Below, piece by piece: positions 1 to 64,000 of a stretch of DNA of 64,000 nt; position 1 is the first letter of the stretch; every line of letters begins with the position of its first letter. Source of the DNA: Candidatus Nanoarchaeia archaeon (GTDB lineage Archaea; Nanobdellota; Nanobdellia; WJKC01); NCBI GenBank assembly GCA_041653515.1, contig JBAZFG010000002.1, positions 125,632 through 189,631 of the forward strand, given 5' to 3'. Both the position numbers and the translations under genes were made by a program. The notes under the pieces are model-generated. The model was given only the letters and a program-made list of their open reading frames with translations. It had not been told where the DNA came from and ran no database searches.

Positions 1-180
1 AAATATAACTGCGGCAAGCTAATCAGACCATTCATAAAAAAACACAAAAAGGAAGGGGTTAAAAGATTATTGTATAAAAAGTCATTTATAAGTTTTGAAT
101 CATTAAAAAAAGAACCAATTACTTATATGGGCTTTTTATTTATGAAATCTCTGGAGTTTACTGCGTGGTGCTTTGGTATC

Positions 181-1704
181 CTAAGAAGCTTTTTCTGATT
201 TATTACCAGCAATTTTTAACTGCCTTGGTTTAAGTAAATCACTTGTTAGATAAGTTTTTAGTTTTTCAATGCTAAACTTCAAGTTATTGAAACTCATAAG
301 TTTGGGCAATATGTTACTGCAAAAGAAGATTGGATTTAATATATGTTTGATTCTTGTTTTATAAAATCTTTGTCTTGCTTCACCAACCAATTTGTTTAAT
401 TCACTTTCACTGAACTTTTTAGTTGGATAATAAGCATAAGATGTTTCTGCATCAGGAATTTCACTATTTAGCAATCCTTCTTTTTTGTATATATCATACA
501 ACTCAGTTCCTGTATAAGGTTGTGCGATATAAAATATTGCGTGGTCTATTCCAGATTCACAAGCATACTTAATCGTTTTTTCTATATCATCACGTGTTTC
601 ATAGGGGAATCCAATTATAAAATTAGCAGTAGTCCAAATACCTTTTTTGTTCATATATCTAATTAATCTTTTTGTTTTTTCAAGGTCAACAGGTTTTCCA
701 ATGAACTTTAATGTATTCTCAGAGCCGGATTCAATAGGCATACACATTCTATAAAACCCTGCTTTCTTCATTATATCTATTGTTTCTTCATCAAGAATCC
801 ATACACTTAATCCTGCAGGTGCGTTTAAAGTAATCTTCAAATTAGCTTTAATTATCAAATTGCATACTTCTTTAACTCTTTTTTTGTTAAGTATAAATGA
901 GTCGTCATAGATTACTATCTCTTTAGCGCCATATTTGTTATGTAATTCCATTATTTCTTTGAATACTCTTTTTGCAGAGTGAGGCCTCCATCTTCTTCTC
1001 CACATAGTTTTAGTGCTGCAGAAGATGCAGTTGTACGGGCAGCCTCTGCTTGTGACCATGGTACAAATCGGCTGGTTTAAAGCATAATAAAAAGTTTCTT
1101 TACCGTTTTTCATGTAAAAATCCATGTCAAGTGCATCTCTGTCCGGCAATGGAAGTGTATCAATATTATTAATTAGTGGTCTATCTTTGTTTATTATTAC
1201 TCTTCCATTACTTTTGTATGTTAATCCTAACACATTCTTTAAACTTTTCTTGTTACTAATAGCATTGAGTAGCTCTAGAGTTGTTATTTCACCTTCACCT
1301 CTTATTATGTAATCTATATAATTTAGTTTTATCAGGTTCTCATGTTCCATTGTTGGGTGAACCCCGCCGAGGATTATCTTTATAGACTTAAAATTGTCTT
1401 TCAGTACTTTGGCCAAATTAAGAGCATCATCTTTATGTATTGTAAAATTGCTTGATATGCCAATAATATCCGGTTTTATTTTATTTATTTCATTAAAAAT
1501 GTTTTTGTTGTTTATACCCACCCTGTATAAATCTTTCTTTATTCTTGTAACCTTGTTTTGATTTAAGGCTATACAGTCAATTATCTTAACTTTATGTCCG
1601 TTCTTTTTTAAAACTGCAGATATGTATGCTAAACCAAGAGGTTCAGTTATGGTTAATTTTGGGTATTTGCTTATTATTGAGGGTTGTATTAATGCTATTT
1701 TCAT
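181..1704 (-). CDS. B12-binding-domain radical SAM protein (class B rSAM)
   Basis: CxxxCxxC motif 'SRGCPYNCIFCS'; N-terminal 'LGLAYISAVLKKNGHKVKIID' Rossmann-like B12-binding segment; paralogous to 36946..38328. Confidence 0.7.
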   Translation of the reverse strand: MKIALIQPSIISKYPKLTITEPLGLAYISAVLKKNGHKVKIIDCIALNQNKVTRIKKDLYRVGINNKNIFNEINKIKPDIIGISSNFTIHKDDALNLAKVLKDNFKSIKIILGGVHPTMEHENLIKLNYIDYIIRGEGEITTLELLNAISNKKSLKNVLGLTYKSNGRVIINKDRPLINNIDTLPLPDRDALDMDFYMKNGKETFYYALNQPICTMVTSRGCPYNCIFCSTKTMWRRRWRPHSAKRVFKEIMELHNKYGAKEIVIYDDSFILNKKRVKEVCNLIIKANLKITLNAPAGLSVWILDEETIDIMKKAGFYRMCMPIESGSENTLKFIGKPVDLEKTKRLIRYMNKKGIWTTANFIIGFPYETRDDIEKTIKYACESGIDHAIFYIAQPYTGTELYDIYKKEGLLNSEIPDAETSYAYYPTKKFSESELNKLVGEARQRFYKTRIKHILNPIFFCSNILPKLMSFNNLKFSIEKLKTYLTSDLLKPRQLKIAGNKSEKAS

Positions 1705-4430
1705 TTTTTCTCCTTAATAATAAGTTTTCTTATAAACTTAACCAATTGTAAAATCATTAGATAGATTACTATAATTATAAGTGATATGTTTGTAATTAAT
1801 CTTCCTAATCCTATATTATCCTGGTTCTTATGATAAATCCTGATGCTTAATTCTCCTGTTTTATTTATGTAAAAGCTATTCATGAAATAATTAGTTTTTA
1901 TTGAGTTGAATGATTCATTGCCAATAGTGGCAACCCAGTTCTTATCGAAAGTTTCTGTTAAAGTCAAGTAAAAAGGTGAATCTATTGTAATATTCAAAAT
2001 CATTTCTGACGGATTGATTCTTATGAAATTAGTGATGTCAACATTGTTATCTTTGTTTTCATAAGTAGCATTTTCATCAAACATTATTATTGTCTTATTG
2101 CTTAACTCTGAAATCATTTCTTCATAAGTTAATTCATATTCATTATAATCAACTAATTTAATATCATTAATAATATTGTTCTTACCTTGTGAATCAATAG
2201 AAATACAATTATTATTACTGCTTAAATTAATAGTGTAATTAACAATTTTAAATTCATCCTTAATACTAGAAGTTTTGACTTCTTTTATTGTGTTATTAAT
2301 GGAAATAGAAAATCCATCATAATTTGGTCCATCAACATACCTGATTAATAATTCGTATAATCCTTCTTCATTAAGACAGATGTCAAACTTGCTGTTATTT
2401 ATTGTGTAATAACCTTTTGAGTATGTTAATAAAGTAACTATATCCAAGTCATTTAGCATAAAGCGGTATATGCTATCGAAAGACATGTCTTGTATGAACT
2501 GCGGTTTATTTTCTTGAACAATTCTTAATAGATATAAAGCATCATTATTGATTATCCTGTTAATTTCATCACTAAAAGATACTCTGCTGTTTAGCAAACC
2601 GAATAGTAAGTCATTATAACTTTTATTGCAGAATATTATCTTATCCCCGTCTGAATAATTATCAAGAAATTGATTGATAACTCCGTCTTCTTGTTCTCCA
2701 AAGAATATCAAATCATTCTTATCTAAAAAATTGTGATTTAATAATTCTTGATAAGAATCCAATGAACCAATCACTAAATTTTTATGTTCATTTATCTTAA
2801 TTTGTGATACATTATCATTTATGTAAAGAGTGACATCATCACTAAAGCTTTTGTTTTCATATGATTTAAATATTGATTTGTTTATGTACTCTTTATCATC
2901 AAAGAAGTCACCAACTAACATGAAATCATTATGTAATAAAATATATTTTATTCCTAATGCACTAAATAATTTTTTTAATTCTGAAGCATCATTTGAGTTT
3001 AATATATCAAAGTATAGTGACATTATAAACTTGAAATTTAAGTCATTGTAATTATCCTGATAGATAGTATTAAAATACATTGGGAATATTGGTATTGTAT
3101 TATTAGCCCAATCAAATACTAATTGTCCATAACTGAAAGGAAGCCACAAGGCTTTTTGAGTGTCATTTTTGAAGTAATCATTAATATCATAATAACTATT
3201 GGGTATGCTAACTGCTTTAACTTCTCCTTGATTTAATTTAAAATAACCTGATAATAATGGGCAGTTTACTACAATAATTGATACTAATACTATTGATATG
3301 ATAATTTTTTTATACTTTCTTAATTTGTTATTAATCTCCAATAGTCCACTAATAAACTGTGAAAAAAGGAAGGCATAACAAAAGCTTAATACAAAGTTTA
3401 TCTTGTCTGGCTCTCGTATCAACCAAGCCCATGAACCTAATATTGGTATTTTGTTAAGATTTGAATAAATTAATCTTAAAGGCCCAAAAGTTCCTTGGGA
3501 TAATAATAATACTAAAAGTGCTAGTAAAGTGAATGATTTGATTGATTTATCCTTTTTAATTGCTATCGCGCAGAAACTTGCAAATGGCACTATAAATGAC
3601 AATAAATAAGTTATCGGATTACTGTCAGTAGCACCCTTTAAGTAGGATCCTACAAAAAAACCATACAATCTTATTGAATTAGCAATGTTTGAGTTGCTGC
3701 TTAAGAATTCTGATTGACTAAACGGCAGGTGATATATTGTTGTATTTAATCCAGGGAGTACAAAATAACTTATTAATGGAACAAAACAAACAAGAATGAT
3801 GATCATTGTTAAAATTTTGTCTTTGAATTTATGTTTATCAATTAAAATTATGGGTAGCATACACAATGAAGTGTATATTAAATTCCTTGGGTCAAATGAC
3901 ACTATTAGTAACAATAATGACACAACTGGCGAGTATCTTTTATTTTCAAAAGATTTTATCAATGTAAGACAAATTAATGGGGCAATAGAATAACCTAATA
4001 ATATTGCAAAATAACCTAATGATGTTGTATAAACCCAATGATTTAATGTGTAAACCAGGCTTCCTGATAACGCAACTATTATCTTTTGGTTTTGTTTTAA
4101 CTTACCACTTAACTTAATTAGAAGTAAATAAGAACTAAAACTTATCAAGAAATAAACAGAGATGTACAAACATTTTGTTAAGAATTCAAGTGGCAACGGA
4201 ATTGCAGCAATTACCCTCCAAATTAAACTTTGAGGCAAGTCACCACCGCTAGGATAATTGCTTATTGGGTTCCAAGAATAAAAATAATAATTGTTTATGA
4301 TATCCTTATCAAACTGGAATACTAAGTCATTGTACAATGGTAGTCCGGGGTTAAATAATACATTGTGAGTTATTAGAACTGTAAGTAATAGTGAGTAAAC
4401 TAATCCTGTGATTAATATATTATTTTTCAT
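1701..4430 (-). CDS. large polytopic membrane protein, GT-C/YfhO-like putative glycosyltransferase with C-terminal extracytoplasmic domain
   Basis: 909 aa with many N-terminal hydrophobic helices; C-terminal motif 'FDKNWVA...NSFYINKTGELSIRIY' shared with the adjacent 950-aa ORF; 4-nt overlap with the next gene. Confidence 0.45.
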   Translation of the reverse strand: MKNNILITGLVYSLLLTVLITHNVLFNPGLPLYNDLVFQFDKDIINNYYFYSWNPISNYPSGGDLPQSLIWRVIAAIPLPLEFLTKCLYISVYFLISFSSYLLLIKLSGKLKQNQKIIVALSGSLVYTLNHWVYTTSLGYFAILLGYSIAPLICLTLIKSFENKRYSPVVSLLLLIVSFDPRNLIYTSLCMLPIILIDKHKFKDKILTMIIILVCFVPLISYFVLPGLNTTIYHLPFSQSEFLSSNSNIANSIRLYGFFVGSYLKGATDSNPITYLLSFIVPFASFCAIAIKKDKSIKSFTLLALLVLLLSQGTFGPLRLIYSNLNKIPILGSWAWLIREPDKINFVLSFCYAFLFSQFISGLLEINNKLRKYKKIIISIVLVSIIVVNCPLLSGYFKLNQGEVKAVSIPNSYYDINDYFKNDTQKALWLPFSYGQLVFDWANNTIPIFPMYFNTIYQDNYNDLNFKFIMSLYFDILNSNDASELKKLFSALGIKYILLHNDFMLVGDFFDDKEYINKSIFKSYENKSFSDDVTLYINDNVSQIKINEHKNLVIGSLDSYQELLNHNFLDKNDLIFFGEQEDGVINQFLDNYSDGDKIIFCNKSYNDLLFGLLNSRVSFSDEINRIINNDALYLLRIVQENKPQFIQDMSFDSIYRFMLNDLDIVTLLTYSKGYYTINNSKFDICLNEEGLYELLIRYVDGPNYDGFSISINNTIKEVKTSSIKDEFKIVNYTINLSSNNNCISIDSQGKNNIINDIKLVDYNEYELTYEEMISELSNKTIIMFDENATYENKDNNVDITNFIRINPSEMILNITIDSPFYLTLTETFDKNWVATIGNESFNSIKTNYFMNSFYINKTGELSIRIYHKNQDNIGLGRLITNISLIIIVIYLMILQLVKFIRKLIIKEKK

Positions 4431-7279
4431 TTATTATTACCTTTAATTTTTAGTATTACAAATAAGCATAGGGCAAAGTACCCAATAATACCAATTATGC
4501 CACCAATCAATCTGTTAAGTCTTACAATAAAACCTGAAATTATGATTATAAAAAATGATAATGCAAGTAAATTATTATCAGGTTCTTTTAAAAATAAATA
4601 AATTAAATCATTTTTGATTAATTTATTACTAAATTTTTTGAGATTAGTTTTATACACTTTGATTTTTTTTGGATAATCTTTTGCATTTTTGCCATGTTTG
4701 AATGTTAATAATATGTTAAAGCAAATTATTTTGAGAGTTGATATTGTATACACAAAAAATAATTTTATATACTTATACAAGTTTTTAGTGTGATTACTTG
4801 ACAGTATTTTTGGTAATAGGGTAATAATCAATAATATTAAAGTAACTAATGAGATACTTATCCCTGCACTGTAAGTTAATTGTTCAGACTGATACAATCT
4901 AACAGTATAACTACCCGTTTCATTAATATAAAACGCATTAGCGAACCCGTTAACTACAAAATGATTAAATTTAGTGTTATTTGATTCTGCAATCCAGTCC
5001 TCATCATAACTCTCTGAAAAGACTAAGAAGAATGGTTCACTATTGTTTACGTTGATATTGTATTCGGCAGGATTGGTTTTTATGAATGAAATGTCTGCTT
5101 CATGTACTGCATTGTTGTTTTTTTGTTCTATTGTTTCTAGATCATTACTTATTGCAATACTTGCAAGAAGGGCTTCTCCATTGCTTGTAATGTTTATCCT
5201 ATCAGTTGCGCTGCCAAAATAATGCCATGCAATATCAGTTGAATTGCTTGCTATACTATTAGCAATTATACTGCCTGTAAACTTAATGTACAACCCGCCA
5301 GAAGTGTTAATTGGTATTGTAACTATTGAATTTGGCATTAATGTGATTATTGAACTGTCAATGCCGCTGGTGTAAACAACGTTGTACCACCACCAGCCAA
5401 ATGAATAATCAAATAATCTTGCCCAGCCGTTTGAAGCATTGCTTGTTGTTATGAATTCAGAAGGCTTTAATTTAGTTGAATTGATTAACTCAGAATCAAA
5501 GGTGTTGTCATTGATTTCATCAACCAGATTGACAAGCGCGCTGTCATCTTGTTGTATTGCAAAGAAAATCGCGGGTTTTGAACAATTGTAATCAAGCAGG
5601 TTGTTAATATTAGAGTCAACTAATGAGCTGTGCTCTGCAGCGTATATTACTGGAAGACTATTATTAACCTCAAAGACTTTGATATTGTTATAACTATTCA
5701 TTGTTATTTTTGTCTCGTTTAACTGGCTCTTCAAGTAATCAGTTTTAGATAAACCAAATGATGATACAACTTCAGGGTAATTCCTCGCGTATATTGAATA
5801 ATTGCCAAATTCGGAAATAAAATCATCCCTTGATATAACATACTTAATATTTAGTAGTCTTAACAGGCTGCTTAAATTTGAGTCTGACTCACTACGTATT
5901 AAATTTGATAAAAAAGCAGTAACTCTATTGGAATCTGATTCTACACTTATAACTTGATTAAGTGATGATTTTGGTGAGTATGTAATCATAGGGTCAATGC
6001 CTGCATAATCCAATCCTGTCATGCTTATTGGCTGGTCCAAAGGGAAGTAAAGAACCCTATAATCACTAGGGTCATTAATTAATGAATTAGTTATTTCTCC
6101 ATAACCATTACTCCATTGGTAATCTTGTAACTGCCCCATAAAATTTCCTGAAAATAATGGCAGCGCAAACAATATTATTGCAATTGGAAAAAGAATCCTT
6201 TTGCTTTTTAACAGGTTATAACTTGAGCCTAATAACAGTGCATAGCAGAATGCTGGGATAAACAATAAGTGCTGTGATTCCCTAAACAAGCCAATAAGTG
6301 GTATATTCAAGAATGCTTCCCCGAATGGTGGGTTTGGGCCTTTTGATAAGAACAAACCGATTGCAGTGGTTATTATAAAAAACCATATTTGTTTATCCTT
6401 TGATTTAATGTTAGGCAACAGTAGAATTAGTATTAGTGCGCCGCCACCAATTACTGGTATTAACAGCCAGTTCCATATAGCATCAACAAAATATTTGGCA
6501 CCGATTAATAATGGCACTGCAAAAAATGGAGGGGCATTTCTTGTGATTATGTCAATGCTTGTTGAATAATTAATAGTCGAACTTGACGTGCCGAAATTTA
6601 ACAATATTGGCATTAACCAGAATGAATGGGTTAATAACAAACTTGCGGATATAACTAATGAATTAAAAAATAATTTTTTATCTCTCATGAATATAGAATA
6701 ACAAATCATCAACAAAGGCACCATTATAAAGAACTGCAATTGTGTTACAGTAAAAGTTATCAGTATTATTGAGAGAATCAAATTTGTTTTATTGTCCTTT
6801 GATTTTATGAATGACAGGAATAATAATGGTGCAAGCATGTAAGAAAACAAGTAAGTGATGTGGCCTGCGACAACCCTGTTAAAAACAATTGGGTTTAATG
6901 CATATAACAATCCAGATAATATCCCTGCTTTGTTATTCTTTAAGACATGCCTGCTTAATAAAAACATAAAATAAGCACTGCAGAATACAAATGCTACTAT
7001 TAGCATTCTAGTTAAGAAAACACCCCCCAGACCTATTGAGCTTAGTAAACCAAGGCCTGCGTAAAAAAAGAAAACGCTTTGATAGTCCCATGTTGTTCCT
7101 AAATCTCTTTCATTCCATACATAAAAAAGGTTTTCTGATCCCTTGGTTATCATCTCACCAAATTGAGGTATACTCCAGTCATGTCTGTAACCAATTGCTC
7201 CATTTGCAGCCAGAATCCTCCAGGTTACAAGAATGCTTATAATGGCGAATAAGCAGATCACTAAAAAGTTCTTTCTCAC
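4427..7279 (-). CDS. large polytopic membrane protein, tandem paralog of 1701..4430
   Basis: 950 aa, multi-TM; C-terminal 'YDEDWIAE...NAFYINETGSYTVRLY' aligns with the C-terminus of the 909-aa protein. Confidence 0.45.
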   Translation of the reverse strand: MRKNFLVICLFAIISILVTWRILAANGAIGYRHDWSIPQFGEMITKGSENLFYVWNERDLGTTWDYQSVFFFYAGLGLLSSIGLGGVFLTRMLIVAFVFCSAYFMFLLSRHVLKNNKAGILSGLLYALNPIVFNRVVAGHITYLFSYMLAPLLFLSFIKSKDNKTNLILSIILITFTVTQLQFFIMVPLLMICYSIFMRDKKLFFNSLVISASLLLTHSFWLMPILLNFGTSSSTINYSTSIDIITRNAPPFFAVPLLIGAKYFVDAIWNWLLIPVIGGGALILILLLPNIKSKDKQIWFFIITTAIGLFLSKGPNPPFGEAFLNIPLIGLFRESQHLLFIPAFCYALLLGSSYNLLKSKRILFPIAIILFALPLFSGNFMGQLQDYQWSNGYGEITNSLINDPSDYRVLYFPLDQPISMTGLDYAGIDPMITYSPKSSLNQVISVESDSNRVTAFLSNLIRSESDSNLSSLLRLLNIKYVISRDDFISEFGNYSIYARNYPEVVSSFGLSKTDYLKSQLNETKITMNSYNNIKVFEVNNSLPVIYAAEHSSLVDSNINNLLDYNCSKPAIFFAIQQDDSALVNLVDEINDNTFDSELINSTKLKPSEFITTSNASNGWARLFDYSFGWWWYNVVYTSGIDSSIITLMPNSIVTIPINTSGGLYIKFTGSIIANSIASNSTDIAWHYFGSATDRINITSNGEALLASIAISNDLETIEQKNNNAVHEADISFIKTNPAEYNINVNNSEPFFLVFSESYDEDWIAESNNTKFNHFVVNGFANAFYINETGSYTVRLYQSEQLTYSAGISISLVTLILLIITLLPKILSSNHTKNLYKYIKLFFVYTISTLKIICFNILLTFKHGKNAKDYPKKIKVYKTNLKKFSNKLIKNDLIYLFLKEPDNNLLALSFFIIIISGFIVRLNRLIGGIIGIIGYFALCLFVILKIKGNNK

Positions 7280-7287
7280 AACATTTT

Positions 7288-8443
7288 TTACCTTTTTTGT
7301 GTTATAAATGTTTTCTTAACGTTGTTCAGCATGTCAGTTAACTGCAGCATTACTTTTTTGGTTGAGTATTGCTTTGCGTAAGCTTTTAGTCCTGGTCGCG
7401 GTCGCTCTTTTAGTAATTTGATTATTGCGTTAGCCCAATTAATTGCTTTATAAGGCTCGACTAACTCACCGTTTTCCTTGTTTACTAACTCGTTAAGCGG
7501 CCTGACGTTGCTGGCCAGCACTGGCTTGCCAAGAGCCCATGACTCAAGCAATACTAGTCCAAACCCTTCAACAGTGCTTGGGTTAACAACGAATTTTGAT
7601 TCACTGATTATCTTTAATTTATCAGCATGGCTGACCCTGCCAGTAAACGTAATACTGTTATTAACTCCGAGCCTGCGCGCGAGTGCCATTCACTGCTTCT
7701 TCATTGGACCATCACCAACTATTACGAACTTGGCTTTAGGGTCACGGCCGAGCACTGAAAGCATAGCCCTAATTATTGTGTTAACGTTCTTGTAGAAAAC
7801 GTGCCGGCCAATAAAACAAAACTGATTCTTGAGTCCGGCTCGCAGGTTTTTGTAATCAGCCAAGTCAATCATACAAGGCATGACTTTGATTGGCCTCCTA
7901 ATACCAGCCTTAATTAAATTATCCCTGCTGACACTGCTGATAGTGTGAATTAATGCTGGCCTGAATTTGAGGATGATTTTCTCAAGCAATGGACCCATAA
8001 TTCCGAGGCCTTTGCTGACACCTATCTGCCTGCTCCACTTACTTTAGAACGGGCCACTTGAGTAAAAATCAAAGATGCTCATCAAATGAGAGATTTTAAG
8101 AAAATAAGAAACTAAATGAGCACTGACTGCCGGCGTGTAAGTATTAGAGTGAATGACGTCGGAGTCCTTAGCAATTTTCAGGCCAGCCCTGAATGACTTA
8201 ATAATAAATGAAGCATTATTCAACAAGCTCATGTTAAGGTGGCCTTTGTAATCAATTGGCCTGTCAACCAGGTAAACTTGATGCTGTCAATCTTCTCAAA
8301 AGAAGTAGTGCCCCTTAATTGCTGGGTGATAACATTGACTTCATGCTGCGCTTAACTAACTCGCGCGCGTACTGAAAGAACAAGTACTCGCCACCCCCAT
8401 AGATTGCTGGCGGGTATAAGTGAATGAATTGAGTTATTTTCAT
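7288..8443 (-). pseudogene. degraded GT4-family glycosyltransferase (frameshifted copy of 10659..11789)
   Basis: Three collinear ORF fragments (133, 102, 62 aa) plus an N-terminal remnant 'MKITQFIHLYPPAIYGGGEYLFFQYAREL' each align to successive parts of the intact 376-aa GT at 10659..11789, with frame breaks; roughly 75-80% nt identity in aligned stretches. Confidence 0.6.
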
Positions 8444-8489
8444 TATGTGGAATTGATAAAGGAAACCCTAATAAAACTTACGCAAAGTA

Positions 8490-9173
8490 TTACTTTAAAT
8501 GATCCTTGAACTTGAAATAATTACTCGGGGTCCCAATGTCAATATAATAACCTTCGTATACTTCAGTCCGCATACCTTGTTTAATCAATAATGGGAATAC
8601 TTCTTTTTCAAAACTACTATTGCTAGCAGGTAATAAATCAAGCACACTTCTTTTTAGTAACAAGATGCCGGCGTTCATGAACTTATCATCCTCTGTTGGT
8701 TTCTCAGGCCGCTCTTTCAAGCCAGCAATCAGTCCAGCCTCATTAATTTTAATAATAGTCACTTGAGTAGGATTAACAGTCTTTGTTATAACCATAGTGT
8801 TCATTCCTGTTTTATTGAAGTTTTTTTTGAGTTTTTCATAGTCAAGCTCGTGATAATTATCACCATTAATGAGAATGAAGTCATCATCAATCAATTCTTC
8901 AGCATTCTTAATAGCGCCGCCAGTGCCGAGCGGCTCTGTTTCATCAGAGTACTTAATGTTCGCGCCCCACTTACTGCCGTCGCCGAAATAGTTCTTTATT
9001 ACGTCGCTTTTGTAACCTGTTAGGATTATTATTTCATCAAAGTGTTCTTTTAACTGGATTACTAAGTACTCGATTAATGGCTTGCCATTAAACTCAGCCA
9101 TTGGTTTTGGCCTGTCATTAACAATATCCTTTAGCCTCGTGCCCATGCCGCCAGCGAGGATGACTGCTTTCAT
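8490..9173 (-). CDS. sugar-1-phosphate nucleotidyltransferase
   Basis: N-terminal 'AVILAGGMGTRLKDIVNDRPKPM' G-x-G-T-R-L pyrophosphorylase signature. Confidence 0.7.
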   Translation of the reverse strand: MKAVILAGGMGTRLKDIVNDRPKPMAEFNGKPLIEYLVIQLKEHFDEIIILTGYKSDVIKNYFGDGSKWGANIKYSDETEPLGTGGAIKNAEELIDDDFILINGDNYHELDYEKLKKNFNKTGMNTMVITKTVNPTQVTIIKINEAGLIAGLKERPEKPTEDDKFMNAGILLLKRSVLDLLPASNSSFEKEVFPLLIKQGMRTEVYEGYYIDIGTPSNYFKFKDHLK

Positions 9174-9228
9174 TGTATATTCTATTTTAGTTACCTTTTT
9201 AAATATTTGATTGTAATTAGTTAATAAA

Positions 9229-10662
9229 ATGAATGATAATTACTCATCAATGTTTGGCTCTGACAATAATTTTAAGGCCTTTAGTGTGTCGCAGGACATG
9301 TTCCCCTTGACTGTAAACGAGTCAGTTATAAAAACCGCGGTTGATAAGGGTGCGAGTGAGAACAAGTGGGTTCTTGCTTTTGTTATTGGAACAAAGCCGT
9401 GCTTTTACAAGTTTTATGGCTCAATAATAGCTGCCAAGCAAATGGGTATACCTTACATTGTTATTAATGCTAATCAGCATTATGATGATAATCTTACTTA
9501 TGGTATTAAGGAGTTTGTTATTGATGTTGCCTGTAATCTTAATATTCGCGGCGGCTTGCTACAGAAATCTGTTGAGCTAATGCTGAAATTTAATTGGTTA
9601 TCAGATTATTTTAATAAAATAAACCCTAAAGCTAAAGTTGTTCCTGTTGTGCTTGGTGATACAATATTAACTAGTATTGTGCCTGCAGCCTGGATGTTTT
9701 CAAGGAATGAAAAAGCAATACAAAATGAGGCTGGTCTTAGGAGTATGGCGCCATCAGTTTTGAGAGCTAAGAATTTTGATGTTAAGGATTTTTATGAAAA
9801 ACAAGTGACTTGTGATTGGTTCCTATTGAGAAACGAGCCTTTCCCTGAGCAATGGGATACTTTTGTCTCAGCTGCTGGTTGCGAGTATCATTTTACTCCG
9901 TTGGAGCTTAACAAACAACACTTAATAAGAGAAGGTTATCCTGAGGAAAATATATTTGTTACTGGTGGCGTTGTTGTTGACGCTCTTAATTTGAAGTTAA
10001 ATGAAAAACCAACTAAAAGTGTTTTTGATATTTACCCGCAACTTAATGATGGTGACTGGATTCGTATGGATGTTCATCGCAGGGAGAATCTCACGCCATC
10101 AAGGTTTAAGGCTATTATTGGTTCAATTAAAGGTTTGTTAGATAATGGTTTTAAAGTTAATTTTGTTGAGATGAACGCGACTAAATTTGCTATTGATAAA
10201 TATAATTTTAGAAAAACAATTGATGGCCTGAAAATGAATAAGAATTTTTTAATGACTGATGTCTGGCCTGAGTACGCTAATGTTGTTGAGTTTTATAAGT
10301 CAAAGAATTGTTTGACTGCTTTTACTGATAGTGGTGGGGTTCAGGAGGAAATGAATTTATTGGGAAAGCCTTGTTTGACTTGTCGTTTTAACACTGACCG
10401 ACCTGAGACTGTTTTTGATGCCAAGACTAACTTGTTGGTGCCCCCAATTAGCAGTGATTTTATTTTTAATTCAATTAAACATCTGAATGATTCTGGCTTA
10501 TTAAGTAATCTATCAAAAGGCAAGCCAATATATGGCGCTGGTGTTGGTAATAAATTTATGAGCGTCCTTGATGATTTAATGAAGAATAATAAGCGGTTGT
10601 TTACTTGGTCTCATCAGTTCTTGGGTTTTGGTAATGATGATGATGACGCTGATTTTCTTTAA
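9229..10662 (+). CDS. UDP-N-acetylglucosamine 2-epimerase-like protein (WecB family), extended
   Basis: 'NEAGLRS' resembles the conserved H-V-E-A-G-L-R motif of non-hydrolysing UDP-GlcNAc 2-epimerases; the 477-aa length is longer than typical. Confidence 0.4.
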   Translation: MNDNYSSMFGSDNNFKAFSVSQDMFPLTVNESVIKTAVDKGASENKWVLAFVIGTKPCFYKFYGSIIAAKQMGIPYIVINANQHYDDNLTYGIKEFVIDVACNLNIRGGLLQKSVELMLKFNWLSDYFNKINPKAKVVPVVLGDTILTSIVPAAWMFSRNEKAIQNEAGLRSMAPSVLRAKNFDVKDFYEKQVTCDWFLLRNEPFPEQWDTFVSAAGCEYHFTPLELNKQHLIREGYPEENIFVTGGVVVDALNLKLNEKPTKSVFDIYPQLNDGDWIRMDVHRRENLTPSRFKAIIGSIKGLLDNGFKVNFVEMNATKFAIDKYNFRKTIDGLKMNKNFLMTDVWPEYANVVEFYKSKNCLTAFTDSGGVQEEMNLLGKPCLTCRFNTDRPETVFDAKTNLLVPPISSDFIFNSIKHLNDSGLLSNLSKGKPIYGAGVGNKFMSVLDDLMKNNKRLFTWSHQFLGFGNDDDDADFL

Positions 10663-11789
10663 ATTAAAGTTTTGAATATATTTTCTAGTAGTGGCGTGAC
10701 TTTCTTGGTTGAGTATTGTTTGGCGTATTTTTTTATTCCTTGTTTATTTTCTTTTAGCATCTTGTTGATTTTATTTGCCCAGTCGATTGATTTGTAAGGT
10801 TCGGCCAGGTCGCCGTTTTCTTTGTTGATTAATTCATTCATTGGCCTGACATTGCTGGCTATTACTGGTTTGCCTAATGCCCATGACTCGAGTATTATTA
10901 TGCCAAATCCTTCGACTGTGCTTGGGTTGACTACGAATTTTGATTCATTTATTATCCTTAATTTATGCTCGTGACTAACTCGGCCAGTGAATAATACGCT
11001 GCTGCTAACCCCTAATCGTCTGGCTAGTGCCATCCATTGTTTTTTCATTGGTCCGTCACCAACTATTATGAATTTGGTTTTCGGGTTCTTGCCAAGCACT
11101 GATGGCATTGCTTTGATGATTGTGTCAACGTTCTTGTAAAAGACATGCCTACCAACATAACAAAATTGGTTCTTCTCTTCAGTTCTTGGCGTCTTGTAAT
11201 CAGTTAAGTCTATCATGCAGGGCACAACTCTTATTGGTCGCTTAACGCCTGCTTTTATCAAGTCCTCTTTACTGGCGTTGCTGATAGTGTGAATCATTGC
11301 TGGCCTGATTTTTAGTATTATTTTTTCCATTAATGGCCCGATTATACTGAGCCCTTTGCTGACTCCGCGCTGACCACTCCAATTATTCCAGAAACTGCCT
11401 TGAGAGTAAACATCAAAGATGCTGATAACATGGGGTATTTTTAAGCAATAGGATACTGCGTGACCACTTAATGCTGGCGCGTAAGTGTTGGAGTGAATGA
11501 TATCAGAATCCTTAGCTATCTTTAATCCTTTTTTGAATGATTTAATGATGAATGAAGCATTGTTCATTAAACTCATATTCAAGTGGCCTTTGTAATCAAT
11601 TGGTTTGCCGACCCGATGGATTTTAACCCCGTTTAATTCTTCATAGCATTTAGTGCCTTTAAGTCGCTGAGTAATAACATTAACTTCATGGCCTCGTTTG
11701 GCTAATTCTTTAGCGTACTGGAAGAACAAGTACTCGCCGCCGCCGTAGATTGCTGGCGGGTATAATTGACAGAACTGGGTTATTTTCAT
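10659..11789 (-). CDS. GT4-family (GT-B) glycosyltransferase
   Basis: C-terminal 'NPSTVEGFGIIILESWALGKPVIAS' E-x7-E-type motif; N-terminal 'LYPPAIYGGGEY'. Confidence 0.75.
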   Translation of the reverse strand: MKITQFCQLYPPAIYGGGEYLFFQYAKELAKRGHEVNVITQRLKGTKCYEELNGVKIHRVGKPIDYKGHLNMSLMNNASFIIKSFKKGLKIAKDSDIIHSNTYAPALSGHAVSYCLKIPHVISIFDVYSQGSFWNNWSGQRGVSKGLSIIGPLMEKIILKIRPAMIHTISNASKEDLIKAGVKRPIRVVPCMIDLTDYKTPRTEEKNQFCYVGRHVFYKNVDTIIKAMPSVLGKNPKTKFIIVGDGPMKKQWMALARRLGVSSSVLFTGRVSHEHKLRIINESKFVVNPSTVEGFGIIILESWALGKPVIASNVRPMNELINKENGDLAEPYKSIDWANKINKMLKENKQGIKKYAKQYSTKKVTPLLENIFKTLI

Positions 11790-11825
11790 AAGAGGAATGA
11801 AACTAAGATGGTTTAATAAAATTAA

Positions 11826-12827
11826 CTAAATATTAATTATTTCATAGCCTTTGTCATTGAATTCGAATTCAATTTCATTAGCACCTTCTTTTTTTAGCGC
11901 GTTGCTGATATTGTTTTTAGTGTCTTCTTTGCAGGCCCATATCATGCAGCCCCCTCCGCCTGCGCCGCAGAAACGAGCACCAATTGCACCGTTGTCACGC
12001 GCTATTTTGTCTAGTAATTGCATTCTTTTTGTTGTAACACTTGGATTAAGTTTAGTTTTGAACTCCCAGTCCTTGGTGATTAATTCAGCGAATTGGTTAA
12101 TATCTTCATTTATTAGTGCATCCCTTAGTTCAATAGCAATTGCTTTGGTGTCATCAAGGTTCTTGACAGCGAATTCATTATCTTGCTCATACTTGTCTGT
12201 GTGACCTTGAAGCACTTGGCTTACATGCGGCTTGCCTGTGTACGCTAGTATCATGTTGTCATTAAGGTATTTTTTGAATGATGAGCTAATATTTAGTTTA
12301 CTTACTTTAACATTAGCTCCACCAAGGAATTCTATTTGATTAAACCCACCAAAAACACTTGTGTACTGGTCTTGCCTGCCACCAATATTCTTTAAGTCTT
12401 CTCGTTCAATAAGGAAGCCCATTTCAGCTATTTCATGGTCACTTAATGTTATATTCATTAATCCTTTTAGTGCTCCTATCACGCTGGTGCTTAGTGAGGC
12501 GCTTGCGCCTAAGCCTGATTTTGGTGGTATGTCGCTTCTGACAAAAACGTCAATACCATGGTTTGGTTTTAATCGTTTGATTATTGCTTTAATTAAATCA
12601 AGCTCAGTATCATATGTTAAGTCTTCAATTGAGTTTCTTTCGACAATTGTGTTGTAATCGTTTGAGATGATTTTAATTATACTATCATTGCGCTTGCAAG
12701 CGACTGTTCTAACAAATTGGTTTATTGCTGTATTAATAACAAAACCACCATGTTCGGTTGAGTAAGGTTCAATGTCACTTCCACCCCCACCAAAATCAAT
12801 TCGTACTGGTGCTTTGCAAACAATCAT
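11826..12827 (-). CDS. GHMP-family sugar kinase (HddA/galactokinase-like)
   Basis: 'PPKSGLGASASLSTSVIGAL' GHMP ATP-binding motif; N-terminal 'APVRIDFGGGGSD'; C-terminal 'GAGGGGCM'. Confidence 0.7.
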   Translation of the reverse strand: MIVCKAPVRIDFGGGGSDIEPYSTEHGGFVINTAINQFVRTVACKRNDSIIKIISNDYNTIVERNSIEDLTYDTELDLIKAIIKRLKPNHGIDVFVRSDIPPKSGLGASASLSTSVIGALKGLMNITLSDHEIAEMGFLIEREDLKNIGGRQDQYTSVFGGFNQIEFLGGANVKVSKLNISSSFKKYLNDNMILAYTGKPHVSQVLQGHTDKYEQDNEFAVKNLDDTKAIAIELRDALINEDINQFAELITKDWEFKTKLNPSVTTKRMQLLDKIARDNGAIGARFCGAGGGGCMIWACKEDTKNNISNALKKEGANEIEFEFNDKGYEIINI

Positions 12828-12862
12828 TATTATAATATTTTAAATATAAACCTTAATAAAAC

Positions 12863-14770
12863 TTGTGTAGTTTAAGTTGTTTAATGAGGCGGGAGCATTT
12901 ATTATTATTGCTAATTTTGTTGCTTGGCGCTGGCTTGCGTTTGTATTCGTTGCGCAATGAATACTTCACTGGTAATGACGCGTTCATTCATTATAGTGTT
13001 ATCAGGCAGGCCTTGGTTGATGGCAACTTAGTTACTTATGAGCTTAGTTATGGTAATCCTGTTATTCTTGAGCCGTTGGGCTTTTATTTAGTGACACTTA
13101 TCCCATCATTTGTTCTTGGGCTTGACATAGCTTTCCTGTTAATGCCTGTGTTGTCTGGCGTGCTGTGCCTGCTGGTTGCTTATTACTTGTTAAGGGATTT
13201 GTTTGGCGAGCGAGCGGCTTTGATTGCAGTGCTGTTATTATCCTTGTCAATGGCTCATATTTACCGCACGAGCGCTAACACTTATCGGGGTGATGGTTTC
13301 TTCCTGACTGCTTTCTTGTTAACGCTTTATTATTTCAATAAGTCACTTAAGGCATCAGTTAAGTATTCAGTAGTTACTGGCTTGTTAATGACTCTTTGCG
13401 CTTCCTTGTGGAATGGTTATCCATTAGGCGTGATTGTTATTATCAGTGGTTTGATAATTAATTCAACTCTTAAGTTCTTGAAGAATGATTTTGCTAAAAA
13501 GGATTTGACTAATATTTTTGCTTTATTAGTGACTTATTATTTCACTGAGTTAATTCTTATTTTGACTGGCGTTACTAAGCGTTTGTTTTTCACGAGCAAT
13601 AACGCTGTTCACGCGGTCATTACTTTTGCGCCTTTGTTTATTGGGGTGATTTATTATTTCACTAAGCGCGTTAAGAAGTCAAGTGTTCTTGGCGTGCTGG
13701 CGGTTGTTGGGGTAGTCTTGTTGTTGTTGAATATTAATACAGTTTCATCGTTAGTGGCTCAGTCATTGTTTGAGAATACTTTGTTCTATGAAGTTGGTGT
13801 TAGTGAATTATTGCCGCCAACTTTTGATTTGTTGAGCGCGATGCTATCATGGTCTCTTTTCCTGATGTGGCCTGGCTTGTTGTTATTAGTGTTGCTAATC
13901 CTGAAGAAGCGTGACGCGCGCCATATTACTTTTCTTGTTTGGTCAGTTATAACAATTTACTTGATGCTTAATTACTCGCGTTATAATTTCATTGTATCAG
14001 TCAGCGCCGCTGCCTTGTCCGCACTGTTCATTAATTATCTTTATTTAAAGGCAGAGCAGTATCGTAAGAACGCTGGTCTTGTGCTGGTCTTAGTTCTTGT
14101 CCTGCTTTATGTGTTTGTTATTCCTTTAACAGGGTCTGTCACTAATTTGTTTAATAATCTTAACAGTGTTAGTCCGCGCGTGAATGCAGAGTGGGCTGAT
14201 GCCTTGACTTGGATGAGAGATAATCTTGAGCCTGACTTAACTGTTACTTGGTGGGACCATGGCTCTTGGGTTCAGTATTTTGCTGGTTTTCCCACAATTG
14301 CTGATAGTGTTACTGGTCAGGATATTGGCCGGATTACTCGAGTGGCTCAATTCTTGATGACTGCTAAGAATGATACTTTTAGTGACCTTGGCGCTAAGTA
14401 CTTAGTCTTGGGGGCTGATGACGTTCTTTATTCTAATGCAATTGTTAGTATTGCTGATGTTAGGGGTTTTGAGATGTATGGGCTTGACAGTGGTTATTTC
14501 CAATCAAATGATGATGAGTTGTATTTTATTAGCGGCGACCTTGTGCTCGCGCCTCGTTTCGTGTTCTTTGCTAATCAGTCAATTCCGTTGATAGAGTCTA
14601 ATGGCACTGGTTGTTTGATGATTAATTATCTTGAGCCAAGGCCTTATTTATTATTCCTTAATGATTATGCTTGCAATACTAATTATGCTCAATTAATGTT
14701 TGGTCTGGGCTTGCCTGGTTTTGAATTATTGTATCAGAATGATTATGTAGTTGTTTATAGGATTGAATGA
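12863..14770 (+). CDS. short AglB/STT3-superfamily oligosaccharyltransferase-like membrane protein
   Basis: Multi-TM N-terminus with 'GNDAFIHY' first-loop acidic motif and 'WWDHGSWVQY' variant of the STT3 WWDYG motif; start is probably the internal 'MRREH'. Confidence 0.5.
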   Translation: MCSLSCLMRREHLLLLLILLLGAGLRLYSLRNEYFTGNDAFIHYSVIRQALVDGNLVTYELSYGNPVILEPLGFYLVTLIPSFVLGLDIAFLLMPVLSGVLCLLVAYYLLRDLFGERAALIAVLLLSLSMAHIYRTSANTYRGDGFFLTAFLLTLYYFNKSLKASVKYSVVTGLLMTLCASLWNGYPLGVIVIISGLIINSTLKFLKNDFAKKDLTNIFALLVTYYFTELILILTGVTKRLFFTSNNAVHAVITFAPLFIGVIYYFTKRVKKSSVLGVLAVVGVVLLLLNINTVSSLVAQSLFENTLFYEVGVSELLPPTFDLLSAMLSWSLFLMWPGLLLLVLLILKKRDARHITFLVWSVITIYLMLNYSRYNFIVSVSAAALSALFINYLYLKAEQYRKNAGLVLVLVLVLLYVFVIPLTGSVTNLFNNLNSVSPRVNAEWADALTWMRDNLEPDLTVTWWDHGSWVQYFAGFPTIADSVTGQDIGRITRVAQFLMTAKNDTFSDLGAKYLVLGADDVLYSNAIVSIADVRGFEMYGLDSGYFQSNDDELYFISGDLVLAPRFVFFANQSIPLIESNGTGCLMINYLEPRPYLLFLNDYACNTNYAQLMFGLGLPGFELLYQNDYVVVYRIE

Positions 14771-16055
14771 GCTGGACGTATTCTTCTAATGCTTTGTCTG
14801 CTATTAGTCTTTCTTCTGCTTCAATGAATACTTTAACTGTGTGCCTAGTCTGGCTTGGTCTTAATAATACGCTTACTTCATCTGGCCTTGTGAATTTGAT
14901 GCCGTCCATTGTTAGTGCTTGAGTGTTTTCTTGCATTAACCGGTTGATTATTTTGGCCGCGACTTCTTCTTTCTCTTGATGAGTGCTAAACTCAACTTCT
15001 TCTTTGATGACAACTACTTTTGGTAGTTCATCTATTAACTCGCTTAGTTTTTTGCCTGTTTCTTTTATTATTCGCGCCATCATGAGAACGCTTAACGCGC
15101 CATCGCTGAAGGGGTAGTATTCATTCCAGTAGAAATGACTGCTTTCCTCGCCGCCGAATAACCCTTTTTGTTTGACTAATTCTTTTTCAATGAAAGTGTG
15201 ACCAACCTTGCACCAAACCATTGTTCCGCCCATTGGCTTGACTATTTTTGTTTCAATAACGCTTGAAACGCTTGGCGGAGCCACTATTACTCCTTTCTTT
15301 TTTTTGAGTATTTCTTTTGTGAATAACATTGTCATCATGTTACCGTCTATTACTCGGCCTTTATCATCAACGAACACGCTGCGGTCTCCATCCCCATCAA
15401 GTCCTGCGCCAAAGCTGGCGTTTTCACTCAATACTCTTTCCTGTAATTCATGTAAGTTCTTTTCTGATGGCTCTGGACTTTTCCCACCAAAGTCTGATTT
15501 TGGCTCATTGTTTAGGACTGTTGCGTCTAATAATTTATTGAACACACTATTAGTTAATGCGCCAGTACTGCCATTAAGGCAGTCAATAACGCATTTAACT
15601 TCTATTCGGCCAAACTCTTTTTCGAGGAATCGGGCGTAATCATTAGTGGCAGTAATATCTTGTTTTACTGAAGCGCTCTCTACTTTGTTGAAGTTATAAT
15701 TATTGAATAATTCCCTGACTTCTTTTAGTTCTTCTGGCGCAATGCCTGAGCCATCCCTCATTATTATTTTAAAGCCGTTATACTCTTTTGGTAAGTGTGA
15801 GGCTGTGATGAACACGCCAAAATCATAAGTATTTAGTATTTTATAATAGCACACTGGTCCAGGCATAAAACCGCCTTTTGTTACGTTAATGCCTGATGAG
15901 CGTAATCCTTCAATTAAGTGCTCGCCTAGTGCTGGGCTTGATTCCCTGCAATCCCACCCAATAAAACAAGTGCCTTTTAGTTTGGTGCCGAGCGCTCGGC
16001 CAAGAATGAACGACTGGTGCGTCGTGATGCCCCTCCCCCTGACGTCGTACGCCAT
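14679..16055 (-). CDS. phosphoglucomutase/phosphomannomutase (phosphohexomutase)
   Basis: 'TASHLP' active-site serine loop; 'GLDGDGDRSVFVD' metal-binding loop; ATG at 16055 preceded by GGAGGAG Shine-Dalgarno-like sequence; 92-nt convergent overlap with 12863..14770. Confidence 0.75.
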   Translation of the reverse strand: MAYDVRGRGITTHQSFILGRALGTKLKGTCFIGWDCRESSPALGEHLIEGLRSSGINVTKGGFMPGPVCYYKILNTYDFGVFITASHLPKEYNGFKIIMRDGSGIAPEELKEVRELFNNYNFNKVESASVKQDITATNDYARFLEKEFGRIEVKCVIDCLNGSTGALTNSVFNKLLDATVLNNEPKSDFGGKSPEPSEKNLHELQERVLSENASFGAGLDGDGDRSVFVDDKGRVIDGNMMTMLFTKEILKKKKGVIVAPPSVSSVIETKIVKPMGGTMVWCKVGHTFIEKELVKQKGLFGGEESSHFYWNEYYPFSDGALSVLMMARIIKETGKKLSELIDELPKVVVIKEEVEFSTHQEKEEVAAKIINRLMQENTQALTMDGIKFTRPDEVSVLLRPSQTRHTVKVFIEAEERLIADKALEEYVQLIQSYKQLHNHSDTIIQNQASPDQTLIEHN

Positions 16056-16078
16056 AAAAATCTCCTCCTTCAATTAGT

Positions 16079-17236
16079 TCACACCCAGTACTTACTGTTT
16101 TCCAGTTCCTCCTTGTCTTCATTGTATACAATGTTGCCGTCAATAATGCCGCTTGCTTTTAGGAATGGCCAGACTGTTGAGCCTTTAATTAAGTTTGAGT
16201 TCTCTTCTATAACGCTTTTATAACCAATCACGCAGAAGTCATTGATCTTCACGTTGTTTTTAATTACTGTTGTGCCGTCAATGATGCTGTTGTTAATTAT
16301 TGATTTCTGGCCTATGTGAGCGTTATCAAATATCACGCTTCCTTTGATGATTGAGCCCTCGCCTACTGTGACATCATGCATTAAGTGAGTGTTTGGGCCA
16401 ATAACGCAGTTCTTGCCAATAATGCACCCTTCTTCTATGATGACTTTGCCTTTGATTTCAGTGCCTTCTTTTATTACTGTGTTCTCGTGAATTATTGAGT
16501 TTTTTAGTTCGCTCATAACTTTATTGTTTAATTCAATGTAACCTCTTGGTGTTCCAATATCTGCCCAGTCACCTTTAAATTTGAAGCCGTGTAATGTGTC
16601 TTTTTCACAGAAGTACTGCCACATACTGCCAATAGTGTCAATGTTTTGGTTTTCATTAATGTATTCTGGTAATTTTTTATCAACCCATCCTTTGCTAAGA
16701 CCATATATTAGTGTGCTACCCAGTTGTGAGCGCGCTTCATCTGCTCTTGGTTTCTCTTGGAATGATGTTATAATATTGTTTTTTAGTTCTGCGACGCCAA
16801 ATAATTCAACCATGTATTTGTGGGGTAATTCGTATAATGCTATTGTTGCGCTGCTTGGTTTTATTGATTTACTAAACTCTTTTAAGTCAAGTCCATTAAT
16901 GTAATTATCCGCGCCTAGTATTATGAAATCATCACTGCCAACTTTTCCTACAGCATAATTAAGTCCTCCAACACTGCCTAGTTTGCCTTCTTCTTGGTTC
17001 TCAATTATTATGTTAACTTTCTTGTTAATTAGGAAGTCATTAATTTTTAGTTGTTTGTTATTAATGCTGACATAAATTTCATTAATTCCTGCTTCGTTTA
17101 GTTTGTTGATTAAGTGAATGATATTTGGCACGCCTGCTATTGGTAGTAAGCATTTAGGTGTTCTTAGTGTTAGTGGGTGTAATCTTGTTCCGCCGCCGCC
17201 TGCTAGTATTAGTGCTTTCACTGAACGCCACCCCAT
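16079..17236 (-). CDS. bifunctional sugar-1-P nucleotidyltransferase / left-handed beta-helix acyltransferase (archaeal GlmU-like)
   Basis: N-terminal 'LILAGGGGTRLHPLT'; C-terminal hexapeptide repeats 'IKGKVIIEEGCIIGKNCVIGPNTHLMHDVTVGEGSIIKGSVI'. Confidence 0.65.
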   Translation of the reverse strand: MGWRSVKALILAGGGGTRLHPLTLRTPKCLLPIAGVPNIIHLINKLNEAGINEIYVSINNKQLKINDFLINKKVNIIIENQEEGKLGSVGGLNYAVGKVGSDDFIILGADNYINGLDLKEFSKSIKPSSATIALYELPHKYMVELFGVAELKNNIITSFQEKPRADEARSQLGSTLIYGLSKGWVDKKLPEYINENQNIDTIGSMWQYFCEKDTLHGFKFKGDWADIGTPRGYIELNNKVMSELKNSIIHENTVIKEGTEIKGKVIIEEGCIIGKNCVIGPNTHLMHDVTVGEGSIIKGSVIFDNAHIGQKSIINNSIIDGTTVIKNNVKINDFCVIGYKSVIEENSNLIKGSTVWPFLKASGIIDGNIVYNEDKEELENSKYWV

Positions 17237-18051
17237 TCCCTGATAGCCCTCTCGTAACGCTCTGTGTTATCGGTTGGGAGCCATTGGCCTTCGAATGGGT
17301 AACCGTTTAGTTTGCCTTTTTCCTGTATTTTTGGGAAGATGTCATATTCCATTGAGGTAGGGCCTGTTTCATTAATCATGCTGATTATTGATGGGTCAAG
17401 CACGTACACGCCTGCGTTGATTAGTTTACTTACTGGTTCAGTTGGTTTCTCAATGAAATTAGTTATTACTGGGCCTTTTAGTAATGCGACGCCAAAGCTT
17501 GATGGGTCATCAACAGTTGTTAGTGCGATTGTTGCTTGACCTCCATTCTTTCGGTGGAAGTCAAATAAGCTTTCAATATCAATGTTAACTAAGTTGTCGC
17601 CGTTAAGCATTATGAATGGTTCGTTTAGCCATTCTTTGGCTAACCTGAGACAACCTGCTGTTCCTAATGGTTCATCTTCCATTATATATCTTAGTTTGAC
17701 TCCGAACTTGCTGCCGTCTCCAAAGTAATCTTTTACTTTTTCGCCAAGGTACCCGACAGATAGTGTTATGTCGCGAACTTCGTGCTTCCGGAGGAGGCTT
17801 ATTGTGTGTTCGATTAATGGTCTTCCTTGAACAGGTACCATTGGCTTGGGTATTTCGTAAGTTATTGGTCTGAGGCGTGTTCCTTTGCCGCCTGCTAGTA
17901 TTAGTGCTTTTTTAGGGCTTTTTCTGTCAAGGGCTTTTCTTAGTAAAAATTCAATAGCGTGACTGCGGTTCCTAATGCGGACGCCGTCAACAAAAGCATC
18001 AATATCATTTGTAAGTGATTGGTCGACTGTTATAGTGATTCTATCACGCAT
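17218..18051 (-). CDS. sugar-1-phosphate nucleotidyltransferase with N-terminal ribbon-helix-helix (CopG/MetJ-like) domain
   Basis: Residues 1-45 'RITITVDQSLTNDIDAFVDG...NRSHAIEFLLRKAL' fit a beta-strand/helix/helix RHH pattern; then 'ALILAGGKGTRLRPITYEIPKPMV' nucleotidyltransferase core; 19-nt overlap with the downstream gene. Confidence 0.6.
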   Translation of the reverse strand: MRDRITITVDQSLTNDIDAFVDGVRIRNRSHAIEFLLRKALDRKSPKKALILAGGKGTRLRPITYEIPKPMVPVQGRPLIEHTISLLRKHEVRDITLSVGYLGEKVKDYFGDGSKFGVKLRYIMEDEPLGTAGCLRLAKEWLNEPFIMLNGDNLVNIDIESLFDFHRKNGGQATIALTTVDDPSSFGVALLKGPVITNFIEKPTEPVSKLINAGVYVLDPSIISMINETGPTSMEYDIFPKIQEKGKLNGYPFEGQWLPTDNTERYERAIREWGGVQ

Positions 18052-18074
18052 AAAGAGTATGAAAAAGTATTACT

Positions 18075-19508
18075 TTATATACATTTTGTCTTTTTGGCAT
18101 ACAATAAGCTAATTATTTTTTTAATTAACTTAGTGATAAAACCCCTATCCTGCTTGTCAAGCACTTTATAGTAAACCATGAGCGCGTAAAAGACTGCTGC
18201 TAGGCTAAATAAAAGTATTTTCATTATTGGTCCAGTATAAACATTAACCACTATTATTAGTGGCAATGCGCTGATTAATGACTTAACATAACTAACCCAA
18301 TTATGTTTGACATACTTACGCTGTGTTACACTCATTATTATCAGTGCGCTAACCATTAAACCAGTAAATATTATTGATGCGTTAAAAGCATTAATTAAAT
18401 AACTGCTTAGTGCTATGGTGATAATTACTTTTATTATTGAAATCCATAAAACTATTCTCGGCTTGCCTGTGCCATAAGTAATTGATTCATATATCTGATA
18501 AAAAGCCATTGCTGATAAGCCAATAGCCATTACTCTAAAAACACTTATCATCCCCAAGTACTCGCTGCCTAATAATAATGTTATGATAAAATTAGATGCT
18601 GAGAAAAAAATAGTTGCTATTGGCAAAGCGTAAATGAAAACATACTTCATGAACCGGCCGGTTAATTCTTTTATTTCCTCTTTTTTCTTATTAATAATGC
18701 TTGGCAGTAACGCGCTACTGATTGCGCCTGAGATTAATAAAATAAACAATCCTGCTTTGTTTGATAAGTCAAAGAAACTAAGCTCACTTGAATTAAAACC
18801 CAAGTATAAGTTCATCAAATAATTTGATAATGTCATAAAAATTGATGTGAAAAACATTGTTGTTGAGTACTTTAATAATTCTTTTCTCTCAGTAAACTCA
18901 CTGCCTTTGCTTAACTTATTGTAAATGACTGCATAAGCAAATAATACTGTTATTAAGTAACTAATGCCATAACCAATCACTGCGCCAGTGATTCCAAGAC
19001 CAATTATTATTAAGAGTAATGACGCAAACTTTGTGGCACTAAACAATAAGTCAACGTTCATGTAATGCTTCAAATTATTAAACCCTTGAAATATGTAGTA
19101 AGAAATATTCATTAATATGAAGAATGGGATAAACAACGCTGTTAATCTTAAATAACTGCCTAGTTCAGTATTGTTGTAAAAAACACCAATATAATCTGCT
19201 GCTACAAACACTGCTATAGCTGTTATTACACCAATTATTAACCTAACACTTATAATTTTCTTAACTAAACTAGCCATTTGCTCCTTATACTTCTGCATGA
19301 AATAAGGGAGCCCATGCTCTAAACCAAGAGTTGTTAGTTGGTGTGATAATGTTAGTATTGTAATTACTAAAGCGAAAGTTCCGTAATCAGTTGGGCCAAG
19401 TAATCTGGCAAGAAAGAATATTAATACCATTGATAGCACTGTGCTAACTGACTTACCTATTAAGTGCCAAGTAGCGTTCTTACCTACTTTCTTGATTACT
19501 TCTTCCAT
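18075..19508 (-). CDS. Wzx/AglR-like oligosaccharide flippase (polysaccharide biosynthesis protein)
   Basis: 477 aa, ~12-14 hydrophobic helices, sits inside the glycosylation gene context. Confidence 0.55.
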   Translation of the reverse strand: MEEVIKKVGKNATWHLIGKSVSTVLSMVLIFFLARLLGPTDYGTFALVITILTLSHQLTTLGLEHGLPYFMQKYKEQMASLVKKIISVRLIIGVITAIAVFVAADYIGVFYNNTELGSYLRLTALFIPFFILMNISYYIFQGFNNLKHYMNVDLLFSATKFASLLLIIIGLGITGAVIGYGISYLITVLFAYAVIYNKLSKGSEFTERKELLKYSTTMFFTSIFMTLSNYLMNLYLGFNSSELSFFDLSNKAGLFILLISGAISSALLPSIINKKKEEIKELTGRFMKYVFIYALPIATIFFSASNFIITLLLGSEYLGMISVFRVMAIGLSAMAFYQIYESITYGTGKPRIVLWISIIKVIITIALSSYLINAFNASIIFTGLMVSALIIMSVTQRKYVKHNWVSYVKSLISALPLIIVVNVYTGPIMKILLFSLAAVFYALMVYYKVLDKQDRGFITKLIKKIISLLYAKKTKCI

Positions 19509-19511
19509 TAT

Positions 19512-20279
19512 CTACTTAGGATTATTGTGTGACTTATAAATTCTTATGAAATCAATCAAGTACCTGATAGTGCTAAACCATAATTTGGCGTTGCCTTTCC
19601 AGTAGCGTGGGTGGTAATCAAATATTAATATGTATTTGATTAATTGTTTTAAGTAAACCATTATCTCTTTGTTAAACGCTTTATCCTTCTTGACACGCTC
19701 AATGTGCATCATCATGTACTTACCACCTTTATCATACTTGCCTTGCTTTGGGTAATGGAGTGTGTCGCCTTTTAGTTCCTTAATTGTTGCTTGTTTTATG
19801 ATAACTGCCCGCTCGTGGAACTTATTCACAAATTTTATCAAACCTTGTTTTGATAATTTTGGCTCACCCCGAATGAATCGTGTAGTCAGGCAGGCCTGAC
19901 TGTTATCAAATTTGAAGTAGTTCCTTCGCTTGATTAAGTAAACGTCAGCTAATTCCTCTTCTTTTATTCCTTTAATGTTCTTTATTAGTTCTTTTGACAA
20001 AAACTCATCAGTATCAAGATAAAGCACATACCAGCCTTTTTTAACTGATTTTAAACCCTTATTTCTTATTTCTGAGAAGTCCTGAGCCTTACAATTAATT
20101 ACCCTGACTTTCTTTGATGCATTCTTAGCTATTTGTATTGTGTCATCACTTGAATTATCTATCAATACTATCTCATCAGCGATTGATTCAACGTTCCTAA
20201 CCCAGTCTTTAATGTTTTCCCCTTCATTCATTGTTGGCGCCTGGACACTTATCTTCATGTTACTTTCTAATAATAGCAA
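19512..20279 (-). CDS. GT2-family glycosyltransferase
   Basis: 'VLIDNSSDDT' and 'YLDTDEF' DxD motif. Confidence 0.6.
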   Translation of the reverse strand: MLLLESNMKISVQAPTMNEGENIKDWVRNVESIADEIVLIDNSSDDTIQIAKNASKKVRVINCKAQDFSEIRNKGLKSVKKGWYVLYLDTDEFLSKELIKNIKGIKEEELADVYLIKRRNYFKFDNSQACLTTRFIRGEPKLSKQGLIKFVNKFHERAVIIKQATIKELKGDTLHYPKQGKYDKGGKYMMMHIERVKKDKAFNKEIMVYLKQLIKYILIFDYHPRYWKGNAKLWFSTIRYLIDFIRIYKSHNNPK

Positions 20280-20312
20280 CTTTTAAAAAATGATGTCCTC
20301 TATCGTGATTTA

Positions 20313-21041
20313 ATGATTAATAAAGCTGTTATTCTTGCCGGCGGTAAGGGAACCCGCATCGCTAACCCTGACATGCCTAAAGCCATGATTAAACTTAACG
20401 GAACCCCGATACTCGAAAACACCCTGCAATTGCTCGGCGGCTGCGGCATTAACGAGGTATTCATGTTAGTCCATTACCTTAAAGAGCAGATTATTGGTTA
20501 CTTTGGCAGTGATTTTAATGGAATGAAAATTAATTATGTCAACGTTCATGAAATCTTGAAATATGACCAGCCTATTGGTATCGCTGACGTGCTCGGCGTA
20601 ATGGATGGCCGCATTAACGAGCCATTCTTAATGATTCTTGGCGATGAAGTTTACGCTGGCACTAAGCACCCTGATATGCTTAAATCATTTAATCCTGTTT
20701 ATGACGCGATGATTGGTGTCATGCGCACTACTGATGAGCGCGCAATAAAGAAGAATTATACTCTGCGGGTTGATGATGCCTTTAATGTCACTGACCTTGA
20801 AGAGAAGCCTGATGCGCCTTGGAATGACTTGCTTGGCTGCGGCACTTACATCTTTACCCCTAAGGTCTTTGATTATATCAGGCAGACACCGTTGTCTGCT
20901 AAGAGCGGCCGCCGAGAGATTACTGACACGCTTAAGGTGATTGCGGCTAATGGCTTGCTCGCTGCCTTTGACCTTGGCGGCAGTTACGTCAATATTAATT
21001 ATAAAGAAGACATTGCCCTTGCTGAAAAACTTTTTAAGTAG
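20313..21041 (+). CDS. sugar-1-phosphate nucleotidyltransferase
   Basis: 'AVILAGGKGTRIANPDMPKAMIKL'; clearly higher GC than upstream genes. Confidence 0.7.
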   Translation: MINKAVILAGGKGTRIANPDMPKAMIKLNGTPILENTLQLLGGCGINEVFMLVHYLKEQIIGYFGSDFNGMKINYVNVHEILKYDQPIGIADVLGVMDGRINEPFLMILGDEVYAGTKHPDMLKSFNPVYDAMIGVMRTTDERAIKKNYTLRVDDAFNVTDLEEKPDAPWNDLLGCGTYIFTPKVFDYIRQTPLSAKSGRREITDTLKVIAANGLLAAFDLGGSYVNINYKEDIALAEKLFK

Positions 21042-21050
21042 CCCACCCGA

Positions 21051-22289
21051 TTGTTTTACTTAATGAAGGTATGCATTGTTTGTGATTACTTGCCTGAATA
21101 CCATGATACTTGGGGTGGGGGTGAGAAAGCCTCAATCAGCATTGCCCGTTTACTGGCAAGTAAAGGCGAGGCTGTGTCAGTGGTAACTAAGAAACCAAAT
21201 AAGCCTGTTAAAGAGTTGTTTAAGCATTATTCTTTAAGGACTACTGAGGACTTCCTTGGCAGTAAGGCTGGTCTTTATTTCTCGCGCTTCAAGTCAATCT
21301 GGGTTCCGTTTGATTTAATCACTTATTTCTCCGCGCTAAAACTATTCAGGCGTATCAAGCCTGACATTATTAGTCTTGGCAATTTCCGCGAGTTATCACT
21401 TTCTGTTGTCCTTGCCGCGCACAAGCTTAACATACCAGTTGTTTATTCGGTTTATGATTACTGGTTATTCTGCCCTAAGATTGATTTAGTTGATAATAAT
21501 GGTTCTTGCAGTGCCAATTGCAATAAGTGTATTTCAGGCGAGCGCTTTGGCTCATTCAAGCGCTTGTTGGTGCCTTTAAGGAATTTTATTTTTAACCGGA
21601 TTAGTTTTGACCGCGTGATTGCATTGTCAGATAACTCGCGTCAGTTAATAGCCCGGCACGGCGTTAATAAGAATAAGTTAAGGGTTGTCCCGTTGCCGTT
21701 TGGTGACTTAAAGACTGACTTGAAGTCAAGGGTTGACCCTAATCTGATATTATTCATGGGCTGGGTTCATCACCGGAAGGGCCTTAAAATCCTTGTTCAG
21801 GCGATGAACTTGCTTGCCAAGTCAAACCCTAAGGCAAGGCTCGTTGCGCTTGGAATGCCAGCTGATAAGTCTTACGAAACTGCTGTCAGGTCAATCATGG
21901 GTGGTAACGTTGAGTTAGTTATTGGCCGTAAACCGCTTGATGAGGTTAAAAAGTTAGTTGCCCGCGCAGGTATTATTGTTATCCCGGAACAATGGGCTAA
22001 CATGTCGCCGGTGCTGCTTATCGAGTCTATGTTTAATGCCAAGCCAATCATTGCGAGCAGGGTTGGGGGCATCCCGTCATTTATCAAGCATGGTGAGAGC
22101 GGCTTGCTCGCCTGCCATGACAAGCCTGATGACTTCGCGCGACAAATTAAGTTATTGCTTGACAGCCCATCACTGGCCAAGCGCTTTGGGCTTAAAGCCC
22201 GGGAGCAGGCGCTTGATAAATTTAATAAGAACAAGGTTTATTTCAAGCTAATGAGTGTTTATGGCGGTTTACTCAAGCAAAAAGCCTGA
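21051..22289 (+). CDS. GT4-family glycosyltransferase
   Basis: 'MKVCIVCDYLPEYHDTWGGGEKA' N-terminus; C-terminal 'PEQWANMSPVLLIESMFNAKPIIASRVGGIP'; GC-rich codon usage. Confidence 0.7.
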   Translation: MFYLMKVCIVCDYLPEYHDTWGGGEKASISIARLLASKGEAVSVVTKKPNKPVKELFKHYSLRTTEDFLGSKAGLYFSRFKSIWVPFDLITYFSALKLFRRIKPDIISLGNFRELSLSVVLAAHKLNIPVVYSVYDYWLFCPKIDLVDNNGSCSANCNKCISGERFGSFKRLLVPLRNFIFNRISFDRVIALSDNSRQLIARHGVNKNKLRVVPLPFGDLKTDLKSRVDPNLILFMGWVHHRKGLKILVQAMNLLAKSNPKARLVALGMPADKSYETAVRSIMGGNVELVIGRKPLDEVKKLVARAGIIVIPEQWANMSPVLLIESMFNAKPIIASRVGGIPSFIKHGESGLLACHDKPDDFARQIKLLLDSPSLAKRFGLKAREQALDKFNKNKVYFKLMSVYGGLLKQKA

Positions 22290-23286
22290 AGAAGTTTATG
22301 GCAAGTTATTCTCCGATGTTAAGGGCAAGCGGGTAATAATTAAGCCTAACTTAGTTACTGACTTGCCGGCTAATAGCGGCGTCACCACTGACCTGCGCTT
22401 AGTGTCAAAACTAATTAAGTTCCTTAAGGGTCGTGGCGCCAAAGTAATTGTGGCTGAATCAGGTCTTGCTCACACTGATAGTATCATTAAGAAACTTAAA
22501 CCATCATTTAAAGTGGTTAACCTTGACAACTGTGATCGCGTGCCTGTCAAGTCACTGACTGGCTTGATATTAAAGGAGTTCCGCCTGCCAAAAATCGTTG
22601 TTGAAGCGGACTTAATCATTAGTTTTGCTAAGATGAAGACTCACGCTCTCACTACTGTCACGCTGTCAATCAAGAACTTATTTGGCTTGTTATGTCAGGG
22701 CGAGCGGAAGAAATCTCACGTGCAGGGATTAAATGAGTCAATTGTTGATTTATTCTCAGCCCTGCCAAAAGTAGTTGGTTTGGTTGATGGCCTGATCGCT
22801 CTTGACGGCAAGTTCGGGCCAGTCAGCGGTTCGCCCCGCAAAGTAGGGCTGGTCATTGGCTCAACCGACCCGCTTGCTTGTGATTCTTATTGCGCTAAAT
22901 TAATGGGTGCTAACCCTAATAAAATCACTCACATGCGCTTGTGCGCTAAAAATTGTCTTGGCAGTTTTGATGATACTGATGTTAAGGGCTTGTCATTTGA
23001 CTTGCCGCCTTTCTTCATGCCATTAGCCAGCAAGTTATTGGAGCGTTATCGCCGGCGCAAGCCTTATTTGATGAGCCCTGATAATTGCGTTAAGTGCCTT
23101 GAGTGCGTTAATAATTGTCCTGTTAAGGCTATCTCAAAGTCAATTGAGTTTGATTACAATAAGTGTATTGGCTGCATGGTCTGCGTTGAGTCATGCAAGC
23201 ATAAAGCGCTTGGGTATAAACTTAGCCTGCCAACGAGGGTGATTCATTACTTGTTTAAGACTTTCTTTAAGAGACGGCGCAAGTAA
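22255..23286 (+). CDS. DUF362 domain protein fused to 2x[4Fe-4S] ferredoxin domain
   Basis: N-terminal region similar to 32819..33880 (DUF362-like); C-terminal 'CVKCLECVNNCP' and 'CIGCMVCVESCK' CxxCxxCxxxCP clusters. Confidence 0.55.
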   Translation: MFMAVYSSKKPEEVYGKLFSDVKGKRVIIKPNLVTDLPANSGVTTDLRLVSKLIKFLKGRGAKVIVAESGLAHTDSIIKKLKPSFKVVNLDNCDRVPVKSLTGLILKEFRLPKIVVEADLIISFAKMKTHALTTVTLSIKNLFGLLCQGERKKSHVQGLNESIVDLFSALPKVVGLVDGLIALDGKFGPVSGSPRKVGLVIGSTDPLACDSYCAKLMGANPNKITHMRLCAKNCLGSFDDTDVKGLSFDLPPFFMPLASKLLERYRRRKPYLMSPDNCVKCLECVNNCPVKAISKSIEFDYNKCIGCMVCVESCKHKALGYKLSLPTRVIHYLFKTFFKRRRK

Positions 23287-24356
23287 TACTTTATTGTGTA
23301 AGGCCTCATTGACTGGGTCATCTTGTAGATTGCTTCCTGCTGTTCTTTTGGGTAAGCATCTGATTGTGGTTTGGCGTGCTCGCCATAAAAAGTCATGTCT
23401 GCCCGGCTATCATCAGTTGGCGGGATAAAATAAGAGAAGTGGCCGTTGACGCCTTCATTTTTAACCCACTCAACGTTCGCTAGGTCACTCTTGTATGTTG
23501 AGCCCGGCAAGCCAATGATGAAATAACAATTAACACTCCTGAAGTATTTTTTCGCAATCCTGACCGCTTTCTTCACTTGTTCTGGTTTCAAGCCTTTCTT
23601 AATGTTCTTTAATACAACCAGACTTAGGCTCTCCACCCCGAAACTAACGTGATTGCAGCCGGAGCCTGAGATTGCCTTGGCTTGCTCCTTGTTGAATAAG
23701 TCAGCGCGCAAGCCGTTGGTGCAAAACCACTTTAAGTTTAATGGTTTTATCAATTCGCAAAACTCAATAACCCTCTTGTTGACTGCGTTAAAGCAGTCAT
23801 CAATTATCTGAAATGACTTAATGTCATACTCCTTTTTTGCTTTCTTTATTTCTTCATAACAATTCTTGGCGCTTCTCATCCTTAAACGCCTGTTCCTTGA
23901 CGCGCAGTAAATGCACTGGAACGGGCAGCCAAGGCTCGTCAGCACTGGGTAAGCCCACTTGCCGCTTGACCAGTTATCCCTGAACGTCTCGTATGAGTCA
24001 AATAGGGAGTAATCAGGGAATGGCAGTTTGTCATTAAAATCATTGTTAATGTTAACATTGCTCTTGAATTGGTTGAATGGGTAGCAGCACTGGACGTCAA
24101 CAACCCCTGTCACTGACTTGACTCTTGATTTTGGGTGAGCCCGCTTGTACTCAGCCTTTATCCTTTTACTTTCATTGTAAGCGGCTGAGCGGATTGAGAT
24201 TAGTGCTGTGTCATCATTAACTTTTAAGTACCTTTTTTTTGGTTTTTGCTTAGTATTAAGGTCAATTACCCGGCTTTTCTTGAGCGTGGCAATGTAAGCA
24301 AGGCTCATGTTTGGCAGGTCCCTGTTAATCCCAGAATTAGGGTTTATCAGTATCAT
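23247..24356 (-). CDS. radical SAM protein (B12-binding-like N-terminus)
   Basis: 'SLGCPFQCIYCAS' CxxxCxxC; N-terminal 'LINPNSG...MSLAYIATLKK' resembles the B12-binding segment of the two flanking class-B rSAMs. Confidence 0.65.
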   Translation of the reverse strand: MILINPNSGINRDLPNMSLAYIATLKKSRVIDLNTKQKPKKRYLKVNDDTALISIRSAAYNESKRIKAEYKRAHPKSRVKSVTGVVDVQCCYPFNQFKSNVNINNDFNDKLPFPDYSLFDSYETFRDNWSSGKWAYPVLTSLGCPFQCIYCASRNRRLRMRSAKNCYEEIKKAKKEYDIKSFQIIDDCFNAVNKRVIEFCELIKPLNLKWFCTNGLRADLFNKEQAKAISGSGCNHVSFGVESLSLVVLKNIKKGLKPEQVKKAVRIAKKYFRSVNCYFIIGLPGSTYKSDLANVEWVKNEGVNGHFSYFIPPTDDSRADMTFYGEHAKPQSDAYPKEQQEAIYKMTQSMRPYTIKYYLRRLLKKVLNK

Positions 24357-25465
24357 TTTTTCCTGACCGTTTTTTTGTAGATTGAGCAGTTAGCGCATGG
24401 GGCTGGCACTTTGCCTTTCCTTAAGCCTTCCCTTAATTCTTTGTAGTCCTTCCCAAACCAAATCTCTTTTAGTGAAAGTTCCTTAATGTTGCCAAGCGAT
24501 GTTTTCTTCTGGAAATCCCTTTGATTGGCCTCGTTTCCGACGCAGCAGGGAATAACATGTCCTGTTACGAATACGAAAGGCATTATCCATTCAATGCACT
24601 TATCCATTGGTTCCTTGTCATCTGGTACGTTGGCCCCATAGTGCATTCTTATACCATAAGAATTGGCCTTAGCCTTGACTTGCCTAAAATAAGTGTTAGG
24701 CACTTTAGTTACGAGGTTCTTTATCTCCTTGAATGGGTGTAATAATAATGTGTATATGACTTTAACGTCATCATTCATCTTAATGCTGTTAACGTAGTCC
24801 ATGAATAACGGCACTTCCTTGACGTTTATTTTGTTGACAATGAAGTGAAAGTTGACTTCCGGGAATGGTTTTTTCATTTCCTTTTTTAGTTCTATTAGCT
24901 TCTTGATGTTCTTTGTTACTACGTCAAAATTTGAGCCAACCCTTATTTTCTCGTAAGTCTCCTTTGTGGCTCCGTCAATCGAAGCCAGTATCCTATCAAC
25001 TCCTAATTCAATCAGTTTTCTTGCAATCTTTTCATTGAGGAAGATAAATGAGTCATATATCTCGACGTATATCTTCTTTTTCTTGACGTACTCTATCATC
25101 TTAAGGTAATCTTTATTTAGGAACGCTTCCCCTATCCCTGTCAGACCTATCCATTTCAAGTGTGGGAACTGGTCAATTATTCTCTTAAATTCCTCAAAGT
25201 TCATGTCCCTTGCGGGTTCACTCCAGTACGTGTGCTCGCATATTTTGCATTTGAGGTTGCACTTGGTTGTGACTTCTATTTCCATGAAAGGGGGGGTTAT
25301 ATTAAAGAACCTGCCAAGTTTTATTAGTAGCAGGTTGCTCCAGAATTTTGATTGCCATAATAAGTAGAACCATGTGTAATTATATGTTGCTTTTAGTCCT
25401 TGATGCCTTAACATGTTGTAAATAAATTTTGAGTACCTCTTGACTTTCATTATTACCTGTTTCAT
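24353..25465 (-). CDS. radical SAM / SPASM-like domain protein
   Basis: 'TTKCNLKCKICEH' CxxxCxxC; C-terminal Cys-rich 'CCVGNEAN...CANCS' auxiliary-cluster-like region. Confidence 0.6.
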   Translation of the reverse strand: MKQVIMKVKRYSKFIYNMLRHQGLKATYNYTWFYLLWQSKFWSNLLLIKLGRFFNITPPFMEIEVTTKCNLKCKICEHTYWSEPARDMNFEEFKRIIDQFPHLKWIGLTGIGEAFLNKDYLKMIEYVKKKKIYVEIYDSFIFLNEKIARKLIELGVDRILASIDGATKETYEKIRVGSNFDVVTKNIKKLIELKKEMKKPFPEVNFHFIVNKINVKEVPLFMDYVNSIKMNDDVKVIYTLLLHPFKEIKNLVTKVPNTYFRQVKAKANSYGIRMHYGANVPDDKEPMDKCIEWIMPFVFVTGHVIPCCVGNEANQRDFQKKTSLGNIKELSLKEIWFGKDYKELREGLRKGKVPAPCANCSIYKKTVRKK

Positions 25466-25490
25466 TATGATCTTTTATGATTATTTTCTT

Positions 25491-26573
25491 TTAAATCTTT
25501 TTATTGGCTTTGAATTCCTTTGAGTACTTTCTGGTTAGTTTAATGTATTCATTTCCGTACTCGTGGCTTGGCTCTATCTCGGTTCCCTCGTGCCACTCGT
25601 TGAAGCTAGTGATTGACACTACTTGAGGGTTCTTCTTTATAGCTGCTTCCCAGCAGCGTTTGTAAACACTGCCTTTTTCCCTTGACACGACTGCGTAATG
25701 CTTGATGCCGAGTGTTATTAATATCCACTTGAAGTCGCCCCTGGCTAATCGCTTGAGTAATTTGACAAATAAAGTCCACACCCGTTTGATTGAGAAATTG
25801 CTTTTTAACCCTTCAGCTAACTCGCCGATGAATTCTTTTGGTATCTCTTTGACCCCTGAGTCATCATAGCCTGGCATGACTGTCAGCACGCAAATCTTCT
25901 TGTGCTTGTCGCACATGCCTTTTATTTTTGAGTACTCAGTGAACATGTTTTTCTTGTTGAATAAAGCGTCAAGGTAAGTGTACCTGAAAGCGCCGTCAAA
26001 ATTACTAACCCATTCTTCATACTTGGAGTCAACTATTAAGTAAGCGCCGGTCGCTTTCTTAACTAAATCCCTGACTACCAGCCACTTGTTGAGTCCTAAT
26101 TGCATTAGCACTCTTGCGTATAATATGATGAACGGCTTGCCGTTAACCCTGAAAAATGATTTGTGCTTGCCATACTTGTTAATCAGTCCAATTAAGTGTT
26201 TGGCCACTTTCTCCGGCTCAAAACTATTGGGCAGGTCCTCGTAATAGAATGTTAGTTTAACGCCGGGCGTCTTGTCAGCGATGCTTAGCATTTTTTCGAA
26301 GTTTTTGTGCGTGTGAGTCATCTTCTGCTCCCAGATTGAGACGAGTAACGCGTTAATGCCTGCTTCTTTTGCCATCCTTAAGTGCTCTTTTATCACTGCT
26401 GGGTCGCTTGAGTCATAAGCGCCGAGTAACGGGTGGTCGGCTGACGCAATATCAGGCAAGCCCTTTATTTTCCTGTCAGGGTCATGGCCGCCTTGTTTCC
26501 ATTTAAGCCATTGCTTTGAGTGTTTTGGGCTGCCAAACCATGGGTAATAAAAAGCGAGCACTTTCTTGTTCAT
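25491..26573 (-). CDS. glycoside-hydrolase-like TIM-barrel protein (GH99/GH71-like)
   Basis: N-terminal 'AFYYPWFG...W.KW' motif reminiscent of the GH99 endo-alpha-mannosidase family; weak. Confidence 0.3.
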   Translation of the reverse strand: MNKKVLAFYYPWFGSPKHSKQWLKWKQGGHDPDRKIKGLPDIASADHPLLGAYDSSDPAVIKEHLRMAKEAGINALLVSIWEQKMTHTHKNFEKMLSIADKTPGVKLTFYYEDLPNSFEPEKVAKHLIGLINKYGKHKSFFRVNGKPFIILYARVLMQLGLNKWLVVRDLVKKATGAYLIVDSKYEEWVSNFDGAFRYTYLDALFNKKNMFTEYSKIKGMCDKHKKICVLTVMPGYDDSGVKEIPKEFIGELAEGLKSNFSIKRVWTLFVKLLKRLARGDFKWILITLGIKHYAVVSREKGSVYKRCWEAAIKKNPQVVSITSFNEWHEGTEIEPSHEYGNEYIKLTRKYSKEFKANKKI

Positions 26574-27634
26574 AGAACTTTTTTGAAATTGCTTCCATTT
26601 ATAATTATTCTGTTTAATCCTTTCATGTGCGCTTTGACCCCAAATCTTTCTGCGTTTTTTTTGCAGTCGCTTGCCTTGAATTTATTATGCCAGTTCTGCA
26701 ATACCCTGATTAAGTTCTCCTCGTATGGCTCGTTTATTAGCACGCCTGTTTTGTTAGTGATTGTTTCCTTGAACCCTCCGTCATTGACTGCGATGACTGG
26801 TTTGCCTGACGCATTAGCTTCAACTGGCACTAAGCCAAAGTCCTCGCCTTTGTTTAATTGGATGACTGCCTTGCACTCTGAGTAATATTTTCTTAATTCA
26901 GTCTCACTTAACCGGCCGAGTAACTTAATGTTTTTGTTAGCCATTGCTTTTAGTTCTTCCATCATCATGCCAGTGCCTGCTATCATTAATTCTTGTCCTG
27001 TCTTATTGAACACTTTGATTAGTGTGTCAATGCGCTTGACTGGCTCGAGTCTTGATACGCAAAAGAAGTAATCTTTTGACTTGGCTTGTTTGTAGTCTTT
27101 TAGTTCGGTTGGCGGGTAAATCACTATTATTTTTTTGTCTGGGTAAATCTTTTGCATAATATTTTTCATGTAATAACTGTTAGCGATTACAACATCAATT
27201 TTCTTGACTGCTTTTTGGTCTGCTCTTATTGTTAATTTACTTACTAAGTTGACTAACCAATTCTTTTTTTCCAATCCATAACTGACTTTGTTTGGGTGTT
27301 CTGAGTACCAGATTGTTTTTTTACCTGACTTGCTTGCAACAACGTGACTGTTAGGTGTTTCAGCAAGCACTAAATCATATTGCTTTAGGAACGAGCCTTT
27401 TTTCAGGCACCAGAATAAGTTTACTATTGTCCTAAACATTGGCAGTTTTCGTGCCCAAGGCATTAATTCTATTATTCTTGCTTCCTTGAAGTATTCTGGA
27501 TAAACTTTTGAGTCATAGACGCTGGTATAAATTGTCACGTCATGTTTTTTTGATAATTCCTGATAGTGAATACCTGTTACTTTTTCTGCCCCGCCAATAT
27601 TTGTTAGGAATGGCACGATTATTGCTATTTTCAC
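26570..27634 (-). CDS. GT4-family glycosyltransferase
   Basis: 'EDFGLVPVEANASGKPVIAVNDGG' E-x7-E motif. Confidence 0.7.
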   Translation of the reverse strand: MKIAIIVPFLTNIGGAEKVTGIHYQELSKKHDVTIYTSVYDSKVYPEYFKEARIIELMPWARKLPMFRTIVNLFWCLKKGSFLKQYDLVLAETPNSHVVASKSGKKTIWYSEHPNKVSYGLEKKNWLVNLVSKLTIRADQKAVKKIDVVIANSYYMKNIMQKIYPDKKIIVIYPPTELKDYKQAKSKDYFFCVSRLEPVKRIDTLIKVFNKTGQELMIAGTGMMMEELKAMANKNIKLLGRLSETELRKYYSECKAVIQLNKGEDFGLVPVEANASGKPVIAVNDGGFKETITNKTGVLINEPYEENLIRVLQNWHNKFKASDCKKNAERFGVKAHMKGLNRIIINGSNFKKVL

Positions 27635-27683
27635 GTTATTTATAATTAATGCAAACTTTTTAAATACTTTTTATTCATTAATA

Positions 27684-28736
27684 ATGAGTATGCGTATTGC
27701 TTTCGTTATTATTGGTTACCACCCAACTATTGGAGGTTATGGCAGGCATGTTAAACTGGTTTCTGATGAGCTTCGCAGGCGGGGCCACGAAGTCACTATT
27801 TTGACTACTAATTTTAGCCCTGGGCTTGTTGAAGCTGAGTCAGGCGTTATTAGGTTTAAACATGACCCTTTGTTTAAGATTACGCCGTCGCTTTTCTCGC
27901 ACTTGCTTCATAATGATTATGACCTTGTTCACGTTTTTGGTTATCAGAGTTTCCAGCCGTCAATTACTGCTTTGGCTAAGTGTTTTAAGAAATTCCCGTT
28001 AGTGTTTACTCCTCATTATCACCCATTCGGCCATAAGCCAATGTCATTGAGGAAATTGTTTGATGTCACGTTTGGTAATTACTCGCTTAGTCATGCTGAT
28101 TACGTTGTTACTACTACAGATTATGAGATGCGATTGCTTCGCCATCGCGCTAATCATATTAAAGTGATTCCTAATCCTTTAGAGGTTGATAAGCTCAAGA
28201 AGTTGAAAGGTTTTAAGCGCAAGTATGGCCTGAAGGGTGATTTTGTCTTGTTTGTTGGCCGGATTGAGCAGGATAAGGGTTTGCAGTACTTGATTCCGGC
28301 TGTTAAGGGCCTTGATACTACTTTGGTCGTGATTGGCAATGACGCTGGCTTTAAAGCTGAGTTACCAGTTCAGGGTAATGTCTTGTTTACTGGGCCTTTA
28401 TCGCAGGATGATTTGATGCGGGCTTATAATGAGTGCGCGTTTTTAGTGTTGCCGAGCCGTTATGAATCATTTGGGTTAGTGTTAATTGAAGCTATGCATT
28501 ATTCTAAGCCAGTGATTGCTTCGCGTGTTGGTCCTGTTCCATCGATTGTTAAGGATACTGGTTTAGTCGTGCCTTATGGCGATGTTAATGGGTTGCGTTT
28601 AGCTGTTACTAAATTATTGTCTGATAAGAAGTTGCGCCAATCAATGGGCCGTTATGCTTACCGTAACTCACTTGTTTATGGGGTTGATAATGTTGTTGAT
28701 AAATTATTAATGATTTATAATAAGGTGATTGAGTGA
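27684..28736 (+). CDS. GT4-family glycosyltransferase
   Basis: 'ESFGLVLIEAMHYSKPVIASRVGPVP'; N-terminal 'GGYGRHV'. Confidence 0.7.
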   Translation: MSMRIAFVIIGYHPTIGGYGRHVKLVSDELRRRGHEVTILTTNFSPGLVEAESGVIRFKHDPLFKITPSLFSHLLHNDYDLVHVFGYQSFQPSITALAKCFKKFPLVFTPHYHPFGHKPMSLRKLFDVTFGNYSLSHADYVVTTTDYEMRLLRHRANHIKVIPNPLEVDKLKKLKGFKRKYGLKGDFVLFVGRIEQDKGLQYLIPAVKGLDTTLVVIGNDAGFKAELPVQGNVLFTGPLSQDDLMRAYNECAFLVLPSRYESFGLVLIEAMHYSKPVIASRVGPVPSIVKDTGLVVPYGDVNGLRLAVTKLLSDKKLRQSMGRYAYRNSLVYGVDNVVDKLLMIYNKVIE

Positions 28737-29581
28737 AATACACTATTGGTGTCCCTGCCTATAAGGAGATTAGTATTACTAAGTGCTTGCAATCACTCTT
28801 AGCTGAGCAGTTGCCGTCGTCTGAGATAATTGTTGTCTGCCCTGATGATGAGACTGCTTTGCTTGTTAAGTCATTTAAGGGTGTTAAATTAATTAAAGAG
28901 AAGAGTAAGCAGGGCAAGCCCGCGGCTGTTAATAAGATTCTGAAGGCAGCTAAGGGTGATGTTATTATCCTGACTGACGCTGACATGTTCATTAATAATG
29001 GTAGTCTGCGCAAGTTAGTTTCTCATTTTAAGGATAAGAGTGTTGGTGTTGTCTGCGGTCACCCGGTCGTTATTCCGCAGAAGGGCATGCTTGGTTATTG
29101 GGGCAGTGTGTTGTATGACTTGGCTCATCAGTCGCGTTTGGCTGGCGCTAATCACTTATCAACTAATTTGTGTGCTTTTCGCAGGGGTTTAGTTAAGTCT
29201 ATTCCGCTTGAGTCATTGGTTGATGATTATGTTATTGGGCTTGAAGCATCAAAGAAGCATTCTTTTATTTATGAGCCAAGAGCAATTGTTAATGTTAGGT
29301 TCCCGTCCACTACTCGTGATTTTCTTAAGCAGCGGGTTAGGACTTTTGCTGGTTACATGCAAGTCAAGGATTGGTATGGTAGTAGTGAGCGCTCGTTTGG
29401 CAGTGAGGCGCGCGCAGCTAACAGTGTTTTATCCTATGTTAAATCGCCTAAAAACTTGTTTTGGGTTGTTTGTTTGGCTTTTTATCGCTTGCGCGCTTGG
29501 CTGGGCGCTTACTGGGTTTATCGTGTGAAGAAGAAAAGCCTGAAGGATGTTTGGGTTCCTGCTTTGAGCACTAAAAAGTAA
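28733..29581 (+). CDS. GT2-family glycosyltransferase
   Basis: 'IIVVCPDDE...VIILTDADM' DxD motif; 4-nt overlap with the upstream GT4. Confidence 0.6.
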   Translation: MKYTIGVPAYKEISITKCLQSLLAEQLPSSEIIVVCPDDETALLVKSFKGVKLIKEKSKQGKPAAVNKILKAAKGDVIILTDADMFINNGSLRKLVSHFKDKSVGVVCGHPVVIPQKGMLGYWGSVLYDLAHQSRLAGANHLSTNLCAFRRGLVKSIPLESLVDDYVIGLEASKKHSFIYEPRAIVNVRFPSTTRDFLKQRVRTFAGYMQVKDWYGSSERSFGSEARAANSVLSYVKSPKNLFWVVCLAFYRLRAWLGAYWVYRVKKKSLKDVWVPALSTKK

Positions 29582-29614
29582 TCTTTTTAAGTTATTAATT
29601 GTGAGTAATATCTT

Positions 29615-31162
29615 ATGTATTTTAAGGAGCATCAATTGTTTTACTTGTTTCTCGCTGTGTTCACTCTTTTTTCTTTGTTTAATATTGATTTTACTCACTT
29701 GAATTCTGATGAGGGTTCTTATGCTTTGACTGCTGTGTTCTTTAATCGGTTGGTTGGTGATTGGCTGGCTAATCCTACAATTGACCCGTCTGCGTTGTTC
29801 TCTTACGCTAAAGCTTACTACGTGTTCTACCCTAAGTTCATGTTCCTTAATGGCCCGTTGCTTAATTTGATTAACGCGCCAATCTCTTTCTCGCCGCTAC
29901 TGATGAAGTTGGTCACGCTTGCGTTCTCTATTGGCACTATCATTGTTTTGTATCATTTTGTGTTATTATTCTTTAAGAAGGAGCCTGACGCACCACAACT
30001 TGCTTTATTGTCTGCTGTCCTGACTGCTACTTCCAGCGTCTTTTTTTATTCATCTATCACTATCATGCTTGACGTGCCGAGTATTTTCTTTTTTGTGCTC
30101 GCTTTGTTCTTGTTTTTTAAGAATAAGCCTTTGTTGACTGGTTTGTGTCTTGGCTTGAGTGTTTTGATGAAGGATGTTGCCCTGCCTTACGTGGCTATTT
30201 TCTGCTTGCTTATTATTAGGGATTTCCGCAAGCAGTGGAAGTTATTCCTCATGCTTGGCTTGTCATTGTTGCCTTATATTATTTTGATTGCTGCTTCTGG
30301 CGGGCTTGACATTTTTGCCCAATACCCTGCAAAACAATTATGGTATGTTGAGCGTCAGGGCGACCCTCAGTGGTATGATTTGTCCGGCTGGCTTTATTAC
30401 TGGCAGACTATTGTGGCTAATTATTCATTAGTGGTCCTGCCGTTCCTGTTCTTTGGTATGTATTACGCTTACAAGAGTGGCCATGGTTTCATAGTCTTAT
30501 TCATCTTATTATCATTCTTAGTTGTTACTCTTATGAGTGATAAGGCTGAGCGCCGAGTGCTTAACTCAGTGATGTTCTTGTCGCCGTTGATTGCTTTGGG
30601 CGCGGCCCGTTTTTATAATCATATTAAGTCACCTAATAGTCGTTTCTTATTATTGTTCATAATCACTTTGATGTTAGTGGTTCAACTGCCGTTGTTTAAT
30701 CAGCATCTTAGCGTGCCAATGGCTGAGGTGGCTATTGATTTGGTTAATGATTGTCCTGACTGCACTGTGTTAATTGCAAGCGAGACTGGTAATGCTTACT
30801 CTAGTTTCTTAATGTATGAGTCATTAATCCGTGATGAGAACGTGTCTTTGCGTTTCATCAGGCCGGCTGTGTTTGAGTCAATGAGCGCGCTTGAAGTGAT
30901 TAATTCTGAGCGCGTTAATCGCGTTGTAGTGATTGGTGATTTTGATTACTTATGGGCTAATTATGATTACCCTGTTTACTTGCCTCAGATTAATTTCATT
31001 GTTAACCGCTATCAGTTAATCAAGGCTTATGAGTCTGATGTTGTGGGCCACATCTTTGTTTTTGATACTGGTATCACTGACCATAAGGCTTTGCCGTTGT
31101 GCGTCTCGTCGCCGTCACTGGGTTCATCGTTTTGCACTGATGCTAAGCCTTCTTTTGCATAA
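29615..31162 (+). CDS. GT-C fold membrane glycosyltransferase (ArnT/PMT, GT39/83-like)
   Basis: Multi-TM; first-loop 'NSDEGSYALTAVFF' acidic DE motif typical of the ArnT/PMT family. Confidence 0.5.
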   Translation: MYFKEHQLFYLFLAVFTLFSLFNIDFTHLNSDEGSYALTAVFFNRLVGDWLANPTIDPSALFSYAKAYYVFYPKFMFLNGPLLNLINAPISFSPLLMKLVTLAFSIGTIIVLYHFVLLFFKKEPDAPQLALLSAVLTATSSVFFYSSITIMLDVPSIFFFVLALFLFFKNKPLLTGLCLGLSVLMKDVALPYVAIFCLLIIRDFRKQWKLFLMLGLSLLPYIILIAASGGLDIFAQYPAKQLWYVERQGDPQWYDLSGWLYYWQTIVANYSLVVLPFLFFGMYYAYKSGHGFIVLFILLSFLVVTLMSDKAERRVLNSVMFLSPLIALGAARFYNHIKSPNSRFLLLFIITLMLVVQLPLFNQHLSVPMAEVAIDLVNDCPDCTVLIASETGNAYSSFLMYESLIRDENVSLRFIRPAVFESMSALEVINSERVNRVVVIGDFDYLWANYDYPVYLPQINFIVNRYQLIKAYESDVVGHIFVFDTGITDHKALPLCVSSPSLGSSFCTDAKPSFA

Positions 31163-31183
31163 TATTTAAAAGATAGTTATTAT

Positions 31184-32422
31184 TTGAATTTTTTCGTGAA
31201 GATTGTTATTCTGGGCGCTGGGTTGACTGGCTTAGCTGCTAGTCAGTTATTATCTCATGAGCATGACGTGCTCGTTCTTGAGAAGGGTGACCAGCCCGGT
31301 GGGTTAGCTGCTAGTTTTCGCCAGGATGGTTTTGACATCCCGTTCTTTTATCATCACGTGTTCAAGCAGGAGCTTGTTACGCAGGATTACTTAGCTAAGG
31401 CAGGTATTATTATTAATAATTGGTCTAAGGTTCGGATGGGCATTAATGTTGGTGAGGGCACTGTTAATTTCTCTAACCCGCTTGAATTAATTAAATGGCC
31501 TTATTTATCATTTGGTGGCCGCATTCGTTTTGGCTTGTTTGGCGCTCAATTCTTCATGCCGCAGAACTGGTCTCGGTTGAGGGGTGTTAATGCTGAGGCT
31601 TGGCTTTTAAAAGCAGCTGGTAATGAAGTGACTAGTAAGATTTTTGCGCCGTTAATGTTTAACAAGTTTGGCATGCCTCTTAGTAAGATTAGTGCTGAGT
31701 GGTTAGCAACTCGGTTGGCTGCTCGTGAGGCTCAGAGTTTCTTTGGTTACCCTAAGGGTGGTGTGGCTCGTTTGGTTGATTACTTGGTTAAGGATAATAA
31801 CTCGCAGATTATCCTGAAGGCGCGTTTATCTGGTGTTGACTTGAAAGCTAAGACTGTATCCTATAATGGTAAGAAAGTCAAGTATGATGTGTTAATTAAT
31901 ACTATTCCGATGCCTGTGTTCTTGCCGTTAGTTAGTGGTTTGCCTGATAAGTTGCGCAAGCAGTGGTCGCGCGTTAAGTTCATTAAGCATTTGAGTTTGG
32001 TCGTGGCTCATGATAAGTTGTTGGAGGATTTTTATTGGATTAATGTTTTTGGCAAGGATTTTGGTGGCATTATCCAGCATTCTTATTTGAATGATGCTTA
32101 CCCGTTCAAGTTATCGTTCGTGTTTAGTTACGCGCCTAGTGACGCTATTTGGGGTTTGTCTGATAAAGCGGTTCAGTCTTTGTTCCTGAAGCGACTTAAG
32201 GAGTTATACCCTCACGTCAAGCCTAAGTGGTCTAGGGTTACTCGCGCAATCTATGCTGACCCTTTCTGTGATGAAGCGTATAAGTCTTATCGGCCTGATT
32301 ACGAGACTGGCGTTAAGGGTTTTTATAATGCTGGCATCCAAGTCACTAGTCCTGATTACATGCGAAGCATGAATAATTCACTGCTAAGCGGTCAGACGAT
32401 TGCAAAGAAAGTGTTAGGGTAG
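31184..32422 (+). CDS. FAD-dependent oxidoreductase, UDP-galactopyranose-mutase/amine-oxidase-like
   Basis: N-terminal 'IVILGAGLTGLAASQLL...VLVLEKGDQPGGLAAS' dinucleotide-binding fold. Confidence 0.5.
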   Translation: MNFFVKIVILGAGLTGLAASQLLSHEHDVLVLEKGDQPGGLAASFRQDGFDIPFFYHHVFKQELVTQDYLAKAGIIINNWSKVRMGINVGEGTVNFSNPLELIKWPYLSFGGRIRFGLFGAQFFMPQNWSRLRGVNAEAWLLKAAGNEVTSKIFAPLMFNKFGMPLSKISAEWLATRLAAREAQSFFGYPKGGVARLVDYLVKDNNSQIILKARLSGVDLKAKTVSYNGKKVKYDVLINTIPMPVFLPLVSGLPDKLRKQWSRVKFIKHLSLVVAHDKLLEDFYWINVFGKDFGGIIQHSYLNDAYPFKLSFVFSYAPSDAIWGLSDKAVQSLFLKRLKELYPHVKPKWSRVTRAIYADPFCDEAYKSYRPDYETGVKGFYNAGIQVTSPDYMRSMNNSLLSGQTIAKKVLG

Positions 32423-32457
32423 TAAATCTTTTATTAGCTTGCTTCCTTTATTCTATT

Positions 32458-32775
32458 ATGCGTTACTTGCCCTTGCTTGGTTTGTTGTTGATTCTTGGTT
32501 GCACTAGTGTTGATGAGTGTAACTCAGGCGATGCTTGCACTGATTTTGAGTGTCAGGTGACTAATTGTTGGTGCGCTCATGAAGGGGTTTTATATGAGTC
32601 AGGGGTTATGGTGGTTAGTAATGTTACTGCGGCGAGCGTTGTTAGTGATTACCTTGGCGTTAGTGTTGACCGCGCGGTCAGTATTAGTGATGACTTCTAT
32701 AACGTGTTCGTTGAAGATGAAGCTTATACAGTGTATAAGGATGGAACAATAATAATGACTCAATGCGGCGTTTAA
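32458..32775 (+). CDS. small secreted Cys-rich protein (possible lipoprotein)
   Basis: Signal peptide 'MRYLPLLGLLLILGC' with a lipobox-like LGC; seven Cys. Confidence 0.3.
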   Translation: MRYLPLLGLLLILGCTSVDECNSGDACTDFECQVTNCWCAHEGVLYESGVMVVSNVTAASVVSDYLGVSVDRAVSISDDFYNVFVEDEAYTVYKDGTIIMTQCGV

Positions 32776-32818
32776 ACTTTAAGACCGCCTCTTCTGTTGC
32801 TTTAGCGAAGGCGTGGTC

Positions 32819-33880
32819 TTATACTTTTAACCCACCACGTCTGCATAATGGCCTGTATAGTGTTTTTAGCCAGCTGTTCTGGCAGACGTTCTTGGCGTAT
32901 TTCTTGCCGTGCAGGTTGTACCAGATGATTGTGTTATAGATCGTGGCGCCCCAGGCTGGTATCTTGAATATTGGTGTGTCAAAGATTAACCATTTGAGGC
33001 CTGGCACTTTCCTCAAGCTCATCTCTAGTAAAAATATTGGTTGTGAGTTGGCTTTAGGAGGCTTGAATGGGTCAGTGTAGAATTTATCCCCGATAATCTC
33101 GTATTTCATCTCACCCACACCCATCTCTTGAGCATTAATGAGCATTTTATTATCATCTGTTGGTAAGCCCATGAAATTACTGCCTGCAGTGTCAATTGAT
33201 ACTCGGTCGTGGCTAGCCATTATTAAGTCGCATTGTTTTGGCACGCCTGTGCGTGGCGCGTTGCCTTCCATGACCATTGTAACATCCATGACTGCGAACT
33301 GGATTTTCTTTAAGTAAGCGTTAATGTCAGCAATACACTGATTAGCCCTAGTGTGGTATTGGTGTCTGACTCGTGGCACAATGCCCCACTGGTTCTTTAA
33401 GCCGCCGGTTAATCGGGTTAAGCAGTGAGTTTTTAGTATTGGCAGTGTGATTATGACATCAGCGTCAACAACTGTTTTAGGTAAGTCCAGTTCCTTGAAT
33501 ACTTTGCCACCAACCTTGACTTTAACCATCTTATCCTTGCTAAGGTTGATGAATGGCGCGTTGTATTTCTCGCCTAATTGTTTGAAACCCCATGCTTGGA
33601 TTGCTTCATCCAAGTGCTCTGATGCTGCTAGGTCAGCGTCGCCCATAGTGATTTGGGCTTTAGGCAATTCTTTTCTTATCTTCATTAAGACTGCCTCAAC
33701 CACCCAAGGACTGGTGCACTGGCCAGGCACTACTTGGTTGCTCATAGCATTAACTTTAAGGAATATCTTATTGCCTTTAACGTATTTTTTCCAGTCAGCT
33801 AATTCCATTGCGCGCCAAACTGTCTCGAACACGCCTGTACGGCTTCTCTTCTTGATTTTACAGAAAGCTACTTTACTCAT
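32819..33880 (-). CDS. DUF362 domain protein
   Basis: Aligns with the N-terminal two-thirds of 22255..23286, e.g. 'VKGNKIFLKVN'/'VKGKRVIIKPN' and 'LPILKTHCLT'/'FAKMKTHALT'. Confidence 0.5.
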   Translation of the reverse strand: MSKVAFCKIKKRSRTGVFETVWRAMELADWKKYVKGNKIFLKVNAMSNQVVPGQCTSPWVVEAVLMKIRKELPKAQITMGDADLAASEHLDEAIQAWGFKQLGEKYNAPFINLSKDKMVKVKVGGKVFKELDLPKTVVDADVIITLPILKTHCLTRLTGGLKNQWGIVPRVRHQYHTRANQCIADINAYLKKIQFAVMDVTMVMEGNAPRTGVPKQCDLIMASHDRVSIDTAGSNFMGLPTDDNKMLINAQEMGVGEMKYEIIGDKFYTDPFKPPKANSQPIFLLEMSLRKVPGLKWLIFDTPIFKIPAWGATIYNTIIWYNLHGKKYAKNVCQNSWLKTLYRPLCRRGGLKV

Positions 33881-33958
33881 TATTAAGAAACCTTCACTGG
33901 CGAACTGTTTATTAATTTTTCTATACTATACGCTTTTAAATTAATCTTTCATTAGTTT

Positions 33959-35506
33959 TTGTTAATGCTAGATAAGTTATGGCAGTACGTAGTTGATAAT
34001 AAAGCGTTCTTCATAGTTATTCCATTAATATTGTTATGGACTCGTTTTGATTACGAGTCTTTTGCGATGAGCGTGACCCCGTTTGGCGTGCCGTTAGATG
34101 ATGCTTATATTGGTTATCAGTTCGCGCGCAACTTTGCTCAGGGCAGAGTATTAGAATATAATGTTGGCGAGCAGACTACTGGCGCGTCAACCTTGTTATG
34201 GCCTTTGGTGATGGCATTGATTTACTTATTGACTGGTTACTTATACCCTAATTACGTGATTGCTTTTCTAGTCATATCAAAAGTCACTGCCACAATCCTT
34301 TACTTCTTGTCAATCACTGGCATTTATTATTTGAGCCAGAAGTATTATTTCAAGAATAAGTTTGCTAGCGTGATGCTCTGCTCGTTCCTTGCTTTAGAGT
34401 TGCACATGCTTTGGGGCACGCTGAGTGGGATGGAGATGTCATTGTTTGCTTTCCTAATAACGTTCATGCTGATTGCTTTGCGTGAGAATAAGATTAAGCT
34501 TGGCGCAGTGCTTGGTGGTTTGATTGGTTTAACAAGACCTGAGGGCATGGTTTTGTACCCTGGGTTAATTCTCTTATTATTCTTCTTTAAGTTAGTTAAG
34601 ACTAAGAAAATAGTTTTTAGGGAAGTTAAAGAATTATTATTGCAATTAATTATTTTTGTTGTGATAATGATCCCTTGGCCAATCCTTAATTACATGATTT
34701 CAGGCAAGCCTTTGCCAGCGACTTTTTACATGAAAGGCGGCGTGGTTAGTCTTGCTAATTTGTTGGGTGGTTTCACGTTCGTGTTTGACGTGCTTAATTT
34801 GTTTGGCAGTGATTACGCTTTGTCATTATTATTCGTGGCTGGCGTGATTATTTATTTTGCGCTGAAGAAAGAGTTCAGTCCTGAGGCCTTACTTGCTATA
34901 ATCTTCATGGTTCTTTACGGCACAGCAATCCCTAACCTGACTGGTTTTGGTCGTTATTACATGCCTGTTTTCCCAATAATCGCTTTGGTTGCTTTCTACT
35001 CATTCAAGTTAATTGAGGGTGTTTTACCTTCTAAGTTTAAGAAGTTTGGTTCAGCGTTATTAATGCTCGTGCCAATGATAATAATCACTGTTGTGGCTTC
35101 ACCAATGGCTAATTATCAATTAAGTAATTATGATGTTTGGAAACAAGTTTATGGACATAACGTTTATAGTATTAATCATTTTGAGGTGGCAATGGCTTAC
35201 TGGTTGATTGATAATTCACAAATAACTGATGTTGTTGGCACTTGTGATATTGGTGCGCCTAGTTTTATTGCTAACCGCTACTTGGTTGATGTGTTTGGTT
35301 TGATTGGGCCTGAGGTCAGGTCTTGGAATGGAACTTATGATAGTTACTTGCGTTATCGCAACGTTACTTATTATATTGATTACCCTGCTAACGCTAATGA
35401 TAAAGTTAAGGCTAATTGCACTATTGTTTACAATACTACTTACTTGTCAATGATTACTATTACTGCCGGTTACCAGATGGCTATCTATAAATGCGAGTGG
35501 CTTTAA
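33959..35506 (+). CDS. polytopic membrane protein, GT-C-like
   Basis: About 12 TM helices; 'PLDDAYIGYQFARN' acidic loop motif near the N-terminus. Confidence 0.4.
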   Translation: MLMLDKLWQYVVDNKAFFIVIPLILLWTRFDYESFAMSVTPFGVPLDDAYIGYQFARNFAQGRVLEYNVGEQTTGASTLLWPLVMALIYLLTGYLYPNYVIAFLVISKVTATILYFLSITGIYYLSQKYYFKNKFASVMLCSFLALELHMLWGTLSGMEMSLFAFLITFMLIALRENKIKLGAVLGGLIGLTRPEGMVLYPGLILLLFFFKLVKTKKIVFREVKELLLQLIIFVVIMIPWPILNYMISGKPLPATFYMKGGVVSLANLLGGFTFVFDVLNLFGSDYALSLLFVAGVIIYFALKKEFSPEALLAIIFMVLYGTAIPNLTGFGRYYMPVFPIIALVAFYSFKLIEGVLPSKFKKFGSALLMLVPMIIITVVASPMANYQLSNYDVWKQVYGHNVYSINHFEVAMAYWLIDNSQITDVVGTCDIGAPSFIANRYLVDVFGLIGPEVRSWNGTYDSYLRYRNVTYYIDYPANANDKVKANCTIVYNTTYLSMITITAGYQMAIYKCEWL

Positions 35507-36897
35507 GCAGAGTTATTAATGTAGAATACTATTAGTTGCGCTTGAGCTGCTGATGGGTATGCTTTGATTGGCATGATGAACGAGTAGTTAAGAGTGTAAG
35601 CATAAGCAGGGTATTGTTCGTAAGCGCTGATAACTAGGAATGAGTAATTACTTACTTGTTGGAGGAATAATTCTTCAGTGGCTGGGAACGCGTCAACTGT
35701 TTTCTCGCTGTAATAAGTTAGTTGTGGCACGCTGTTAGCCATGACGTTGCCTTCGTAAGGCAGTAAGAACTCGCCTGCTTGCTTGACATATAAGTATGAA
35801 TCCTTAGCATTATTAATGCTTGTTAACCCTGTTGGCAGGTTCTCAATAATAATGATTATTGTTATTATCGCTAACGCGTAATTAATGATTTGCTTGTTTT
35901 TACTCACGTAACTAATAATGAAGCTTGCGCCAAGAATAGCTGATAAGCAAGCAAAAGGCAGTAAGTGTATTAGGAACCTAACTTCTTTGACGCTGGTTAA
36001 CAATGAGTAGAACGCTAAGTAAATGAATAAATTAAGTGCTATGAACTGCACTTTCTTATTCTTTAATTTGAAGATGATTGGTATGATGCCAATGAACACT
36101 AGTAAACCCATTAATATACCATAATTAAACAGCATGCTAGTTATGTAATAGAACATGTCACCTGCTTGCGCTCCACCAGTCGCGTTAACATTAAATGATA
36201 GGAATGATAGTGGCGTGTATACTGGGTTGTTGAATACTATGATGTCATAAATCATTAGTGGCGCGTAACCGATTAACGCGCCAAACAACCAATAATAATC
36301 CTTTAATTTTTTCTCTTTATTAATTAATGAGTAAGCAAGGTATACTACGCTCCCAATTATTGCCGTGAACTTAATACTAGCTGCTAAACCCAATAATAAA
36401 CCACTAGGCAACCGCTTGCCTTTAATGAATAATAACGCGCTTAGCACTAATAGGAACGCGCTTGGCACATCAATAGTGAACCGTAGTGACCAGTAAAGGA
36501 AGACCCATTGAAAACACATTATTAACCCTGTAATAATCCCATACTTCTCGCCTAATAATTCCTTACCTAAGTAATAAGACGCGATTGTTAAGCCCAACCC
36601 GAATAAGATGTTAATGAACCTGATTACTAATTCATTATAACCAAAAGGCAATGATAACCCATATAATATTGCTGGGTAAACGATTGACCTGCCATCCCAC
36701 CAACCAGTTGTTGGCGTGCCAATAAACAAGCTTTTAGTCATCACTAAGTATTGAGCCTCATCCCACCAGACAGTGCTATAAGCACTAATTAATGGCAGTC
36801 TTGTTATCAGGAAGACCGCACTGATTAAACCAACCCAGAAGTACTTATTATTCACTAAATCCTTTAAGTTAATCTCGTCATTATCATTCATATTCAA
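35503..36897 (-). CDS. GT-C fold membrane glycosyltransferase (ArnT/PMT-like)
   Basis: 'WWDEAQYLVMTKS' DE motif in the first loop; multi-TM. Confidence 0.5.
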   Translation of the reverse strand: MNMNDNDEINLKDLVNNKYFWVGLISAVFLITRLPLISAYSTVWWDEAQYLVMTKSLFIGTPTTGWWDGRSIVYPAILYGLSLPFGYNELVIRFINILFGLGLTIASYYLGKELLGEKYGIITGLIMCFQWVFLYWSLRFTIDVPSAFLLVLSALLFIKGKRLPSGLLLGLAASIKFTAIIGSVVYLAYSLINKEKKLKDYYWLFGALIGYAPLMIYDIIVFNNPVYTPLSFLSFNVNATGGAQAGDMFYYITSMLFNYGILMGLLVFIGIIPIIFKLKNKKVQFIALNLFIYLAFYSLLTSVKEVRFLIHLLPFACLSAILGASFIISYVSKNKQIINYALAIITIIIIIENLPTGLTSINNAKDSYLYVKQAGEFLLPYEGNVMANSVPQLTYYSEKTVDAFPATEELFLQQVSNYSFLVISAYEQYPAYAYTLNYSFIMPIKAYPSAAQAQLIVFYINNSA

Positions 36898-36945
36898 TCA
36901 CTTCTTTATTATTAATAGTCATTCTTAGTTAATAGTTTTAACCTT

Positions 36946-38328
36946 TTAGTTTAAGAGAATCTTTGAAGGTTTAAAGAAATTATTCAGAATGTTCCTAATA
37001 GGTGCTTCCCTGTGTGAGATATTATTGAATATATAAGCTAGTTTGGTAAAGTCTATTAACTCATCGAATGGAATCTTTTCTTTCAGCAGGTAAGTGCCTT
37101 TCCTAATCATGTTGTCATAATCAAGCCATTCCATTGGTTTGATAACACCTTTCTTCTTGAGTAATTCATAATAATCTGCGCCAGGGTCAGGGGTAAATAC
37201 GTAGAAATGAGCAAAGTTAGTTTTATTCTTAATGGCAAAATTAATTGTTTTAATTATAGAATCCCTTGTTTCACCTGGTGCCCCAATGATGTGGCTTGCA
37301 CTAATTTCTATACCAAAAGCCTTTAATTTTTCAATACCTTGGCTTATCTGCCTGATTGTTAAGCATTTGTTCATTGACTTAAGTATTTCATCATCCCCTG
37401 ATTCAACCCCAACAAAAGCTCTCTTGTAACCTGTTTTATGCATTATATTGAGCAAGTCATTATTTATTGTGTCAAGCCGAGTGTTACTGCCCCATGTGAT
37501 GTCAAGTTTTTCTTTTTTAATTAGACTTGTGAATTCAGTGATAAACTTATGATTAGCTGTCATTGTATCATCATAAAACATAATCTTATTGGATTTAGTG
37601 ACGTCAATAACCTGTTTTATTTCATTGATAACACTTGATGGGCTTCTAAAATTAACCTTTTTTCCAAACATTTTTTTAGAAGCACAAAACTTGCAACCAA
37701 AAGGGCATCCTCTTGAAGCTATTAATACATTATAAGTATCTTCTGCCCCAAGTTTTCTATGATTACTTGGTTTGTATTTATCTAATGGGAATAAATCTCT
37801 GGCTGGGAAAGGCAGGTCATTCAGGTCAGTACTGGTTGGTTTTGTGGGGTTTAGGATGATCTTCTTGCCTTTTTTGAATACAATACCATTAACCTCTTCT
37901 AACCTTTGGTTAGCCAGTATCTTAACAATGGTTTCTTCTCCTTCACCTAGCACGCCTATATCAAAACAGTTTAATGAAATGGTTTCTAAAGGTTCTGATG
38001 TGATGTGAATGCCGCCTAGAATTATCTTTGCATTAGTTTTTGATTTTATTTCACTGGCTATCTTAATCGTATTCTTCATAAGAGGGGTTGTTGATGTAAG
38101 ACCTATAAACTTAATGTCCTTTGAGTTAATCCTTTTTATTACATCCTCAATAGTGAATTCTTCAACATTTAAGTCAAGGCATTCAACCCTATAACCTGCT
38201 TTTCTTACGCTTGCGGCAATGTATGCTAGTCCAAGGGGTAAGCTTACTGTTTGGTTTTCCTGTCTTGAGATGTTGAAATGTTTTTTTTCAAAAAAATCTT
38301 TTTGCGGGGGATTAATGAGCAATAACAT
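36946..38328 (-). CDS. B12-binding-domain radical SAM protein (class B rSAM)
   Basis: 'SRGCPFGCKFCAS'; N-terminal 'LPLGLAYIAASVRKAGYRVECLD'; paralog of 181..1704. Confidence 0.7.
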   Translation of the reverse strand: MLLLINPPQKDFFEKKHFNISRQENQTVSLPLGLAYIAASVRKAGYRVECLDLNVEEFTIEDVIKRINSKDIKFIGLTSTTPLMKNTIKIASEIKSKTNAKIILGGIHITSEPLETISLNCFDIGVLGEGEETIVKILANQRLEEVNGIVFKKGKKIILNPTKPTSTDLNDLPFPARDLFPLDKYKPSNHRKLGAEDTYNVLIASRGCPFGCKFCASKKMFGKKVNFRSPSSVINEIKQVIDVTKSNKIMFYDDTMTANHKFITEFTSLIKKEKLDITWGSNTRLDTINNDLLNIMHKTGYKRAFVGVESGDDEILKSMNKCLTIRQISQGIEKLKAFGIEISASHIIGAPGETRDSIIKTINFAIKNKTNFAHFYVFTPDPGADYYELLKKKGVIKPMEWLDYDNMIRKGTYLLKEKIPFDELIDFTKLAYIFNNISHREAPIRNILNNFFKPSKILLN

Positions 38329-38417
38329 ACTAGAAATTAGTTTAATTAGTATTATAAGACTTTTTTAAAATTTTTTTAGAATCATAAAATTTATTTTATA
38401 AAAACTCTAAAGATGAA

Positions 38418-38573
38418 ATGCGTAAGTACAAGCCAAAGTATTTGTACTTAATTAAACAATTAAAAGATAGAGGTGTTGTGCATACTAAAATAAGGAGTGA
38501 TAAACAGTTATGCATTAAGTTAACACCTACTGGTCATTTTCTGTTAAAAATTTTGAACAAAGCGGGTAATTAA
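38418..38573 (+). CDS. small (51 aa) putative winged-helix DNA-binding protein
   Basis: Below the 60-aa ORF cut-off; 'MRKYKPKYLYLIKQLKDRGVVHTKIRSDKQLCIKLTPTGHFLLKILNKAGN'; TATA-like 'TTTATAAAA' ~25 nt upstream. Confidence 0.25.
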   Translation: MRKYKPKYLYLIKQLKDRGVVHTKIRSDKQLCIKLTPTGHFLLKILNKAGN

Positions 38574-38986
38574 TTCCGTATTAAATTGATGAAATCAATT
38601 ATACCTGGTAATAACTCGTCTTCCTTTAATTTATTAATTTCAATCCATTTTAGGTCCTTTGTTTTATGGTCATCAAGGTTTGGTTGCCCGCTGATTAATT
38701 GTGATTCATAGCATAGTACAATAACGTGTTTTCTATGGTCAGGGTAATCCCATATATTTGTATGAACATATGGAATCATTTGTTTTGGTTTAACAATATA
38801 ACCTGTTTCTTCTAATACTTCTCTGGCCACAGCATCTTCAGGTTTCTCGCCAAAATCAATTTTTCCACCTGGTAATTCCCATTTTAAATGCGCGCCCGGC
38901 ATAATTTCTTCATCCCTTAGTAAAAGTAGTATTTCATTACCTCTTTTAATTAGGGCTGTCGCGACAATAATTATTTGGTCATTCAT
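38570..38986 (-). CDS. NUDIX hydrolase
   Basis: Nudix box 'GGKIDFGEKPEDAVAREVLEETGY'. Confidence 0.7.
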   Translation of the reverse strand: MNDQIIIVATALIKRGNEILLLLRDEEIMPGAHLKWELPGGKIDFGEKPEDAVAREVLEETGYIVKPKQMIPYVHTNIWDYPDHRKHVIVLCYESQLISGQPNLDDHKTKDLKWIEINKLKEDELLPGIIDFINLIRN

Positions 38987-39121
38987 GAATTAAAAATTAC
39001 CAGATAATCCATTAAGTATTTTGTGATTACCTTTTTTAAATTTGATGTTGGTCAGTGATGATTAAACCAACCCAGAAGTACTTATTATTCATTAGGTCTT
39101 TTAGGTTTATTTCATCTTCAT

Positions 39122-40141
39122 TCATATTGTCATCCTCGCTATGATGAATGCTGCCACGCAGAATAATGATTCAATCATCATTAAGAATGGAGTGATGTAT
39201 TCTTCTCGTTTTACTAATCTCATAGCTAAGTGTGTTAGTGAGTAAGTCTTCTTGTACTTAGGTTTTAGTGTGCCATCTTTCTGTAGTTCACCAAGACTGC
39301 TGGCCTTGAATTTCTTACGAGCTTTTAATGCAAACTCAATGAACCAAGGCGCGAACGCTATTAGCGCGAACTTCTCAATATTACCAATAATGATTGACGC
39401 GCCAAACACTGTGCCAACTAAGTATGGCAGTGTGTCGCCTGGCAGGAAACTCGCTGGGTACTTGTTGAATTTAAGGAAGCCTGCAAGACAAGCAGCTGTT
39501 GTTAAAGCAAGTATTGCGCCTTCAATCGTGCCGTAAAAATATGAGTATAAGCCAGTGCCAGTGAGTAATACTAAGCCTAAGCCTGTTTCTAAACCATTCA
39601 TGCCCGCGAGCATATTAGTCGCGTTGCCGCTGAAAATAATGATTAATGGCACAATGATTAGTGGGTAAATAATACCAATATTAACTGGCCCAACAAATGG
39701 AATGCTCACTAAGCTTTGGCCAGCGTTAATAGCCATTAATGGCACAGCAGCTATTAGTGAGATAATCACTTTATGCCATTGTTTTAATCCGATCCGCGTG
39801 TCAATCTCATCCTTATTAGTTCGTTGTTCTGGTTGAATGTTAATATCATCAAGGGTTATTAGTAAGGTTATTGTTAACACGCTTGTTAGGCCGGCGAATA
39901 ATAATGTTAAATTAGTTCCTGCGTTAGTGACAAAGACTGTGATGAAAATATAAGCCATTAAAGCTGTTAGTAAACCAATTGCTATTGGTATGCCACCACT
40001 GGTCGCCATCTTAGGCTTATTTTTCTTCTGGATATCCATTGCCTTCATACCTATTTTCTCAAGGAATCGCTTCAAGTAAGGGGCTATTATTATTGTGGCC
40101 ACAAAACCAGTTATTATTGTTATGATTAATGATTCATCCAT
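39122..40141 (-). CDS. MraY/WecA-family UDP-GlcNAc:dolichyl-P GlcNAc-1-P transferase (AglH-like)
   Basis: 339-aa polytopic protein; 'KPKMATSGGIPIA' P-x-GG loop; 'TLDDIN' DDxxD-like motif; adjacent to aglB. Confidence 0.5.
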   Translation of the reverse strand: MDESLIITIITGFVATIIIAPYLKRFLEKIGMKAMDIQKKNKPKMATSGGIPIAIGLLTALMAYIFITVFVTNAGTNLTLLFAGLTSVLTITLLITLDDINIQPEQRTNKDEIDTRIGLKQWHKVIISLIAAVPLMAINAGQSLVSIPFVGPVNIGIIYPLIIVPLIIIFSGNATNMLAGMNGLETGLGLVLLTGTGLYSYFYGTIEGAILALTTAACLAGFLKFNKYPASFLPGDTLPYLVGTVFGASIIIGNIEKFALIAFAPWFIEFALKARKKFKASSLGELQKDGTLKPKYKKTYSLTHLAMRLVKREEYITPFLMMIESLFCVAAFIIARMTI

Positions 40142-40178
40142 TAAGGAAATGTTAGGGTGATTAGTTTTTTAATTGTTT

Positions 40179-40339
40179 GCCCCCGCAGTTTGGAATAAAC
40201 TTTTTTCAATAAGCAGGGGGATCAGGAAATGCCTAAAACTGAGGGGGATGTGCCCCCGCGGTTTGGAATAAACTTTTTTCAATAAGCAGGGGGATCAGGA
40301 AATGCCTAAAACTGAGGGGGATGTGCCCCCGCGGTTTGG
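40179..40339. repeat. tandem direct repeat, 73-bp unit x 2.2, GC-rich hairpin element
   Basis: Units 40179-40251 and 40252-40324 differ at one position (a/g); a third partial unit 40325-40339 ends at the aglB stop codon; the reverse complement matches the elements at 57371 and 62941. Confidence 0.85.
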
Positions 40340-42958
40340 TTACCAGGCAGGACTGCCGTTATCAACCCATGGCATCATTGCAGTATAATTAATGTGATAA
40401 ATATTAATGTTGGTTGGGTCGTATTGTGATATTAATCCTCTTATGTTTAGTGAGTTACTTGAGTAGACTAATTCAAAACCAGGTATTGTTTCGTTCAATA
40501 AGTATAAGTGAGTCATGAAACGATCATTTAAGTCTGATGGGATGTGAATTAAGCCTCCTTCAATGAATTCAATACAAGAGTCAATGCCGTTAGTCTCATT
40601 AAAGTAAGTGCAGCCATTACCATAATCACAAACGCAATTGTATGGGTGAAGCGTGTTACTGCCCGTAGCTAAGTTATAAACTACTGCTTGTGGCTGACCA
40701 AAAGATTGGTCTTCAGCCATTGGTATTAAAACGTTTACTATGTAACTCTCGCCTTTAGGGAATAATACACCATCAATGATTGTGTCAGCGCCAACATAAC
40801 CTGGTGAGGCTAAGTAATTGAAAACTAGTAGTGTGCTGAATTGTTCAGGATTATACAAGTTATTATCCACTTGCTGGCTGTAAGTGTAAGGTGCGTAATA
40901 ACCTGGCCTGCCACCAATATTAGCCATCTGAACATATTTTAGTATATCATCATCCATGACTAATAAATAATTAGGCCTATTGCCTGTTTCATTATTCTTG
41001 AAGTAATCAAGTGAGTCATAAACCTCTGTCATGTTAAAGCCGCTAAACATTTGGCCGCCAATAACTTCATCCCATACTACTTGGAAGTTACCCCCATCAA
41101 CTGTTGTTGCCCGCTCGCCCATGGTTTGAACCCAGTAACCATAATCCCACCAATGAGTGAATACAGCGTTAGTGTCAGTGTTATTCCTAACCCAACTCAT
41201 TGATTCGCCCCAATCATTAGTGAAGCTTGGAATCATTGTTGAAGCATCTTCAACAATAACATAGTAACTCCATATTACTAATAGTATTGCGACTGCGTAA
41301 ATAGCTGTTGAGTAAACTTTATCACTTGTTATTTTGCTGATTAAATTATTTATCCGCTCAATAGCGTAAGCAGCTAATAACACGAATATTGGGGTGCTAG
41401 CAAAGACAATTCTTATTGCGCCCCTAGTTGCAATAACACTTAAAGCAAACCATAAGATGATTATTAGTTTACTTGGCGTTAACTCACCCCACTTACTGCT
41501 CTTATGGAATTTAATGTAAAATAATATTACTGTTAAAGCCAATAATGGCAGTGTTAGTAAGTAAGTGTTCTCAAAGAATAAATTAATTGCTTCATAACCG
41601 TTTAAGTTAACGAATTTGCTAAACATGAAGAATAAGATGAACACAGTAAACATTATCACTACTGATGTGGCTTTCTTGCCAAACTTACCTAATACTTCTT
41701 GAACTAATAATGCTCCACCAATAACAAATAATGGCACAAACCATTGAAGCCTATGCCACCAGTCAACCCCGTTAGGGTCATAGAACCATGGGGCTTGGTT
41801 TTCAGTAACTGAGACGCAGAAAGCACAAGTGCCAAAAGGGTTTAGTATTGTATCAAGAGCGCCTTGTAGTTTGGCGCCAACATCAAATAATCCAGTTAAT
41901 TGCATTACTGGCAGACCAACCATTATTAATACTGCCATCATTATTACGAAATAAAAATTATCAGGCCACTTCTTGTTCTTGATTAAGTTACTGATGAATA
42001 AATCATAAACAATTTTTAATCCAAGCACTAACGCTGTGATAGTTGGTATTAAGAACATATCAATCATGATTAAACCAAAACCATTATAGCGCAGGGTCAT
42101 TGTAGCGTTCATTAATATTATTGGGATGAACCACGCAAAGTAAGTGATTACGTTTTTATTGCTTAATTTACCCATTAAAGCAAGGAATAGGAATGCTAAG
42201 CCAATGCTGAAGAATAAGAAGTTAGCCCCACCCCAAGTCAGGCTTGATAAGCCAGCTAATACGCCTGATATTAACCCGTAAATTAATGCTTGTTTAGTCT
42301 TATTTGCCCTAATTGATTTGACTAATGCATAAATCATGCTAAACCAAAAGACTGTTGCAAGCGCTTCCTTATCACTAAACCCTGCCATGGTCCTGAATAA
42401 ATATGATGGGATTAATGATAAAAACGCTGTGGCAATTAACGCTGTTTTCTTGTTGAATATTTCTTTAGTCATTAAGAAAAAGAATATCATGCTTATTACA
42501 AACGCAACAACTGGGTAAATCATTGAATAACTCATTAGTTCGCCGCCAAATAATGGGTGAAATATTGTGTATAATCCTGCAACAAAGTAAGACACTAATT
42601 GGTGCTCCTTGAAAGTGCTAAAACCTTCTGGAAAATAACGAAATGAATCCATTTCAGGCAGGGTGCCCTGCTCCACTAGTGTTTCAGTGTAGCGGTAAAA
42701 AACATACGGGTCAAGACCAAGCAATAAACCATTGTATAATGGTATGCTTAGCATCCTAACCCAAGCCCCAACTAATATAATACTAATTAATGCTGCGTAT
42801 AATATTATCTTCTTATTTTCTTTGAGGAATTTTACTGCTTCGCCAAAATTAAGTTCATCCTCATCAGTGGTTGCTGGTTTTTTCTCTTTCTTATCACTGC
42901 TAAACCAGCCTTTAATCTTTCGCCCTATCTCCCCGAAATCAATTTCTTCATCACTCAA
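40340..42958 (-). CDS. aglB: archaeal oligosaccharyltransferase AglB (STT3 family)
   Basis: 'FTHWWDYGYWVQTMG' canonical WWDYG motif; N-terminal 'GLDPYVFYRY' first-loop DxD-type motif; ~13 TM helices plus a C-terminal soluble domain. Confidence 0.85.
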   Translation of the reverse strand: MSDEEIDFGEIGRKIKGWFSSDKKEKKPATTDEDELNFGEAVKFLKENKKIILYAALISIILVGAWVRMLSIPLYNGLLLGLDPYVFYRYTETLVEQGTLPEMDSFRYFPEGFSTFKEHQLVSYFVAGLYTIFHPLFGGELMSYSMIYPVVAFVISMIFFFLMTKEIFNKKTALIATAFLSLIPSYLFRTMAGFSDKEALATVFWFSMIYALVKSIRANKTKQALIYGLISGVLAGLSSLTWGGANFLFFSIGLAFLFLALMGKLSNKNVITYFAWFIPIILMNATMTLRYNGFGLIMIDMFLIPTITALVLGLKIVYDLFISNLIKNKKWPDNFYFVIMMAVLIMVGLPVMQLTGLFDVGAKLQGALDTILNPFGTCAFCVSVTENQAPWFYDPNGVDWWHRLQWFVPLFVIGGALLVQEVLGKFGKKATSVVIMFTVFILFFMFSKFVNLNGYEAINLFFENTYLLTLPLLALTVILFYIKFHKSSKWGELTPSKLIIILWFALSVIATRGAIRIVFASTPIFVLLAAYAIERINNLISKITSDKVYSTAIYAVAILLVIWSYYVIVEDASTMIPSFTNDWGESMSWVRNNTDTNAVFTHWWDYGYWVQTMGERATTVDGGNFQVVWDEVIGGQMFSGFNMTEVYDSLDYFKNNETGNRPNYLLVMDDDILKYVQMANIGGRPGYYAPYTYSQQVDNNLYNPEQFSTLLVFNYLASPGYVGADTIIDGVLFPKGESYIVNVLIPMAEDQSFGQPQAVVYNLATGSNTLHPYNCVCDYGNGCTYFNETNGIDSCIEFIEGGLIHIPSDLNDRFMTHLYLLNETIPGFELVYSSNSLNIRGLISQYDPTNINIYHINYTAMMPWVDNGSPAW

Positions 42959-42965
42959 TTTAACA

Positions 42966-43784
42966 TCATACTCCTAATGAAATGTAAACCTCTAATAATC
43001 CCCCGATTATTAATACAATGCTTGCAAGCACTATTAAATCAATGGAATCAAGTAATACCTCTTTAAATTTATTACTCTTAGGGTCATGCCTTATTACTGC
43101 TGCACTAATAATGCCTCCTGCAATGCCTGCGAGGAAGTAAGCAATTAATTCTGGCAGACCATGAACTAAGTAACGACCAAACCCTAGTGGCACTGCCTGA
43201 AAATAAGAAGACCAATTACTAATATTGGTTTTAATTGCGTTGCCAATAGCGACGCCGAGCACGCTTGAGTTCCACGTGATAATAAATATTGCGCCCGCCC
43301 CGTATAATAAGCTAAATATTAAGCAGAAGAGTAATACTTTGAAGTTATTGGCTAATATTATTTTTAATAAATCTGTTTGCACTGCATTGCCTTGAATGGC
43401 TGATGAGTTAATGCTTCTGATAGTGTTTATTTGCTCTGAGAATATTTTTGCGTTAAGGCTGTCAGGCATTATGACATACCATGTGGTGAATGTTATTAAT
43501 AATCCCATTGACATGAAGAATATTACGCCGAGCACATCTTTATGATTGCCAATTAAGGGGTATTGTTTTTTGGTGAAATCCTCTGATTCCTCTCGTTTTA
43601 GCACGTTAACTAGTAATGGCACGCCAGCCATTGTTGTAAGAAAAACCATACTTAATGACGGGTCTGATGGGAATAACCACATGCTGACTACTAAGCCAAG
43701 GCTCGCGTATATCACGCCTAATATTGTCATTTTCCAAGGCTTGGCTCTAACTTCTTTACTGCTTAATATTGACTCAAAAACCAT
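42966..43784 (-). CDS. integral membrane protein (SpoIIM/DUF95-like)
   Basis: 272 aa, about six hydrophobic helices; no catalytic motif recognised. Confidence 0.35.
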   Translation of the reverse strand: MVFESILSSKEVRAKPWKMTILGVIYASLGLVVSMWLFPSDPSLSMVFLTTMAGVPLLVNVLKREESEDFTKKQYPLIGNHKDVLGVIFFMSMGLLITFTTWYVIMPDSLNAKIFSEQINTIRSINSSAIQGNAVQTDLLKIILANNFKVLLFCLIFSLLYGAGAIFIITWNSSVLGVAIGNAIKTNISNWSSYFQAVPLGFGRYLVHGLPELIAYFLAGIAGGIISAAVIRHDPKSNKFKEVLLDSIDLIVLASIVLIIGGLLEVYISLGV

Positions 43785-44838
43785 TAATCACCTCTAATTT
43801 TCGGCTCCTGCCTTGGAATCCTTCGCCAGTATCAGTTGCTTTGATTAGTCCTTGTTTTCTTAATCGGTTAATGTAGCGCCTAAAACTCCTAATGCTTAAT
43901 TCGCCATGTATCTCGCGGTAATTCTTGTAAGCATCGCCGCTAATAATATTAGGGTTCTCTTTTATGATGTTAATTATTTTTTCTTCATGGTCGCTTAATT
44001 CCTGAGGTAAGTTAATAGTTATTGTCTTAATTGCTTCTTCAACGTGCTTGACTGTTATTTTCCTGCTAGCATCCCGCTCAGCCCTGCGTCCAGCTTCTAA
44101 TAATAAGTTGATTGCTTTCCTAACATCTGTGCCTGAATTAATACTTACTTCATGGACTACTCCTTCGCTTACAACACTTGGGTGGAACGCTTGTTTGGCC
44201 CTGCGTTCAATAATGTTTTTCATCTCGCGCGTAGTGTATGGCTTGAACTCCATGTTATTAAGGTTTAATCGCGACATTAATCGTGGTTCAATATAATTCT
44301 TGTACTTAGGGTTGTTAGTGACCATTAAGATGCATACCCGTTCTAAGTTTAGTAATGAGTATATTATGTCAAGGTCTTTTATTTTATCCACTTCATCAAG
44401 GCAGACTACTGCTCCTTTTTCCCTTAGTTTTCTCATCGCGTTATTAAGTATTTCTTCGGTCGGCACACCTTTAGGGGGATAGAGCATGCCTAATCGTCGC
44501 GCTATCTCTAAAGCTATTGTGTGAGTGGTCTGGCTTTCCCAGCAATTAATGAATACTGGTACAATATCGCTGGTCTCTTTTAATTCGTTAAAAATATATT
44601 TGATGCTCGCTGTCTTGCCAAGCCCAGGCATGCCGTGGATGAATACATTACTCCCTAAGCGATTTTGTAATAATGGTTTGATGAAACTAGCTATTTCTTT
44701 AATCTCATTGTCCCGTTCAGGCATTTCTTCTGGTTGGAATTTATAATCGAGAATAGTTTCATCCTTGAACAAAGTCTCGTTGTCCATCAGGATATCTTTG
44801 AATAAGCCCCCCATAATAGTAAGGGACACGCTAATCAT
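43774..44838 (-). CDS. orc1: Orc1/Cdc6 replication initiator (AAA+)
   Basis: Walker A 'GMPGLGKTAS'; 'VCLDEVD' Walker B; C-terminal winged-helix region. Confidence 0.85.
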   Translation of the reverse strand: MISVSLTIMGGLFKDILMDNETLFKDETILDYKFQPEEMPERDNEIKEIASFIKPLLQNRLGSNVFIHGMPGLGKTASIKYIFNELKETSDIVPVFINCWESQTTHTIALEIARRLGMLYPPKGVPTEEILNNAMRKLREKGAVVCLDEVDKIKDLDIIYSLLNLERVCILMVTNNPKYKNYIEPRLMSRLNLNNMEFKPYTTREMKNIIERRAKQAFHPSVVSEGVVHEVSINSGTDVRKAINLLLEAGRRAERDASRKITVKHVEEAIKTITINLPQELSDHEEKIINIIKENPNIISGDAYKNYREIHGELSIRSFRRYINRLRKQGLIKATDTGEGFQGRSRKLEVINGF

Positions 44839-44892
44839 TATTAAAGGTTCCGATAATAAGTCTTAAATAATTGTTAAGCACAATAATTAATC

Positions 44893-45384
44893 ATGGCAAA
44901 GGAGTTTTCAGATAATTTAGGTGATAAAGCTAATGAGGATTATCAGCAAACACTTGAGATTATTTTTAGCTCAATTCTTGACCCATTGTTTGAGTTACAA
45001 AACGATGTTTTTGAGTTAAAGGGTTATGTGACTAATGTGCTGCCTGATTATATTAAAAAGTTAGTTACAACTGGTGTTGAAGAATTATACGTTAAAATAA
45101 TTGCATTCTTTAATGAGCGTGACCGAAAAATAAATGATTATTTTGACCAACAAAGAGGTCAGATTAATCAGCCAACTAATATTCCTGTTAATAGTTATGT
45201 TGTAGGTAACACTGCTATTGGTTTTAAGACGCTTGATGATTTAACCCCGCCACCGCCGCCTAAGAAGCTTGATCAATCATTTGAGAGTTCTATGTGTGAA
45301 GTAAAAAATAAACAGGATACTGTTCGTAAAAATATTATTGATGAATTAAAAGAATTGTTTACTAAGCGCGGCCCAATTGATTAA
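44893..45384 (+). CDS. hypothetical protein
   Basis: 163-aa ORF, acidic, 'PPPPPKK' linker; AT-rich. Confidence 0.4.
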   Translation: MAKEFSDNLGDKANEDYQQTLEIIFSSILDPLFELQNDVFELKGYVTNVLPDYIKKLVTTGVEELYVKIIAFFNERDRKINDYFDQQRGQINQPTNIPVNSYVVGNTAIGFKTLDDLTPPPPPKKLDQSFESSMCEVKNKQDTVRKNIIDELKELFTKRGPID

Positions 45385-45848
45385 TTTCTTAGTATATTAA
45401 CTGCTTTGATTGCTTTAATGAGCATTTTCTTGTTGACTGGTTTATTGCTTTTTAATGCGTTTTGTTGTTGTTTCCTATGCAATTCATTTATTGAGTAGCT
45501 TAGTATTACTTCAACACTTTTATCATAGTAACCGCTGGTTTTTAAGTAATAAGTGCCGTTTCCGAAATAAGTTATTCTAATATTATACTCATCGGTTTTA
45601 CTAAGCCCTACTGCTGTGAATGAATTCTTTGCTGGTGTCTTAATTGATTGATTAATCATCTGTTCTAACTGGCTGATTGATAACTCTTTTTGGTTAAGTG
45701 TTTTAAGGCTTTTTTCTTTAGCACTGATTAATTCAAGTGTTAACCCGCTTAGCCAGCCAATTGCAACGTATGTTTTTCCTGTTATTGCTTTGCTCATTTC
45801 TTGAGCAACGAATAACTCATCATCAAATTTTAGTGATGTGTACATCAT
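45381..45848 (-). CDS. hypothetical protein
   Basis: 155-aa ORF with no recognisable motif. Confidence 0.4.
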   Translation of the reverse strand: MMYTSLKFDDELFVAQEMSKAITGKTYVAIGWLSGLTLELISAKEKSLKTLNQKELSISQLEQMINQSIKTPAKNSFTAVGLSKTDEYNIRITYFGNGTYYLKTSGYYDKSVEVILSYSINELHRKQQQNALKSNKPVNKKMLIKAIKAVNILRN

Positions 45849-45877
45849 TAATTGTTTCTTTTTATTATCTTATATAC

Positions 45878-46393
45878 TTAATTGGTTGATTCAAATAAGT
45901 TGTTGAGTGTTTTGTAATCAATTATTAGGCTTTTTTTTAGCTGAAATTTTGTTGTGTTAATTAATTGTTCTTGGTTTAAGTCTTTGATTTTGTTTACTTT
46001 GATGATTACATCATCCTCGTTCTTGATTATTACTGAGTCAATAGTATTGTATTGGGTAAACGTATTAGTTCTTAACTCAAATTGTTTGTTCTTCTTAACT
46101 ATTTTAAGGAAACTAAAATAACCTTCATCAAATAAAGGTTCTTTCATTGAATCATTAATTATGTTGTTAAACTCATTTTTGTTAATAAATTTATATGGGT
46201 TAATTATTATTAATCTAACCTCATCTAATCTTAACATACCTATTAATTGCTCTCTTCTTCTTCCCATTAATGCTGCTAAATTGATTGGTCCATGGTTGAA
46301 ATCATACCAGTAGTTAGTAATTAATTTATGGTCATTGCTCTCTCTAATCTTATGATTAACATCTGGTTTTGGTTTGTATTGGCCATTATTCAT
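45878..46393 (-). CDS. hypothetical protein
   Basis: 171-aa ORF with no recognisable motif. Confidence 0.4.
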   Translation of the reverse strand: MNNGQYKPKPDVNHKIRESNDHKLITNYWYDFNHGPINLAALMGRRREQLIGMLRLDEVRLIIINPYKFINKNEFNNIINDSMKEPLFDEGYFSFLKIVKKNKQFELRTNTFTQYNTIDSVIIKNEDDVIIKVNKIKDLNQEQLINTTKFQLKKSLIIDYKTLNNLFESTN

Positions 46394-46444
46394 ATTCTTT
46401 ATTACCCATAATCTTTTTTATAACAATTACTGTCCTACAATCCC

Positions 46445-47440
46445 ATGGGTGTTAATATTCGCGATTTAGTTACGCCAGTTAGGACAGACCTTAAGTCTTT
46501 ATCTGGCTGTAAGATTGGGGTTGACGCTTTTAACTGGTTATACCAGTTTATCTCAACTATCCGCCAGCCTGACGGCACGCCGTTAATGGATTCTAAAGGC
46601 AGGGTGACTAGTCATTTAACTGGCTTATTTTATCGGGTGTTTAAGTTGCTTGAGTATGGGATTAAGCCTTGTTTTGTTTTTGACGGCAAAGCGCCTGATT
46701 TTAAGTTAGTGACTGCTGAGCGTGTTAAGCGTAAGGTTGAGGCTAAGCGTAAGTATGCGCAAGCGTTGGCTGAGGAGGATTTTGTTCGCGCCCGCAGTCT
46801 GGCAGGTCAGACGAGCCGATTAACTGGTGAAATGGTATCTCAGGCTAAGGAGTTAATCATTGCTATGGGCTTGCCTGTTATTCAGGCGCCAAGCGAGGGC
46901 GAGGCCCAGATTGCTTATATGACTAGTCAGGGTGATTTTTGGGCTAGTGCTAGTCAGGATTATGATACTTTGTTGTTTGGTAGTCCGCGGTTGGTTAAGA
47001 ATATTAATATTGTTGGCAAGAAGCGCTTGCCTCGTGGTGGTTTTGTTGAGGTTGTGCCTGAAGTGATTGAATTAAAATCATTACTTGAATCACTTGGCTT
47101 GTCCCGAGAGCAATTAATTCAGCTTGGCGTATTAGTTGGTACTGATTTTAATCCTGGCGGGGTTAAGGGTGTTGGGCCTAAGACTGCGCTTAAATTAGTC
47201 CGCGCTCATACTAATCCTTTTACGCAAGTTGATTGGGTATCCAGTATTAAACCTGAGTTTATTATTGATTTTTTCCTTCATCCACCAGTGATTAAGGATT
47301 ACAAACTGGTTTGGTCTGCGCCTGATTTTGATAAAGTTAAGTCAATCTTAACTTCATTTGAGTTTAGTGAGACAAGGATTGAGAATGTTTTTAAGAAATT
47401 CCGTGAGTCAGGTCAATCACAATTAAATAAGTGGTTTTAG
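46445..47440 (+). CDS. fen1: flap endonuclease FEN-1
   Basis: 'MGVNIRDLV...CKIGVDAFNWLYQF...KPCFVFDGKAP' N-domain; 'GTDFNPGGVKGVGPKTALKL' H3TH motif. Confidence 0.85.
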   Translation: MGVNIRDLVTPVRTDLKSLSGCKIGVDAFNWLYQFISTIRQPDGTPLMDSKGRVTSHLTGLFYRVFKLLEYGIKPCFVFDGKAPDFKLVTAERVKRKVEAKRKYAQALAEEDFVRARSLAGQTSRLTGEMVSQAKELIIAMGLPVIQAPSEGEAQIAYMTSQGDFWASASQDYDTLLFGSPRLVKNINIVGKKRLPRGGFVEVVPEVIELKSLLESLGLSREQLIQLGVLVGTDFNPGGVKGVGPKTALKLVRAHTNPFTQVDWVSSIKPEFIIDFFLHPPVIKDYKLVWSAPDFDKVKSILTSFEFSETRIENVFKKFRESGQSQLNKWF

Positions 47441-48112
47441 TTATTTTCTTTTTTTCTTGAAAAAACTCTTAGCAGGTCCTTCCTTGATCGCCCAGCCAAA
47501 ACCAATGCCAATAGCAAGGCTAATACCAAGACTAACCCCTAATACAATATACTTAAAAGTGTCTTCGAGTAAGCTTGTGTTAGTTAGGCCGAATTTTGGT
47601 AAAGCCATTACCACTGCAAAGAATAATATAATGCCATAAACAATTTCTGCTATTGTCTCGTTGAATGGTATTGCGTTGCTCTTGATTTTCTTGCGCACGA
47701 AGTCAGCAAATACCATTGCAATAATTATTATTCCTGCCCCAACGCTTACTTCTGGTATTGCTCTTATTATGCCGTCAAATAATTCTGCCAAGAAAGTTAG
47801 GCTGGTCCTGACAGCTGCTTCTTTGAGGAATATAATGATAATGTAATACTTAACTATTAAGCTGACCGCATTAGTTACTGATATATTATAGAGTGATTCT
47901 TTTAGTTTCATTTTTTTTAGCCATTCATCAATTTGTGAGGCAGTCATTAATTTCTTGATTATTACTTCACTTATTTTTGCCACAACCCAACCGAGTAGTA
48001 ATATTAGTAATGCAGTGATTATTTTTGGCAAAGCTAGTATTAATGCTGTGGCTGATTCTTGTAATGCTTGAGCTGGTAATTCAACAATATTTAGTAAAGT
48101 ATCATTAACCAT
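47441..48112 (-). CDS. integral membrane protein
   Basis: Multi-TM; the likely start is the internal 'MVNDTLLNIV' rather than the upstream extension that overlaps the next gene. Confidence 0.4.
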   Translation of the reverse strand: MVNDTLLNIVELPAQALQESATALILALPKIITALLILLLGWVVAKISEVIIKKLMTASQIDEWLKKMKLKESLYNISVTNAVSLIVKYYIIIIFLKEAAVRTSLTFLAELFDGIIRAIPEVSVGAGIIIIAMVFADFVRKKIKSNAIPFNETIAEIVYGIILFFAVVMALPKFGLTNTSLLEDTFKYIVLGVSLGISLAIGIGFGWAIKEGPAKSFFKKKRK

Positions 48113-48170
48113 TATTCTTGTCTTAATGACCGTTAATTTTAAAACGTTTACTAATACTATTATTATTTGT

Positions 48171-48443
48171 ATGGAGCTTGATTCACAGTTAGAAAAAGAG
48201 TACGCGCGCACTGTTTTCGCGTTTAAAGAGTTATCAGTGACTGACTCACAGCAAGCGCGTGAATTATATGAGCTGGTTAAATCTTATTATGATGACGCGC
48301 TTCACTTTTACAATAAGGGCTTGAAATTAGAATCTTTTGAGTTATTCGCTTATGTTTGGGGTTTGCTTGACGCTGGCGCCAGGCTTGGTTTGTTTGACCC
48401 TGGTGCTGCGCGCCAGCACTATAAGATAGAGCAACATATTTAA
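48171..48443 (+). CDS. conserved hypothetical protein
   Basis: ORF from 'MELDSQLEKEY...'. Confidence 0.3.
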   Translation: MELDSQLEKEYARTVFAFKELSVTDSQQARELYELVKSYYDDALHFYNKGLKLESFELFAYVWGLLDAGARLGLFDPGAARQHYKIEQHI

Positions 48444-48469
48444 ACCATTAATCTTTCTTTTTTCTTTTA

Positions 48470-48634
48470 ATGGTAAAGCATTGTGTTTCTTGTGGTAAGG
48501 ATGTTAGCACTATCAATAATAGTGTTGTTTTTGATTGCCCTAAGTGCGGTAAGGGTAAGATTGTTCGTTGTGGTAAGTGTCGCAGGTTAGGGATTAGTTA
48601 CTCGTGTGTTGAATGCGGGTTTAAGGGGTTGTGA
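48470..48634 (+). CDS. Zn-ribbon protein (COG2888-like) upstream of aEF-1beta
   Basis: 54 aa, 'CVSCG..18..CPKCG..7..CGKCRR..9..CVECG' (four CxxC pairs); the stop overlaps the start of the next gene. Confidence 0.45.
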   Translation: MVKHCVSCGKDVSTINNSVVFDCPKCGKGKIVRCGKCRRLGISYSCVECGFKGL

Positions 48635-48910
48635 TTGTTTATGCCAAATAAAGTTATTATGACTGTTAGAGTAATGCCTGAGGGGCTTGAAGTTAATCTT
48701 GATGAATTAAAACAAGCTATTACTAATGCTTTAAAGGGCGTGGCTGAACCTGGTATTACAATTAAGAAGGAGCCGATTGCTTTTGGTCTTAATGCGCTTG
48801 ATGTTACGTTCGTGACTGATGAGGTTACTGGTTCTAGTATTATTGATGATAAATTAGCTGTTTTGTCAGGGGTTCAAACTGCTAGTTTATCCAGTGTTAG
48901 TTTGTTTTAG
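48635..48910 (+). CDS. translation elongation factor aEF-1 beta
   Basis: 'VIMTVRVMPEGLEVNLDELK...EPIAFGLNALDVTFV' matches the archaeal EF-1beta pattern. Confidence 0.75.
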   Translation: MFMPNKVIMTVRVMPEGLEVNLDELKQAITNALKGVAEPGITIKKEPIAFGLNALDVTFVTDEVTGSSIIDDKLAVLSGVQTASLSSVSLF

Positions 48911-49274
48911 TTAGCATTACTGCTCGCGCGTCATTAAATACTCCGTCAATAATTGATTGTTTTTTGAAGCCAGCTGACTCAAGTATTTTTATTCGCCCTT
49001 CATTGCTTTCTTGTTCTGCTGCTGCTATTGGGCCATTAATTTTTCTAGTTATTGCTTTTAGTAATAATGAGTGCTCTGGGTTCAAGTGCCAAGCGCTTAA
49101 CTCGTTTAGTGCGCCTAGTTTTTTTATTAACGCAAACCCTTTGATGCCATCATCTTCTATTACTATTTTGTTGATTGCATTATTGAATAAATTAGTTATT
49201 ATGTCTGTGTTAGTGTTGGTTAAATCTTTAATATATTTAATATCATCTCGTGTCATTTCCCGTAATCTTATCAT
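48897..49274 (-). CDS. GNAT-like acetyltransferase (tentative)
   Basis: C-terminal 'ILESAGFKKQ' resembles a GNAT motif-B ending; weak. Confidence 0.3.
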   Translation of the reverse strand: MIRLREMTRDDIKYIKDLTNTNTDIITNLFNNAINKIVIEDDGIKGFALIKKLGALNELSAWHLNPEHSLLLKAITRKINGPIAAAEQESNEGRIKILESAGFKKQSIIDGVFNDARAVMLTKTN

Positions 49275-49294
49275 AATCCTTATATGCGCATCCT

Positions 49295-50197
49295 GTGTAT
49301 AAAAGACTTATGTTGTCGCGGGTCGCATCTGATATTAAGGCGTTGCGCATTCAGGGTGCGACTAATATTGCTTATGCCAGTCTTAGTGCTTTGCGCTACG
49401 TGATGAGTAAATCTGTTAAGTCATCCAAATCTTTATTCGTTAAAGAATTATTGTCTGCGCGTAAATTATTGTTTAATGCCCGGCCTAATGAGCCAATGAT
49501 GTTTAACGCGCTTAATCACGTTATTAATAGTATTAATGATTATAGTGGTCTTGACTTCAAGGTTTATGGCTTGAGTGTTCTTGACTCGTTGAAGTCAAGG
49601 GTTGATTTAGCTAAAACTGCGATGACTAAGGTTGGGGCTGGTTTGTTAAAGAAGAATAGTGTGTTATTCACTCATTGCCACTCGAGCAGTGTGATGAGTA
49701 TTATTAAGTCAGCTAAGCCAAGAGAAGTGTATTGCACTGAGAGCAGGCCTCGTTATCAGGGTCGCATTACTGCCACTGAATTAATTAAGGCAGGGCTGAA
49801 GGTTAATATGATTGTTGATTCAGCGGTTGCTGATTATGTTAAGAAAGCTGATTGCTTCCTGATTGGTTGTGATGTTATCACGTCAACTAATATTATTAAT
49901 AAGGTTGGCTCGCGAATGATTTCTATTCTCTGCGATAAGTATGATATCCCATTGTACGTCTGCTCGTTGAGTTATAAGTTCGAGCCTGGCTCGATTGATG
50001 GTTTTATTAGCGCTGTTGAGGAGCGTAACACTAAGGAGGTCTGGGATAAACCACCGCGTGGACTGCAGATTCATAACCCTGCATTTGACGTGGTTGACTT
50101 TGAGGCTATATCTGGTTTCATCACTGACTTAGGGGTTTTGCCGCCTAATTCTTTTATTAATGCGATGCGACAAAAGAAAGGTAAGTTGTTTGATTAA
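49295..50197 (+). CDS. ribose-1,5-bisphosphate isomerase (eIF-2B alpha/beta/delta family)
   Basis: 'VLFTHCHSSSVMSII', 'FLIGCDVITSTNIINKVGSRMISILCDKYDIPLYVC' e2b2-family motifs; adjacent to AMP phosphorylase. Confidence 0.75.
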   Translation: MYKRLMLSRVASDIKALRIQGATNIAYASLSALRYVMSKSVKSSKSLFVKELLSARKLLFNARPNEPMMFNALNHVINSINDYSGLDFKVYGLSVLDSLKSRVDLAKTAMTKVGAGLLKKNSVLFTHCHSSSVMSIIKSAKPREVYCTESRPRYQGRITATELIKAGLKVNMIVDSAVADYVKKADCFLIGCDVITSTNIINKVGSRMISILCDKYDIPLYVCSLSYKFEPGSIDGFISAVEERNTKEVWDKPPRGLQIHNPAFDVVDFEAISGFITDLGVLPPNSFINAMRQKKGKLFD

Positions 50198-50204
50198 TAA
50201 TTCA

Positions 50205-50217
50205 TTTTTTTTTTTTT
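50205..50217 (+). terminator. 13-nt oligo-T tract (archaeal-type terminator), followed by a TATA-like 'TTTATAAGG'
   Basis: T13 run just 3' of the R15P isomerase stop; ~45 nt upstream of the AMP phosphorylase start. Confidence 0.4.
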
Positions 50218-50260
50218 ATAAGGGTAATATCTTTAAATCCTGATATGTTAAGAAACATTA

Positions 50261-51748
50261 ATGAGGTTTAAGGTTAAGGATTTGAATATTTCTGGTGGCA
50301 GTCATTATGTTGTGGTGATGAGTGAGGAGACTGCTGCGCTTGAAGGAGTTCATGTTAGTAGTCGTGTTAGGTTAGCTGACCATACTAAGAATATTATTGC
50401 AGTGGTTGATATTGCTGAGAAGGGCGTGCTCGACCGTTATGAATTAGGCTTGTTTAATGAGGTTGCTGAAGTCTTGCGTGTTAAGAATGGTGATTATGTT
50501 GAGGCTGTGCCTGTATCCCAGCCTAAGAGCATTGAGTATATTAAGAAGAAATTAGATGGCTTGGAGTTAACTGCGCTTGAGATTGAAGCAATTGTTAGTG
50601 ATATAATTAAGAATCGCTTGAGTCAGGTTGAGATGAGTGCTTTCGTGACTGCTTGTTATACACGTGAGTTAACAATGAATGAGACTTATTATTTGACTCG
50701 GAGCGTGGTTGATACTGGTTGTGTTATTAATTTTGGCAAAGGGGTTATTGCTGATAAGCATTGTGTTGGTGGCATTAGTGGTAATCGGACTACGATGGTG
50801 TTAGTGCCTATTATTGCCAGTCTTGGTCTTACTATTCCTAAGACTAGTAGTCGGAGTATTACTAGCCCGTCAGGTACAGCTGATACAATGGAAGTGTTTG
50901 CGCCTGTTGAATTAACTTTAAAGCGGATTAAGAGTGTTGTTAAGAAAGCAGGTGGTTGTATTGTCTGGGGTGGCAACATGAACTTGGCTGCGGCTGATGA
51001 TAAATTAATTAGTATTCGCCATCCATTATCGCTTGACCCGTTGGGTTTGATGCTGGCTAGTATTATGGCTAAGAAGAAAGCGGTTGGTAGCACTCATGTG
51101 ATTATTGATATTCCTTTGGGTGTTGGGGCTAAAACTAAGAGTATTGGTGAAGCCAAGTACCTTGGCGGTCAGTTTGAGGAGTTAGGTAAGCGTTTGGGTA
51201 TTAATGTTAAAGTGTTAATTACTGAGGGCAATAAGCCTATTGGTCGTGGTATCGGGCCCTCGCTTGAGGCCCGTGACGTTGCTTGGGTGTTAGAAGGTGA
51301 CCCTCAGGGTCCAATTGATTTGCGGGATAAGAGTCTTTATTTAGCAGGGGAATTACTTGAGTTGTGCGGTAAAGCTAGTCCTGGCGAGGGCTTATTAATG
51401 GCTCGTGAAGCGTTGGATAGTGGTCGTGCATTAGCTAAGTTTAAGGAGATTGTTAAGTTGCAGGGCGGTAAGTACAAGTCTGGGGCATCATTAAAGCCTG
51501 GTAAGTTTTCTCAGGAAGTTAAGTCAACCCGTAAGGGTATGATTATGTCAATTAATGATGACTTAATCTCTATTGTCGCGCGAATGGCAGGCGCGCCGTT
51601 GGATAAAGGGGCAGGAGTTTACTTGCATAAGACTGTTGATGAGTACGTGCTTAAGGGTCAGTTATTAATGACTGTTTACGCTGATAACGAGCGATTACTC
51701 AAGGAAGCGGTTAATAAGGTTAGTAAGGGCTTGTTTGTGATTAAGTAA
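50261..51748 (+). CDS. AMP phosphorylase (thymidine phosphorylase family)
   Basis: 'DKHCVGGISGNRTTMVLVPIIASLG' and 'SPSGTADTMEV' TP-family motifs; N-terminal extension typical of archaeal AMPpase. Confidence 0.8.
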   Translation: MRFKVKDLNISGGSHYVVVMSEETAALEGVHVSSRVRLADHTKNIIAVVDIAEKGVLDRYELGLFNEVAEVLRVKNGDYVEAVPVSQPKSIEYIKKKLDGLELTALEIEAIVSDIIKNRLSQVEMSAFVTACYTRELTMNETYYLTRSVVDTGCVINFGKGVIADKHCVGGISGNRTTMVLVPIIASLGLTIPKTSSRSITSPSGTADTMEVFAPVELTLKRIKSVVKKAGGCIVWGGNMNLAAADDKLISIRHPLSLDPLGLMLASIMAKKKAVGSTHVIIDIPLGVGAKTKSIGEAKYLGGQFEELGKRLGINVKVLITEGNKPIGRGIGPSLEARDVAWVLEGDPQGPIDLRDKSLYLAGELLELCGKASPGEGLLMAREALDSGRALAKFKEIVKLQGGKYKSGASLKPGKFSQEVKSTRKGMIMSINDDLISIVARMAGAPLDKGAGVYLHKTVDEYVLKGQLLMTVYADNERLLKEAVNKVSKGLFVIK

Positions 51749-51782
51749 AGTTTTTAAACCAATCATTGTTTTCTTTTCTTTC

Positions 51783-52025
51783 ATGGGTCGAATAAGAACT
51801 AATGAGATAAAGACAATAACTAAACTTGTTGTTGATAAATATGGATTAGATTCATTCTCTGATGATTTTGATAAGAATAAAGAATCCTTGAAGTCATTGG
51901 CAGAGGAGTTCCCGAGCCATCAAGTATTGAATAAAGTGGCTGGTTGCATAGTTAATTTAGTTAAGGATGCTAGGATTGAAGCCAAAGCCCTTGCAGCGCC
52001 CTCAGTGGTTAATGAGGATGAGTGA
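51783..52025 (+). CDS. 30S ribosomal protein S17e
   Basis: 'MGRIRTNEIKTITKLVVDKYG...FDKNKE' matches the S17e N-terminus. Confidence 0.7.
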   Translation: MGRIRTNEIKTITKLVVDKYGLDSFSDDFDKNKESLKSLAEEFPSHQVLNKVAGCIVNLVKDARIEAKALAAPSVVNEDE

Positions 52026-52132
52026 TTACTAAAATTTATAAATAATAAAGTCTATTATTATTTTTTATGAAAACTAAATGTGATTGTCTCTGGCAATGAT
52101 TTAGTTAGTCTTACTCTTAGTGGTGTTTTCTT

Positions 52133-52462
52133 ATGATTGACTTGCGCGAGTTTTATGGTGTTTTTAGCGAGCAAGTAGTGCGCGCGTATGATTGTGCTCC
52201 TGATAAGTATGTGACTAAGTCAATTAATGATGGTTTGATTGTTTATGACTTTGTTAGTTTTGATTCAATTGACTTAAAAATATTGGCTGGTACTAAGCGC
52301 TCAATGAAGGAGTTAATTAACCCAATTAGTTGTTGTAATTTATTCATTAAAGTTCCTGCAAGTCTTGATGGTTATATTAGTGATTTGGAGTCAATTGGTT
52401 TTAAGGTTCAAGCTGGCAAAGACTTATTATTACTCAGGCGCTTAGGTGATAGTAATGGCTGA
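52133..52462 (+). CDS. hypothetical protein
   Basis: 109-aa ORF; 17-nt overlap with TrpRS. Confidence 0.3.
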   Translation: MIDLREFYGVFSEQVVRAYDCAPDKYVTKSINDGLIVYDFVSFDSIDLKILAGTKRSMKELINPISCCNLFIKVPASLDGYISDLESIGFKVQAGKDLLLLRRLGDSNG

Positions 52463-53534
52463 TAATGTTGTTAGTGCTTTTGGTACTAGTGAGATAAGAG
52501 ATTATGATAAATTGTTGCGCGAGTTCGGGGTTGAATCATTTAGTAAAGTTAAGTTGTCTGAGCCATTAATTATTATGCGCCGAGCCAAGGTCTTTGGTCA
52601 GCGCGACTTAAAGTCAGTTATTAATGCAATGAAGAATGGCAAGCGCTTCGCAGTTGTTAGTGGTATTAAGCCAAGCAGTCAATTGCATATTGGTTCTAAA
52701 TTAATTGTTGACCAGATTGTTTACTTTCAGAATCATGGCGGACTGGTTTATTACCCGATTGCTGATTTAGAATCATTGGTTGATAATGGTCTTGAATTAG
52801 ACAAAGCGCGTTTGCTGGCTCGTGATAATTTATTGGACTTAGCTGCATTAGGTATTGATTTTAAGAAAGCGCGGATTTACTTCCAGTCAGAGGAAGTGAA
52901 GGTTCAGCGATTAGCTTATGTTTACTCGCGTAACGTGACTAATAATATGCTTAAAGCAATTTATGGCGAGCATCCAATTGGGATGTATATGGCTGCTTTA
53001 ATTCAAGTGGCTGATATTTTATTGCCACAAATCGAGCATGGGCCAATGCCTGTGGTCGTGCCAGTTGGTTTTGACCAGGACCCTCATATTCGTTTGACGC
53101 GTGATATAGCAGTTAAGCATGGCTTGGTGCCTCCGTCATCAACTTATGTTAAGTTCATTAGTTCTTTATTGGGTGTTGAGCGTAAGATGAGTAAGCGCGA
53201 GCCTCAGGGCATGATTATGCTTAGTGAGTCACCTAAGGATGCTCGTAAGAAAATAATGAAGTACGCTTTTAGTGGCGGTCAGGCAACGGTTGAGGCTCAC
53301 CGCAAGAAGGGTGGTGACCCTGATGTTGACGTTGCTTATCAGTACTTAACTTATTTTGAGTCTGATGATAAGAAGTTAAAGAAAGTTTTTGATGATTATA
53401 AGGCAGGCCGATTATTGAGCGGTGAATTAAAAGTTATTCTTGCTGATAAAATAGAGTCTTTCTTAATTGAGCATCAAGCTAAGCGTAAGAAAGCTGAAGT
53501 AATGGTTGATAAATTCTTGAAGAAAACTTTATAA
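52446..53534 (+). CDS. tryptophanyl-tRNA synthetase (class Ic; TyrRS not excluded)
   Basis: HIGH-like 'PSSQLHIGS'; 'KMSKREP' KMSKS motif; length and 'P-S-S-x-LHIG' pattern favour archaeal TrpRS. Confidence 0.6.
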   Translation: MIVMADNVVSAFGTSEIRDYDKLLREFGVESFSKVKLSEPLIIMRRAKVFGQRDLKSVINAMKNGKRFAVVSGIKPSSQLHIGSKLIVDQIVYFQNHGGLVYYPIADLESLVDNGLELDKARLLARDNLLDLAALGIDFKKARIYFQSEEVKVQRLAYVYSRNVTNNMLKAIYGEHPIGMYMAALIQVADILLPQIEHGPMPVVVPVGFDQDPHIRLTRDIAVKHGLVPPSSTYVKFISSLLGVERKMSKREPQGMIMLSESPKDARKKIMKYAFSGGQATVEAHRKKGGDPDVDVAYQYLTYFESDDKKLKKVFDDYKAGRLLSGELKVILADKIESFLIEHQAKRKKAEVMVDKFLKKTL

Positions 53535-53556
53535 ACTCCTTAAATAAATTCTTATT

Positions 53557-54126
53557 TTGATGAAAAAAGTTGCTTTGGTTGACTGGGGTAAGGGTGTTAC
53601 TGGTTTAGATGGGTTGCCTGCGTTCCTGGCTGATATTTTTCCAGTTAAAGCTTGCGATGACGTTCTTAAAGTCAGGCAATTATTAACAAAGCCTTTTAAT
53701 CACTGGCTTAAATCGCTTGACTCTAAGATTTGCCGTGAGTACAGCGACGTTATTGGTGTGGCGTTAATGCCTTACGTACCTAGCACAAAGGCGTTGTATG
53801 GCAATAATTTTGATAACGCTTCATTAATCCTTAATATTGCTGTTAATTCACATAATTATAATGGTTCGTTAATCTCAATTGACGTTAATACTATTGGGCC
53901 TGACCGCGCCAAAACGATTAGTATTCATGAGTTATTTGAGGTCTTTCATGGCCGGCATGAGACTCATGATGGCCGGGGCCAGCCTTGCGCTAATAATGGT
54001 GACTTGAGTAAATTAAGTTTTTGCTGCAGTCTTGAGAACACGCTTAATTATATTGATTCATTAAGCCCTTTCTTGTGCGGTCATTGTGATTATAAAGTTA
54101 AAAAGTCACGATTAATTGATTATTAA
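53557..54126 (+). CDS. hypothetical protein (His/Cys-rich C-terminus)
   Basis: 'HELFEVFHGRHETHDGRG' and 'CGHCDY'. Confidence 0.4.
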   Translation: MMKKVALVDWGKGVTGLDGLPAFLADIFPVKACDDVLKVRQLLTKPFNHWLKSLDSKICREYSDVIGVALMPYVPSTKALYGNNFDNASLILNIAVNSHNYNGSLISIDVNTIGPDRAKTISIHELFEVFHGRHETHDGRGQPCANNGDLSKLSFCCSLENTLNYIDSLSPFLCGHCDYKVKKSRLIDY

Positions 54127-55597
54127 TCACTGCGTATAATTCTTTAGCATTATTATGTAATTGTTTTATTATTGCTGATACGTAATCAATACTGCTTATT
54201 ACTTCTTTTTTGTTTATTTCAAGTACTCGCATTTCCTCTGCGTTCCTGAAACCAAATCCCCTTCCTTCGCGGAATATTGGTGCAATGAATACTTCGTTTT
54301 CATTAAGGCCTGGGAGTACTTTGTTTGTTATTCCAATTGTTGTTCCAAGGTATTTTCTTGCAAATTCTTCGTTAATTAATACTGATGTTGTTTGATTAAT
54401 TCTCTCGCTTATTTCATTTAGGCTTTTGTTTCTAAGAACCATTTCACTTTTGAATTTTTGAGGCAGGCCAATCACAAAAGTACCTTTTGTTGCGATTGGT
54501 ATTTTTTCAATTCCAGTGCATTTATTATTCTTGAAAAATAGTCGTAGTAATCCCTTGCTGCTATTGAATGCAAGGACGTTTTTATCTGACCTTTTTTTTA
54601 TGTAATTGGGTTTACTGCTTAAGTAATCCTTGAATAATTCATTTATTTTTTTATCTGTCATTGGGTAAAAATTTATTCTTTCATATTCATCCGGATTAAT
54701 GCCACTTTCATTAATAGTTATTCTTTTATAATCACTTATGATTATTTTTTTTGCTTTCATTATTTCTTTGATGAATTCTACTTTCAATAAGTTCTCATCT
54801 AATTTGTTTGTGTAAGCTTCAAGCCATGCCGGCCTGAAGTCAATACTTAATGGTTTGCTGTCAGTGACTTGTATTACTATGTCCTGGCTTTTGTAATTGA
54901 ACATGAACAAGTTTTTCCATTCGCGCCAGCCAGTCTTGATTAGTAATTCGCTGATAGATTGGCCTGGGCTGAGTTCGTAAGAATAAGGGTTTATTCGCCT
55001 GACTGTTGCTGGTTTAGTGGTTGATTCTGTCATCACTGTTTTAGTTTCTTGTTTTGGCAGTTTCTGCGGGTATAATCCTACTTGCGCTACTGCCGCGCCC
55101 GCTTCATTATCCTGGTTTAATAATTTGTTAAGCACTAATTTTAGGAAACCATAAGCTTTTGTTTCTGTTATTTTTTCTTTGAATAATTGTTTCACTTCAT
55201 TGTTAATGCCTGTTTTCTTGAATGTGTTTTTTAATTCATTAATAAGTGTTTTTGAGTAATGCTCAAACATGAATTCATTGTAGTATTTGCTGAAGAAAAT
55301 ATTATCCTGGTTTAAGTCCTTAAGTGAGTTAATTGCTTTTAGTGTTTTGAAGTCATTGGTGTTAAAAATCTTCTTGCGTCTCATTGAGTGAAGTATTTTT
55401 TCTTCAACAATTTTTTGCTTAGCAGGGTTCATAACAGTGTTGGCTATCCTGATAAGCCATTTGAATAAGTTGTAATTAATTGAGTTGTTTGAAAGGTTTT
55501 TTAATTGCTCGGCTGACGCATTAATGATGGTGATTAATTCTTCATTACTTAAATTAAGACTGCTCTTCCTGCTGTTAAACCTGAAGTTAACTATCAT
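54098..55597 (-). CDS. hypothetical protein, 499 aa
   Basis: Long ORF with no recognised motif; C-terminal 'IFREGRGFGFRNAEEMRVLEI'. Confidence 0.45.
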   Translation of the reverse strand: MIVNFRFNSRKSSLNLSNEELITIINASAEQLKNLSNNSINYNLFKWLIRIANTVMNPAKQKIVEEKILHSMRRKKIFNTNDFKTLKAINSLKDLNQDNIFFSKYYNEFMFEHYSKTLINELKNTFKKTGINNEVKQLFKEKITETKAYGFLKLVLNKLLNQDNEAGAAVAQVGLYPQKLPKQETKTVMTESTTKPATVRRINPYSYELSPGQSISELLIKTGWREWKNLFMFNYKSQDIVIQVTDSKPLSIDFRPAWLEAYTNKLDENLLKVEFIKEIMKAKKIIISDYKRITINESGINPDEYERINFYPMTDKKINELFKDYLSSKPNYIKKRSDKNVLAFNSSKGLLRLFFKNNKCTGIEKIPIATKGTFVIGLPQKFKSEMVLRNKSLNEISERINQTTSVLINEEFARKYLGTTIGITNKVLPGLNENEVFIAPIFREGRGFGFRNAEEMRVLEINKKEVISSIDYVSAIIKQLHNNAKELYAVINNQLIVTF

Positions 55598-55621
55598 ATA
55601 ATTGATTTAGCATTTTTTTGT

Positions 55622-56797
55622 TTAAGTAATTAGTCTTTCCCTGATTTTAGTGACTTCGTTTCTTAGTTTTTCTTCATTAATGCCCAATAAGTTCTTGCCA
55701 TCACGAACAATTTCTTTTCCTTTTAAGTAAACGCTTTTGATTGCGTTCTTATTCATTATTTTAGCTACAAATTCACTAACTGTCTTAAATGGTTTTAATT
55801 GGCTCATATCAATTAGTGAGAAACTAGCTTCGCTTTCTGGCCCGAATGGCTCATGAGTCATAGTGTATGCTTGATTAATTGTTACGCCAGTGAGCTCGTA
55901 GGACTCCCATGCTTCATTTAATATTGATGATGATGGGTTCCAAGCGTAACTGTCAGTGCCTAGTAACATTTTAACATTATTATTAAGCATTACTTTGTTT
56001 GGCGGCGCGTTATCACTAATCGCTTTATTGCTCGTCGGGCAGTGCATTACTTGAACGTTATTTTCAGCTAACATTAATATGTCCTTGCTGTCAGCGTAAG
56101 TGCAATGAGCTAACCTTAAGTCATGCTCAAGCATTCCAAGACTATTCAAGTAATCAATTGTTCTCATGCCAGTTAATTTCTTTATATGCTTAACATCCTC
56201 AAGTGTCTCGCATGCGTGCATGTGAATTGGCAGGTCATTTTCCTGTGCAAACAATAATCCTTCTTTTATTAATTGTGGTGTGCATTCATACTCGTTAGCT
56301 AAGCCTAACATTATTTTATTGCCGTACTTCTTTTTTAATTCAAGCGTTTGGTTGAATTGTTTGCTAATACTGCTTTTCTCTTTATGAGCATCCTTGACTG
56401 CAAGGCAAGCAGTGTAACCTAACTTGCATTTATTAATTGCTTTAATTACTGGCTCAGGGTTCATGTCCATGGTGTCAACATGAGTCACGCCTTCCTTGAT
56501 TGATTCAAGGCAGGCTAACAGTGATGCTTTGTAAACATCAATTGTTTTGCGCCTGTCATGAACCTTAAAACCAATATTATCAAAATACTCATATTTTTTC
56601 AAGCCAAGCGCAGCCCCACTCACTGCTCGACTACCAAGGTGAACGTGAGCGTTAGTTAATCCTGGCAGTAAGAATAAGCCAGTGCAATCAACGCCTTTAC
56701 TCAGGTTGTTCTTAATGTAATGAACTGATTGGTCAAAGAATATGTCTGTCTTGATTAACCGACCACCTTTCAGAATAGTGATATTATTGAGTATCAT
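55622..56797 (-). CDS. amidohydrolase (MTA/SAH-deaminase or cytosine/guanine-deaminase-like)
   Basis: 'LPGLTNAHVHL' HxH metal site; 'HMHACE' and 'GTDSYAWN' later motifs. Confidence 0.65.
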   Translation of the reverse strand: MILNNITILKGGRLIKTDIFFDQSVHYIKNNLSKGVDCTGLFLLPGLTNAHVHLGSRAVSGAALGLKKYEYFDNIGFKVHDRRKTIDVYKASLLACLESIKEGVTHVDTMDMNPEPVIKAINKCKLGYTACLAVKDAHKEKSSISKQFNQTLELKKKYGNKIMLGLANEYECTPQLIKEGLLFAQENDLPIHMHACETLEDVKHIKKLTGMRTIDYLNSLGMLEHDLRLAHCTYADSKDILMLAENNVQVMHCPTSNKAISDNAPPNKVMLNNNVKMLLGTDSYAWNPSSSILNEAWESYELTGVTINQAYTMTHEPFGPESEASFSLIDMSQLKPFKTVSEFVAKIMNKNAIKSVYLKGKEIVRDGKNLLGINEEKLRNEVTKIRERLIT

Positions 56798-56823
56798 TGA
56801 TTAATCTTTAAGTATTTTAATGC

Positions 56824-57300
56824 TTAAATAATATATTTCTCAAACAAGTTGCCTGGTCCTTTACTTGTTTTATAAAGCGTGTGTTTTTTTAGCCAATTAA
56901 TTAAGTTCATAGTTTTCTTATTATTAGTTAAGTGCAAGCCCCATGTTGATGGGTCACAAATGTATTCTTCTTCTTGATAAGTAAATTTATTCCAAACGTG
57001 ACTTAATGGTTCATTAAAGAACTCATTTGTAAGTAAGTAATTTCTGCCTTCAATGATTTTATTGTAAGCTTTACCCATTATCATAATTGTTTTAAATTGT
57101 TTATTCTCTGATAAGACGTTGTTTAGGAATTGTGCGAAGTGATTGCATAAACCTCCTTTATTTATGAATTCATTAGTGGTGGTTTCCCAATTATTTGGCG
57201 CGCAATAAGGGATATTAGCAATCGTTTCTTCAAGAAATAATTCTAATTCCTTTATGTTATTTATTTTTTTATGATAAGTGTTGTCAATTATATCATTCAT
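56824..57300 (-). CDS. transglutaminase-like cysteine peptidase domain protein
   Basis: Putative Cys-His-Asp triad in order: 'GGLCNHFAQF', 'SHVWNKF', 'ICDPSTW'. Confidence 0.4.
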   Translation of the reverse strand: MNDIIDNTYHKKINNIKELELFLEETIANIPYCAPNNWETTTNEFINKGGLCNHFAQFLNNVLSENKQFKTIMIMGKAYNKIIEGRNYLLTNEFFNEPLSHVWNKFTYQEEEYICDPSTWGLHLTNNKKTMNLINWLKKHTLYKTSKGPGNLFEKYII

Positions 57301-57336
57301 GTTAAATTAACTTTTTTTTAGTATTTTTAAAGTTTT

Positions 57337-57488
57337 TTAGAAATCACTGAGTTTTTTCTGCTTAGTCCCTAACCGCAGGGAGGGGTGACCCCTCCCTTCA
57401 GTTTTAGGGTAATCCTGATTCCCACCCCCCTACGATTGTAATTATGCCAGAGACATGTTAGAAATCACTGAGTTTTTTCTGCTTAGTC
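57337..57488. repeat. GC-rich hairpin element (57371-57430) bracketed by a perfect 31-bp direct repeat (57337-57367 / 57458-57488)
   Basis: 'ttagaaatcactgagttttttctgcttagtc' occurs twice; the second copy is the last 10 codons plus stop of nucS; between them lies 'aaccgcagggaggggtgacccctcccttcagttttagggtaatcctgattcccacc'. Confidence 0.8.
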
Positions 57489-58210
57489 TTATCAACTATG
57501 TTCCTGTTTGGTGGTTCTACTTGGCAGAACTTAAAGCTCCAGTCATGGAGCATTTGTTCAGCGTTCTTAGTGATGCCTGGCGCTGCGATGTAACCAATGA
57601 CTTTGTCAATTCCTTTAGCTGCCTTGATTCTCTCAACGTAGCGCCTTAGTTGTTGGACCGCGCTAAGCCCGGCAGTCACTCGCTTACACTCAATAATTAT
57701 TAATGCTCCTTCACCATCATGGCCCATCACGTCAATAAAACCATATTTTGTTTGTTCTTCAAGGCTGACTGGCCTAAAGTCAATGCTAATAATATGTGGG
57801 TGCTCATAAATCATGCGCGCCATGTCAGCTTCACTGCCCATAATCATTACTTCTTCATCATCGCTTAGTTGGCCTGAGATTAGTAAGTCAATGCTGGTTA
57901 TTTTAATGACCATTTGTTCTCTTGGGTTGATTGATTCAGCAGTGATGAATAATGAGTCGCCAGCTTCAACCCTGATGCTCGCGCCTTCTTTTATCCAGTT
58001 AACTGGGTTCCTGCCTGTTGGTTTGTGAACTAATAGTGTTTTGTCTGTTTTGATGGTGACTGCCCTGCCGCCCCGCTCGAGCTTTGAGTAAGCCCTGCCT
58101 TCATACTTAACCTCGCACTCGCAGTAAAGTGTGATTAACTCGTTTCGCTTGAGTGCTTGGTCTAATACGTTCTTGGTTGTATCAAAATCAGGTTTAACAT
58201 AATTGCTCAT
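57458..58210 (-). CDS. nucS: endonuclease NucS/EndoMS
   Basis: C-terminal RecB-like nuclease motif 'GFIDVMGHDGEGALIIIECKR'; N-terminal dimerisation/ssDNA-binding-like region. Confidence 0.7.
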   Translation of the reverse strand: MSNYVKPDFDTTKNVLDQALKRNELITLYCECEVKYEGRAYSKLERGGRAVTIKTDKTLLVHKPTGRNPVNWIKEGASIRVEAGDSLFITAESINPREQMVIKITSIDLLISGQLSDDEEVMIMGSEADMARMIYEHPHIISIDFRPVSLEEQTKYGFIDVMGHDGEGALIIIECKRVTAGLSAVQQLRRYVERIKAAKGIDKVIGYIAAPGITKNAEQMLHDWSFKFCQVEPPNRNIVDKTKQKKLSDF

Positions 58211-58263
58211 CTAATTCTTTATCTCGATACACATATAAATTGATTTTGTTATCTTTATTATTC

Positions 58264-58647
58264 ATGGAAGTTATTGTTGACATTTTTGATCCTAGCAAAC
58301 AGGAGTTCATTATTGGTGACCGTAGATTACCAAGCTACTTTGTTGGTAATGTAATTGGTCATTTAAAGGGTTATAAATTGTTAGGGGATGATAGTGTCCA
58401 GCAGATGCTTCCGTTACTTAATGAAATTGAATTAAATATGTATAAAACGCTTGATGATAAAACTACTCAATTAAGATTCTTGGCTTCTAAGCTGGTTGAG
58501 AAATTAACTTTTTTTGGCTCATATGACGAGCGAGTTATTATCTTAGAGGATTTCATTAACTCTGAATGTGATATGTATGTTAAGAAATTAAGGATTGATG
58601 ACCAGACTAAGAAAGAGTTAAAGCGCTTAATGGCTCTTACTCGATAA
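58264..58647 (+). CDS. hypothetical protein
   Basis: ORF taken from 'MEVIVDIF'; no motif recognised. Confidence 0.3.
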   Translation: MEVIVDIFDPSKQEFIIGDRRLPSYFVGNVIGHLKGYKLLGDDSVQQMLPLLNEIELNMYKTLDDKTTQLRFLASKLVEKLTFFGSYDERVIILEDFINSECDMYVKKLRIDDQTKKELKRLMALTR

Positions 58648-61456
58648 GTATTCCTGGTTTGCATGGCATTGCTTTCGGGTTATCTGCTTTGACTACATCA
58701 ACTTCTGTGTTATACTCTTGTTCAAGGAATTTGATTGCTTCGTTTAGTGATTGGTACTCACCATTCCTGTCTGGCGCGCTTAATGGCACGCGGCTTGGGT
58801 TCCTGATTAATGACTGGATGATGCCTGTCGCGTCCTTGGCGTGAGCTTTGACTGAAGCGTTCTTTAAGGCATTAGTAATTAATTCTTTTAAGTCATGCTT
58901 GTTCTTTGACTTAACCACTGATTTGTATAAGTCATACTTCCATTGGTCAGCGATGAATAATGTTATCTTTTTTGGTTTTGTTTTTATTATGCTTAATAAA
59001 CCATTAATGTCCTTGATTGTGTTCATTATTATTGATTCGTTCTGCTCAATTGATTGGTTAATCATTGATTCATTGATTTTTGGGAATCGGGCTAGTGAGA
59101 CAAACCCTTTGTTAATTTTGCTCCAAGCCTCCTCGCAGATGTGGGGTATTAATGGCTCGAGTGCTATCAGCCAGTCAGCTAGGAAAGTCCTGATTACACT
59201 ATTAAATTGTTGCGCGCTCACTCTTTTCTTGTAGTAGTTAAGCTCGTTCATGAACTCAAAGAAAATGTTAATTGCGTAAGGCCTAATCATGATATTACAT
59301 CCCTGCTCGTAAGCTTCTTTTATTCTTGAGTAAAAACGGCTGGTAATCCACTTGTCGATGCTGGTTAATTTCTTGGCTGGCAGCGCTTTACTTGCTGTCA
59401 GCACTAGATTAGCAAAATTAGTTATTTTTGTTTTGACGCTGGCAACCTCGTTCTCGCGCCAGTCAACTACTGAGTCAATGTCGCTTGAGCTTAATAAGAA
59501 CATTCTTAGTAAGTCAGCGCTGTACTTTTCAGCTACTTCAGCTAATGGTATAACGTTGCCTTTGCTCTTACTCATCTTAACCCCTTCGCGGATGACCATT
59601 TCGTTGAAACTTATTTCTTTTGGCCAGTACTTTTTGGGGAATATCTTGGTGTGGTGGAATAAGAAGAATGTTAGGTGGTTGCTGATGTGTGCTGGCGCAG
59701 TGTGGCGGTGGTCAAGTGGGTACCAATAAGTGAAATCTTCACGCATCTCACGCGCCCATTTAACTTTAAACTCACCTTTACCTAGGAATACATAATCAAA
59801 TAATTCAGGGGTTAATTGTTCTGGTTTTATTTTCTCGCGGTGAATAATGTTAATGATTGTGTAAAATGCCATGTAAATCGTTGAGTCGCTTAAGCTTTCA
59901 ATAACCCACTTGTCATCATAAGGCAGTTTTGTGCCTAAGCCTCTTTTGCGCGCGCAAGGTCTTTTCTCAAGCCAGTCAACCGTGTCAATGAATGACTTGC
60001 GGTACTTGTCAGGTATTATTGTCATATCATTAATTAATCTTCTAGTCTTGTCTTTCCATTCTTTGCTTGTGTAATCAAGGAACCATTGATCGTTAAGCAC
60101 TGCCACTATTACCTTGCCAGTGCAACGGCACTCAGCTTTGCGGCTGGTCTCGTAGAATGTGAAAGCGTCGCCTTGGCTTATTAGTTTGTTCCTGACACGG
60201 TCTTTAATTTCATTTATCTTGAGTCCTTTGAATTCAGCGCACTTTTCATTAAGCACTCCTTTGTAGAATTCATCTTTGTAAACCCTCTTGGTTGCTTGTT
60301 CTATTAGTTCCTTGTTGCGTTGGTTTTTAACGCCTAATTTGTTAATCATTTCAACTGCAGGTTCATTGCTGTAACCCTCAATGTTAATGATTGTTATTGG
60401 CTTAATTGACTTGATTTCCTTACTGTCAAGCCCGTAATCAGTTATGCCCTTGCTATCATTTTGCAAGTCTCTTAATGCTGCGTAATCAAACGGTGCGTGG
60501 GCTGGCACTGAGTAAACAATGCCTGTGGCCACGTCTGGGTCAACGAACTGACCTGGAAGTATTGGTACTTCAGTTCCTAATGGGGTGGTGACGTGTTTGC
60601 CTATTAGCTCTGTGCCAGCTAGTTCCCTTGTTTTCTTTAATCCTGTTTGCTGGTATTTTAATTTGTTGAATGCTTCAACGCTTATGATTAAGTTATTATT
60701 AGTCTCAACGTACAATGATTCAGGGTTAACCCATAAGTTAGTAATGCCATAAATTGTTTCAGGCCTTAGTGTACCTGCTACTAATTGTTTGCTGCCTAAA
60801 TCGAATTTGATTGCAGTGAACTCATTAATGCTTACTTTATCAGCGTCACCATCCTTAATATCATCCTCGCCAACAGCGTTGTCACAGTTAACACAGAAAT
60901 TAATTGGGTAACTACCCTGGGTTAATGCTTTGCCTTGTTTTAGTTTTTTAAACTGCCATTCAATAAATTTATTGTACTCTTTGTCGCCAGTGGTGAATTG
61001 TCTTGTCCAATCAACGCTGACCCCAATACTCTCAAAGTCTTGTCTGATAACGCTGGCGAAGTGCTTGGCAACGTTCATTGGTTCCTTGAATGACTCAATT
61101 ATCTTCTTGACTTTACTTTCATCTTTTTCTCTTAAGCGGACGTAATTAGTGAATAACTCGATGTAATTCTTATCACCTTTCCTTATGCGGTCGCTGATAG
61201 CTAATATTGGCGTGCCTGAGATGTGATAAGCCATGGGCCATAAGACATTATAACCTTGCTTTCGCTTGAAGCGCGCAATGAAGTCGCCGATACTGTAAGT
61301 CCTGCCGTGGCCAATATGGTAAGGGCCACTGGTATATGGGTATGGTACTGTGAAGAAATACTTCTTGCCTGTTTTTTTGGGCTCAAAGATTTTATCCTTA
61401 ACCCATTGCTTCTGCCACTTACGCTCTATTTTAGATAAATCCATCTTGTTAATCAC
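58637..61456 (-). CDS. leuS: leucyl-tRNA synthetase (archaeal type)
   Basis: 'PYPYTSGPYHIGHGRTY' HIGH; 'KMSKSKGNV' KMSKS; 939 aa with a CP1 editing-domain insertion. Confidence 0.9.
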   Translation of the reverse strand: MINKMDLSKIERKWQKQWVKDKIFEPKKTGKKYFFTVPYPYTSGPYHIGHGRTYSIGDFIARFKRKQGYNVLWPMAYHISGTPILAISDRIRKGDKNYIELFTNYVRLREKDESKVKKIIESFKEPMNVAKHFASVIRQDFESIGVSVDWTRQFTTGDKEYNKFIEWQFKKLKQGKALTQGSYPINFCVNCDNAVGEDDIKDGDADKVSINEFTAIKFDLGSKQLVAGTLRPETIYGITNLWVNPESLYVETNNNLIISVEAFNKLKYQQTGLKKTRELAGTELIGKHVTTPLGTEVPILPGQFVDPDVATGIVYSVPAHAPFDYAALRDLQNDSKGITDYGLDSKEIKSIKPITIINIEGYSNEPAVEMINKLGVKNQRNKELIEQATKRVYKDEFYKGVLNEKCAEFKGLKINEIKDRVRNKLISQGDAFTFYETSRKAECRCTGKVIVAVLNDQWFLDYTSKEWKDKTRRLINDMTIIPDKYRKSFIDTVDWLEKRPCARKRGLGTKLPYDDKWVIESLSDSTIYMAFYTIINIIHREKIKPEQLTPELFDYVFLGKGEFKVKWAREMREDFTYWYPLDHRHTAPAHISNHLTFFLFHHTKIFPKKYWPKEISFNEMVIREGVKMSKSKGNVIPLAEVAEKYSADLLRMFLLSSSDIDSVVDWRENEVASVKTKITNFANLVLTASKALPAKKLTSIDKWITSRFYSRIKEAYEQGCNIMIRPYAINIFFEFMNELNYYKKRVSAQQFNSVIRTFLADWLIALEPLIPHICEEAWSKINKGFVSLARFPKINESMINQSIEQNESIIMNTIKDINGLLSIIKTKPKKITLFIADQWKYDLYKSVVKSKNKHDLKELITNALKNASVKAHAKDATGIIQSLIRNPSRVPLSAPDRNGEYQSLNEAIKFLEQEYNTEVDVVKADNPKAMPCKPGILIE

Positions 61457-61545
61457 TTATTAACTCCTCTTTTTTTAACGTTGCGTAATTATTATCGCAT
61501 TATTTTTTTAAGATTTTTCCCAAGAAGACTTTAAATAATCCTAAT

Positions 61546-62748
61546 GTGTGTTCATTATTCATGCGCAATAATCTTAATAATTTCTTTGTTGAGCGCGTGA
61601 AGCACTTTAAGCACATGGCTTCATTATCCAATACTTTTTTCTTTTACTTGTTCGCCTGGGGTCTAGTCACGCCAATATTTAATATTCATATTAATGAAGT
61701 GACTAATTCACTTTTCTTGTCCGGCATTATCTTTTCTGTGTTTGGTTTTGCTAGAATATTTTTTGACCCGTCAATCGGTTTGTTATGCGACCGCGTTAAC
61801 CCTAAGAGATTATTGCAGGGTAGTCTATTGTCTTATACATTAATATTTTTCTTATACACGATTGCTAATAATTTTTATTTATTATTAATCGTGCGAGTAT
61901 TGCACGCAATTGCTTGTGCCATGCTCTGGATTTCTGGTTGGACTTTAGTTAGATTAAAGAGTAAAGGTAATTCTGCTCAGGAAGAGATTAGTGTTTGGTA
62001 CTCAGTTCAGTACATTGCTTATGTTATTGCTCCTTTAATTGGTGGCTCGTTGATAACAATGTTTTCGTGGCAACCTGTTTATTACTTAGCGTCAATAACT
62101 GCTTTTATTGCTTTTGTTTACGCTTCAATTAATGTTAAGAGTGTTCATACAAGTAATAATAGTAAGAAGCGGTTTAGGGATTTATGGCACCAGTTCTTCA
62201 TAAATAAATCATCATCAATTAGGCTAGTATTATTAACATTCCTTGAAATATTAATCGTGATTGGTTTCTATGAGTTCATGCCATTATTATTAGATCAGGC
62301 TGGGCTTAATATTGAGGAGATTAGCGTTGTGTTTGCTTTGGCTTATACTACCCCATTTATTTTATTCCCAGTAATTATTGGAGTTATTAGTGATAAGTAT
62401 GGTCGCAAAATACCAACTGCTATTGGTTTGATAATCATTAGCTTTGGGTTATTATTGTTCTGCAACGCCAGTACTTTTACTCAATTCCTGTTTTATACTT
62501 TCATTATTGTTACTGGTGATGCGTTTGTTAACTTAAGTTTTAACGCAGAGCTTAATGATATGACACCAAAAAACAGTGCTGGTGGTTTTACTGGTATTTT
62601 TGAGATGATTAAGGATTTGGCTGTGGCCATCGGCCCGTTGTTAGTTGGTGTTTTAAGTGCTGTAACTAATATTTCATTTGCTTTTATAATAATGAGTGTG
62701 ATGTCATTAGGCACTATATTAGTGCTTAAAGGGTTTAAGAATTTCTAA
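61546..62748 (+). CDS. MFS transporter
   Basis: About 12 TM helices; 'DRVNPKR' loop 2-3 motif region. Confidence 0.6.
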   Translation: MCSLFMRNNLNNFFVERVKHFKHMASLSNTFFFYLFAWGLVTPIFNIHINEVTNSLFLSGIIFSVFGFARIFFDPSIGLLCDRVNPKRLLQGSLLSYTLIFFLYTIANNFYLLLIVRVLHAIACAMLWISGWTLVRLKSKGNSAQEEISVWYSVQYIAYVIAPLIGGSLITMFSWQPVYYLASITAFIAFVYASINVKSVHTSNNSKKRFRDLWHQFFINKSSSIRLVLLTFLEILIVIGFYEFMPLLLDQAGLNIEEISVVFALAYTTPFILFPVIIGVISDKYGRKIPTAIGLIIISFGLLLFCNASTFTQFLFYTFIIVTGDAFVNLSFNAELNDMTPKNSAGGFTGIFEMIKDLAVAIGPLLVGVLSAVTNISFAFIIMSVMSLGTILVLKGFKNF

Positions 62749-62791
62749 AAGCAAGCCTTAAAAAGTAATTAATTCTTTTCTAAATATTAGT

Positions 62792-62935
62792 GGGCCCGTA
62801 GCGCAGTTTGGATAGCGCGACAGGCTTCTACACTCGACGCTTCGCGTCTCGTTCCGTCCTTCGGACGGCCGCTCGCTTAAAACGAGCGGGGGTGAGGATA
62901 CCTGTAGGTCGTGGGTTCAAATCCCTCCGGGCTCG
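62792..62935 (+). tRNA. tRNA-Arg(TCT) with 69-nt intron at canonical position 37/38
   Basis: Acceptor GGGCCCG/CGGGCTC, D-stem GCGC/GCGC, anticodon stem ACAGG/CCTGT separated by 'CTTCTA'+intron+'A'; T-loop TTCAAAT; one T-stem mismatch; the intron carries two hairpins (ccgtcc-ttc-ggacgg; gctcg-cttaaaa-cgagc). Confidence 0.7.
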
Positions 62936-62940
62936 CACGA

Positions 62941-62995
62941 AAACCGCAGGGAGGGGAGACCCCTCCCTTCAGTTCATCTCCTGATTCCCACCTCC
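62941..62995 (+). repeat. GC-rich hairpin element, copy immediately 3' of tRNA-Arg
   Basis: 'aaccgcagggaggggagacccctcccttcagtt...cctgattcccacc' is nearly identical to 57371-57430; 9-bp stem agggagggg/cccctccct. Confidence 0.8.
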
Positions 62996-63179
62996 TTGAC
63001 AATTTGCGCCAGGGGTGCTGAAATATTAATCTGCACGAAGTTTTGGATGATTAGTCCAATTTACTCCGGGCTCACACTCAAACTCGGCTACGCCTCGTTT
63101 TCGTTCTGTTTCGCTAGAAGGCTTGTTGTTTTTTAGAGCTACAAACTTATAATTATTAATTGCATTGTTTTTTAACTGG

Positions 63180-64000
63180 ATGAAAGTTGTTGAGCAGTTT
63201 CTTGGTAGTAAGAAAGGTGACTTATCTGTTTGTGAGGATAATTTAATATTATCTAATCGTTATATTGGCGTTGTTGATGGTGGGACTGATAAGTCTGGGC
63301 TTGATTGGGGTGGTCAGCTTGGCGGTAAATTATTATCTGATTTAGTGAAGCGCGTTTTTGAGACTAATGACTTGCCTGTTGATAAGATTGAAGCTTTAAT
63401 TAGAACTGAGTTCGGGCGCTTGGCTCGTGGGTTTGGCATTGATTTGGGCAATAAGTTTAACTTACCTGATGCTGCGTTGGTTGTTTATGATAGTGTTAAG
63501 CAGTTGGTTTATTATGTTGGTGATTGCAAGCTGCGTTTTGTTTATGATGATGGTTCATTAAGCGAGCAATTAATCCCTGAGTTAAAGATTGATTTGATTA
63601 ATGCTTCCTTGCGCAAAGCAGTTATTGACTCATTTAAGCAGTTAGGCTTTGACCCGTTTAAGGGTGGTTTTGATTATGGTCGCGAGTTCATTAAGCCATT
63701 ATTATTAAAGCAGTCATTGCTAGCTAACTCTAAGCAGGTTGGTGAGTGGTTTATGGGTATTCCTTACGAGTTAGTTAAGTTTAGTATTATCAATGGTGTT
63801 GATAAGATAGTTTTTAATGAGTTAAGAGTGCCTAAGAATGTTAGTCAGTTAATAATGGGTTCTGATGGTTTTATTGAATTGAAGCGGACGTTAAAGCAGA
63901 GTCTTAATCATTTGAAAAAGACAATAAGTATTGACCCTCATCGGTGCGGCAAGTACCCGTCAACCAAAGGGGTTAGTCAGGGGATGGCTTATCCTGATGA
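63180..64000 (+). CDS. hypothetical protein, 3'-truncated by window end (possible PPM/PP2C-like phosphatase)
   Basis: Open frame from ATG 63180 to the window end; 'VVDGGTDKSG' and 'LIMGSDGF' loosely resemble PPM metal-binding motifs. Confidence 0.35.
   Translation, partial: MKVVEQFLGSKKGDLSVCEDNLILSNRYIGVVDGGTDKSGLDWGGQLGGKLLSDLVKRVFETNDLPVDKIEALIRTEFGRLARGFGIDLGNKFNLPDAALVVYDSVKQLVYYVGDCKLRFVYDDGSLSEQLIPELKIDLINASLRKAVIDSFKQLGFDPFKGGFDYGREFIKPLLLKQSLLANSKQVGEWFMGIPYELVKFSIINGVDKIVFNELRVPKNVSQLIMGSDGFIELKRTLKQSLNHLKKTISIDPHRCGKYPSTKGVSQGMAYPD

What the first reader, a model, noticed from the sequence alone, without database searches (positions are those of the whole stretch)
62925..63079. 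Same hairpin element inserted directly after tRNA-Arg, flanked by a repeat of the tRNA 3' end
Element copy 62941-62995 starts 5 nt after the tRNA discriminator base. It is near-identical to the nucS-proximal copy over 33 nt, and its loop differs (aga vs tga) while the stem is preserved. 'ctccgggctc(g)cac' from the tRNA acceptor/T-arm 3' end (62925-62938) recurs at 63064-63077. tRNA 3' ends are classic integration targets. Together with the nucS case, this suggests a small mobile or integrase-dependent element family that targets and duplicates gene 3' termini.
Basis: seen in the sequence. Interest (0 to 1): 0.62.

Follow-up and report, generated by a model that had tools for sequence, protein, structure and literature searches.

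The report
Tiny hairpin insertion element family, Nanoarchaeia
The hairpin after tRNA-Arg is one copy of a very small non-coding mobile element found at three gene ends in this nanoarchaeal genome and absent from the same sites in relatives; it duplicated 31, 14 or at most 2 host bases on insertion, and nothing here points to an integrase.

Summary
A tRNA-Arg(TCT) gene with a 69-nt intron ends at 62935. A 125-nt insert (62939-63063) follows and is bracketed by a 13/14 repeat of the tRNA 3' end (62925-38 and 63064-77).

Its first ~55 nt recur after nucS. The shared core is NNN-AACCGC, a G/C hairpin, TCAGTT(TTAGG) and TCCTGAT(T)CCC. The rest of each insert (the "tail") is unrelated between loci.

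Relatives with conserved gene order have empty sites at all three loci. Host duplications are 31 nt (nucS), 14 nt (tRNA) and at most 2 nt (STT3). At STT3 the insert is 2.2 tandem units whose terminal repeat belongs to the element. The repeats differ in sequence at each locus. No integrase, transposase, RT or Cas1 domain was found in about 50 window ORFs. No copy was found in other genomes, metagenomes or viruses.

Best reading: a lineage-specific, non-autonomous mini-element. It inserts at staggered breaks in the few bases between a gene's end and the next promoter. It has one fixed, hairpin-bearing end and one variable end. The enzyme is unknown. RNA-templated, target-primed copying is my favoured guess (~25-30%). 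The integrase reading is only weakly supported.

The parts
62792..62935 (+). tRNA-Arg(TCT) gene with a 69-nt intron at 62831-62899 (between positions 37 and 38); discriminator G at 62935
   Evidence: Rfam RF00005, 49.7 bits; sequence read; ARAGORN finds nothing. Orthologous tRNA-Arg sits next to the MFS gene in relatives L015 and L013.
62925..62938 (+). Left copy of the 14-nt target repeat: tRNA positions 63-73 plus 3 nt (CTCCGGGCTCGCAC)
62939..63063 (+). Locus 2 insert (125 nt). Conserved core is 62939-62998 (gaa-AACCGC, stem 62948-56 / loop AGA / stem 62960-68, TCAGTT, TCCTGATTCCCACC at 62979-92). Locus-specific tail is 62999-63063.
   Evidence: Absent after tRNA-Arg in L015 and L013. Identical in Logan contig L020.
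63064..63077 (+). Right copy of the target repeat (CTCCGGGCTCACAC), displaced from the tRNA. It carries discriminator A, as the relatives' tRNAs do.
57337..57367 (+). Locus 1: left copy of the 31-nt target duplication (antisense of the last 28 nt of nucS plus its stop codon)
   Evidence: 31/31 identical to 57458-57488
57368..57457 (+). Locus 1 insert (90 nt). Core is 57368-57432 (cct-AACCGC, stem 57377-85 / loop TGA / stem 57389-97, TCAGTTTTAGGG, TCCTGATTCCCACC at 57413-26). Tail is 57433-57457.
   Evidence: Empty site in L012, whose nucS is 90% identical at protein level. Logan contigs L001 and L018 break exactly at the 31-nt repeat.
57458..57488 (+). Locus 1: right copy of the duplication, which is the functional 3' end of nucS (gene 57458..58210, minus strand)
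40178..40339 (-). Locus 3: 162-nt insertion directly after the stop codon (40340-42) of the STT3/aglB gene. It holds two full 73-nt units (40267-40339 and 40194-40266) plus a 16-nt fragment (40178-40193) that keeps the hairpin-proximal end. Core: cca-AACCGC, GGGGG / cacat / CCCCC, TCAGTTTTAGG, TTCCTGATCCCCC.
   Evidence: Relatives L021 and L023 have only 34-36 nt between STT3 and the GT4 gene. Logan contig L053 confirms the right junction.

Best explanation
The region is one copy of a lineage-specific family of miniature, non-coding, non-autonomous insertion elements in a Candidatus Nanoarchaeia genome. The inserts are 73-125 nt.

Anatomy (shown). Every copy starts with the same ~55-nt core. 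The core is a fixed end NNN-AACCGC, a G/C-rich hairpin, TCAGTT(TTAGG) and TCCTGAT(T)CCC. After the core comes a tail that is unrelated between loci. So one end is constant and the other is variable.

Mobility (shown). The insertions are absent from the same sites in relatives. Each sits in the few bases between a gene's end and the next promoter. The host bases duplicated are 31, 14 and at most 2.

Mechanism (inferred). Insertion happens at two nicks on opposite strands a variable distance apart, followed by gap filling. It is not site-specific recombination at a common att site. Copying starts from the hairpin-proximal end. That would explain why this end is constant, why the only fragment (16 nt at 40178-93) retains it, and why head-to-tail units occur.

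Strand (inferred). The strand on which the hairpin lies 9 nt from the 3' end folds better at all three loci, through G-U or G-T pairs. This suggests a single-stranded intermediate. My favoured version is an element RNA copied by a trans-acting reverse transcriptase primed on the nicked target, as for SINEs. I give that version about 25-30%. The enzyme has not been identified.
For: - Family membership: a core profile finds four full copies in the window at E 6e-19 to 3e-15, and none in about 100 kb of relatives' DNA.
- Empty sites: nucS locus in L012; tRNA-Arg locus in L015 and L013; STT3-GT4 locus in L021 and L023, 34-36 nt against 35 + 162 nt here.
- Host-derived duplications: 31/31 at nucS, ending exactly at the stop codon, and 13/14 at the tRNA. 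Both tRNA-end copies share the lineage-specific 'ctc' where relatives have 'cct'.
- Independent assembly support.
- Tails are not significantly similar to each other: P = 0.25-0.83.
- Strand asymmetry of folding: -12.8 vs -9.8 kcal/mol at loci 1 and 2, and -10.0 vs -6.2 at locus 3.
- The stem is maintained although it differs: 9 bp with a 3-nt loop versus 5 bp with a 5-nt loop. Two outer pairs change on both sides.
- No recombinase or transposase domains in about 50 window ORFs.
- From the literature: long, variable target duplications are a recognised outcome of some insertions (PMC2853133, PMC2266710), and reverse transcriptases are reported in Nanoarchaeota/DPANN (PMC5758913, PMC8632793).
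Against: - Only three loci in one 64-kb window of one metagenome-assembled genome; the rest of the genome could not be read.
- No enzyme was identified and no RT was seen.
- No SINE-like retroposon is known in prokaryotes (my knowledge).
- The right boundary of the tRNA-locus insert rests only on the 14-nt repeat, because the relatives' downstream DNA cannot be aligned.
- The functional tRNA carries the derived discriminator G while the displaced copy keeps A. This fits an element-supplied 3' end (Campbell-type integration) slightly better than a plain duplication.
- The empty-site relatives are different species (nucS protein 75-90% identical, GT4 protein 68-72% identical). So 'insertion here' is inferred by parsimony rather than by observing loss or gain.
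Confidence: 0.5

Rival explanations
1. Integrase-dependent (Campbell-type) mini integrative element. A small circular element carries a copy of the target gene's 3' end as attP. It recombines with the tRNA-Arg or nucS 3' end, so the flanking repeats are attL and attR.
For: - Repeats cover exactly the 3' ends of tRNA-Arg and nucS and keep both genes intact.
- The displaced tRNA-end copy keeps the ancestral discriminator A while the functional tRNA has G, as expected if the element supplied the new 3' end.
- tRNA 3' ends are classic att sites (my knowledge; also PMC2853133).
- Tandem units at locus 3 resemble repeated integration.
Against: - The repeats at the loci are unrelated in sequence and length (31, 14, none), so there is no common att core.
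- The nucS repeat is 31/31 identical to this host's own sequence and differs at 5 positions from the closest relative. That argues for duplication of the target rather than an imported attP.
- Units of 73-139 bp are implausibly small as double-stranded circles.
- No integrase in the inserts or in about 50 window ORFs.
- Locus 3 has no host repeat.
Confidence: 0.12
2. MITE-like derivative of a DDE transposon whose transposase makes long, variable target duplications, as reported for IS1634, IS1549 and IS1630.
For: IS1549 and IS1634 give direct repeats of 8-514 bp, and the IS1634 family is preferentially found in Euryarchaeota (PMC2266710). IS1630 gives 19-26 bp (PMC2853133). The element here is small, non-coding and multi-copy.
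Against: There are no terminal inverted repeats: the two ends of each insert are unrelated. The right ends differ between copies. No transposase in the window.
Confidence: 0.1
3. Integron-type cassette. The hairpin is an attC-like single-stranded recombination site, and the inserts are ORF-less cassettes placed at secondary sites by an IntI-like recombinase.
For: All copies have AAC ... GTT flanking the hairpin, with a partly unpaired spacer (CGC/TCA) between them. One strand folds better than the other. Content next to a conserved structured site is variable. Two identical units sit in tandem. Integrons and attC clusters exist in archaea, including Nanoarchaeota (PMC9668308).
Against: - The spacer is 3 nt rather than the 5-6 nt of attC. 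There are no extrahelical bases and no recognisable L box (attC architecture from my knowledge; sequence read).
- Integron insertion does not duplicate the target, yet loci 1 and 2 carry 31- and 14-nt host duplications.
- Placing the crossover at G|TT for the nucS locus predicts a disrupted ancestral nucS, which contradicts L012.
- No cassette ORFs and no IntI in the window.
Confidence: 0.06
4. Not a mobile element. It is a functional hairpin module (terminator, small RNA or protein-binding site) that arose or spread by local duplication or recombination, and the tRNA-end repeat is chance.
For: The core is 51/52 identical between loci 1 and 2 while the tails are unrelated, which suggests selection on the core. 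The hairpin lies directly after genes at loci 2 and 3. The 14-nt repeat alone has a chance probability of only about 0.003.
Against: All three loci are empty in relatives. The perfect 31-nt host duplication at nucS is not chance. Orientation relative to neighbouring genes is inconsistent: same sense at the tRNA and STT3, antisense and distal at nucS. No oligo-T tract follows on the relevant strand at locus 1. No Rfam family matches.
Confidence: 0.07
5. Assembly artefact: the repeat-insert-repeat structure was created by misjoining at a shared 31-mer.
For: The nucS repeat is exactly 31 nt, which equals the k used for the Logan assemblies, and the Logan contigs break there.
Against: The breaks show that the 31-mer truly has two left and two right neighbours in the reads. 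The tRNA locus is assembled identically and without a break in Logan. So is the right junction of locus 3. A 90-nt insert lies within a single read length.
Confidence: 0.02

Closest known systems
[quoted passage not shown] 2000; Furuta et al. 2010, PMC2853133)
   Same: Insertion is shown by an empty site in a related genome. The flanking direct repeats are host target sequence tens of bp long, vary in length, and in published cases overlap the 3' end of a gene. No transposase or integrase lies in the insert, and the mechanism is unknown.
   Different: Published cases are kilobase-sized restriction-modification gene units in bacteria, each unique. Here the inserts are 73-125-nt non-coding DNA from one repeated family with a conserved hairpin end, in an archaeon. 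One locus has essentially no duplication.
SINE / non-LTR retroposons (target-primed reverse transcription; my knowledge)
   Same: Non-autonomous and short. Conserved structured 3' end with a variable 5' part. Target duplications of variable length. A 5'-truncated copy that keeps the 3' end. Head-to-tail units, as expected from template jumping.
   Different: No poly-A or simple-repeat tail. No internal promoter identified. No reverse transcriptase identified. Nothing of this kind is known in prokaryotes.
tRNA-targeting integrative elements (tyrosine-recombinase attP/attB, Campbell integration)
   Same: Sits at a tRNA 3' end with a repeat of the tRNA 3' part. The gene stays intact. The displaced copy keeps the ancestral discriminator base.
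   Different: No integrase. 125 nt instead of kilobases. Other family members are flanked by different host sequences or by none.
Casposons (PMC5137440, PMC4779613)
   Same: Archaeal. Reported to integrate at tRNA or protein-gene 3' ends with a duplication of about 14-15 bp, which matches the 14 nt at the tRNA locus.
   Different: Casposons have terminal inverted repeats, Cas1 and PolB genes, and a fixed duplication length. None of these applies here (duplications of 31, 14 and at most 2 nt; no inverted ends).
Integron attC sites / ORF-less cassettes (PMC9668308)
   Same: Hairpin flanked by AAC...GTT. Strand-biased folding. Variable content beside a conserved structured site. Tandem units. Integrons are reported in Nanoarchaeota.
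   Different: Spacer too short, no extrahelical bases, no L box, host duplications present, no IntI seen.
Methanomicrobiaceae multi-copy element (Methanogenium marinum and a related MAG; found)
   Same: Contains the identical 9-bp stem AGGGAGGGG/CCCCTCCCT with a 3-nt loop, inside a repeated non-coding element in an archaeon.
   Different: That element is over 330 nt long with other hairpins and different flanks. There is no similarity outside the stem, so convergence or chance is likely.

Membership tests
Integrase-mediated integrative element at a tRNA gene | Integrase (tyrosine or serine recombinase) gene in or next to the element | tested here: not met
   Inserts are 90-125 nt with no conserved ORF. 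Pfam scans of about 50 window ORFs show no recombinase domain. The rest of the genome could not be read.
Integrase-mediated integrative element at a tRNA gene | Flanking direct repeats (attL/attR) that share one core sequence carried by the element family | tested here: not met
   The repeats are 31 nt of nucS, 14 nt of tRNA-Arg, and none at STT3. They are unrelated to each other.
Integrase-mediated integrative element at a tRNA gene | Repeat covers the 3' part of the tRNA, so the gene stays intact | tested here: met
   62925-38 spans tRNA positions 63-73 plus 3 nt and is repeated at 63064-77.
MITE (DDE-transposon derivative) | Terminal inverted repeats | tested here: not met
   Left and right ends of each insert show no complementarity or similarity. 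The only palindrome is the internal hairpin.
MITE (DDE-transposon derivative) | Short target duplication of fixed length | tested here: not met
   31, 14 and at most 2 nt.
Casposon | Cas1 (casposase) and PolB genes, plus terminal inverted repeats | tested here: not met
   No such domains in the window. No inverted ends.
Casposon | Target duplication of about 14-15 bp at a tRNA or gene 3' end | tested here: inconclusive
   14 nt at the tRNA locus fits; 31 nt at nucS and at most 2 nt at STT3 do not.
Integron attC site / cassette | Conserved AAC (R'') and GTT (R') triplets pairing at the base of a folded single strand | tested here: met
   AAC[C/T]GC ... TCAGTT in all copies.
Integron attC site / cassette | R box and L box separated by a 5-6-nt unpaired spacer, with extrahelical bases in the L box | tested here: not met
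   The spacer is 3 nt (CGC/TCA) with a central G-C pair. The inner stem is perfectly paired with no bulges. The attC architecture is recalled from my knowledge; no attC model was available to run.
Integron attC site / cassette | Insertion without target duplication; IntI present in the genome | tested here: not met
   Host duplications at two loci. No IntI in the window; the whole genome was not testable.
IS200/IS605-type PATE | Subterminal hairpins at both ends, a specific 4-5-nt target, no duplication | tested here: not met
   Only one hairpin per unit. Flanks share no motif. Duplications are present at loci 1 and 2.
SINE-like retroposon (target-primed reverse transcription) | Variable-length target duplications; constant 3' end; 5' variation or truncation | tested here: met
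   Duplications of 31, 14 and at most 2 nt. The hairpin-proximal end is identical in position at all loci. The 16-nt fragment keeps that end. Tails are unrelated.
SINE-like retroposon (target-primed reverse transcription) | Reverse transcriptase available in trans; element transcribed | not testable with these tools
   Only 64 kb of the genome is readable and no RT lies in it. No transcript data. RTs are reported in DPANN generally (PMC5758913, PMC8632793).
Known RNA families (Rfam 15) | Match at or above the gathering score | tested here: not met
   Only the tRNA passes. Relaxed scans of both loci give only E >= 0.67 noise.

The most novel reading that the evidence does not exclude
These are prokaryotic SINE-like retroposons. 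A short RNA with a 3'-terminal hairpin is copied by a trans-acting reverse transcriptase primed on nicked chromosomal DNA at transcription-unit ends. This produces variable target duplications, a 5'-truncated copy and head-to-tail arrays by template jumping. It would be the first non-autonomous, non-intron retrotransposon described in Archaea.
Probability: 0.2. Interest if true: 0.8.

Novelty: new variant of a known kind. Interest (0 to 1): 0.45.

Why it matters
DPANN/Nanoarchaeia genomes are tiny and tightly packed, and their mobile DNA is poorly described. A family of elements under 130 nt inserts precisely between a stop codon (or tRNA end) and the next promoter, and preserves both by duplicating up to 31 host bases. 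That shows how selfish DNA can persist in a streamlined genome.

The combination of one fixed hairpin end, one variable end and a variable duplication fits no standard transposase or integrase scheme. It therefore points to either an RNA- or single-strand-mediated pathway or an undescribed nuclease.

Practically, such elements break short-k assemblies. They also sit at a break in gene order next to tRNA-Arg.

Tried and rejected
- Searches for more copies. Genome collection with GCAGGGAGGGGNNNCCCCTCCCT: only an unrelated Methanomicrobiaceae element and chance hits. Metagenomes: the strict hairpin pattern found nothing, and a second-block pattern found two chance hits in coding DNA. Viral contigs, three patterns: nothing or chance. 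Phage and plasmid BLAST: nothing relevant. A core profile (nhmmer) against all fetched loci found only the window copies.
- 'Accretion' idea: the tRNA-locus insert carries a diverged nucS 3' end at 63026-56, so each hop would take along the previous target repeat. The match is 20/31. P is 0.005 ungapped but only 0.02-0.04 by local alignment, and the intervening tails are not similar. I treat this as unproven.
- The right ends of the inserts as degenerate copies of the left end: not significant.
- A conserved small ORF on the reverse strand of the core: the start codon and reading frame are not conserved between loci (read).
- Rolling-circle product of a 73-nt circle for loci 1 and 2: their tails do not restart the core.
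- The 16-nt terminal repeat at locus 3 as a host target duplication: rejected. Relatives' STT3-GT4 spacers are 34-36 nt, matching the 35 host-like nt that remain here, and the 16 nt are homologous to the element core.
- C/D-box RNA, H/ACA RNA, K-turn, origin-recognition box, dif site and terminator readings of the core: none fits on inspection.
- Sequence beyond the window: look-ups returned only short Logan contigs.

Full report
**What is at the coordinates**

The window is AT-rich (27-45% GC). It comes from a DPANN archaeon: a window protein is 100% identical to one from an NCBI MAG named Candidatus Nanoarchaeia archaeon, on a 191.8-kb contig.

Rfam finds one tRNA, at 62792-62935 (+). Reading the sequence shows it is tRNA-Arg(TCT) with a 69-nt intron at 62831-62899, which explains why ARAGORN reports nothing. 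The discriminator is G62935.

The hairpin pattern AACCGC-AGGGAGGGG-NGA-CCCCTCCCT occurs at 62942-68 and at 57371-97. The single difference is in the loop, and none is expected by chance. A second block, TCCTGATTCCCACC, is also shared.

CTCCGGGCTC[G/A]CAC occurs only at 62925-38 and 63064-77. A window-wide count finds about 20 comparable close repeats. So the chance that one brackets this particular spot is about 0.003.

A Logan assembly of run SRR18595300 is identical across the whole region.

A 73-nt tandem repeat lies at 40178-40339. Read on the minus strand, it is homologous to the same core: cca-AACCGC-GGGGG-cacat-CCCCC-TCAGTTTTAGG-cat-TTCCTGATCCCCC.

A profile built from the cores recovers exactly four full copies in the window, at E 6e-19 to 3e-15. 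It finds nothing in about 100 kb of syntenic DNA from relatives.

All copies share the same end, three variable bases followed by AACCGC. After about 55 nt the sequences become unrelated: comparisons of the tails give P = 0.25-0.83.

**All three loci are insertions**

- nucS locus. In L012 (JGI metagenome, nucS protein 90% identical) the nucS stop codon is followed directly by the promoter and the homologue of the 158-aa gene. The window has an extra 121 nt, made of a 90-nt insert plus a perfect 31-nt copy of the end of nucS including its stop codon.
- tRNA-Arg locus. In L015 and L013 the tRNA next to the same MFS gene is followed at once by T-rich DNA.
- STT3 locus. In L021 and L023 the spacer between STT3/aglB and the GT4 gene is 34-36 nt. 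The window has 35 host-like nt plus a 162-nt insertion directly after the stop codon.

The 162 nt are two full units plus a 16-nt fragment that keeps the hairpin-proximal end. So the terminal repeat there is element sequence, and the host duplication is at most 2 nt.

Logan contigs break at the 31-nt nucS repeat and inside the tandem, as a k=31 graph should if the structures are real.

**What the anatomy implies**

The flanking repeats are host sequence, and they differ in sequence and length at each locus: 31, 14 and at most 2 nt.

Both copies of the tRNA end share this lineage's 'ctc' where relatives have 'cct'. The nucS repeat is identical to this host's sequence but differs at five positions from L012. 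Both are therefore duplications of the local target, not an imported att site.

This argues against a site-specific recombinase with a common core, and against enzymes that give a fixed duplication length (DDE transposases, casposases). No recombinase, transposase, RT or Cas1 domain is found in about 50 window ORFs, although the rest of the genome is unread.

Placement is exact at all three loci. At the two protein-gene loci the next gene's TATA box begins within about 4-7 nt of the stop codon, and within 2-3 nt in the relatives' empty STT3 sites. Only insertions in that gap, or insertions that duplicate the gene end, leave both genes working. Apparent targeting of 3' ends may therefore be survivorship.

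**Strand and structure**

The strand on which the hairpin lies 9 nt from the 3' end folds better at every locus: -12.8 vs -9.8, -12.8 vs -9.8 and -10.0 vs -6.2 kcal/mol (RNA folds). The reason is that AACUG pairs with CGGUU through a G-U pair.

The inner stem is 9 bp with a 3-nt loop at loci 1 and 2, and 5 bp with a 5-nt loop at locus 3. Two outer pairs change on both sides at locus 2.

With three distinct sequences this is suggestive only. Rfam has no matching family.

**Mechanism**

Shown: insertion, a constant hairpin-bearing end, a variable other end, a variable target duplication, a truncated copy that keeps the constant end, and head-to-tail units.

Inferred: insertion at staggered nicks with fill-in, and copying that starts at the hairpin end of a single-stranded intermediate.

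The simplest process giving all of these is target-primed reverse transcription of a small RNA with template jumping. I put that at about 25-30%, because no RT was seen and no prokaryotic precedent exists. RTs are, however, reported in DPANN lineages (PMC5758913, PMC8632793).

[quoted passage not shown] IS1634 and IS1549 give 8-514-bp repeats (PMC2266710).

**Rivals**

The integrase reading keeps one point in its favour. The displaced tRNA end has the discriminator A of both relatives, while the functional tRNA has G. That is what an element-supplied 3' end would give. It is a single nucleotide.

An attC-like reading is prompted by the invariant AAC...GTT around the hairpin and by archaeal integrons (PMC9668308). 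It fails on spacer length, on the absence of extrahelical bases, and on the host duplications.

**Limits**

The evidence is three loci in one window. The family was not found in 185,579 species-representative genomes, in JGI metagenomes or in IMG/VR with the patterns I could afford. The weak nucS-like stretch inside the tRNA-locus insert is not used as evidence.

**Verdict**

This is a real, lineage-specific mini insertion element with unusual insertion signatures. It is a new variant of known kinds of small non-autonomous elements. Its mechanism is open, and interest is moderate.

Noticed in passing
window 62831-62899; L013 2520-2640 (minus); L015 5735-5809 (minus): The orthologous tRNA-Arg(TCT) has one 69-nt intron here, apparently two introns in relative L013 (one in the D-loop region, one at 37/38), and none in L015. 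So intron content changes quickly in this clade. ARAGORN misses the window's gene.
   Followed up: partly
window 62911-62927 and 62935: By my reading, the window's tRNA-Arg has a U50-U64 mismatch in the T stem (gtggg/ccctc) and discriminator G. Both relatives have a G-rich T stem and discriminator A.
   Followed up: partly
window 63078-63112: The GC-richer stretch just after the displaced tRNA-end copy aligns to part of the tRNA's own intron (score 12 against a null of 7.7, P about 0.008). In antisense it aligns to the tRNA's D-arm (12/14). It could be a relic of a rearranged tRNA copy, or chance.
   Followed up: partly
window 62939-63180 and the ORF from 63180 on; L054, L057: Gene order breaks at the tRNA-Arg / element position. 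The downstream 282-aa protein of unknown function has only three homologues in the protein database. In those relatives it lies near ribosomal-protein and RNA-polymerase subunit genes, not next to tRNA-Arg or the MFS gene.
   Followed up: partly
L002, L004-L009 (Methanogenium marinum DSM 15558 and a Methanomicrobiaceae MAG): A multi-copy non-coding element over 330 nt long contains the identical AGGGAGGGG-NNN-CCCCTCCCT hairpin plus a second hairpin (GCAGGTGGGATA...TATCCCACCTGC). It ends at ...GAAGAGCC. There are several copies per genome, with no similarity to the window's element outside the stem.
   Followed up: partly
window 7347-8443 vs 10694-11789: Two glycosyltransferase-containing segments are 73-82% identical over about 1.1 kb, which indicates a paralogous duplication within a large glycosylation gene cluster.
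   Followed up: no
window 1-7279: The lowest-GC part of the window (27-30%, roughly 1-6000) carries two ORFs of 909 and 950 aa with no Pfam match. One has a weak, sub-threshold NCBIfam hit to an MmpA-like lipid transporter. They may be surface proteins or foreign DNA.
   Followed up: no
window 43774-44838: An Orc1/Cdc6 gene lies 3.4 kb from the tandem element copies. No origin-like repeats were examined.
   Followed up: no
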